Part shown: positions 1-64,000 of the stretch, in pieces
Position numbering within the stretch: position 1 is the stretch's first letter
How the letters are laid out: each line of letters begins with the position of its first letter
Source: Bugula neritina
Lineage: Eukaryota; Animalia; Bryozoa
Length of the DNA: 64,000 nucleotides
Direction of reading: 5' to 3'
Assembly (NCBI GenBank): GCA_964035545.1
Contig: OZ037770.1
Coordinates: 14,312,642 to 14,376,641 of the forward strand
Position numbers and translations under genes: made by a program
The notes under the pieces: model-generated
The model's database searches: none
Seen by the model: only the letters and a program-made list of their open reading frames with translations
What the model was told of the DNA's origin: nothing

Positions 1-255
1 TTAACTCCATAAAATGTGTCTTATCTGCTACCTTCAATGTTTCATTTGAAATACAAATAAGAAATCTTTCAAAGCATCACACGTAAATAAGGGGTGCTTT
101 GAACTATCAAGCATAAAATATTAATCATAAACAGTAGTAATATAATATGTAGTTTCTATATTAGTAGAGCTATAGTAAAAATATAGTTTGTATATAATAT
201 TAGTTAGTAATAATCTAGTTTTTATATAATGATATTGGCTAGTAAAATTATAGTT

Positions 256-510
<255 letters not shown>

Positions 511-594
511 TAGCTAGTAATAATATAATTTGTATATTAGTAGCCAGTAATGTTGGTATCTTGGTTGTACACCTGGTATTCAAAAAGTGTGTAC

Positions 595-3500
595 CTTTTT
601 AGCACCATGGGTGTCAATTTGAATGTACCAGTCTGGGTAAACGCCTTTTTTGATCAATTCCAGGTCAAGCGCATGGAACCGGCTGCGACCTGTTTCATCG
701 TAAGAGTCAGCAGTCAGCACCCCCAAGTTCTGCATACCTGAATGATAATATAGACACATGTCAACAGGTACTTGTATGATAATATAGACAAGTGTCAGCA
801 GGTACTTGTATGATAATATAGACATGTGTCAACAGGTACTTGTATAATCTGTAATCACATCTGCTAAACCGATGCTGCCAATAACACTCACATTTTCCAA
901 ATTCAACATCTTCAGCCCCAGAATCCTTTGCACAAAGACTTTCATTAGTTGCTCCTTTGAGGCCAAACCTTCTAAGTGCTTCTTTGCTGATTACATAACC
1001 ACCGCCTACAAAGTAGCCTCAGTGTGGAGATATAAATAGTCATACCACAACATGCGGCTTGCCCATAGCTCAGCCCTACAGAGTTCATACCAGAGATGAA
1101 TTTTATGAAAATCGCTTGGAGTAGCACAAAGTTGTTGGTCACTGAGTGCATTAGTTGGCGGTTTGGAGTTCGGACATGGTTGTCTATACAAATACTGCAC
1201 GCAGTGACCCCAAACCTTGTGCTGCATCTAGTGATTTTTGAAATTTATTTAATTTTGGCTCTAGGATGGACAAGAAAGTAGTTAGTTGAAGTTTTACAAG
1301 AAATAAAATAAAGATAACTGACAGCATATCTTGACTGTTGACCTAGGAATGACCTTGAGTACTAACCTCCGCTGTAATACCCGTTAGGTTTGGCAGAAGC
1401 GTTAAAGTGGTGACCATAATATACGGGTTCTTTCGGGTCTCTGTCAGCAAGAAAATATCTCAGATTTTCTAGGATTACAAACGTGTCATCATCAGCTTTC
1501 ATAAACCAATCAGCCTCATCGTAGTGGTTGTCGTAAATGTATTTGAACGCTTGCATAGTTTTAGCAGTCAAATGATCCCTTCCTTCGGCTACTTCCAGTC
1601 CTGGTAATCATAATGAATTATAACTAGAGATACAATTCATCTCTTGTAATACTGAGGTCGAGCAGGAACGGGGGGGGGGAAATTGAGAAAAAAAATTTCT
1701 GTGTTTTAGATTAGTAGCAAAATAAGTTATGTTCTCACAAGAACTTCAACCTGCGCTTCAAACAAAATTTATAAAAAGATTTAAAAAACTTAGACTATCT
1801 CAGTATTTCTGCTCCTAAATGAAAATATTATAATAGGAAACACAATTATATTACCTACATATACTTTTAATCACCACATCGCCATGCTAAGCATTATTCT
1901 AATAGATTTTTTATTTGATGCATGGGGACAGTGTCATTCGAATGAAACAACAACCATAGGTTAACACCGCAAACACTAATCCATTCATCGAGGATCCATT
2001 CAAATCATAGGAACGCAGTGAATCGCTTGTGAGTCAGAAGAATTGTTGAGTTATATGGAATACCTATGACAGGTGCAGGAAAGGTTGATGATTCGTTGCT
2101 GCTCACGTATAAGATCTTATTGCACCTGTGACCCCATGTGACATACGTGTGCAAAGCTTTAGAGGTCAAGGTTTTGGGTGATGTCATCACCCAGCATAAC
2201 ACTCGCACTTTCTGGAACAGCAAGGCGGCTATCCGCCGATCTTCGGCTAAAAAATAAAAACGCAAACACCACTTATATGTGCTCTGATTATTTAACGTAA
2301 ATCGCTATAAAGCTTGTATCAAATCTGATATTAACACTAGATAAAATTTGACAATCATCTTTGCAGGTAATCGTTTAAAATTTAAACTTTCAAATCAGCT
2401 TAGTAATTAAGCTGTTATTTGAAGCAGCTAAAAACTGCCTGCAGCAAACGTATTATTGCTAATTTAGTTTAGTAATACCATGGACTCTAATACTGTCCAG
2501 AAATTTCATAGGCATGAGCATAAAATCTGGTAAAGTACAAGGTTAATTAGAATTATATGTAGGTTGTAGTGTTAAGTTTACCCAGTATAGTCCCAATAGT
2601 GAAATGGCTAGCATGCCTGCTTGCAAACCAGTATCGGTTTATATCCCAGTGGTAGCAAAAGTTTTACATGGTCGCAAATTAGTTGTATTGTTACATAAAT
2701 ACTGCTATTAACGTACTACATATGTCATAAAGTCACAGCATTGGTAAATATGAGCACCAAATGGTATAAGTTGTGCTTCAAACACACTGACAACTATGTA
2801 AATGGAAATCGAAATTCATTTGCTGCAATCTTTGACGTTGCTACTTTTTTTATCCTAAAAAAATCTTATTCCGATTTTTCTGAGGCTTCTTATAAGAGAC
2901 TTAAAAGTAAATATGTTACACCTACCAATGTGATTTACAGTATGGTAAGGTAAATGGTGCTCTATTGTGGGCAGGGGTGGATAGGTGGGGGCTGCACCCC
3001 TGCTCAGCTCTCTGCATAGCTCCTCTATCGTTTCTAACTCGACTGTGCCGTTCACAACTTTTGGTGCTTTGATACTGGTTGTTTGAGCTTCAGGGTCATG
3101 GCCCTTGACCGTAGCAGATGGCGCCAACGTAGTGGAGGTTGTGGAGGTAGTGGAGGTTGTGGAAGAAGTTGAAGATGTAGAGGAAACCGTTGAGGAGTCG
3201 TATTCAAGTTTGACTTCAGTTTGAAAAGTGCTGGAGTTAGAAGAAAAGTGTCTTTTCACTAAATCTAAAAATTCAAAGCTGTTTTTTAGTGTTAACCAAT
3301 GTTTTACATAAATCAACCCGGTAAGTCTATAGGTATATGTAAACTCAGAATTTGTGACAATACTGTACACAATAGTCAATCATATCTTCCTTTCCATCAA
3401 GCTATCACTGTATAAACTTACATTGCCAGTGTTAATACACCATCATTAAAGCACAATTTTAGGTTATAAAGAGCTGCAACGGCCCAGGTATGTTTGACAA

Positions 3501-5077
3501 TCAGGTAAATGACTTAAGTACTTAGTAATTTCAGTTATAGGTGTACATATATACAACAACTTTGAAAAACATGATTCTAATTTAGACCTCTTCTTGGCAA
3601 CTGCTAGATTATCTAAATATCTGTATTGCTATATGGTTGATTCATGCATTGGTTCGATTGGGCATATGCTTATGCATCAAAATTCATTCCTGCATACAAT
3701 TGACACATAGATGTAAATATGCATCATGAAACCCAATGAAGTGACGTATATTTACATATAACGGGTTTATAAGCCATTATCTTTGTTAAACAAACTGGCA
3801 CGCACACATCTTTATGCATATTACTTGCTAAGATTCATTACACATGCTTTACAGTGTTTATTTCTGTATTTTCCACAAGAATTTCATTAATACCAACACC
3901 ACAATCCTACAGCCCAGGCTTCTATTTCAGTATAATACTTTTAAGCTACATATTATAATAAATTCTAACTCTGGTCGGTTGTTCACTTATTTTAACTTTA
4001 GGCTTAAAAGTTAAGTTAGACTCAAAGTTTTCAGCATATGCTTACAAAGGTAGCAATCTGCGGGCTGACATAGTGTGTGCCCATTGGCTACTTTAAAGAG
4101 GCACAGGTTTATATACTGATTCACTTCTCAAAGTACTACTTAACACAGCTTAAACAACTCACCACGCCTAGTGGGAATTATTAGTATTAATATGTCGTGC
4201 ACTATTTTGCAGCAAAATTAATTTTTCTTGGGTTTATGTTTTAATCTTCAAACTATTCATAATTAATTTGGCTAAGTGTGGCAGGATGAGCAGGGAGAGG
4301 TAGTGAACCAAAAACCAGTGTGCTGCTAAAAGTATTGCAAGTACTTTAAAAGTACTGCTGCTTTGACTACAATTGTCGCTACTAATATCACTACTACTAG
4401 TAGTACTACAACTAGTAAGGCTATTTATATAGTACTATTAACAGTGCTACTATACTAGAACTACTATTAGTATCACTAGTGTTACCATTAACTTCTACAA
4501 ACTACTACTATTGCCACTACTACTACCGCTATAGCTACGACTGCTACTGCTACTGCTGCTGCTTTTTAATATGAAAATAGAAAATATAGCAGCCCTTGGT
4601 TGCTAATAAAACACAATAATATAATATAATAAAACACAACAGTATAATATAATATATTATATAATATAATACACCATTTAATTCATATAATATACAAGAG
4701 CTCATGGTATTCAAATATTTTAATAAAAAAGTGTGTACACAATATGACAGGTTTAATAATGGTAATATAAAATTGCGTTAAAGTTGTATATGTGTTATAA
4801 AATGGTGAGGATATAATATAGAAAACTGTGAACTGGTTGTCAAAACAATATGAGAGAATACATTAAATGTAGAGCATATTATATTATGAGTTTAAAGCCA
4901 ACTGATATAAGTATAGCTGTTATGTATGTTACCAGGAAGATTGACTTTATAAACTTTGCCAGAATAGAATGCTGAGTTAGTCTGCATCTGATATATTCCG
5001 CTGGTTATCAGAGTTATTACCATCACAGTGAGCATGCCCATTGCAAACTTCCTGTGAGTCATGGCTGTCGCTCTCAT
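595..5077 (-). CDS. C1GALT1: Core 1 beta-1,3-galactosyltransferase (T-synthase)-like, copy A; last exon lies left of the window
   Basis: Exons 5077-4933, 3264-2926, 2246-2064, 1600-1367, 1005-892 and 737-595 join in frame at GT-AG boundaries. N-terminal TM anchor, Ser/Thr stem, [18 protein letters not shown] (DxD), [26 protein letters not shown] and GRSRFH are GT31 motifs. Confidence 0.9.
742..848. repeat. 34-bp intronic tandem repeat (~3 copies)
   Basis: ATGATAATATAGACACATGTCAACAGGTACTTGT units abut the acceptor at 738; about 2 copies in copy B. Confidence 0.85.
2565..2657 (+). mobile_element. Degenerate tRNA-derived repeat
   Basis: TGTAGTGTTAAG..CCCAGTA flank followed by a degenerate A box, GCCTGCTTGCAAACCAG and a B-box remnant; same family as 8340, 21206 and 34588. 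Confidence 0.6.
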
Positions 5078-5124
5078 CGCCGTTCAGTTTAGAGATCTAG
5101 AAACAAGCCTTCAAGTGAGATATA

Positions 5125-5420
5125 GTCATATGTGTAAGTCATATGTGTAAGTCATATGTGTAAGTCATATGTGTAAGTCATGTGTGTAAGTCATATGTGT
5201 AAGTCATGTGTGTAAGTCATATGTGTAAGTCATATGTGTAAGTCACGTGTGTAAGTCATGTGTGTAAGTCATGTGTGTAAGTCATATGTGTAAGTCATGT
5301 GTGTAAGTCATGTGTGTAAGTCATGTGTGTAAGTCATGTGTGTAAGTCATATGTGTAAGTCATATGTGTAAGTCATATGTGTAAGTCACGTGTGTAAGTC
5401 ACGTGTGTAAGTCATATGTG
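5125..5420. repeat. 14-bp minisatellite (AAGTCATATGTGT-type) in the C1GALT1-A 5'UTR intron
   Basis: About 21 tandem units; the copy-B array at ~23838-23965 is much shorter. Confidence 0.95.
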
Positions 5421-6165
5421 AGAGAAATCATTAAGAATAGGAAACTGGGATGTTTCTCTTTTCCACGGCACACAACTAACTATGTGCATCCTCTCTAACC
5501 TCAACCATTAAAGGTGAGAATAAAGTTATATGTAAAACATCCGCCCCACCAGCGTGTAAACCTTTACACTACGGGAAACTCAACACTGCAATTGTCACAG
5601 TTCTATAATTTACTTAGATTTCAGCTGCATTTTAAGAATAATTTAAATATATGTTTGAATTCAAAAAGCTAATATTGCAACATTATAGTAAAAAATACAT
5701 TCACAATCAGAAAATGTATATAATCATAAGCTATATAATATTTTACTTACTTGTGTGCTTTGCAATTAAGGTCAGCGTGAATGCAGTGATGCCCTGCTGA
5801 ATTCAGAGTCGATGTTTCAGTGAATTAACCAGGCTTTTACTTTCGATCAAATATATTTAATAAGAAGTCCTTTTACTCATTCCACAACTCGTTCACTCTT
5901 CATCCTTCTTCTGCTTGAAAATCCTCCTTGATTCAAATCTAAATAGGTTTCTATAAGCTGAGTGTTTAATAGCCTATAAACTTATTTATGTGGTTAATTT
6001 ATATATAGGGATATTTATAATGATTTAGTTGACTTGCAACTCAAGTCAGGCTTAAAGTAATAAATCACCACATGGACAGTTTTCTTTAATCCAGTTCATC
6101 TAGCTTACAAAGTTGTCAAGTGTGCTAAGGGTACAAATATGTACCCAGTCGTGACAAAACCACTC

Positions 6166-6168
<3 letters not shown>

Positions 6169-6240
<72 letters not shown>
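6169..6240. repeat. (TA)n microsatellite near the duplication boundary
   Basis: Pure TA run. Confidence 0.98.
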
Positions 6241-6242
<2 letters not shown>

Positions 6243-6599
6243 ACCCTCTTTAAAAACTAGTTCAACAATAATACTTAATAATATATTATAGCTATATTAT
6301 TTATATTCACTATAATTATAACTATAATATAAGTGCTAGTTGTTTTTTTCTAAAATTCTTACAGCATTTCAAAGACCAAATTTCTGTAGTAAGTTTACGA
6401 ATTTATTTTATATGTTATATGTACAAAACATTTCTTAGACAATGCTTTTTCAATACGAGTGCAGTTGATAATACTATATTAAAACTATATTTGTTCTATA
6501 TATAATCATGTTTTTGAATATGATATTCTTAAGTTTAATACACAATCTTATCAACAATGTTTTTCCGATTTATGCTATACATATATTAAGTTTACATAC

Positions 6600-6783
<184 letters not shown>

Positions 6784-6903
6784 TAGCTGTTATATAACAC
6801 GCCTGTATTTCGTATAATAATAATATTAAAAACAACAATAATATACTACTCAAGTAGGGAATCATTGAAAGTAAAATTTTCAGAGTATTTCATCCTTCAA
6901 ACC

Positions 6904-7047
6904 AAATTGTCCTATAAGCAGCTCAGGTACTTTAGTTTGGGGTTCTCAAGTTTTGAGTTAGGAACCTAACCTTAAGCTTGAGAGCCCCTCCCCTCTCAAC
7001 TAAAATTGTCCTTCACCCCTAATTCTAAGCTGCTGATAAGACAATTT
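6904..7047. mobile_element. MITE-like nested inverted repeat
   Basis: Outer arms AAATTGTCCTATAAGCAGCTCAG / CTAAGCTGCTGATAAGACAATTT; inner imperfect hairpin at 6939-6988. Confidence 0.5.
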
Positions 7048-7543
7048 CCTCAAATCAGGTGAGTGTAGTTCTCCTTGACTGAATACTTGAGTGTGAGTAG
7101 GATTATTGGCACGTCACACTGACGCCCCTCCAAGTTGCAAGTGAATTAGATGCAAGAATTAGGTTTACACTTGCTATGCCAAAATATGACTAGACTTGAT
7201 GATTGATTAAGGTGCTTTATACAATTATTGATAATATTAGCCTCAGAACCTGCAGTACTGATAAAACTTAGTTGCTACAACAGGGGCCGTTATCAACCCC
7301 TCCCACGCTAGCAGTACAACTAGTACTTAGTTTACACACACCCCTTCAAACTATTAACGTTTGTAGCACGTGCAAAGTTAGTTACTAGATTAATACGAGC
7401 ATATGCATCAGTTAAGAAGTTCCATTATATTATATTATGTATTATGCCAGTGGCTGGACTACTTGGGAGTTGAACAGGGGCTATAAAGTGTCAACACCCT
7501 CGTCAATAGTTAGCTAAGGTGTCAGATTGCATTTCTGGTAACC

Positions 7544-9894
7544 ATGGAAACATGGCATTACAGATTGCCTTTTATTTTACATGCAGCTGGCCACCTATAC
7601 TATTTATTTAAGCAGGTTAGTTTTAAAGCAATTTAATAACATTGTCACCTGCTCATATAGTTTACCAAGAATGTTTTTAACTGAGTTTATTTTATTTTAT
7701 TTTATTTATCTAATTTTAGCAAAGAGTCAAAAATGATTTTAAGATAAAACAAATGCCAATTTAAATTCAATATTTGAAACAAAATGATTTTTTTGCATTA
7801 TGCTATGAAGCTACAGTAGTTCTTGTGAGTTTCTAAATGTTTTCATAATGAAAAGAGCAAAGCGAGTGTAAGGTTATGAACTTTATACTAATCTAAGTGA
7901 ATAAATTGGTAGCTCAACAGTTTCATCTCATAACAACAGTTTAGACTTCAGAGCATCATGCTTCTAAAAATAATCAATCTATAACATATATGAGGTTCTG
8001 AAAAGTTAATTCAACAAGAAATCTGCATGTGTTCTTTCTAGTAGATTGTTGTCATAAATTGCAGGTAAACCAAAGTCACACAGCACCTGTGCATGTGTTT
8101 TTACCTGTAATGATAATAACCTCAGGCTGTGCTATTGACAACATCAGGCTTAGTCTAGGAATTACCAGCATAGGGAAAATCTTATCCTACGTCTCGTTCT
8201 TTCTGCATGTCACAGCAGTACCTTTGGTTATCATCTCCATCACTCACATAACAGAGGTTAGTTTAACACCAGATGTGAATTCTGTTTTAAGTGTTGACTG
8301 ATTAAATTCTTTTTATAAGTAAATCCTGCTAAAATATTTTCTCTCTCACTGGGATTCGAACCCAAAACCTTGCAAGCAGGCGTGTTAACCATTACACCAC
8401 AGGAACCACTGGATTATCTCAGCACTACAGCTTCATTATCTAACCTTGATTTCATAGTACTATCTCATGCTACAGTTTCAAAACTTTGATGTAGTTCACT
8501 CTTTATAAGATTATTGTTAGCACTAGTTTCTCTTGTAAGTTGAAAAATCAGGCATACAAAGAGATTATTTACACTATTGTTATCTATGGAGCTTACTACA
8601 ATCATTTAAAGAAACTGTTGGCAAAACCAGTGTGTTTATAATAACTAACACTGTAACACATTCATATTTAATTGTCTTTTTCAGGCTTTCTCGAGCATTA
8701 TGGGAAAAGAAACAACCTGGAACTTGGTGCGTGCAGCTTTATATCTGATAACTGCAGCTCTTGTTATGGATGGGTTTGTGATATTCTTCTGTGAAGTGTG
8801 GGGCAACTTGATGGTGAAGCCAACACCTCAGAGTCCACTCAGCCAGTTTGGCCTTCACCAGGTAGAACATTCTAGAATCCTTACTATACATACGTCTTAC
8901 TACATATGAGTAAAATAGCAATTTTAATAACAATATGCTTTTATTCACATATTACTTATACAAACAGTTTTATAACATATAACAGGGGTGGGCAACTGGG
9001 CCCCTTCCCCCACGGGCCACCTGTGGCCCTTTGCCCATTTTAGTGGCCCTTTTAATGCTTAAGACAAGTAAAAACTGTCATTATTATACTGATTAGCACA
9101 GTGTAGGTTTGGTTACAGATTACTTTATTATAATGAAGTTTAATATGTCTAAAATCATGTGGCCCTTCGTTTTGGCTGACTTCTGCACTGGCCCCTCATC
9201 CACAAGAAGTTGCCCACCCTTGATATATAGAAATACTTGTACATAAGCTTTCACTTTATTAGCAGAATGTAATGAGATACAACTTGGTCTGCCAGAAGCA
9301 GCTAAACTCTTAAATAAAAGTGTTTTCTCCTTTTTTCTTTAATATTAATTAGAATTGAGAATTTTTAAGAATGGAACTTCAAACATTTTGCAAACAAGTG
9401 AAAAAAAACTTTTTTAATGCAATGAAAACTACTTTTTAGTCGCCATATAAAATATTCCTATGATAATATTCTAGTAAATAATTGTATAAATTTAAAATAA
9501 TTGTACTGCAAACTTGCTATAACCATCTTGGATATTATCGAGTGACTTAAAAGTTTAAATATCAAAATTATATTTTTTGTTGCTATTCGGATTTGATTAT
9601 TTACAAAAAGTACGAACATTTGTTTCTATTTTAGACTTAGGACTTTTACTGTTGTAGACTCCACAACGATTTCTGCTCGGAGTTATAGTGCTGAGCATAT
9701 GGCTGCTGGTTTGTGGAGGCCTGTATTGGTATGAGAAGTCAGACAACTCCGTGTTTCTCATCCAACTATTCTGTTTTTTAAGTCAAGCTGTGACTCCTCA
9801 GTTAGTGAGAAAATCATGGCTGATGCAAGTTATGAACTTGTTCGAAGTGCTAGTTGTAGGCAATATAGTCAATATTATGACTGCTGTGTACTGA
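7544..9894 (+). CDS. Uncharacterised multi-pass (about 7 TM) membrane protein, ~225 aa
   Basis: Exons 7544-7615, 8065-8256, 8685-8861 and 9658-9894 are all phase 0 and GT-AG, giving one ORF METWHYRLPF...GCAIDNIRL...FFLHVTAVPL...MNLFEVLVVGNIVNIMTAVY*. Confidence 0.8.
8340..8429 (-). mobile_element. tRNA-derived repeat (SINE-like)
   Basis: Minus strand shows TGGTGTAATGGTTA (A box), GCTTGCAA and GGGTTCGAATCCC (B box); the anticodon/variable region is broken. Confidence 0.75.
8983..9222. mobile_element. Non-autonomous hAT-type MITE (240 bp)
   Basis: TIRs CAGGGGTGGGCAAC / GTTGCCCACCCTTG, internal GGCCC motifs and a degenerate 8-bp TSD (ACATATAA / ATATATAG). Confidence 0.8.
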
Positions 9895-10723
9895 ATAGAG
9901 TTATCTTCCCATCACACTTTTTAACGTGTACTAATAGAGATATAAGGAGTTATCTACTCAATGCACCACTATAAATAATATTATAGCTGTTGATCAAACT
10001 GAATTATGTACTTATAGTTAGGAGAAAATCAATATTCAAATTTTTCAGAATTTTTATTACATGCTCTATTTTGAACTTTCAGTATCAATCATTTCTAACT
10101 TTATTTAAAATAAATTATATTCAGCAAGGACATGCATTTGATATGGTGACAAAGTTAGAGCTTTCATGCAAACTCTCTGTATAATATTTCATCACTATGA
10201 AAGGGAGTTCTGAATAATCAAATAAGAATATTTCATATCTATAATAAAATCTGACTTTATCAGCTCTGTGGGCACTTGCACTTTGTAAAGGCAACTTCTA
10301 CAACCCTAGCAAAGAAGAAAACATAAAATTTATCAATAAATGTAGCTTTCAAAGTTCATCATCGAAAGATAAAATTTATTTAAAACAGAAACCCCAAGTA
10401 AAGATTGCATAACTCCCATGTTTGGCTGAGAAATAACGTACTCAAAACCATAATTAACAATCATAATTAAAATCAAGCCAATAACTGCTTGAGAAAATTC
10501 ATAAAACTTTAGGCTAAAATGAATAATGACCGCTATTTTCTACTAAACAACATTTGGAAAAAAAGACAGGCTTATTGAATATCAGGTGCTAGTTTATGCA
10601 AATAGGATAAAACATCAAAGAGCACTTTGCAATGCCTGTCATCATTGAATGGAGACATTTAGCAGTTTAGCCTTAGGTTATAAAACTCAAAGTATGCTGC
10701 TTAAGGGTGGTTCAACAGTACTA

Positions 10724-12473
10724 TCAATATCCATTACAAACAGCAGGGCTGTTAGAGGCTGAGCTATCCGTGCTATGCATGTGTATTGATGAGTCCCATG
10801 AGCAGGAGAGCAGGGAGTTATCTGACCTCCACACTAAACCAGTAACAAAGTCTGTGTGACTGCAGTCTGTATATCTGTAAGAGATCAGTGCGAATTATAT
10901 AATAGGACACACAACTCCAATAGCTATTCAAAATGAAAATATTATATGAGAAGACAACTTTTAGATAATACAGCTTTTATTTTATTCCCAAGCCAAAAAG
11001 ATTATCACAACAGAAAAATAAATAAATTAGCAATACAAATCGCATTGTGTGACATTATTGGGGAATGATGCGGAACTTCTGGAAGTTAGCCTAAGGACCT
11101 AGATACAAGTGAAGTGAAGGTGGGTGGCATACTTACACAGCCTGAGTGTTGAGTAGATTGTAATTAACTACAGCGACTAGGCCATCCTCCCCGCAGGTCG
11201 CTAGTAGGTCCTCCCTGAAAACACCAGAATGCATTAGACAACTTCATCACGTGTCAACAGGTGTCATCAGGTGTCAACAGGTGCCACCAGGTGTCAACAG
11301 GTGTCAAATGCAGTGAGTTATATAAGAGAGACATCTAGACACAAGTCAACAGGTAAATAGACATCCTGCAGACTAGAGCAGGTGGGGGTGAGGATAGGGG
11401 TGGAGGGGTTACAGGGTGCAAAGGGGTGACAGGTGAATATGATGACTCATCCAACACAATACTAGAACCAGCTGTCTCAATAAGAACACTATTATGTATG
11501 CTCAGGAGTAAAATGCAAGAACTGTGCTATGATAGTCTAAACTATTTCACTGTATTCTGGTATTCTTGTAAAAAGATATCACTTGCACTTGCTATCCACC
11601 ACCTATTTACTACTTGTCTGGCACCTGTCTACCACCTATTTACTACTTGTCTGGCACCTCTCTAGCACTTGTCTACTACTTGTCTGGCACCTGTCTACCA
11701 CCTGTCTGGCACCTGTCTACTATTTGATAAGGACTAGTAGGATACAAAAGGACACAGTAATACAGACACACAGACAGACAGACAGGCAGGCAGACAGACA
11801 TAATATAGATTGAGAAACATGAAGCCAACCTGGATGGGGAGAATTTAATTCTCTTAATAGGTCTGCTGTGATTGGACACACTTTTCAGAGGAAGATGGGA
11901 AGAAGTTCTGAGATCTTTAATGAGGAGTTCTCCCCTCTGTGTGCCCACAGCTAGCTTGTTGCCATGGTAACAGACTGATGTGGCAGTGTCTTTAGATACG
12001 GCTGCAACACAGAGGTCAAGGTTAAGCAGCAACCAATCAAAGTCAAGAATTAGAGTCCATGTCCAATAATGCATTGCATATCCGACCACTCAGGGTCAAA
12101 GGTTACAGTAAGACTAGCCTGTGATCCTACAGTAACTCCTACACTCCCACCTTATGTATTCATGTCTATCACCAAATCAGATCTATCTAGCAGAAATTAT
12201 TACTCACAAACTTTTCTGGCCGGTTTAGGGTTTCTTGAGTCCCAAACTAAAACAGTGCCATCCATTGAACAGGAAGCAAACATATGTGGAGATGCATTGT
12301 GGGCCGTGACCTGATTAACTGTGTCTCCGTGTGCCCGATATTTGTGCAACAGTTTGCCTTCGCTTACATCAGCCGTACAAACACTAACGGGAAAAAAACA
12401 CAACACATTCAGTGAGTAGCAGCAGCTGCAGTAGTAGCAGTAGTGGTAGTGGTGGTGGTAGTAGTAGCAGTAC

Positions 12474-12533
<60 letters not shown>

Positions 12534-13791
12534 CAGCAGTCGTAGCTATAGTGGTAGTAGTAGTGGTAGTAATAGTGGTAGTAGTAGTGGCAATGCTGTT
12601 GATGTACTCACTAGTAATCGTCGCTGCCAGACACACAGGAATTACCGTCAGCAAACACGGACAGGGATGTGACAAAGGAGTGGTGTTGTATTGCTTCAAC
12701 TGGGTCCACAAATTGTCCGTCTTCTAGTGTGAGGACATCCACACTTCCTGTTAACATGCAGACGAGAGTTTATATATAAACGTGATAGTGAGTGGTTAAC
12801 TTTTTCTATTGATTGACTGCTTTCAAATCTCCAACACAAGATAATTTATTTGCACTAGGCCGCCTTTTGTATTAAAAAACTGTTTTCGAGCAAAAACAAG
12901 CTAGCTTACCATTATCTGTGGCAACTACAGCATGGGTGGCGTCTACCCAGGCCCCATCTGCTAAACTAACAAACATTTCTTTGGATAGACGACTACACGC
13001 AAGTTCCTCCTTGAGATTTGCATCAGCAGTGAAGTATGTGAGACCTCCATCCCAAGTGTGTCCAGTGAGATTACTCGACACGACAAGGACACCACCCTCT
13101 GTGGAAACATTAAATACTCAAAGTTACTTTAAAAGTTTTCCGTGTGAGTTAAGTTGACTCTAGAAAAATTATTCTGGTTGGTTACTTTCACAGCTGTGGA
13201 GCTGTAAGTGTATAAATAAACAAAACTATAAGGCTTCATAATCTTGTTTCAGTTTGAATCATGTTGTTTATTTTAAGATTAAAACCAAAAGTGAAAATAG
13301 CATGAAAAAGCCACTCTGATTCACCCTAAACTTGAAATCAAATTTAATGTAAAAGTTGAAAGTCAGTGAAGAAGTCAAGAACTATTACTACTATTAGTAG
13401 TAATTAATACTAATACTAATAGTATTAGATTTAGTAATACTAATAGTAATAGTAATACTAATACTAATAGTTATAGTAATAGTAATACTAATACTAATAG
13501 TAATAGTAATAGTAATAGTAATACTAATAGAAATAATATCACCGGCACTACTAACAGTAAGATTACGTGCAAGACTAAAAGTAAGTCACTTAATATTACT
13601 GCAAGTGTAACACTAACACAGTGTCAGTAACAGCTGAGCCTGATGTTAGTGTTACGGTTACAGTCAGTGTCACACTCCCAGGGCCAGTGCGAGTGCGAGA
13701 CTGAGAGTGAGTGTAACTGTAGCTGTTGGTGTAGACGTTTACCTGAGTTTATGTCAATATTCTCCAAATGTCTTCCGGTTATTGAACTCAT
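10724..13791 (-). CDS. WDR77: Methylosome protein 50 (WD40 repeat)
   Basis: Spliced ORF MSSITGRHLE.., SSNLTGHTWDGGL, VSGSDD, YRAHGDTVNQV, FASCSMDGTVLVWDSRNPKPA, HTDFVTGLVW, LLSCSWD; matches MEP50 organisation. Confidence 0.85.
11240..11308. repeat. 10-bp intronic repeat (CAGGTGTCAA)
   Basis: About 6 units near a WDR77 acceptor. Confidence 0.75.
11590..11722. repeat. ~33-bp intronic minisatellite
   Basis: ACTACTTGTCTGGCACCTGTCTACCACCTATTT-type units, about 4 copies. Confidence 0.8.
12416..12590. repeat. (AGT)n-type trinucleotide repeat filling a WDR77 intron
   Basis: Source of the poly-S/T/V ORFs. Confidence 0.95.
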
Positions 13792-14333
13792 TTTTATTAT
13801 ATGGCACACACTGCTTTAGTTGATATGCTTAGCATGTAGCTACTTATATCATTTCTATGCTATATTTCAGTTTAAATTCTTAAGATGGAAATTACTATCA
13901 TTAGTAGTAATTCACGCTTATAGGAAATTGAAAAACGTTAAGCGAATTGGGCTCGCCTTATATAAATTTTAGCCTATAATCTTGCTTAGTGCAAAGTATA
14001 TAAGATGTTTTCGCAGGTATGGTACAGAGATCACAACCCCCATTATCGACTATTTTTTACTCGCTCCAATAAAATATAGATAATAGTTTAATATGCAGGG
14101 ATATTTTGTTTTATATTGTATAACAGTTGAAAACGTAAAAACTGACAGGTAAATACCGATGCAGGTAAGTTACAACCCATGAAAATTCATGCAATAGGTT
14201 TATTGAAAGAGAACTTTTATTAGAAATTGTTTTTAAACTATTGTAGAGTGAATTTAGAAAATAAATACATGGCATAGAAAATAAAAAAATGAGCATAAGA
14301 CAAAAAGTGTGAAATCAGGAACAGATTTCAAGG

Positions 14334-16406
<2,073 letters not shown>

Positions 16407-17550
16407 TTATATGTCAAATGGGCATCTATCGAGTCTGGTTCAAACAAAAGACAAAACTTGAAAGATGGACATACTCAGTGTTCATATCAGAGAATCTAAG
16501 CTAACATAAACAGCTTCATCAGTGAGTCAATAATGCAAAAAATGGTTGAAAATAAAAAAATGACAAAAATCTGGTAACGAACTAAAAGATTTTTAGTTAT
16601 ATCACATTTGTCTAAAGTCTTTGTGCCTAACCCTGTTGCGGGCTTTCAGTGGGTAACCACCAACACTAAAAGTAAATCTGACAACAAAATGGGAAAATAA
16701 CTTTACTATTTTTTTTAGATTTTTAGTCTTTTCACACTCATACTGTTACTCATACTGACACTAACTTTTAGTTCTACTGATACTATAAGTATAATTACGA
16801 ATTATACTAATATTGCAAATTTAGATTTTACTGTAGATCGGTAGCTTTCAGTCTAGAGTTAAACTAATCCTTGACTTTGATTTCAATTTGACTAAAAAGT
16901 TTGAGACTTAGAAATGAAATTCAAGTTGAAGTTCGAAAAGTCCAAGTTGTGAAGTTCAATTCAATATCATGATAATTCAATCACAATATGAAACTTTAGT
17001 CAAAAAGTTATTAATTTAAACCATGAAAACAATAAATTTTATGTTAGTTGTGTGTAAAATTATGTTCGTTTTTGGTCTACCAAATTATATATCACAAGTC
17101 AGATGTCAGATGCCGATCTGTTAACCAATTTTGGCCCTTATGTCACTCGGGGGGGGCAGGAGCGTTTCCTGTGCAATTAGAAAATGCATGTACCAGCACG
17201 CAGCCATGTTTCTTGTTTGTTTCATACAGATTAATCGCGTGCGAATGCAATAACTGCGCATTTGCGGAGTTATTTATTCGTGAAATCGCTTTATATATGC
17301 CCTGACAACTCTTAAATACTCATAATAGCAATAAAAATTGATTTCTAAATAAGATTATAAATATTCAAAGGTTAGCATGGCATAATATGTCCTTTGTCAT
17401 TGTCATATATATTCATTCAATGAAAAAAGTGTTAGTCAGCAAGGATAGCAACAAAAAACATAATGCATGTAAAGGCGATCATTGAATAACAGAAAACTCA
17501 CAATAATTATATAAAGTGGAACAGATTCAATGACTGTGACTATATATACA

Positions 17551-17557
17551 TGTGTGT

Positions 17558-17629
<72 letters not shown>
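17551..17629. repeat. (TG)n microsatellite
   Basis: TG run. Confidence 0.97.
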
Positions 17630-17631
<2 letters not shown>

Positions 17632-18096
17632 TACTTTTTTGATAAAATATCATCAATTAGCATATGAGTGTCTCTTTGTATACCCATTCATGCATGCATC
17701 CCCTATGAGGCTTTATGTTACATGTTTTAACTAATATGACATATATCATGATATAAAATTTATATATATATATATAATTTTATATATTTTATATATAAAA
17801 TTTAATAACTGTGTAAGTGTAAAAAAACAGATTCAAAACATCAAAACAAAACTATACCAAAATTATCACAATTACCTTTAAAAGTGACAAAATGATTTTT
17901 ATTTGCATGCATGCAAGTTGCCTAAATTTTAAAAACAAATTCCATGATAACACAAACAAAGCTAAAGTTAAAAATAACATTATGACAATAAAGAATAAAG
18001 TGTAATCCTTTCTACATGCATTTTATTTTGAACAAATATTATATAACTTTCGTGTGTTACCTATAAATACATTATTTTTTCAACTGCATACAGCAA

Positions 18097-23790
<5,694 letters not shown>

Positions 23791-25271
23791 CGTCGTCGGT
23801 TTAGAGATCTAGAAACAAGCCTTCAAGTGAGATATGTAGTCATATGTGTAAGTCACGTGTGTAAGTCATATGTGTAAGTCACATGTGTAAGTCATATGTG
23901 TAAGTCATATGTGTAAGTCATATGTGTAAGTCATGTGTGTAAGTCACGTGTGTAAGTCATATGTGAGAGAAATCATTAAGAATAGGAAACTAACTATGTG
24001 CATCCTCTCTAACCTCAATCATTAAAGGTGAGAATAAAGTTATATGTAAAACATTCGTGCCCCCCCCCCCACCCCAATGGGATTCGAACAGCAGACCAGC
24101 GTGTAAACCTTTACACTACGGGAAACTCAACACTGCAACTGTCACAGTTCTATTTACTTAGATTTCAGCTGCATTTTAAGAATAGTTCGAATATATGTTT
24201 GAATTCAAAAAGCTAATATTGCAACATTATAGTAAAAAGTATATTCACAATCAGAAAATGTATATAATCATAAGCTATATTATAATATTATTTCACTTAC
24301 TTGTGGGCTTTGCAATTAAGGTCAGAGTAAATGCAGTGATGACATGCTGAATTCAAAGTCGTTGTTTCAATTAATTAATCATGTTTATACTTTTCGATTT
24401 AATGAAAAGTACTTTTACTCATTCCACAATCCGTTCACTCTTCACCCTCCTTCTGCTTGAAAATCCTCCTTGATTCAAATCTAAATAGATTTCTATAAGC
24501 TGAGTGTTTAATTGCCTATAAACTCATTTATGTGGTTAATTTATATATAGGGATATTTATAATGATTTAGTTGACTTGCAACTCAAGTCAGGCTTAAAGT
24601 AATAAATCACCACATGGACAGTTTTCTTTTATCCAATTCATCATTTTCAATATACAGCTAGCTTATAAAGTTGTCAAATGTGCAGGAGGTACCTTATTGT
24701 ATAAATATGTAAATATTTTCTATTGCACGTGTCTGTAAAGTTCAACGTTGATGCTCTTGCTTGCCACCAATTATCATTGTAGTTTTTATTTTGATAAAAA
24801 TAGTTAGGTGTCTGTATTTGCTTAAATCACAAAATAACAATTTAATCGTGTTAATGTGTCGATATTGGAGGTAAATCACAGTGATTAGGGTTTAAATTCA
24901 CAATTCAGTCTCAAATACTGGTAAACAAGCTGCATGTACTTGTTTTCCACGTAAGCTGTAACATGTTTTAATATATTATTTTAAGTTTAAGCTGCAGGGT
25001 CTATAATTATTCGTCAGCTGTTATATGAAATAATATTGCTTACTTTATCCTAAATAAAGGCATGAGTATTTTAGAGAGTTGTCTTTACTTTATAAGTGAT
25101 TCGCACGCGAGCGAAATAGTTAAATATACTCGAGCAAAGTATCGTCGAAATTAGTCATTGCTGGGTTATTTTCTTTCTGCATCGGAAACATCCGCACCGG
25201 TTCTCGTAAACCAAGGTTGCTAGTACTACTAATTCAGCAAGTAAAAAACTTTAACTGCATTCAAAGCGAGA

Positions 25272-28200
25272 ATGCTTTCTCGTGTTGCATTTGGCAACGG
25301 TAAGTAAAATCTAGTTAAATTTCATATAAAGTATTATCGTCTACTCAATCGTTGGTATTCTGCTTGCCGCCTGAATCAAAGTCGCACTGGCTGTGGCATC
25401 CGATTGAAGTTCAAGTGCAAGTTGAACTTCAACTTGAACTTGGCAATTTGAATTAGAAATAGGTTTGGTATTACTATTACTTAATCAGACTAGATCTCAC
25501 GCTGTATCACTCTAACTCACAGTGGAGGTCGGGAAATTGAATGACCGACGTTGAGTATCGGTATACTTGATTCTGCTTGGAAAGCTCTGTGACTTGTTGA
25601 GACACATACTCATACTGATACTCATACTGAGAGTGAGAGTGAGTGACTGTGAGAGACAGCGACTACTACTAGACCTAGTAGTAGTGTTAGCAAGTGTTAG
25701 CTCTTACGGTTTACAATTACACTGACTGCCTTACTCAGCCGCTCGGTGACTCCATCAGTCACATTTTTAATTTTAATTTTACAATTATTGTGATTTTAAC
25801 ATTTGCATACAATACTTTAGTTGGTAAAACTTTTAATTTTTATTTAACTTGGTGTTTTTGTCACACCATCTTGATGCTCTTTGCTTATTTCTGTACTAAC
25901 TGTAAGTAATTCTGTCAAATCATAAGCATAACTTGGTGCATAAGTCACATTTCAAATGATATTTAGTTTTTTGGAATATAATTTTTTCTTCAAAAGTAAT
26001 TTTAATTACTTTTCTGAGTTTTAGGTAAAGTCAGTGATTAAATGAAAAGATCATTGTTGTTGTTAATTTTTTTTGAAATTTAGGCTGTTGTATTTAACGC
26101 GATATAGTAAATTTTTCATGTTCTTGTTAAATCAATTTGAATACTCATTTCTTTAGCACTCATAGCCAATTTCTTTCATTAAACTCAATAAATGACACGA
26201 ATCAGCATGATAATGGCTTGGTTAAGTTATAATAAAAACTTGAAGTAAAATTCAACCGCTATATATGTTTTTACTGTTACTTATATATGTAATATATGTT
26301 TCTGATTTCACATGTACTATGCATCAGATATTGCATCTTTATTATATATTATATGCTACATGTATATTGTAATTTGCTATAAATAATACATGTTTGTGCT
26401 CTTGCAGGTGCCAACCTTGTTGCTGTGCTTCGTAACAGTAACAAGTTACAGCCATTGATTCTGTCATCGTTTCATACAAACACAAAAGATATAGCAACCA
26501 CACAGCAGCTCATAGGTAACATTTCTCATAGGTACCTCAACTGTATAATTTAGCCGTTACTTCAGGGAGAGGATAACTGTAAATGGGTTTTCAGCACTGA
26601 CTGGCTGATACTCAAACAGCTAGTTTCTGATGAAATAGCAGACAGATACTTTTCATGTCTCTGTGGGTAAATTGGAGGGTTTCAAGTTTTCTGTTGATAC
26701 GCAACACAAGGTTTGCTTGACCAGCTACTCGTGACTAACTACTTGCTGATACACACTTACCTAACTACACAATTACTTACCTCTGTACGTACTTACTCTC
26801 TCACTTACTTATTTATATACTTGTGTACTTAATTACGCACTTATGTACTTATTTACTTATGTATTTAATTACTTATTAACCTACATCCGAACTTACTTAC
26901 ATATTTATATACTTACTTACACTTACTTACAATCTTACTTTTGCTCACTCTAAGCAGTATTTGTAATGAGCTGAGTCAACGCTGTAGATCGCTGGGACGA
27001 GTGTAACAAAAAGTACTATGGGCCGGAGCGAGACCATGCCAACTTCCCTCACCCCACACAACCCGAAACACACGAGCCGGTCAGATTGGGCTTCATTCCT
27101 AAGTCGTGGTTTGATGCGCTCTATGATAAGACTGGGGTCTCCGGTAGGCTCTCTCACAGTGATTGAATGTGCTGCTCTCTCACAGTGATTGAATATGCTG
27201 CTCTCTCACAGTGATTGAAATATGCTAAACTGGTGTTTGATTTATTTAGAAACTGAAATTTATTTGTTTTTTTTAAACTCTCTGATATTTCAAAACAAAT
27301 TTTATCTTTAGAAAATGAAACTGTCAAATTTTGAATTTTAAAATATGCCATGCAGAACGACACGTCTGCAACTCTTCCTTATTCTTTCTGTACAACCATT
27401 AGGGTACTTTATAAAGTTGTAAATAATGAAGTGATGCTATAAAAATCTAAGATTTGTCAATAGAATGGCTTATTTAAATTGTTAGTACCTATCAACACCT
27501 TAAAGGTTCCTTATTTTCTATTTATACATGTGTTTGTCATGTGCTTATACATACAAGGCGTGTTCTTCACATCTTAGTACGCGTCCATTACCATCTCTAT
27601 AGAGATGGAAGTTGTCTCCCTCTCCGGTTACAAATGCTGTATGTTGTACAGGGCCCTACGTCTTCCTGGGTGGTTTGACTACGTACTGCATGTCCAAGGA
27701 GATCATGGTGTATGACCACTCCTTCTTTGACTTGGTCGCCTTCTGGGGTGCCTTCATCTTCCTCACAAAGAAGATAGGACCAGCCGCTAAGAAGTTCCTT
27801 GAAGAAAAGACTGATGTAAGGCTAGAAAGTGTCTTAGGCTGAAACTTTCTACTGTCTAATTACTAAGTCATACGTAGGATGTCTGTTTATATCAAATTTA
27901 GACTGTGATCTTAGCATGCTATCAGTTTCATATCTCTAGGAGCTTATTCTTCATTAAGTTGATTTAATTTGTCTCCTGTCATCTCTGTGCTTAGCCAATG
28001 GCCTATATTGTGTATTACCGTCATAAAGATTGGTTTATATATGTGTATTAGGGTATGTTGTATGTTATATACATTGTAATGTTATACACAATATAATAAT
28101 TATACGTAGTATATTATACACAGTATAGTATATACAGTATAGTATGTACAGTATAGTATGTACAGTATAGTATGTACAGTATAGTATGTACAGTATAGTA

Positions 28201-29114
28201 TATACAGTATAGTATATACAGTATATTATGTACAGTAAAGTATATACACTATGTTATATTTACTGAAACTCTAGAAACTAAATGAGTTGAACTACGAGGT
28301 GCCGATGGACACGAGCCGTAAAACCTTCTCCGAAGCAGTTGGTAAGATTGATACTGAGATAGCCCAGGAGGACAGACATAAGTTCATGTATGCCGTGCAG
28401 AAGGAGAATGTGGATATCCAGTTGGAGGCCAGGTTGGTGAAATCTGTTTGTTCATTGTAGTAGTCAGTAGTTAGTAGTTTCTAGTAGTGAGTAGTTTCTA
28501 GTAGTTAGTAGTTTCTAGTAGTTAGTCAGTAGTTAGTAGTTTCTAGTAGTTAGTCACTAGTAAATAGTAGCTAGTCAGTAGCATGTAGTAGAACACTGTG
28601 AATGCAAGACTGTAAATGCTCTCTCTCTGAACACAGATACCGGGAGAGAGTGGCGCAAGTATACTCCGCAGTGAAGAGGAGACTAGATTACCAGGTAGAA
28701 CTTGTGAGCACCAAAAAGAGGCTGGAGCAGCAGCACATGGTCAGCTGGATTGTGGACAGTGTCGTATCTGGCATCACCCCAAAACAGGTGCGTCAGCGTC
28801 TCTCTTCAGTTTCACGTCAGCGTCTCTTTCAAGTTTCAACCCTCCCCCCTCCCGTCAAAATCTAGCAACATTTCTAGTTTAGTGAGAATTTTTAAAAGCC
28901 TGTGTATGTTTTGTGTTTCGTATATTCATGTGCAGGCATGAGAATAGAATCCAACATGGCATGTCTTATACAAAAAAATTTCTAAGTAAGCGGGCATTTT
29001 CTTGTATAGAGGATAACTCCTAAGTAAACTGATTTTTTCTTGCAGGAAAAAGACGCTATAACCAGCTGTATTGGTAATCTAAGAGCTCTAGCCAAGGCCC
29101 AACCTGCCGTGTAG
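25272..29114 (+). CDS. ATP5PB: Mitochondrial ATP synthase F0 subunit b
   Basis: MLSRV.. presequence, [79 protein letters not shown]; seven exons. Confidence 0.95.
27150..27226. repeat. 26-bp repeat directly after an ATP5PB donor
   Basis: CTCTCTCACAGTGATTGAATRTGCTG x3. Confidence 0.85.
28118..28250. repeat. 14-bp intronic repeat (CAGTATAGTATRTA)
   Basis: About 9 units just before an ATP5PB acceptor. Confidence 0.9.
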
Positions 29115-29427
29115 CTCTGCCAAGCACCTGCTAGTATGTGAGCTCAAGTGTCAGATGTCTAGGAAATCTGCATTACCAACATTGGCAGTTTATTTATCAA
29201 ACTTTGCGTGTTGAGGGATATAATTATAATATATTCTATTTTGTAACAGAATTGTGAATGAATACATGCATTATTATGTATGTTAGTAAAATAAAGTGTA
29301 TTGAGATCACTTTTCAAATCTGTTCTCTCTAATAAACATAACAATTATTCAAAACATTATTTCAAAAACAAAGTAATTTTTGAAAGACGCCTGGAAGTTT
29401 CTAACTGGTAAACTGGTCCCAACTCTC

Positions 29428-32400
29428 TCAGTGGTGCTGAGACCAGCTCGTGTTTAGAGGCACATGTCTGGGGCGATCAACTGGCCGTACATATCGTCTG
29501 ATGTACGTTATAGTCTCTGCTATTTTATCTAAAGGTACCACCGATTTTTCTCTTGGAATAGGTTTTACATTGGTCAAGTCTATCTTAGCTTTTGACTCCA
29601 GCTTCTTGAGCAGCGTCTAATAAAATAACAGTATATCAAACAAAGAGGGGACAACTCTAGCTGCTTCATTGCATATTTGTGGTACCAATTATTAGTGATA
29701 TGATATATTGTGTTATATAATCAATTCTACAATATACTTTCAAATACATGGATAGTTCAAATTGATTCAATTGATTTTGATCATCCATCTGAATTGTTCA
29801 AGAGCCAATGTTTCTCGTAACAGAACAAGTTTCTTATTTGCCTTAGCAATAGCTGGCTACCCTTTCATATTGGATGCTTCATCCTAACTGCTTTTGTAAT
29901 GGCTGGCATATTGCTATAGTCTAAATTCTAAAATATTTGCCATATTAACATTTAGTTCTTCATCTATCTTGATTGGTAGCCATTCTGAGATGAATAGTTA
30001 TTACGAATTTTAGGTAAATAATCCCCCTTACACCACATGCTTTGAGAGTACATATCGTATTTACCTTTGTACTGTCTGCTGGTTTAGAAATAGGTAAGTT
30101 TAGGTTGTTGAAGAACTGTCCTATCTTTTCTTCATGAACCACTGCCTTGGCTGCTTCAGACTTTAGTATTTTTGTTCTTTCTTGTTGTGCTCGGTTAGAT
30201 GGAGGAAGAAATCTCTTACGTTTGTACGCTTTCGGCCCTACAATATTATGATAAGGTTTGTAATTGATTATCATATTGAATATAATGATATTTGCAGTCT
30301 GGTGGTGCAATGTCCGTAATCAAATTGATTATAATGCACTAAAGAGACTATACAATTAAGTTGTAAGATAACCATGTTTTGCTTTACCAACATGCGGATT
30401 AAGAGTTGCCCCACCTTGTATAAAACTTCCATCAGATAATTTCACATACTGGAAGTTATCCTCTGAATTCAAAACTGCTTTTCTATGGAAAGAACGTAGT
30501 TTAGCAAGTCGTCTTCTCTCGGCGGCTATTGACCGTGGCACTTTATTCTCTGTTTGACAAATTGTATTAGGAGTTGTCTTTTCTACGGTTGCCTCTAAAA
30601 GCCAGCAGTTAACACTTTGTTATATAGCAATAAGATATCTTTCTATTTTGACCACTTCAACCTGTGCAATCAATGCAATATATACTATATTGAGAGACAA
30701 GCAAAGTAAGCACAGGAGATGATAACTCTATGAAACAGTAGTGGACTATGATATTCCACAGCATATAAGAGTTTATTATATTCAAACACATATATGCATG
30801 TCAGAGGTACAACACTCCTAACTTAAAAATATTTATTAGACAAGTCATAAGTCCAAATTGCACTCAGTTCTGTAAACTAGTACTCTACTTACAAATTATA
30901 GTTTCAAATAGTCTATTTCTATATAAACTTTAAGGAATGGAGGATTTCATTGAATTTGCAAGCATATGTATATTTGGTAGAGGGGTTGCTATTTCATCCA
31001 GTAAAATAGAAACCCAATGTTTCCATAATGATTATTTAATGAACAAACACCCTGACCTTAAAAGCAAGTTGAAGTTTGACCTTGATCTTGGAGTGCTTCC
31101 TATTCACATGAAGTTAAATAACCTATTTATTCTAAGCAGTAACTTAGCAACCACATATTTCACCTAAACTTTATTGGGTCCAACAATCACTCTTTTGATT
31201 TCACTCACTTTCACAGCAATCTGGTTCTTCGCCGGGTTTCATCTGGTAAGGCTTTAGTTTGGTCTCCAGATTCTGTTTCTTCAGAAACTCTTCTATATGC
31301 TGCCGTTCCAAGTCAGCGATTTTGGCTCTGAGGGACACCGCTCTTTGTGCGGATGTAGCGGCATCACTTGAGTCAGCGGTGTGTCTGAGTTGACTCATAC
31401 TGCTGTCAGCTTTGAGAGATGCTGTCGTAAAAAGAGTATAAACTAGTATATAATTATCTAAGATGTGTGATAACAAAGAGTATAAACTAGTATATAAGTA
31501 TCTAAGATGTGTGATAACAAAGAGTATAAACTAGTATATAAGTATCTAAGATGTGTGATAACAAAGAGTATAAACTAGGTGGTATTATTCTAATATTGCA
31601 GGTGGCCTTTATAAACCAAAGTCACTATACACTCTATCAACTAGCAATAATAATAAAAATAATAATAATGATACAGTGTGGGAGAGAAAAGAGTATAAAC
31701 TAGTATATAAGTATCTAAGATATGTGATCACAAAGAGTATAAATTAGTATATAAGTATCTAAGATGTGTGATAACAAAGAGTATAAATCAGTATATTATA
31801 AGTATCTAAGATCTGTGATAACAAAGTTTATAACTGCATTCACCTCTCTCTTTTGATTATATTCCAGTATTACAACTTTCATTTACAGTGTATTAATACT
31901 GTATACCAACATCAACAAAGTCTGCATACATTTATACTATATACATTTTATTGTAACTAACCTCTTATATAGAAAGAGCTGTTATATATAAGCCACAAAC
32001 CTGAATGTAGGTTGGAGCTCTTAGACACACCATTGATGTGGTTAGAGTTGTCTCCCTGTTTAACCATGTGACTCCCTGATGACTCATGGATGGAAGGCAG
32101 GGCTGGCCTGAGGCTAGCCGTGAAAAAGGCCTTCTTAGCTGCGAGGGAGTTTATCAGTACGCCAGACATCGAGTGCTCCAGTTCTGGCGAGGTGACGTCT
32201 GCATTAATCCTTTCTCCTCCAATCACTTTGGCTGGAACAACATCAGTTGAAGAGTCAGTGTCACTTTTTCTTAGATTGACAGAATGCTTGGATTCAGCAA
32301 CTTTATTGACTGATACAGGATTTGGTGGGTCATTTGGTTGAAGGAATTTTGGTTCTACTCTTTCCTTGTCTTCACTCGCCGTGGCCTTAACATTGTCATT

Positions 32401-34385
32401 ATGAGAGTCACTCTGTTCTATAGGAGCCAGCCGCTGTCCATGTATGACCTTTCGCTTTATCTGTTTTAAAAGTCAAAGTGAGTAAACTCATCACCAATAC
32501 AAACAAATCAACATTATAGCTACATGTCATGCGACTTGAGTATAAATGTTTTGTTTTCTCGATTCAGACTTTTCTACGCCCATTTATGATTCTATAGATG
32601 ACATCATATGAGTTGTAAAGGTTATCATTTCAGATTTCAAAACTTAAGAAAATTATTTACATGTTGTGTAATTTTTGTTTGATGATTTATGATTTTATGT
32701 TTTTACTTTGACGACTGCAGCCAAAACAAATCCTCACATCATGACAATTATTAAACTGATCAGAAATAAAAAACACTGCAAATTATAATTATATAGACAT
32801 TAGATAACTTGTTTCCCAAATTGTAGTTGTAAAGCAACTGATATTTCTATATAATTGTATCACATACAAAAATGTTATATCATAATTATGTTAATTATAT
32901 AATTGGTTAAATTTGCACTAGTTTTATGGCAGCTGTGATTAACACCATAGGTAGAAAAGAGTAAATTTAGCTTAGCCTGGCAATTAGTATATAATTCCAA
33001 ATTTGGTATTTGTTACATGATGAATGATTAAATTTTTGCCTGGATTAGGAACTAATAAGAGATTGACTTGAAACCCATAGGCTATAAGTGATAGGCAAAT
33101 AAAGCTGAATACATACAACTATAAGCTCTAAAAACATTAAGTTTGAAAAGTAGAGTCTTCTTAAATACATAACCACCCTGGCGGTTTAAACAGTGCAAAC
33201 ACTCAAATCATTATGACAAATGAAACTCAAGTGGTTGAGCACTTAAACTGCAAACACTCTAATAATATTAGTAAAACATATTAAAATACAATAATACTAT
33301 ATTGAAATGAATGAGATCTAAAAACTTTCATAATGTAAGGCATATTGTATTATATGGAATAGGTAAATAAGTTTCAATACATTTTGTGTAGTTAATGCTT
33401 ATGTTGTTTATAGTGTTACTGTTCTATGGGTGTGAAACAGTGGAAGTTAATAGCATAGTTCTAGAATATAGATACATAAATAAAAGATAGATATTAATCA
33501 TAAAAATGTGTATTTTGAGATTGCATCATGCTGTTTTACTATAAATTTAAGTTGTTGTATGCTTATTTGAACAGGAAGTATAAGTACTACAATGCTAGCA
33601 TAAAAATAACTAGCTGTTGTGGGAATGAACTCAAGCTAAAGTGTAGAGGTGGGTGGCTCTAGAGTCTAGACAGCCACCCATATTATTAGCAAATATAGTA
33701 TCTATAAACTCAAACCTTCCCCCCATGAAAAGTCATAAAAATGTAATTGAATTTATTTCATTGAAACTTTTCTCCCACTGAACCTAATTCCTCTAAGTTT
33801 TTATATTATTACAGCTTCAAAATTTAATTAGATACCTAATTTACATGGGTTTATAGGTCTACCAAACAGTTTCTCATTCTTGTCTGAGCTGTCGATTTGG
33901 AAGATAATTTGTTAATTTAGTTCTATATAATGTGCTTCTTACTGAAAATATAAATACCATATTAAATATTATGAAAATTAAATTTATGAGTGCAAGTTCA
34001 ATTAACACAGTACCTGGTGACCAAGAAGAGACGTGCCAGGAGTGGATACAAGTAACCCCTCTCTCAAACCCTGCTGATACTTTTGATATGCTTCTTTCTG
34101 TTTCTTCTTTTGAACATTGATTATCTACATTACATAATTTTATAGCATTATCATTATAATCATAATATTATGTAAGTATTATATTACATAATATTTCATT
34201 TTGACAACTGATTAAATCATAATTTATCATTATTTATTTTATTTATTTATCCACTTAAAAATACAATTTTCTAGGTTCAACTCACTCTATACCTTACAGT
34301 GACTCTCCATAAGCTTGCTGTACTTGCACTAACTTTTTTCCAGCTATCCATGTACTTACAAGACTAACTTACATTTATTCTGCAG

Positions 34386-34472
<87 letters not shown>

Positions 34473-36316
34473 TAGTATAGTGATATATATATATATATAT
34501 ATATCACTATACTATCTTTACAATAACTACCCTGAAACTTATTCCTTTTTCAGTTACCCACACAGCTCAACACCTACTGAAAAATAATTTCCCTCACTGG
34601 GAATCAAACCCGGGACCTCTGGTTTGCAAGCAGGCACACTAACCATTACACCACGGGGACTACTGGGTAATCTTAACACTACATCCCACCCAGTTCTCTG
34701 AACTCCACTGGCCTATCTACTACTCCTTCAGTCTTCAGGCTCCCCTGGCCTTTCAACTCCCCCAGAGTACTATTTCACTTATGAAAAACTTTGCCCTCCC
34801 CCACTGGGATTCGAACCCAAGACCTCCGGCTCTCAAGCAAAAGTGCTAACCATTACACCACGGAGGGCTACTAGTTAATCACATCACTACACATACATTT
34901 ATTGAACCTACCTTACACATGGTTTTGTAGGTCGCCTGTTGCGACCTACTTAAACTCTCAATAGTGGTTTGGGAGTCTCGGAGAGCTTGGGAAAGATTCC
35001 TGTTCATAGTTGCCGCCACCGCCATGTTGTATGACTTTATGTTTTTACTAAATTCTGACCTGGAAATTACATGCTTTGAATAAATCGTTGTTACAACATT
35101 AGACGCCATTTTGTGAACAACTGCCTCAAGAATGTGCGGCAGTACGAATACAATTAGCCGTATAATTATAGAAATATATTATATTACCATTACAAGTGGT
35201 GGCAGCCGTTCTTATATTACACTCTCAAGAAATAGTTAATTCCCACTTCACTTGAATTTTATTGGTGCTGCAATTTTTTTGTTATATATATATAATTTTG
35301 TTTTTTAGAAAAAAAGCCAGAATTTATTCAACTTCGAAAATTGTTCTTATAATTTTTTAATTCATAAATAACACAAGTAACACAAGTTTAAGCTCTACTT
35401 TCTGCTATATTCATTATAACAATCAGCTGTAGAACATGTAGAACATGTTCAAATCAAATAGCTAGAATATTGTCCTAACATGCCATACTAAGGTTACTAA
35501 TTAAAAACGTGATCTTACAGTTGTTTTCAGCTGCTGCTGACGTTATATTACAACAATCCTTTATTTATGTTTAGTTTTGATAAACAAATTTGTATTTTTG
35601 AAATTCATGCTTCAATTATTTTTAGTTAATGAAAGAATAATAATTGCATTATTATTTTAGTAATTACAAGTTGAGTCTATCATTCAAATCTTACTTAATA
35701 ATAGAAAAGTCTTTTTATACAAACACAAGGCTTGTAGTAATTTTATTTATACTGTCATGTTATACAATGTGTATTATATTTAGTTTTAGCTGAGATGAAT
35801 GTTTTCCTATTTATACAAAGTATAATGATAATTATATCAATTATAAGTTTATGAAGATTTGAAATGTGACAAGAGATAACACATTATCTCTTTTCATTGG
35901 TGATGGAATTTCCCTCCATGCATTGACATAACAGTGTGATTTGCCATCCAAGTATTACATAATATATACATTGATTCAGCATAATATAGATTCTAGAAAC
36001 TATTAGTACAGTCACAAATGCTGCATGCTATCATATATTATACAGCATACAGAGCTGTATAGCTAATGTTTTGCCAGCAAAGTGCTTTCTCTATACATAA
36101 ATGCATCTTGACAGTTACTTGGAAACTGTTTAGAGTTTAGACTAATTATAGTAATGAATAAGCAATACAGAAAATGTTACATATAGAACAAGAGTTATCA
36201 TACCTCGTGTCATTCATCAAGCCATTGAGCTTATGCATATCGTCGCCATTGATTGCGGGGAGGTGTAACAGTCCCGTCTTATGAACACTATGCTTTCTGG
36301 TGCTTGTACTAAACAT
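29428..36316 (-). CDS. Uncharacterised hydrophilic protein; 5' exon structure uncertain
   Basis: In-frame GT-AG exon chain ~35110-34912, ~34124-34014, 32460-~32001, ~31421-31209, ~30594-30373, ~30237-30065 and ~29616-29428. A putative first exon at 36316-36204 could not be joined cleanly. Confidence 0.7.
31428..31826. repeat. 44-bp intronic minisatellite interrupted by ~110 bp of unique sequence
   Basis: AAAGAGTATAAACTAGTATATAAGTATCTAAGATGTGTGATAAC units abutting an acceptor. Confidence 0.9.
34388..34517. repeat. (TA)n run plus 48-bp perfect palindrome
   Basis: AGATAGTATAGTGA-(TA)n-TCACTATACTATCT at 34470-34517. Confidence 0.9.
34588..34683 (-). mobile_element. tRNA-derived repeat / tRNA pseudogene
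   Basis: TCCCCGTGGTGTAATGGTTAG..GCTTGCAAACCAGAGGTCCCGGGTTTGATTCCCAGTGAGGGA; stems are mismatched. Confidence 0.75.
34790..34875 (-). mobile_element. Second, tandem tRNA-derived repeat
   Basis: CCCTCCGTGGTGTAATGGTTAGCAC..GAGGTCTTGGGTTCGAATCCCAGTGGGGG. Confidence 0.75.
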
Positions 36317-39300
36317 GGTCTCAGTTGAATTTTCTCAGACTTCTTTCCCAGTAGATGACCTTTGCTTTACATATAATAATTTTTGTATTAATTATTTATT
36401 AGTGAAAGCTTAAAATATTGCTAAAATAAGCAAGTTATTATATGACATAAAAAAGTACTAAAAAGCCGCTTTAAAATAAATTTCGGGGAAAATACTGACA
36501 TATGCTAAGTGCGTGAGCACTCTATATAACAATCCTCTGACTGCAATACTTATAAGTATAGTTGTAGTGTAACTGTGTTACTTGAGCTGCATGCCATGAA
36601 AAACAAAATTTGTGCAATCAAAAGTGACGTATAATAATATATAAGAGCTATAAGCACTAAGAAATGTATGTAGCTAGCTTTTTAATAAAAACTCTTCTCT
36701 TTTAACTTTAAAGCTTTTTATCATCATATTTGTGGATAATAAGGGCATTGCTAATAACATATTGTATGCTATGCCGGTACAGAATACAAAATGTGCACAC
36801 GTCTGATGTGCATGCATCATGTATTTTATATTTAGGTATATACTTATAGATACGATTTTCAAAGTAATTGACTGCATGCAAAGGATTTAGATGAAAGTAT
36901 TTGTAAGCTAGATATATTACTTATACTAAATTATCATTTTGAAAAAATTATTTTAGCTTCAGATGCTAATATTAGAACAGTATTGAAAATACATAATTTG
37001 GTTTATAGAAATTAATAGTTATTATATAGTGAAAACATAACTTACATTATATAAGCTGTACTTATGTGACATCCCCTGAGAGTACTATCTAGAAGCTATC
37101 TGGCAGGTTACAGCAGGTGCCCTCTTGATGCACGCATGCACAGGGTCTCAAATGTATTGAATAATTGACTAATTGCATGTCTATTTATACCGATCTAATC
37201 AAGATAAACACCGATCTTTTGAGGCTACATTCAGCAATATTTCTTATATAAGTTGTTGACATTGCCTATTGAACACTTTACTATGGTATAACAATTTCTT
37301 ATAAGCAATAATAAACCAATAAGCAATCCCTATTGATTTTTTTAATGCAATGTTTATTTTAACAGATATTAAGAGCTGTTTAAGAGCTAAGTTAAAGAAG
37401 AAGTGCTAAAAATATATACCTTAGTATATCGCAGGTAAAAGATATCGCATAACGACCTACTTATTGCATATACAGTAAGGTACCTTGTTTTTATGGGTAA
37501 ATAAATTCTCTTGCAAGATTTAAAAGATGAAACTTTATTAATTCATAATTGCTTAACATTTTTGATCTGATATAAAAAAGCACAGAATAATGTTCATCAA
37601 GCTTAATTTGATTTATATTTTTATATTATAAGCTAAATATATATAGATATCAAAAATTAAAAGTTAAATTTTGTATAAAGCCTGTAATGTAAGCAGACAA
37701 CATAATAAATATCAATGATGGATATGCCCAAAAGTTTAAAAAAACTTCATACAAGCTCCTGCTGCTAGAAAATGATGAATTGTAAAATAACTTTTGCCAT
37801 TGCATAGTTGTATTGTATGTGTAATTCAATCTTTATTTGTTTACAATGGCTTCTTTAGTTGGGCTTAATAAACACAAAAAATTAAGTTTATGAATGATTT
37901 AGCTACCATATTCTAAAAATTTATAGAAATATTATCATGTTTTCTTAAATAAATATATATGTTTTTAATAACAATCCATAAATTAAATAAAATAGTCGAA
38001 TATATTTTTGGCAATTTTTCGGTATAGTAAAGCACATCTAATGTTTGCAAATATGTTTTCCTTTGTTAGATTATATTGATTATCTGAGACCATTATTGCT
38101 TATTATTATTTATTGAACTGTGGGGCCAGTAGTGATGCATCAATTTCTAATAACATGATTATTAGACCCATAGCAAGAAGTTGGCGTTGAGGGGGTATGC
38201 AGTATCAGGTTGTGTTAAAGCCAAGGGAGGGCAAGATCTCAGTAAGGGGTGACATGGAGGAATAATGCCAACTGTGGTTCAGTGGACCAAGGTGCTTTCT
38301 TGGCTTGACACACACGATTCAATAGGCTGGAAACTCCAATATTACATAGATAAGAATTTCTTGCAGAAATTACATCCAGTGAGAGATGCTTCTATACGAT
38401 CTTGAATTCCCCAACTTTTGTGTGGAATGTTCAACAGGAAAAAAAGCAGTTTGTATGACACACCGAAAATGAATAAATATAATATAAATGAACGTGTATA
38501 TTATATTCGAAGTAGTACTTGCATAATGAATATTTTATTTACTTGCAGTTGATATAGCGCAAATATAACTAATTTTTGCCATTACCTATGGTTCTGTGCA
38601 TATAACCATAGCTTTTTATTCCATTCATTCCATCAAGTTTTTCTTACTTTACATTAACTGATAGAGAAGACAATTTAAAATAGTTTTTTGAAAATGAGAA
38701 TTAATTCATTATTCTTGGAAGCTTTTAAAATATAATCACATTGAGAAAGAAAGGTTATGCATAACTTTAATTATTAAAGGAGTTGTATTCTAGAATTTAC
38801 AAGAATAATAAAGATATGTCCAGTTCGCAACCTTCCAGTTATAAACCGAAGCAGGCTCAAGCAGCGCTGAAAAAGTTTCGTACAAAACAAGTTAAGATAA
38901 CTCCACAGATTTTATTCATAATAATAATATGTAAAAGAAAACCATATATTTATTATACCTGGGCATAAAATAGGAAGAATACAGGTGAACAAGTTAGAGC
39001 CAATATATATTCAATATTAGATAAACATTGAGAAGCCAACTCCACAATACTCGCTATTACCTAGTCTACAGACATGCAAACACAGTCATGTCACGTCAGG
39101 AAAAAACTAAAAGTGATGGTTTTACAAAGTAACTACCAACATTCATATGACGGAAATAAATACTCCACAATGAGAAAATCACTTTCTATGTTTGCCGACT
39201 TTGCACCAAACACAGTTAAGTGTGGGCACAACTCCAAATTAAATAATTGCTACAGTCGACGTTATACCCATCAGTTTATGCGGCAACTTATAGAAGGATT

Positions 39301-39393
39301 GCACCTCATTTTATAGCAACAGTCAACAACTTTCATCAGCAAAAGATTAATTGACTGTCAAAGTAATCTCGTAATCGGTGATATTTCGAGTGT

Positions 39394-44000
<4,607 letters not shown>

Positions 44001-44984
44001 CTTGAGAAGTTAGATGGAAATCACTAGCACATGACAGAGTTTCTACAAAACCTAAAAGAATCAGCATTAACAATGTTGAATTAATTAATTTTATATCAAC
44101 TGTGTATGTAGCCTAAATCTATAAGTTCAAATTACCAACTTTAAACCGTTTTAAATATGAAAACAGAAACTTGAATTAGATTTCAAATTTTAAAGATACC
44201 ACAGAAACTTGAATGTGCAAATGGTGAGCTAGTAAGTTAATGTATTGTAAAAACTATATTTGTTGTTACTATTGTTATAACAATTGTAAATCTGTGACGA
44301 ATTACAAATAAGAGAAACTATAATAACTTCAAGTTTAAAAGTGACACGTACACTTAAGTCTGATGACCAACAGTTTTAGGTTGAGTTTGAGTTAAACTCG
44401 TAGTAATACTTAATATAGTAATGCCAATAGTAATACTAATAGTTATAGTTGATGTTATTGTAATTGTTATTCATACACTTACATTTAGTGATTTAGTTTT
44501 ACAGGTAAAGTTATTCAAGTTTCAAGTTAAATGTTTATTTATATTATACTTACAAGTTACAAGTTATAAGTCATAGTTAATGTGATTCATATTGATATTG
44601 ACTATAACTATTGAGTACTTACTACTTATACTTATAGACTACATGTAAAAATATAGACTATAGTCAATAAGTTATACTAATCCTAATATTATAGTTATTC
44701 ACTTTGAGTTTGACTTTCAGTTTCAGTTAAACTCAACTTCAAGTTTTTAAAGTTGAAGTTAAACTTAATCTTAATGCCCAACAGTCACTGAAACAAAGAA
44801 CTATTTCACTACAAAACCATACCAATGAATTCAAAAATAACTGCCCCTAAATAAATAAATGATCAGCTCAAATAAAATGATAAGAAATCAGCCATAGCTG
44901 AAAAATGCCTAAAAAACTCAAAGTGAAACGAATATGCTAATGGAAAATCAATTGAAAGTAAATTGAAGGAAGAGGCGTAAAAGG

Positions 44985-45210
44985 ATAACTGCTTCCGGCC
45001 TAGAAAATTTTGCACTTTTATGTTGTGTTTTTTGCACCAAAAGGCTAGCATGTAGAATTTTTATAAATAAAAATAATTTAAGTATTAATTTTTAAAATTA
45101 CTAATAGAAACCAATACAAACCTAATAAAAAAAGTGTGCGTGAGAGTGTGGCGAAAACGCGCTAATGGTCCTTATAAAAAGGAAGTTGCCGCAGATACTC
45201 GTCCTTTTAG
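44985..45210. promoter_or_regulatory. Probable bidirectional promoter for AP2M1 and RPL22, with a pyrimidine-tract (TOP-like) RPL22 start
   Basis: Head-to-head genes; ETS-like CTTCCGG at ~44992 and GGAAGT at 45181; CTCGTCCTTTT shortly before the RPL22 ATG. Confidence 0.5.
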
Positions 45211-45225
45211 GTAAAGAACGCCATC

Positions 45226-46654
45226 ATGCCAGCCGTAAGTTTATTACTGTCAATTATTATCATTTTATTAATATAAATAGTAGTGTTACCAAGTTGAATG
45301 TTTCACATATAGTGCTAATGGTCTTGAAAAATTAAAATAGGCTCTATACCAGTAGAAAACTTGAAAAATTTATATATAAATTGCTAAGCGAGTAGCAGCT
45401 AATGAAATTGAATTGTTATAGGAATAAAAAAGTAAAAAGACAATCGTCTGCCATCGGTGTTTCATTAGCACAGTAGCAGTTCTGTTTTCTGCTATAAAAT
45501 TTGCAATATTGAAAGTTATAGTTATTTGAGACTTGTAAGGTAGTAAAATTAAATGCAATCATAAAATTGGCAATTAATCAATGAAAATTTAGTTGCAATG
45601 AAAAGGTATGCCTAATGCCATATCAGTGTGTGCTTTTGTTACAGTTATACCAACACACCTAAATCGAGTTTATTGTTTCATAACTAGTTGAATTTCAATT
45701 TGAATGATTTAATATTTTGAAGTGTGAACAGTGTTTAATTCTCCACACTTGATGTTTTTTTGCACTGCCTTATTAAATTTCAGGTTCAGAAAAAATCCAA
45801 AGGCTCAGCCAAAGGAAAAACTAGTGGCAAGAAAAAATTGTCGCTAAAGTTTGTTATTGACTGCACCCATCCCGTTGAAGATGGCATCATTGATGTTGCA
45901 GACTTTGTAAGTGTTGATGGTTTTAAAATTTTTTTATAGTTTTTGTGGAATGATTACCTATTATCAGCGCCGGAAGGTTACTAACAAGTACAGTAGGGTG
46001 CCGTTCTGTCGAATATTTATTAATGACCACAATACTAGAAGAAATTTAAATGGCTGCCAACAAAAGTAAATTCATTTTTGAGAATGTACAACTAATTGCG
46101 CGGCTGATTAGGGTTATCTTCCCTAATCTGGCAGGTGCCAGGGCTCTCTTCCCTGATATCGCCATTTGCTACTTTTCTCTCTGCAGGAAAAGTTCCTCAA
46201 CCAACGAATCAAAGTAGAAGGAAAACTCAACAACATGGACAAGCGGGTTACCGTTGTCCGAGCCAAAAATAAGATCACAGTCAATTCTGAGATTGAGTTC
46301 TCTAAAAGGTAAATATAACCCAATGTAACAACTGTTGGGAGTTTTTGTGGAATGATTACCTATTATCAGCGCCGGAAGGTTACTAACAAGTACAGTAGGG
46401 TGCCGTTTTGTCGAATATTTACAAATGACCACAACTTCAGCATTCTAGTTTTGCCTGCATCACATCTTTACCAGCTGTAATATAACCATTTGTCTTCTTG
46501 TCTCTGCAGATACTTGAAGTATTTGACCAAGAAGTACCTGAAAAAGCACAACTTGAGAGATTGGCTGAGAGTTGTGGCTAATGCCAAAGACTCCTACGAG
46601 CTGAGATACTTCCAGATTAACAACGAGGAAGAGGAGGGTGACGGTGATGACTAA
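45226..46654 (+). CDS. RPL22: 60S ribosomal protein L22 (eL22)
   Basis: Exons 45226-45234, 45784-45906, 46187-46308 and 46510-46654: [60 protein letters not shown]. Confidence 0.97.
45943..46032 (+). ncRNA. Intronic box C/D-like snoRNA, copy 1
   Basis: Terminal stem TTGTGG/CCACAA, C box ATGATTA, D box ATGA; 87/90 identical to the intron-3 copy. Confidence 0.7.
46103..46164 (+). promoter_or_regulatory. Twin hairpins flanking a cryptic 3' splice site (candidate eL22 autoregulatory element)
   Basis: GATTAGGG-TTATCTT-CCCTAATC and CAGGG-CTCTCTT-CCCTG either side of CAG at 46132-46134. Confidence 0.6.
46345..46434 (+). ncRNA. Intronic box C/D-like snoRNA, copy 2
   Basis: Same boxes and stem as copy 1; D box about 80 nt upstream of the acceptor. 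Confidence 0.7.
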
Positions 46655-48668
46655 GTTACAGATTCAAAAGCAGTTGTGGATATTAAAGACCTTTTAATTG
46701 TATATTCTGTGTACAATAAAATATTCAGTTTGTCACCAACTATCTGTTGTATGCTTGAGTTCAAGTAATGTGCAAGTATAGGGGGAGGGGTACAGCCTAG
46801 TTCTGTAAATCAATTATTCTAATTGACACTGGTAAATAATGTAAAATTCTACTAGTCCAAATCATAAGTTTTTCATTTTGATAGCTTGGGCAAATTTTTA
46901 TTGGTGGCAGTTTTGGTCGCATGTGTGTTTCCTGGTGGTTTCCCTTGGGTGTCTCTGTTAGAGATGATGGCCAAATTAAGCTGATTGCAGATATTCCATG
47001 TCTGTTAACCTGCCTACAGTTGTAAGTCATCTTTGAGGGTGAAGTTGTCCTTGGCATATAAGTTCTATTTCAGTTGAATTAGTTGCAGGCATCCATAGTT
47101 ATTCAAGAGCGGACAACTTCGTATTCGGGAAAGCCAGTGGCACCGAGAGGACTTTGTTGGGTAGTTATCCTCTCTCTATTAACGTGCAGCTGTCATGGTG
47201 GCCCATGATTTGCGATGAACCTAGTCAGCAGAAATTCGTAATGACGCAGTTGGTAAAAGTTCAGTCTGTTGAATTTGCAGTTACTATTACAATGCAGGCA
47301 GTGTTATGCGCCTACACAATAAATGTTTTGAAAGGCAACTATTGACTTGAAGTATTATGTTAGTGCTTCAACATTTCAGCTTTGATGAATTGATTAGCTT
47401 GTTTGAAAGAAATTGCATTATGTGATTTAGTGTTTACATGGATTTGTTGCTAGGTTCAACTTAAAATGCATACATAATAAGTGTAGGCATCAACCAGTAC
47501 AAGGTTGTATATGTAATTGGCATCCAAACATTTAAATATAGTACAACTTGCTGATAACTCGACTACCAACAGCATAGGCATGGCCTAAATTTACAAAAAT
47601 GTTTCACAGTTTATAATAAATATTTACTACGCATAATAATTCAAGTTGTGGTAAAATATTATAGCACTTTTAGCTGGAAAATAGTCCTATTTAGTGTATT
47701 AGAATAGTACATAAAACTGAATAAGAAAATTGTGCATTCACTACACTTTATTTTGATGTAAATTGAGAATACCATTGGGATGAAAAACATACAGCATTTA
47801 AGTGTTAGTGCAACATCTGCTGGATGTAACAAGTTAAAATTATCATCATCTGGTTTTTGAAAACCCAAGAGACTGGTTTATTATTGATTTGCTGGGCCAA
47901 AACCGTCATAACATAAAGGCAACAATATCTATATAATTATTTTTTGTCATGAGTCTGTTAGTATTAGTAAACATATTGGAAATTTTCACTGCTGCAAGAT
48001 TTTGTAATATGACAATGGGGTATGTAAAAATTTTTCAACAGAGGCTCCATGACAATATGATAATTTTTATGGTATGGGTGACTTTTTGTATTTTAAGTTT
48101 CTTGTATTTACAATGAATATATATATATGCATTTAACAGGCTAGTTGAAAAAAGAACAGAACCGCACAACGTTGATAAACATAGACACTAAATTAGAATT
48201 CAGTACTCTAAAGTATCGAAGCTATCTAGTAAAAAAATGTGGCAAGATGCAAAATACTGCCGTACTTTCTAACGGCTGAAATATAACATAATAAACAGTA
48301 TAAGTCTTGTTGCTAATAGATTTGAAGAAAATGCAAACATTATTTGCTCCATTCTAGTATTATTGCGACTAATTGTTATGACCTGCTGAAATAACAATTC
48401 AAACCAAGATATCAGCCAATCATAGACGATAAAAGCATTTATGCAAATGAGATATTCATGAGGTCTTCCATATTTGGTTATAGCTTTTACCTTATATAGA
48501 TTGACAAGCGGTAATTTACGCACCCTTGCCAACTGTTGCGCGGTAACCAATGATCCTGCTCTCTTATAACCGCGCGTTCTCATTCAATGAGTCATTGCAT
48601 CCGTTGGGGAAGAAAGTAGAGGTCAGCCATTAATTTGTATTGAGATTTTATAACGCACTACAGACAAG

Positions 48669-50984
<2,316 letters not shown>

Positions 50985-51465
50985 ACACAATCCGTGCACC
51001 CCATTTCCTTATATTAAGACAAGAACAGTGTCTATAATCTCCAGACATCTTCTATGTACACTTGTGAAACAATAGTCTATATTTTAGTTGGCTGCATGAT
51101 AATTGTGGTTGCTGATATACCCTTATTTTTATTAACATGATATTAAGGTGTCATCAACTGATGTTAAAAATGCTTCTCACTAAATAAACCAAAGATTTAA
51201 TCTGTTAATCACATCAAGTGTTATATGTTGAAAAAAAGCCTTTATTAATCAAGTTGATCATTAAATTTAAACATTAAAAGGTAGTCATGTCAATAATTGA
51301 GAAGTGCTGAAAATTTAATAATGGCATATATTTGTAAGATAGTTTAGATAAGCATAGAAATGACAGAAATATAAGCAGTAGCCTATAGCAAAAATAATTG
51401 CTTGTTCAGCGCAGCTGGCATGGCCTTTAGCTGGTGGCATGTGCAGGCTTTAGAGTAATTCTGCT

Positions 51466-54400
51466 TCAGCCATCTGGTGATTCCTGAGCTCTATCGGTGT
51501 GTTCCTGTGGTGGTAAAATATGTTGGTGTATAAACTCAATAGAAATATGTAATCATCCAGTTTATGACAACTAATTTTTGATTTACTTAACTCTTCCTAG
51601 TTATCTATATTAGCAGTTTAAAAGCTTTTTCTAACATTTCAGTCGACTCTCCAGATCCCACTATAAGTTGGGTGATTGATGGTGTTATGGGTGTTTGAAA
51701 AGTGATGATAGCAGCTCTACCAAAGTATTTTAGGGTTGCTGAATGCATGACACTAGTGCGGGGAGGGTGGCAAAGTTGTACAAAAAGGCGTGAATAAAAA
51801 AGAAAAAGTTATTTGAAATTATCAAAATTTGAAAGTTATAAATTTGAGACTAGAATAATTTGAAGGATTGTGCTATTGCTATTATCAAATTAGGCGAAAG
51901 GTAATATTGACTACGGTAGTTTTAAAGCAGTACTGTTGGCAGTACAATGAACGAACGACCCAATAGAATGGAGCATCTTCCATATTGAATCTGATGGCTG
52001 CTATAGAGATTACGACTAGAATATATAATGTAAGCCGTAAGGCAAGGTAGGCTAACCTCACTGAAAGCGCTATCCGATGTATGTCTGTCATCGTTGCTAA
52101 TCTGAGAGGAAAATTTCTTCTGCAGCACCAGATGCAACTCACGGATTTCCTTTTCTTTCTATAAGAAGAAAACAGTGCATAATGGGATAGATGAGTGGAC
52201 ATAACAAGGATGCAATGTCGGCAACTTAGCTTGTGATCTTAAAGTTAGAAAGTTAATTGTACATAAATACTAAACTAACGATGGCTAAATAGTAAAATTC
52301 ATGCAGAATTACGAGTTCATCGTAGCGAAAATAGTTAAGTATTGCCTATTATTAAATTACTAATGGGTGGTATATCTTAAGATCTCAAAGTCTCTAAATA
52401 GTAATTGTCTAGTTTTACTAGTCTGGAATGAAACATCCAATAGATATTAGATGATCCAACATGGCTGCCATGCACTTATTCAAGTCTTCTTTCTAGTTTA
52501 GTCTTACATTTGGTGAATATTTCCGACATTCTATCCATCATACTGCGTGACTTACATAAGTATTATTGTTAGGAGTGCTATTGGTTGCATCACAGGATTT
52601 TGCTGGTATAATGCAGTAGTATAGACTACGCTGAGAGAGGTACTAGCTTTCTCAAGATGTTAGCTAATCCTAGTAGAGCTACCACTGAGTTCCGCAGCTA
52701 TTTTGAGTATTGCCATTCAATAAATTGAAATTCAAACGATTCAGTAGAAAAAATTTGGACAAGGGAGGATAATAAAAATTATGATACTGGCAGTAAGAAA
52801 TGCAAAAAGCGGAGTTATCCACTCTATAAACAGAAAAGCAATGCTGGCTTATAATTACTAATACCTGCTGTACACACACCTGGGCTATTTGCTGCTTCAA
52901 CGTGTCGTTTCTTTCCTTGAGTTCATCCAGGCGTTTCTCGTTCTCCTGATGTATGAGGACTTGCTGGGTTTCGTGTTGGTCCATGTCAATTCTACGTCTG
53001 AGTATAGGAATCATCTGTATAACATCCGAAGAGGGAGTTATCTTTCCATTATAGTCCATAATTTATATGTCATACACAATTTGGAGTTGTGCTTACACTG
53101 GCTTTTATATAGCATTTTCAGTCATTTAAAAATATATGCTACGTATTATATGTTTTTGTGTATGTATCATAAAATAATATTATATAGCAAAACAACATAG
53201 TTGCTAATAATTATTACAATTTCATTATAACCTATTAAATTAGTAAAGGAGGCCAAATATTGATGATGCATTGTAGTAGTACGTGCTATTCAGTATAATA
53301 TTATTCTTTACAAAGCCATCAACACCTTCCATGTGTAAGACAGAGTATTGTGATATTGAAATTGTAATACATATAGACCTGCACATTAGACCTAGACTAT
53401 TCAGGAAATGTAATACTAACCTTAGGAATAAATATAAGACTGAGAGACAGGTAGCAGCTGAGAATGATGGCTACACTAATAAATCCGTAGAGGGCGTTGT
53501 GTTGGTAGGGTATGATGAGTGTGACAGGAACTGAGACTACACACAGCACCTGGGTAGAACAAGTATTGTATCTGCACACACAGTAATACAGTAGATATTG
53601 TATCTGCACACAGTAATACAGTAGATATTGTATCTGCACACACAGTAATACAGTAGATATTGTATCTGCACACGCACAAAGGATTGTGGGAAACTTACCA
53701 GGATGTTATATATCGCCATGGCAACAAACTTCAAGTCGTTTATGACGCGGATTTTTACATTTCGAGTTTCATACGCCAGAAAGAGGCCGGCCAATAGCAG
53801 AAGGCCCTTGTAACTATATATCACAGCTGCAAACACATCAAATATCTCCCGCAGTGAATAAAGAGAATACTGAAGATGCGTTTTGAAACACACACGATAT
53901 AAATAGCAATATAATAGATAATATATAAAACTAACAATGTTACGATTCCTCCTATAAAATGATACTAAACTGTTGAATTTTCGAAACCCGCACATTAGAT
54001 CAACATACCTATCCATTTGGTCATGTGATCACATGAGCAGTGCTCCAGTAGAGGTCGGTATTTGATGTCTCCGTCAGCCGGGTCAGTAGGTAACTGCGCG
54101 TCAAAAGTTTTTATACTTCGTTTCAGTGGATCCAGCGATTGCCATGCAGAAAGTATAGCTATGTCTATCACCAGCAGCGACAGCAATATGTAGTACGGCT
54201 CCGTTACAGGTATAATCTGTAGAATATACGGCTCTGTTACAGGTATAATCTGTAGAATATATGGCTCTGTTACAGGTATAATCTGTAGAATATATGGCTC
54301 TGTTACAGGTATAATCTGTAGAATATATGGCTCTGTTACAGGTATAATCTGTAGAATATACGGCTCTGTTACAAGTATAATCTACAGAACATATGGCTCT

Positions 54401-57400
54401 GTTACAGGTATAATCTACAGAATATATGGTTCAGTTACAAAGATTATCTGCAGAATACAGTATAAGAAAAGTGCTACAGAATACCAATCCGGTTACCAGT
54501 TGACTTATAGTTTTGCTCGGCACGCTCTGGGAGAGTTTGGTGGCTCTGCAGATTCTCCAGCTGTACAGAACTTTAACAAACATGGCGCCGTAGGAGAGGG
54601 TGAAGCCGATAGTTAATGTCCACGTGCGAGCCTGTAACAGACAGTGAGGGTGTGTTTGTGGATAATAAACTACATCATTATACAATATATAATAATATGT
54701 CACATAATATATTGATGTGCGTGCGTGTGAGCATATTAATTTAACATCCAAATTTCAATATAGTGATACAATAGAGATATATCATACTTCTAGAATATTC
54801 CATATAGTGATACAATAGAGAATCTAATAGACTGAGAGAGGATTACCAAGCAGATAGCCGAGTAGGAAACCGGGTTAACCCACTCCCCATCCATGCCAAA
54901 CAAGGTAACACAGGCTAAACACAGAGTGCAGCCAACTGCCATAGAAGAGTTGAGAGACGGCAGGGAATTATAAATTATGCTGAAACATAAAACAGAGCAT
55001 CTAAATAACAACACGGTATATTGTAAAGTACATAATATAAGGCCAATATTCTATCTCAAAATACACTGAAATCTTAGCCTAGCAACCAATTGCCCCTTAA
55101 CTCAACACTGATTGGCCCAGAACTTCAGTTAGATATAAGCAGACGCACATATATTGTATCATTTCAAATAACAATCAGCAGCTTTCATGAAATGAGCTCT
55201 TACCTGTATTTAGCAGTACAAATATTGAAGACGAGAGATACAATAGAGAAGATAATCCCGAGATACGAGAGTGGCAGCATTGCGTATAGTATGTATCGCG
55301 AGAGAACTCTGAACTTGTCTTTGATGATAGTTCTATCAGCTGGGTAACTACCGCCTGCATTCAAACAGGAAATCCTAAGCAGTTGGCAAAATAATAGTAA
55401 CAGGGAGTATGTAGTAACAGCATTAGGGAGTGTGTAGTAACAGCATCAGGGAGTCTGTGGTAACAGCATCAGGGAGTCTGTGGTAACAGCATCTCAATAC
55501 TCCAATGGATGATTTAGTAACAGTCATACAGTAAGTTCCAATGAGAGTGGGTTGGGGCAAAAGTTATATGAACAAAGTGAGCAGAATGGGAATTGGGAAA
55601 TATCAATGAATAATATAATGTAAACTGTACATATTATAACTGTTATGTAAAAACTCTTCACTAAACACTTCCCAAGTCACTTGAAAAGTATAAACTAAAA
55701 CAGAAAATCACAACCACTTGCAACTGTACACTAGAATATAGCCCGATCTTTCTCATATGATGAAACACTGGCTGCAGAAGAGCACCCCTACATCTGTAAA
55801 AAGTTCACTGACCGGCCCACTGATCTGTTTCCAGCCAATCAAGTTCACCGGTTGTGTAGTCATAATAACCAACTGTGTAATACGTCCCGTTCTGCATCTG
55901 CTCTATTTGTGTCTTGGCAATACGATCTCCAGTAGAAGTGAAAGTTACGCGTCCCTGAAACAAAGTGACACTGTGTAGTAAGTATGACTGTACAGTGAGT
56001 ATGACTATACAGTGAGTGTGACAGTACAATAAGTGTGACTATACAGTAAGTGTGACTATACAGTAAGTATGACTATACAGTGAGTGTGAGTGGACAATAG
56101 TGTTTAAGGTATATAAGCACTCTGTGTAATAGCAGCTGGTGCTAATATGAGTACCTATAATTACACACTTACACTTCTGTAGTGACACATGTGTAACAAC
56201 AGCCATAACATTATCCTATTGCCTACCGACACTCCTTCGAAGTCTGTTCTGTTTAAACTGTTTAAAACAGTGTCCTTTATCAAGCTGTCATGATAGTCAA
56301 AACTCTCCAGAGACTTGTTTTCCTTTCTGAGTTTGTCTATAGACTTGTTGAGAGCAAAGCCTAAGGCCCATATGGCATCGTAGGCAAGAGGGGCCTCTAC
56401 GTACCCCGCCAACTGCAACAACAAATATAAAGAACAATGTATACAACTTTAAATTCCAGTCTTTTTAAAAATGTACCAGACAACATGAATTCAGTATACA
56501 AGTATAGAAAAATATATATTACTAACAAGTATAGAGAAATACATATTACTAACAAGTATAGAGAAATACATATTACTAACAACTATAGAGAAATACATAT
56601 TACTAACAAGTATAGAGAAATACATATTACTAACAAGTATAGAGAAATATATATTACTAACAAGTATAGAGAAATATATATTACTAACAAGTATAGAGAA
56701 ATACATACTACTAACAAGTATAGAGAAATACATACTACTAACAAGTATAGAGAAATACATATTACTAACAAGTATAGAGAAATACAAACCCCTGATATGG
56801 AAGTCGCACTTTCATCGTCTTCTGCTACATCTTCAAGGGCCTCTCTTAACCTTTCTTCAAACGCCCTGGTGGTCTGAATAGGTGAAATATGAACTAGTGT
56901 ATAAAATACAAAATTGTGCATAAAATACAAAATTGTGCATAAAAATGAGTAAATACGGGTACAAAATAATGCTAGTACATGCTATAAAGTTGGTATGATA
57001 ACACAATAAATAAGTGGCGAATTCACAGCAATCTAGCTTTTTATCATTAACTCTAGTAAATTGAGTCATTCCTTTCTATAAACCGATATCTAAACCTATA
57101 TTTCAGTCAAGCTGAGACAATTCTGAGATACATTTAATTCTATTGTGTTTTACAATGTTTAAGCAAATGATCAATAATAACACACAACAGTACCTCTAGA
57201 TGTCAAGAGAAGACAACTTTATCACATGACAGATTTGTATAATGAAACAGGCAGTCAGTATTAAATATTTAAAACCATTCTCATAGCCTGGAATATAGCC
57301 TCAGAGGTTATGTTTATGCTCTTACAATGCCAGTGTCCGTGACCTTGTCCTTCTCAAGGTTAAACTGCAGCACTTCTGTGGTAAGGTGGCCCTCTAAAGC

Positions 57401-60400
57401 CACCCTTAGCTGTTGAGGAGTACAGTTTATATTGTCGTCTTCCTTAGCATACCACAAGTCAGGGTACCAGCCTATGATCAGCCAGACGTATCTCTCTCCA
57501 TACAAACCTTCCTTGTAGGCCTGTGGAAATACTCTCAACCATTACAAAATGTTTTGAATTGGTGACACCAAAAAGAAGACGAAAGTTTTAAATAACTTTA
57601 TCTTTTATTTTTTTCTAAAAGATACGATTTGGGTAGAGAAAAGATACTTTACTGCGGGACAACTACCAAATGAGAAGGTAGCATTAGAACAGACAACATA
57701 ACGGGGGAAGGGGGGTAGGGGGTACCTCACAGAACACCCGTCTGGCCATATCCTCGTAGAAAACACCGACTATTATTCTCGCGTCTTGCTTCTTGAGACT
57801 TCGCACCGCCGGGGAAGGGTCTGTCTGGAAACTCTGTCTGATGCTGATCTCCACCGGCTCTACTTCCCCTCCTTTACCCGAGTCCAGTTTTATCACTTCC
57901 TCTAGATTCTTTATAGTCTATAAAACATGAATGATAATAGACAAAAATTTAAAAAAGCTAATTTCTCAGCAGTAATGATGAACAAACTAACAACCTTTAG
58001 TGTAGCAGAAACTCCATCAGGAGTTGTGAGCTCTTGAAAAAACTTCTCAGCTGAGAATAACTAGAGGCAGGTGCAGTAACGGAGAAATCGTGAAAAGCCT
58101 GTGTTCAAGATTAGAAATGTAGCACAAGAAGCTATGCTCTTGCGAGAATTTTTAACCCGCGCCCGAACCAAGATTTATTAATAAAATTGAAGAGCTTAGT
58201 CTATTTCAATTTCTCCACTACTGCTCCTAAATGGATAACAACATGTAATACTTTGTGTTTTGACAAAGCCTAAGTTCTAAGTAGCAATACTAAGAGAGGA
58301 AATTGCCTGCCCACCCGTAGCATTCTAAATACAGACACTCAACCAACTATTGCAAACTCCTTCAACACGCGAGCTTCACATTATGACCATATACTAACTA
58401 TACTTATTCCTGTTGAGTGAGCAGTGAGTTACAGGAAATGACATCACTACTTACTGACGTAAACACTTCTTCCATTTGTTGCAAAGTGGCGATTCTAGAC
58501 CATTTGAACTTTTTGAATAGCTTGAGTCTGGTTGGGTTGTGCAGAGTAGCAGAGGGGTGGGTCCTGAAGAACGTTGGAAATCTGGTGTTATCAGAGAGAG
58601 CTGGAGAACTGGAGCCGTATGAAAGCTATATATAGAACACGTACCATGAGAGTGCAGATTGCAACCAACAAAATTTCATTAACTTCCATAACTGATCAGC
58701 TGGTAATATGTAGTGCACTATTGATAGTATGCAGTGCACTATTGATATACTTTTGTCTTAATGTTTCTGCAATGTACTCTCATGTAATTAATTTTCGTAT
58801 TTATAGATAAGAGAATGTAATTACTTTCAACATTTATAGATCGAAAATGTACTTTAATGTAATTAACTGCCATATTTATAATCATTTGACCTGTGAATGA
58901 CTGCAAATGTGATTAGACTTGTGGCTGTTTGTCTGCAGGGAGTCATGGGAAGAGTTCTTGAGGACCAGAATATCAGTGGGCCAACTTCACAGTTGGTCAA
59001 TATATAGGTGGGTCAAAATGCCCGTTGGTCAATATATCAGTGGGTCAACTTGTCAATTTATCAGGACAAAGTTATGGCTGACTAAAGTGAGCAGATTAGT
59101 GAGTTACTTGAGCATAAACTAGTAAATATATAACATAAACTAGTAAATATATAACATAAACTAGTAAATATATAACATAAACTAGTAAATATATAACATA
59201 AACTAGTAAATATATAACATAAACTAGTAAATATATAACATAAACTAGTAAATATATAACATAAACTAGTAAATATATAACATAAACTAGTAAATATATA
59301 ACATAAACTAGTAAATATATAACATAAACTAGTAAATATATAACATAAACTAGTAAATATATAACATAAACTAGTAAATATATAACATAAACTAGTAAAT
59401 ATATAACATAAACTAGTAAATATATAACATAAACTAGTAAATATATAACATAAACTAGTAAATATATAACATAAACTAGTAAATATATAACATAAACTAG
59501 TAAATATACAACATAAACTAGTAAATATACAAATAACTCACCACTACGAGGTTCCACATCCGAGCTGCCTGAGCCACAAAAGTGGAGACGCCACTACAGC
59601 CGGTCAGCAACATTATCTTTGTGTCATTGTCATAGAGAAGGTCATACATTAGCCTTAGACTGAGTCCTGGCTGACACTACAACGGGGAGATTCATATAGT
59701 CAGTAAAGTTTCACCCGCACTGACACAGGTTTACTTTGCACTAATACAGAGATACAGTGTTAGACAAACACACTACGGTATTCGGCCAGGGATGGTTTGA
59801 GTTAAAATATAGCAACGTCTCAGTATTTATCTGACAATATTTTTTTATCTGACAATATTTGCAAGAGAAATTAATAAAATGACTAAAAAACTTCAAATGA
59901 TGCTAGAAAAAATATTTGTGCTGCCTGTAGGTTCCTGTATGACATCTTCAAGCTAACTCCCAAAACACGAGAGCCAAAGCTGCAGAAGGACTGGCAGAAG
60001 GCATGGCGTTATGTCATAAATTTAAATCCTTAACTTCTACAGCATGTTTCACTTTATAATTTGGTCACAGTTATTGATATTGGTTTAGTTCTAATAATAG
60101 AATACACGGAGTGCTATTTAAAGTAATTATTAGCAAACATTTTGTTTATAGACTATAACCACTTGAATCAACCTTTCAAACTAAAGAGTTAAATTAGAGT
60201 AGCATGTTCAACGTGATATTAACAATTATTAATTCACTTTCACGGCGAAAGAATGAGAGGCAGTAAAGTGCATAGCCTTAGGGCATTGTGGTAAAACCGC
60301 ACGCACACTATTATATAATTGACCTTGAGTCATGTCTCTTGGGAGGAAATATGACGGGCAGCATGAGACAACCCTTTCTATCAATAGAACGCTGCCTCTT

Positions 60401-61713
60401 TGAGAAGAAGCAATCTAATCGTAGAATCAGGAAGTGCAAAGAACTCCCATAATTCCCTGCGTCTGGGAATGCAAGTCTCATTCCTAGACTTTTATGGCTA
60501 TTTGTCACTCATGAAGAAACTCAATATTTATTTAAAAATAATAAGCGTAGATTTTGCATTAATCCATTAATAAGGTTAAACTTAACAAATTCAAAAATAC
60601 TCAAAATAATATCCTAACTTGATGCATAAATATACTATTATGATATTATTTTGATTATCTTAGAATTCTTTTGTAAGTTTCATGTCATTCTAGTAGCATA
60701 TTAATTATTGCATACGAACTACTTTCACTAATTATATTGAAATTGCATTAGCAGTGCAATATTATTCTCCTGTCAAGGTGACAGTAGCTCATATATGCAA
60801 CAATAAACATGCAACTACAACGCTGTGAAAGTGGGTTGAACCACCTTGAAGGATATAAACAAATGATATATAAATACTATTTGTTTATAATATCGTTATT
60901 ATCACCTTGCTATCAACGTCAACAATTTTGAGTTCATAGTCCTGCAGTAAATCGTGTCTGTGGTTAACATCCTTCAGAGCCAGTTCTGCTGCCGGTTTAC
61001 ATCCCACGCCACCGGCCCACCCGCCGGACATGGGGAACATTCCACCAATCAGCAATGTCTTCTTTTCACACACTGAATCATATAAACAGATGGGAAGGTA
61101 ACTTCAACGACAATAAAGAAATTAAACTTCTGATGGGAATTGAGACATCATAAAACAACAAAATAACTACTGCAAAGGCTTAGTAAAAAAGCAGTCGATT
61201 AATTGTAGAGCACAAATAAGTTTATGAGTATTTATAGGTTTAGCATAAAAGACGTCTCAGATATTTTCTTTAGTATACAACTCTATTTGAGTAAGTTTCA
61301 GGGATTCCATTTGTCATCATATCTGTGAGACTGAAATGAATTTAACTCTCTTATCTTTATTTTACTAAAAGATATTATGTTTTATTTTTGAATTATTGGT
61401 AAAATGCAAAACTCTTAAGAATTGATATTTATTTTGAACAGCAGACCCTAAAACAGCTTGTGCTATCAATTTAATTACTACAGGTAGTCTTTTTCAACAC
61501 AGAGATGAATCATGAAATGAATGAGCAATTTAATGAATGCAGCTGCAACAAAAATTACATAACATTTTCAATTATAATGCTTCAATCATACCACTGCGCC
61601 TCCTTTATTACTAAGATAGGAAAATAACACCAAAAATATGAAGTAAAATAATTCTTACCAATTTCAAACACTGCAAACCCAAAACTTTTCAATTGTAGAA
61701 ATAAAATGAACAT
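51466..61713 (-). CDS. GABBR1: GABA-B receptor subunit 1; first and last exons tentative
   Basis: [63 protein letters not shown], 7TM ([12 protein letters not shown]) and coiled coil (KEKEIRELH). Putative signal exon 61713-61659; putative last exon ~51504-51466. Confidence 0.92.
53565..53672. repeat. 30-32-bp intronic repeat
   Basis: CAGTAATACAGTAGATATTGTATCTGCACA x3 next to a GABBR1 acceptor. Confidence 0.85.
54194..54455 (-). repeat. 33-bp repeat duplicating a GABBR1 acceptor and exon start
   Basis: YAG|AT sites at 54217, 54250, 54283, 54316, 54349, 54382, 54415 and 54448. Confidence 0.95.
55395..55492. repeat. 23-bp intronic repeat
   Basis: GTAACAGCATCAGGGAGTCTGTG-type units. Confidence 0.8.
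55968..56090. repeat. 17-bp intronic repeat
   Basis: TGACTATACAGTRAGTR units. Confidence 0.85.
56497..56786. repeat. 27-bp minisatellite starting at a GABBR1 donor
   Basis: ACAAGTATAGAGAAATACATATTACTA, about 10-11 units. Confidence 0.95.
59113..59532. repeat. 21-bp minisatellite starting at a GABBR1 donor
   Basis: CATAAACTAGTAAATATATAA, about 20 near-perfect units. Confidence 0.97.
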
Positions 61714-62356
61714 TTACATAAATGCTGAATATGTATGTCCTATTTTTAGTGAAACAACCTTTAAACACATACCAAGATAAGCAAGGGGAAAGTTCTAGAG
61801 CATGCGATACTGAAGTGCAAAATTCTTTCCAAATAAAAACTAAACTCAAAGGCAATGTCAGGACCGTAACTTGATGGAAAATAATATATTTTGAGGCATG
61901 ATAAAGACTTGCACATCAGTAGGCTGTGTGGAGAACATTAGGAGATAAAAGTAAGCTTTGTATGTAATATCGACACTGGACTACTTATAAAGGTGAACAG
62001 TCACTTGCTACTCATATACACACAGTATATTATATCACACTAGAATATAATATTATAATTTTATACATCAATATAAGAATTCCCAACATGCGATTTAATG
62101 TCATGCATCAAAGTAGAAGAGAATGGAGTCGTTTCCTCTGAGATAAAGGTCGCCGTACACAACATAAATTAGCTCAAGTGTTTTGTTATACAATTTAAAT
62201 ATCTAGCACCATAGAAAATCAATATGGTATTAGCTGATAGAGTGGGGAGGGCAAGTGTGTCAGCGGCATTTGGCATTGACGTGCTCCGCTATTGGCTGAG
62301 TTAATAAGTTTTGACAGCAAAATATTTGATGGGAAAGTGATTCTAGTTGAGTTATA

Positions 62357-63769
62357 ACTATAGATATGAGAGAGACTATATATGAGAGAGACTATAGTTA
62401 TGAGAGAGACTATAGATATGAGAGAGAGGCTATAGATATGAGAGAGAGAGACTATAGATATGAGAGAGAGACTATAGATATGAGAGAGAGACTATAGATA
62501 TGAGAGAGACTATAGATATGAGAGAGAGACTATAGATATGAGAGAGAGAGACTATAGGTATGAGAGAGAGGCTATAGATATGAGAGAGAGACTATAGATA
62601 TGAGAGAGAGAGATTATAGATATGAGAGAGAGACTATAGGTATGAGAGAGAGACTATAGATATGAGAGAGAGAGAGAGATTATAGATATGAGAGAGAGAC
62701 TATAGGTATGAGAGAGAGACTATAGGTATGAGAGAGAGACTATAGATATGAGAGAGAGACTATAGATATGAGAGAGAGACTATAGATATGAGAGAGAGAC
62801 TATAGATATGAGAGAGAGACTATAGATATGAGAGAGAGACTATAGATATGAGAGAGAGACTATAGATATGAGAGAGAGACTATAGGTATGAGAGAGAGAC
62901 TATAGATATGAGAGAGAGACTATAGATATGAGAGAGAGACTATAGATATGAGAGAGAGACTATAGATATGAGAGAGAGACTATAGATATGAGAGAGAGAC
63001 TATAGATATGAGAGAGAGACTATAGATATGAGAGAGAGACTATAGATATGAGAGAGAGACTATAGATATGAGAGAGAGACTATAGATATGAGAGAGAGAC
63101 TATAGATATGAGAGAGAGACTATAGATATGAGAGAGAGACTATAGATATGAGAGAGAGACTATAGATATGAGAGAGACTATAGATATGAGAGAGAGACTA
63201 TAGATATGAGAGAGAGACTATAGATATGAGAGAGAGACTATAGATATGAGAGAGAGACTATAGATAAGAGAGAGAGACTATAGATATGAGAGAGAGACTA
63301 TAGATATGAGAGAGAGACTATAGATATGAGAGAGAGACTATAGATATGAGAGAGAGACTATAGATATGAGAGAGAGACTATAGATATGAGAGAGAGACTA
63401 TAGATATGAGAGAGACTATAGATATGAGAGAGAGACTATAGATATGAGAGAGAGACTATAGATATGAGAGAGAGACTATAGATATGAGAGAGAGACTATA
63501 GATATGAGAGAGAGACTATAGATATGAGAGAGAGACTATAGATATGAGAGAGAGAGACTATAGATATGAGAGAGATTATAGATATGAGAGAGAGACTATA
63601 GATATGAGAGAGAGACTATAGATATGAGAGAGAGAGGCTATAGATATGAGAGAGAGACTATAGATATGAGAGAGAGACTATAGATATGAGAGAGAGACTA
63701 TAGGTATGAGAGAGAGAGACTATAGATATGAGAGAGAGACTGCAGGTATGAGAGAGAAACTATAGATAT
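62357..63769. repeat. ~1.4-kb compound minisatellite CTATAGATAT(GA)n
   Basis: Mostly 18-22-bp units with variable GA number. Confidence 0.98.
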
Positions 63770-64000
63770 TGGAATGAAGCAGTTGCTTAGAACTAACACA
63801 GTTTTGCAGAAAATATTTCAGCGGGAAAATTTGATAGAATTTTTGCTCATTTGGCCACACCTTGTTATAGAATTTATTATAATTAATTCCTTATAATAAT
63901 GCGTTGTCTCCAGCAATGGTGGTCCTATTAAAATTCTCCTTCCCTTATCCTACATGAACTGCTAAATATCTGTCATCTGATTTCGTTTATTCCTCCCTAT

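Follow-up and report, generated by a model that had tools for sequence, protein, structure and literature searches.

The 3' end of the second intron of the ribosomal protein gene RPL22 of the bryozoan Bugula neritina carries two similar hairpins, which are conserved and covary across animals. An alternative splice junction falls within the first of them, a few codons upstream of an in-frame stop codon in the opposite arm of the same stem. The element is most likely an autoregulatory switch through which eL22, the product of this single gene, would direct its own pre-mRNA into unproductive splicing; eL22 binding, the direction of the effect, branch-point use and NMD are ascribed to it here by analogy with the vertebrate paralog RPL22L1.

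The RPL22 gene of Bugula neritina

The window, i.e. the whole stretch of 64,000 nt that was analysed, contains a four-exon RPL22 gene on its plus strand, with the ATG at 45226 and the end of exon 1 at 45234. Intron 2 is in phase 0 and its donor GT is located at 45907. The remaining exons and the normal acceptor were placed as follows:

45784..45906, plus strand: exon 2 of 41 codons, from its translation and the RNA joints 45234>45784 and 45906>46187
46165..46186, plus strand: pyrimidine tract and normal acceptor CAG (AG 46185-46186), from the sequence and RNA joints
46187..46308, plus strand: exon 3 of 122 nt, from its translation, RNA joints and genome match
46510..46655, plus strand: coding part of exon 4, from its translation, with the KKYLKK RNA-binding motif intact (for the role of this motif in eL22 see PMC3750023)

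Searching the 216-Mb genome with the spliced RPL22 model exon by exon, we obtained the gene in the window as the sole match to exon 3, and querying for homologues with the exon-3 part of P0001 gave the self-match only. Since there is one RPL22 match in the genome, the regulator would be the gene's own product.

Hairpins at the 3' end of intron 2

The original prediction had placed two eL22-type hairpins at the end of intron 2, and both are present and predicted by RNAfold, each with the G-C closing pair and the 7-nt loop ending in U that had been described. The putative elements, from upstream to downstream, are:

46091..46096, plus strand: branch-like ACTAAT with its A at 46095, a candidate branch site 16 nt above the cryptic AG
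46106..46128, plus strand: hairpin 1, with an 8-bp stem and the loop TTATCTT, from folds, conservation and covariation
46110..46111, plus strand: cryptic 3' splice-site AG (TTAG/GG) with first exonic base 46112, from a contig joint in run X2
46124..46126, plus strand: in-frame premature stop TAA, codon five of the extension, at 182 nt before the exon 3/4 junction (46308)
46133..46134, plus strand: earlier-proposed acceptor AG (CAG/G), no use seen and position not conserved
46139..46155, plus strand: hairpin 2, with a 5-bp core and the loop CTCTCTT, from folds
46151..46157, plus strand: branch-like CCCTGAT with its A at 46156, a candidate branch site 31 nt above exon 3

Thus the cryptic acceptor occupies the 5' arm of hairpin 1 and the in-frame stop its 3' arm, and both branch-like words named earlier are found where they had been reported, the second in the 3' arm of hairpin 2. 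RNAfold predicts an extension of hairpin 2 to 46129-46164, and its AG (46140-46141), if used, also meets an in-frame stop, TGA 46154-46156. The end of the intron is indeed richer in GC than the sequence before it (0.50 in 46100-46199 vs about 0.31-0.36 upstream). Compared with shuffled sequences, the fold of 46085-46200 has a z-score of -1.9 and that of 46100-46165 one of -3.15, the latter inflated because its boundaries were set around the hairpins. Searching the 216-Mb genome for the double motif gave this single occurrence, with none in the reversed control, and two motif copies did not arise in any of 20,000 shuffled versions of the intron end. Among the curated families of Rfam, no match to the element was obtained at or near any gathering threshold.

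Splice junctions in RNA

Four RNA assemblies (including runs X2 and X4) were aligned to the RPL22 gene, with contig depth as a rough measure of abundance and with rare forms dropped by assembly. One contig in run X2 joins exon 2 to 46112 at a depth of 735 vs 18556 for the normal joint (about 4%). This canonical GT-AG joint is the only alternative one in the four assemblies, and its AG is the first past the branch-like A at 46095. The individual of run X2 diverges from the window by a few percent; the contig was reported as 45905>46112 plus one C, and this C, which recurs in the normal joint, is a synonymous variant at 45906. Among the listed variants of X2 and X4, those near the element are located in the loop of hairpin 2 (46146 C>T) and in the pyrimidine tract (46174).

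The extended isoform gains 75 nt in frame and reads GYLP followed by the stop. In NMD, a stop codon is generally recognised as premature when an exon junction follows it by more than 50-55 nt; judged by its sequence, the 46112 isoform has the standard NMD layout and would be degraded accordingly in this scheme. The original prediction had instead favoured the CAG/G at 46134. That site exists and its arithmetic is correct, as an exon starting at 46135 would add 52 nt, shift the frame and end at TAA 46270-46272, with the junction at 46308 following after 36 nt. Nevertheless, no 45906->46135 joint was seen in the four RNA runs, and four bases including the AG are missing in a close relative (L003). 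The message would be rendered unproductive not by a frameshift but by the stop on the 3' side of the hairpin 1 stem; since this stop lies 182 nt above the junction, the earlier reservation about NMD no longer applies. The core of the original prediction, namely eL22-type hairpins, branch-site masking, unproductive diversion and resemblance to RPL22L1, finds good support in conservation across animals, covariation and the alternative junction, whereas its acceptor, frameshift and stop distance have to be replaced.

Intron retention was observed as well. In run X2 intron 2 is retained in a contig of depth 84 and intron 1 at about 6, with no retention of intron 3; in run X4 retained intron 2 reaches 572 vs 5833 for the spliced form, with intron 1 at 1172.

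Conservation among animals

In L003, whose exon 3 protein is 92% identical, both hairpins are nearly unchanged and the adjoining upstream intron is poorly alignable; the loops are altered, and TAA is replaced by TAG, which is still a stop and still paired. Several protein matches to exon 3 proved to derive from reading frames that stay open across intron 2, and the hairpins recur in the DNA of these matches. Furthermore, a scan of metagenome contigs with exon 3, blind to the motif, yielded 80 loci. Where these loci have an intron at the corresponding position, AGGG-N7(6-9)-CCCT hairpins were found in arrays within its final 135 nt in close kin of the window (L008-L012), in coral-like (L023-L030), bivalve-like (L014) and worm-type loci (L032-L069) and in others left unplaced, these labels being approximate as they derive from exon-3 similarity or our own reading. 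The unit YAG/GG-N7-CCC-TRR is present in RPL22 intron 2 in three copies in amphioxus, two in Crassostrea virginica, one in Exaiptasia and three in the calcareous sponge Sycon ciliatum. It was also found in 17 further loci analysed, the copy number ranging from 1-3 or more.

The phase-0 intron between F and E is common to skate RPL22 and all invertebrate loci. The unit was not found in skate RPL22 (11-kb locus), in Oscarella, in termite- and wasp-like loci, in one nematode-like locus (L083), in L076 or in algal-type loci, and the third introns of the same loci contained the motif in 0/13 cases. The 86-nt intron 2 of Oscarella lobularis (L090:467-552) has two acceptor-like TTAGGG words but lacks CCCT arms, and may represent an array that has decayed or been remodelled. 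In four anthozoan loci (L023, L027, L030, L091) one canonical unit follows a variant hairpin whose arm reads AGGGA, at about 60-100 nt above exon 3.

Design of the repeat unit

The loops of 44 units were compared; 38 are 7 nt long, all 38 of these end in TT, and positions 1-4 vary. In 29 aligned units, 93.9% of the cells are paired, vs 34-60% in slid controls. Because the units were chosen by their AGGG/CCCT core, the four inner pairs are uninformative for covariation; across the five outer pairs two-sided changes were counted in 29 cells. None of 500 shuffles attained these values, which are overestimates owing to the choice by the core and to the inclusion of related loci and tandem copies, although the changes span phyla. 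The unit motif fits the published eL22 consensus.

The stop codon is the pairing partner of the YTA of the acceptor. Since intron 2 is in phase 0, the acceptor is YAG/GG and the loop has 7 nt, CCC-TAA, CCC-TAG or CCC-TGA is brought into frame. Reading into the first unit meets a stop within five codons in 23/23 loci, 147-238 nt upstream of where exon 3 ends. Unlike this early stop, the frame of the complete insertion varies between 0, 1 and 2 across loci, and the frameshift was rejected as a selected feature on these grounds. Branch-like YTRAY words lie 17-22 nt before the end of the AG of the first unit in 14/23 loci, and in 10/23, including Sycon and oyster, a YTRAY is located 24-32 nt above exon 3, within the 3' arm of the unit nearest to that exon. 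As this placement is conserved, it supports masking of the branch site. In single-unit species (Exaiptasia, corals), acceptor and branch site stand on one hairpin.

Proposed mechanism and alternatives

In the proposed mechanism, the repeat unit is a hairpin YAGGG-N5-UU-CCCURR, the 5' arm of which would serve as a 3' splice site and the 3' arm of which would supply the CCC-stop, with the 3' arm of the last unit doubling as the branch site for the normal acceptor. At low eL22 levels, the last hairpin would open, the branch site at 46156 would be used and full-length mRNA would be made. Free eL22 would bind the loops, keep the stems closed and conceal the branch site at 46156, upon which the spliceosome would take the upstream branch site at 46095 and the first AG after it (46111). 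The resulting cryptic isoform, a 48-codon open reading frame with its stop 182 nt above the next junction, would be removed by NMD, and part of the RPL22 pre-mRNA may remain unspliced. As the cryptic AG is situated inside a stem, it must be unwound after branching, or else hairpin 1 is not the clamped one.

The retained intron 2 in runs X2 and X4 would also be expected if eL22 binding mainly blocked splicing of this intron, as in yeast RPL22B, with the 46112 junction as a side product, and yeast offers a precedent (PMC4838235, PMC13630204). We consider this unlikely, since in X2 the cryptic junction (735) exceeds the retained form (84), the signal in X4 is not specific, with intron 1 also retained, and mere retention would make the conserved geometry of acceptor plus stop needless. 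As for the 46134 acceptor with its frameshift and stop at 46270-46272, a CAG between the hairpins recurs in some relatives (L008-L012, L089, L092), and a rare form could have dropped out of the assembled contigs, but the joint is unseen in the very four runs in which 46112 appears, the site is deleted in L003 and it is only the second AG after the upstream branch site, so that this acceptor is very improbable as the regulated one.

The switch could also be real and be read by a factor other than eL22, e.g. of the UAGGG-binding hnRNP A1 type, or the structure alone could act as a fixed attenuator. The site of hnRNP A1, a protein that binds single strands, resembles UUAGGG; in addition, eL22 is assigned to these hairpins by inference, and SRSF4 was reported to affect the human RPL22L1 site. 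However, UAGGG is locked in a covarying stem, contrary to the single-strand preference of hnRNP A1, the invariant loop UU beside the closing G-C matches eL22, and the double motif is unique to RPL22 in the genome, all of which makes another reader quite unlikely. That the hairpins represent a separate small RNA (H/ACA- or miRNA-like) or relics of telomere repeats is the least probable reading and highly so, even though TTAGGG/CCCTAA occurs in the arms and the intron already hosts a C/D-like RNA: the arms are inverted rather than tandem and vary (CTAGGG/CCCTAG, CCAGGG/CCCTGA) with pairing kept, the copy number varies, most units have stems of only 5-12 bp, Rfam gave no match and the position is tied to the acceptor.

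Other features of the introns and the window

Two box C/D-like RNAs accompany the gene:

45943..46031, plus strand: box C/D-like RNA in intron 2, a neighbour outside the switch that ends 80 nt above the cryptic AG
46345-46433: second copy in intron 3, part of a 95-nt repeat with 97% identity to the intron-2 copy

They have variant boxes (ATGATTA and ATGA) and a terminal stem, occur in just two copies in the genome and gave no Rfam match. Their core is conserved in L002/L003 and L008-L012 and not in other animals. The distance to the acceptor is 76 nt for the intron-3 copy, and 80 nt (cryptic) or 155 nt (normal) for the intron-2 copy; given this spacing, unproductive splicing might suit the release of the intron-2 RNA. 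In L002 (730-860) and L003 (1-120, 770-903), the C/D-like RNA with its flanks is found in intron 2 and again just past the RPL22 stop codon, which is either a tandem duplication or an assembly artefact.

Elsewhere in the window, near-identical ORFs with Ser/Thr-rich repeats of differing length at 2855-3379 and 21496-22038 (minus strand) point to a local duplication, 50343-50984 (plus strand) is a beta-tubulin exon and 53537-54016 (minus strand) an exon of a class C GPCR (7tm_3, GABA-B-like). Moreover, six small contigs of the assembly (C147, C202, C306, C220, C190, C244) contain intronless cathepsin matches with in-frame TAA/TAG, which suggests ciliate contamination. The genome is rich in matches to innexins and Cys-loop receptors, and the cathepsin loci that were read include none with a silicatein-type active site, a gene content that speaks against a sponge.

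Comparison with known systems

The closest parallel is intron 2 of human RPL22L1, where an alternative acceptor under two stem-loops is bound and promoted by RPL22 and its product stabilised by NMD inhibition (10.1101/2024.08.15.608201; PMC12035866; 10.1101/2023.12.29.573614); of the two NMD transcripts found to be most abundant in zebrafish, one stems from rpl22l1 (PMC7354994). The Bugula element shares with this exon 3A switch the gene family, the intron number and stem-loops over an upstream alternative acceptor, the vertebrate isoform being unproductive and NMD-sensitive. Compared by eye, the RPL22L1 intron-2 primer (10.1101/2024.08.15.608201) starts with GGG, a 7-nt loop ending in TT and CCCTAG, like the unit. 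Unlike the RPL22L1 switch, the Bugula gene is single-copy, so that control would be exerted by its own product; its stop is immediate and within the stem, in contrast to the frameshifted 64-aa product described for the human variant; and the invertebrate array comprises 1 to 3 or more copies, whereas the papers cover vertebrates only. Homology of the two elements is unproven, since a frameshift product of 64 aa is what has been reported for the human isoform and the sequence comparison covers one printed primer, no RPL22L1 sequence having occurred among 256 proteins retrieved.

In yeast, eL22 acts on structures in the introns of its own genes RPL22A/B and lowers productive splicing (PMC4838235, PMC5755908, PMC13630204), as it would in Bugula if the predicted binding holds. 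The yeast structure is, however, a long alternative stem-loop ensemble that inhibits splicing in a different intron, without short tandem hairpins. No long inhibitory/permissive stem-loop with retention of the yeast type was found here: the Bugula hairpins are short, and the cryptic isoform exceeds the retained one in X2. The yeast switch and the animal element are likely independent. L10ARE of RPL10A/rpl-1 (PMC4937301) is likewise a deeply conserved intronic element, with which the protein switches its own splice site to an NMD isoform, but it uses alternative 5' splice sites and is a single 39-nt element. RPL22 is not named among the worm AS-NMD genes in the main text of that paper, in line with the absence of the motif from the nematode-like L083.

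The units share the G-C closing pair and the 3' loop U with the eL22 stem-loop consensus known from EBER1, SELEX, MDM4 intron 6 and the zebrafish rpl22l1 exon 2 hairpin (PMC3750023), and differ from it in being far tighter: the top of the stem is invariably AGGG/CCCU, and most loops have 7 nt and end in (C/A)UU. The splice and stop signals that overlap the units may account for some of this constraint.

Evolution and significance

The array is carried by amphioxus RPL22, while skate RPL22 is without it. Autoregulation by eL22 was probably ancestral in animals and kept by RPL22L1. We think it rather likely that the common ancestor of sponges, cnidarians and bilaterians autoregulated RPL22 by "poison hairpins", i.e. 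inverted repeats that combine decoy acceptor, stop, branch site and eL22 loop. After duplication, RPL22L1 would have kept the array and vertebrate RPL22 lost it, which would leave the one-way repression of RPL22L1 by RPL22 that is studied in cancer; insects, nematodes and Oscarella would have lost or changed it separately. A literature search covering few subscription journals found no description of the element in single-copy invertebrate RPL22, of its conservation from sponge to chordate, of its absence from a vertebrate RPL22 or of the overlap of acceptor, stop and branch site. Thus the type of mechanism is already known from RPL22L1, and the invertebrate RPL22 element, which we could not find described, appears new.

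With acceptor, stop and branch site all carried by the arms of a single hairpin, the design is compact and can be tested directly in minigenes, and the natural alignment yields a candidate eL22 site defined much more narrowly than by the loose rule of G-C plus U now applied in choosing targets such as MDM4. Takei et al. (PMC4937301) proposed that cross-regulation of paralogs may derive from duplicated autoregulated genes, and RPL22/RPL22L1 offers a concrete case for testing this origin. If the proposed history is true, the element would be among the very few intronic RNA elements conserved across the animal kingdom, and it would reveal the origin of the RPL22/RPL22L1 switch that is relevant to MSI-high cancers and nucleolar stress.
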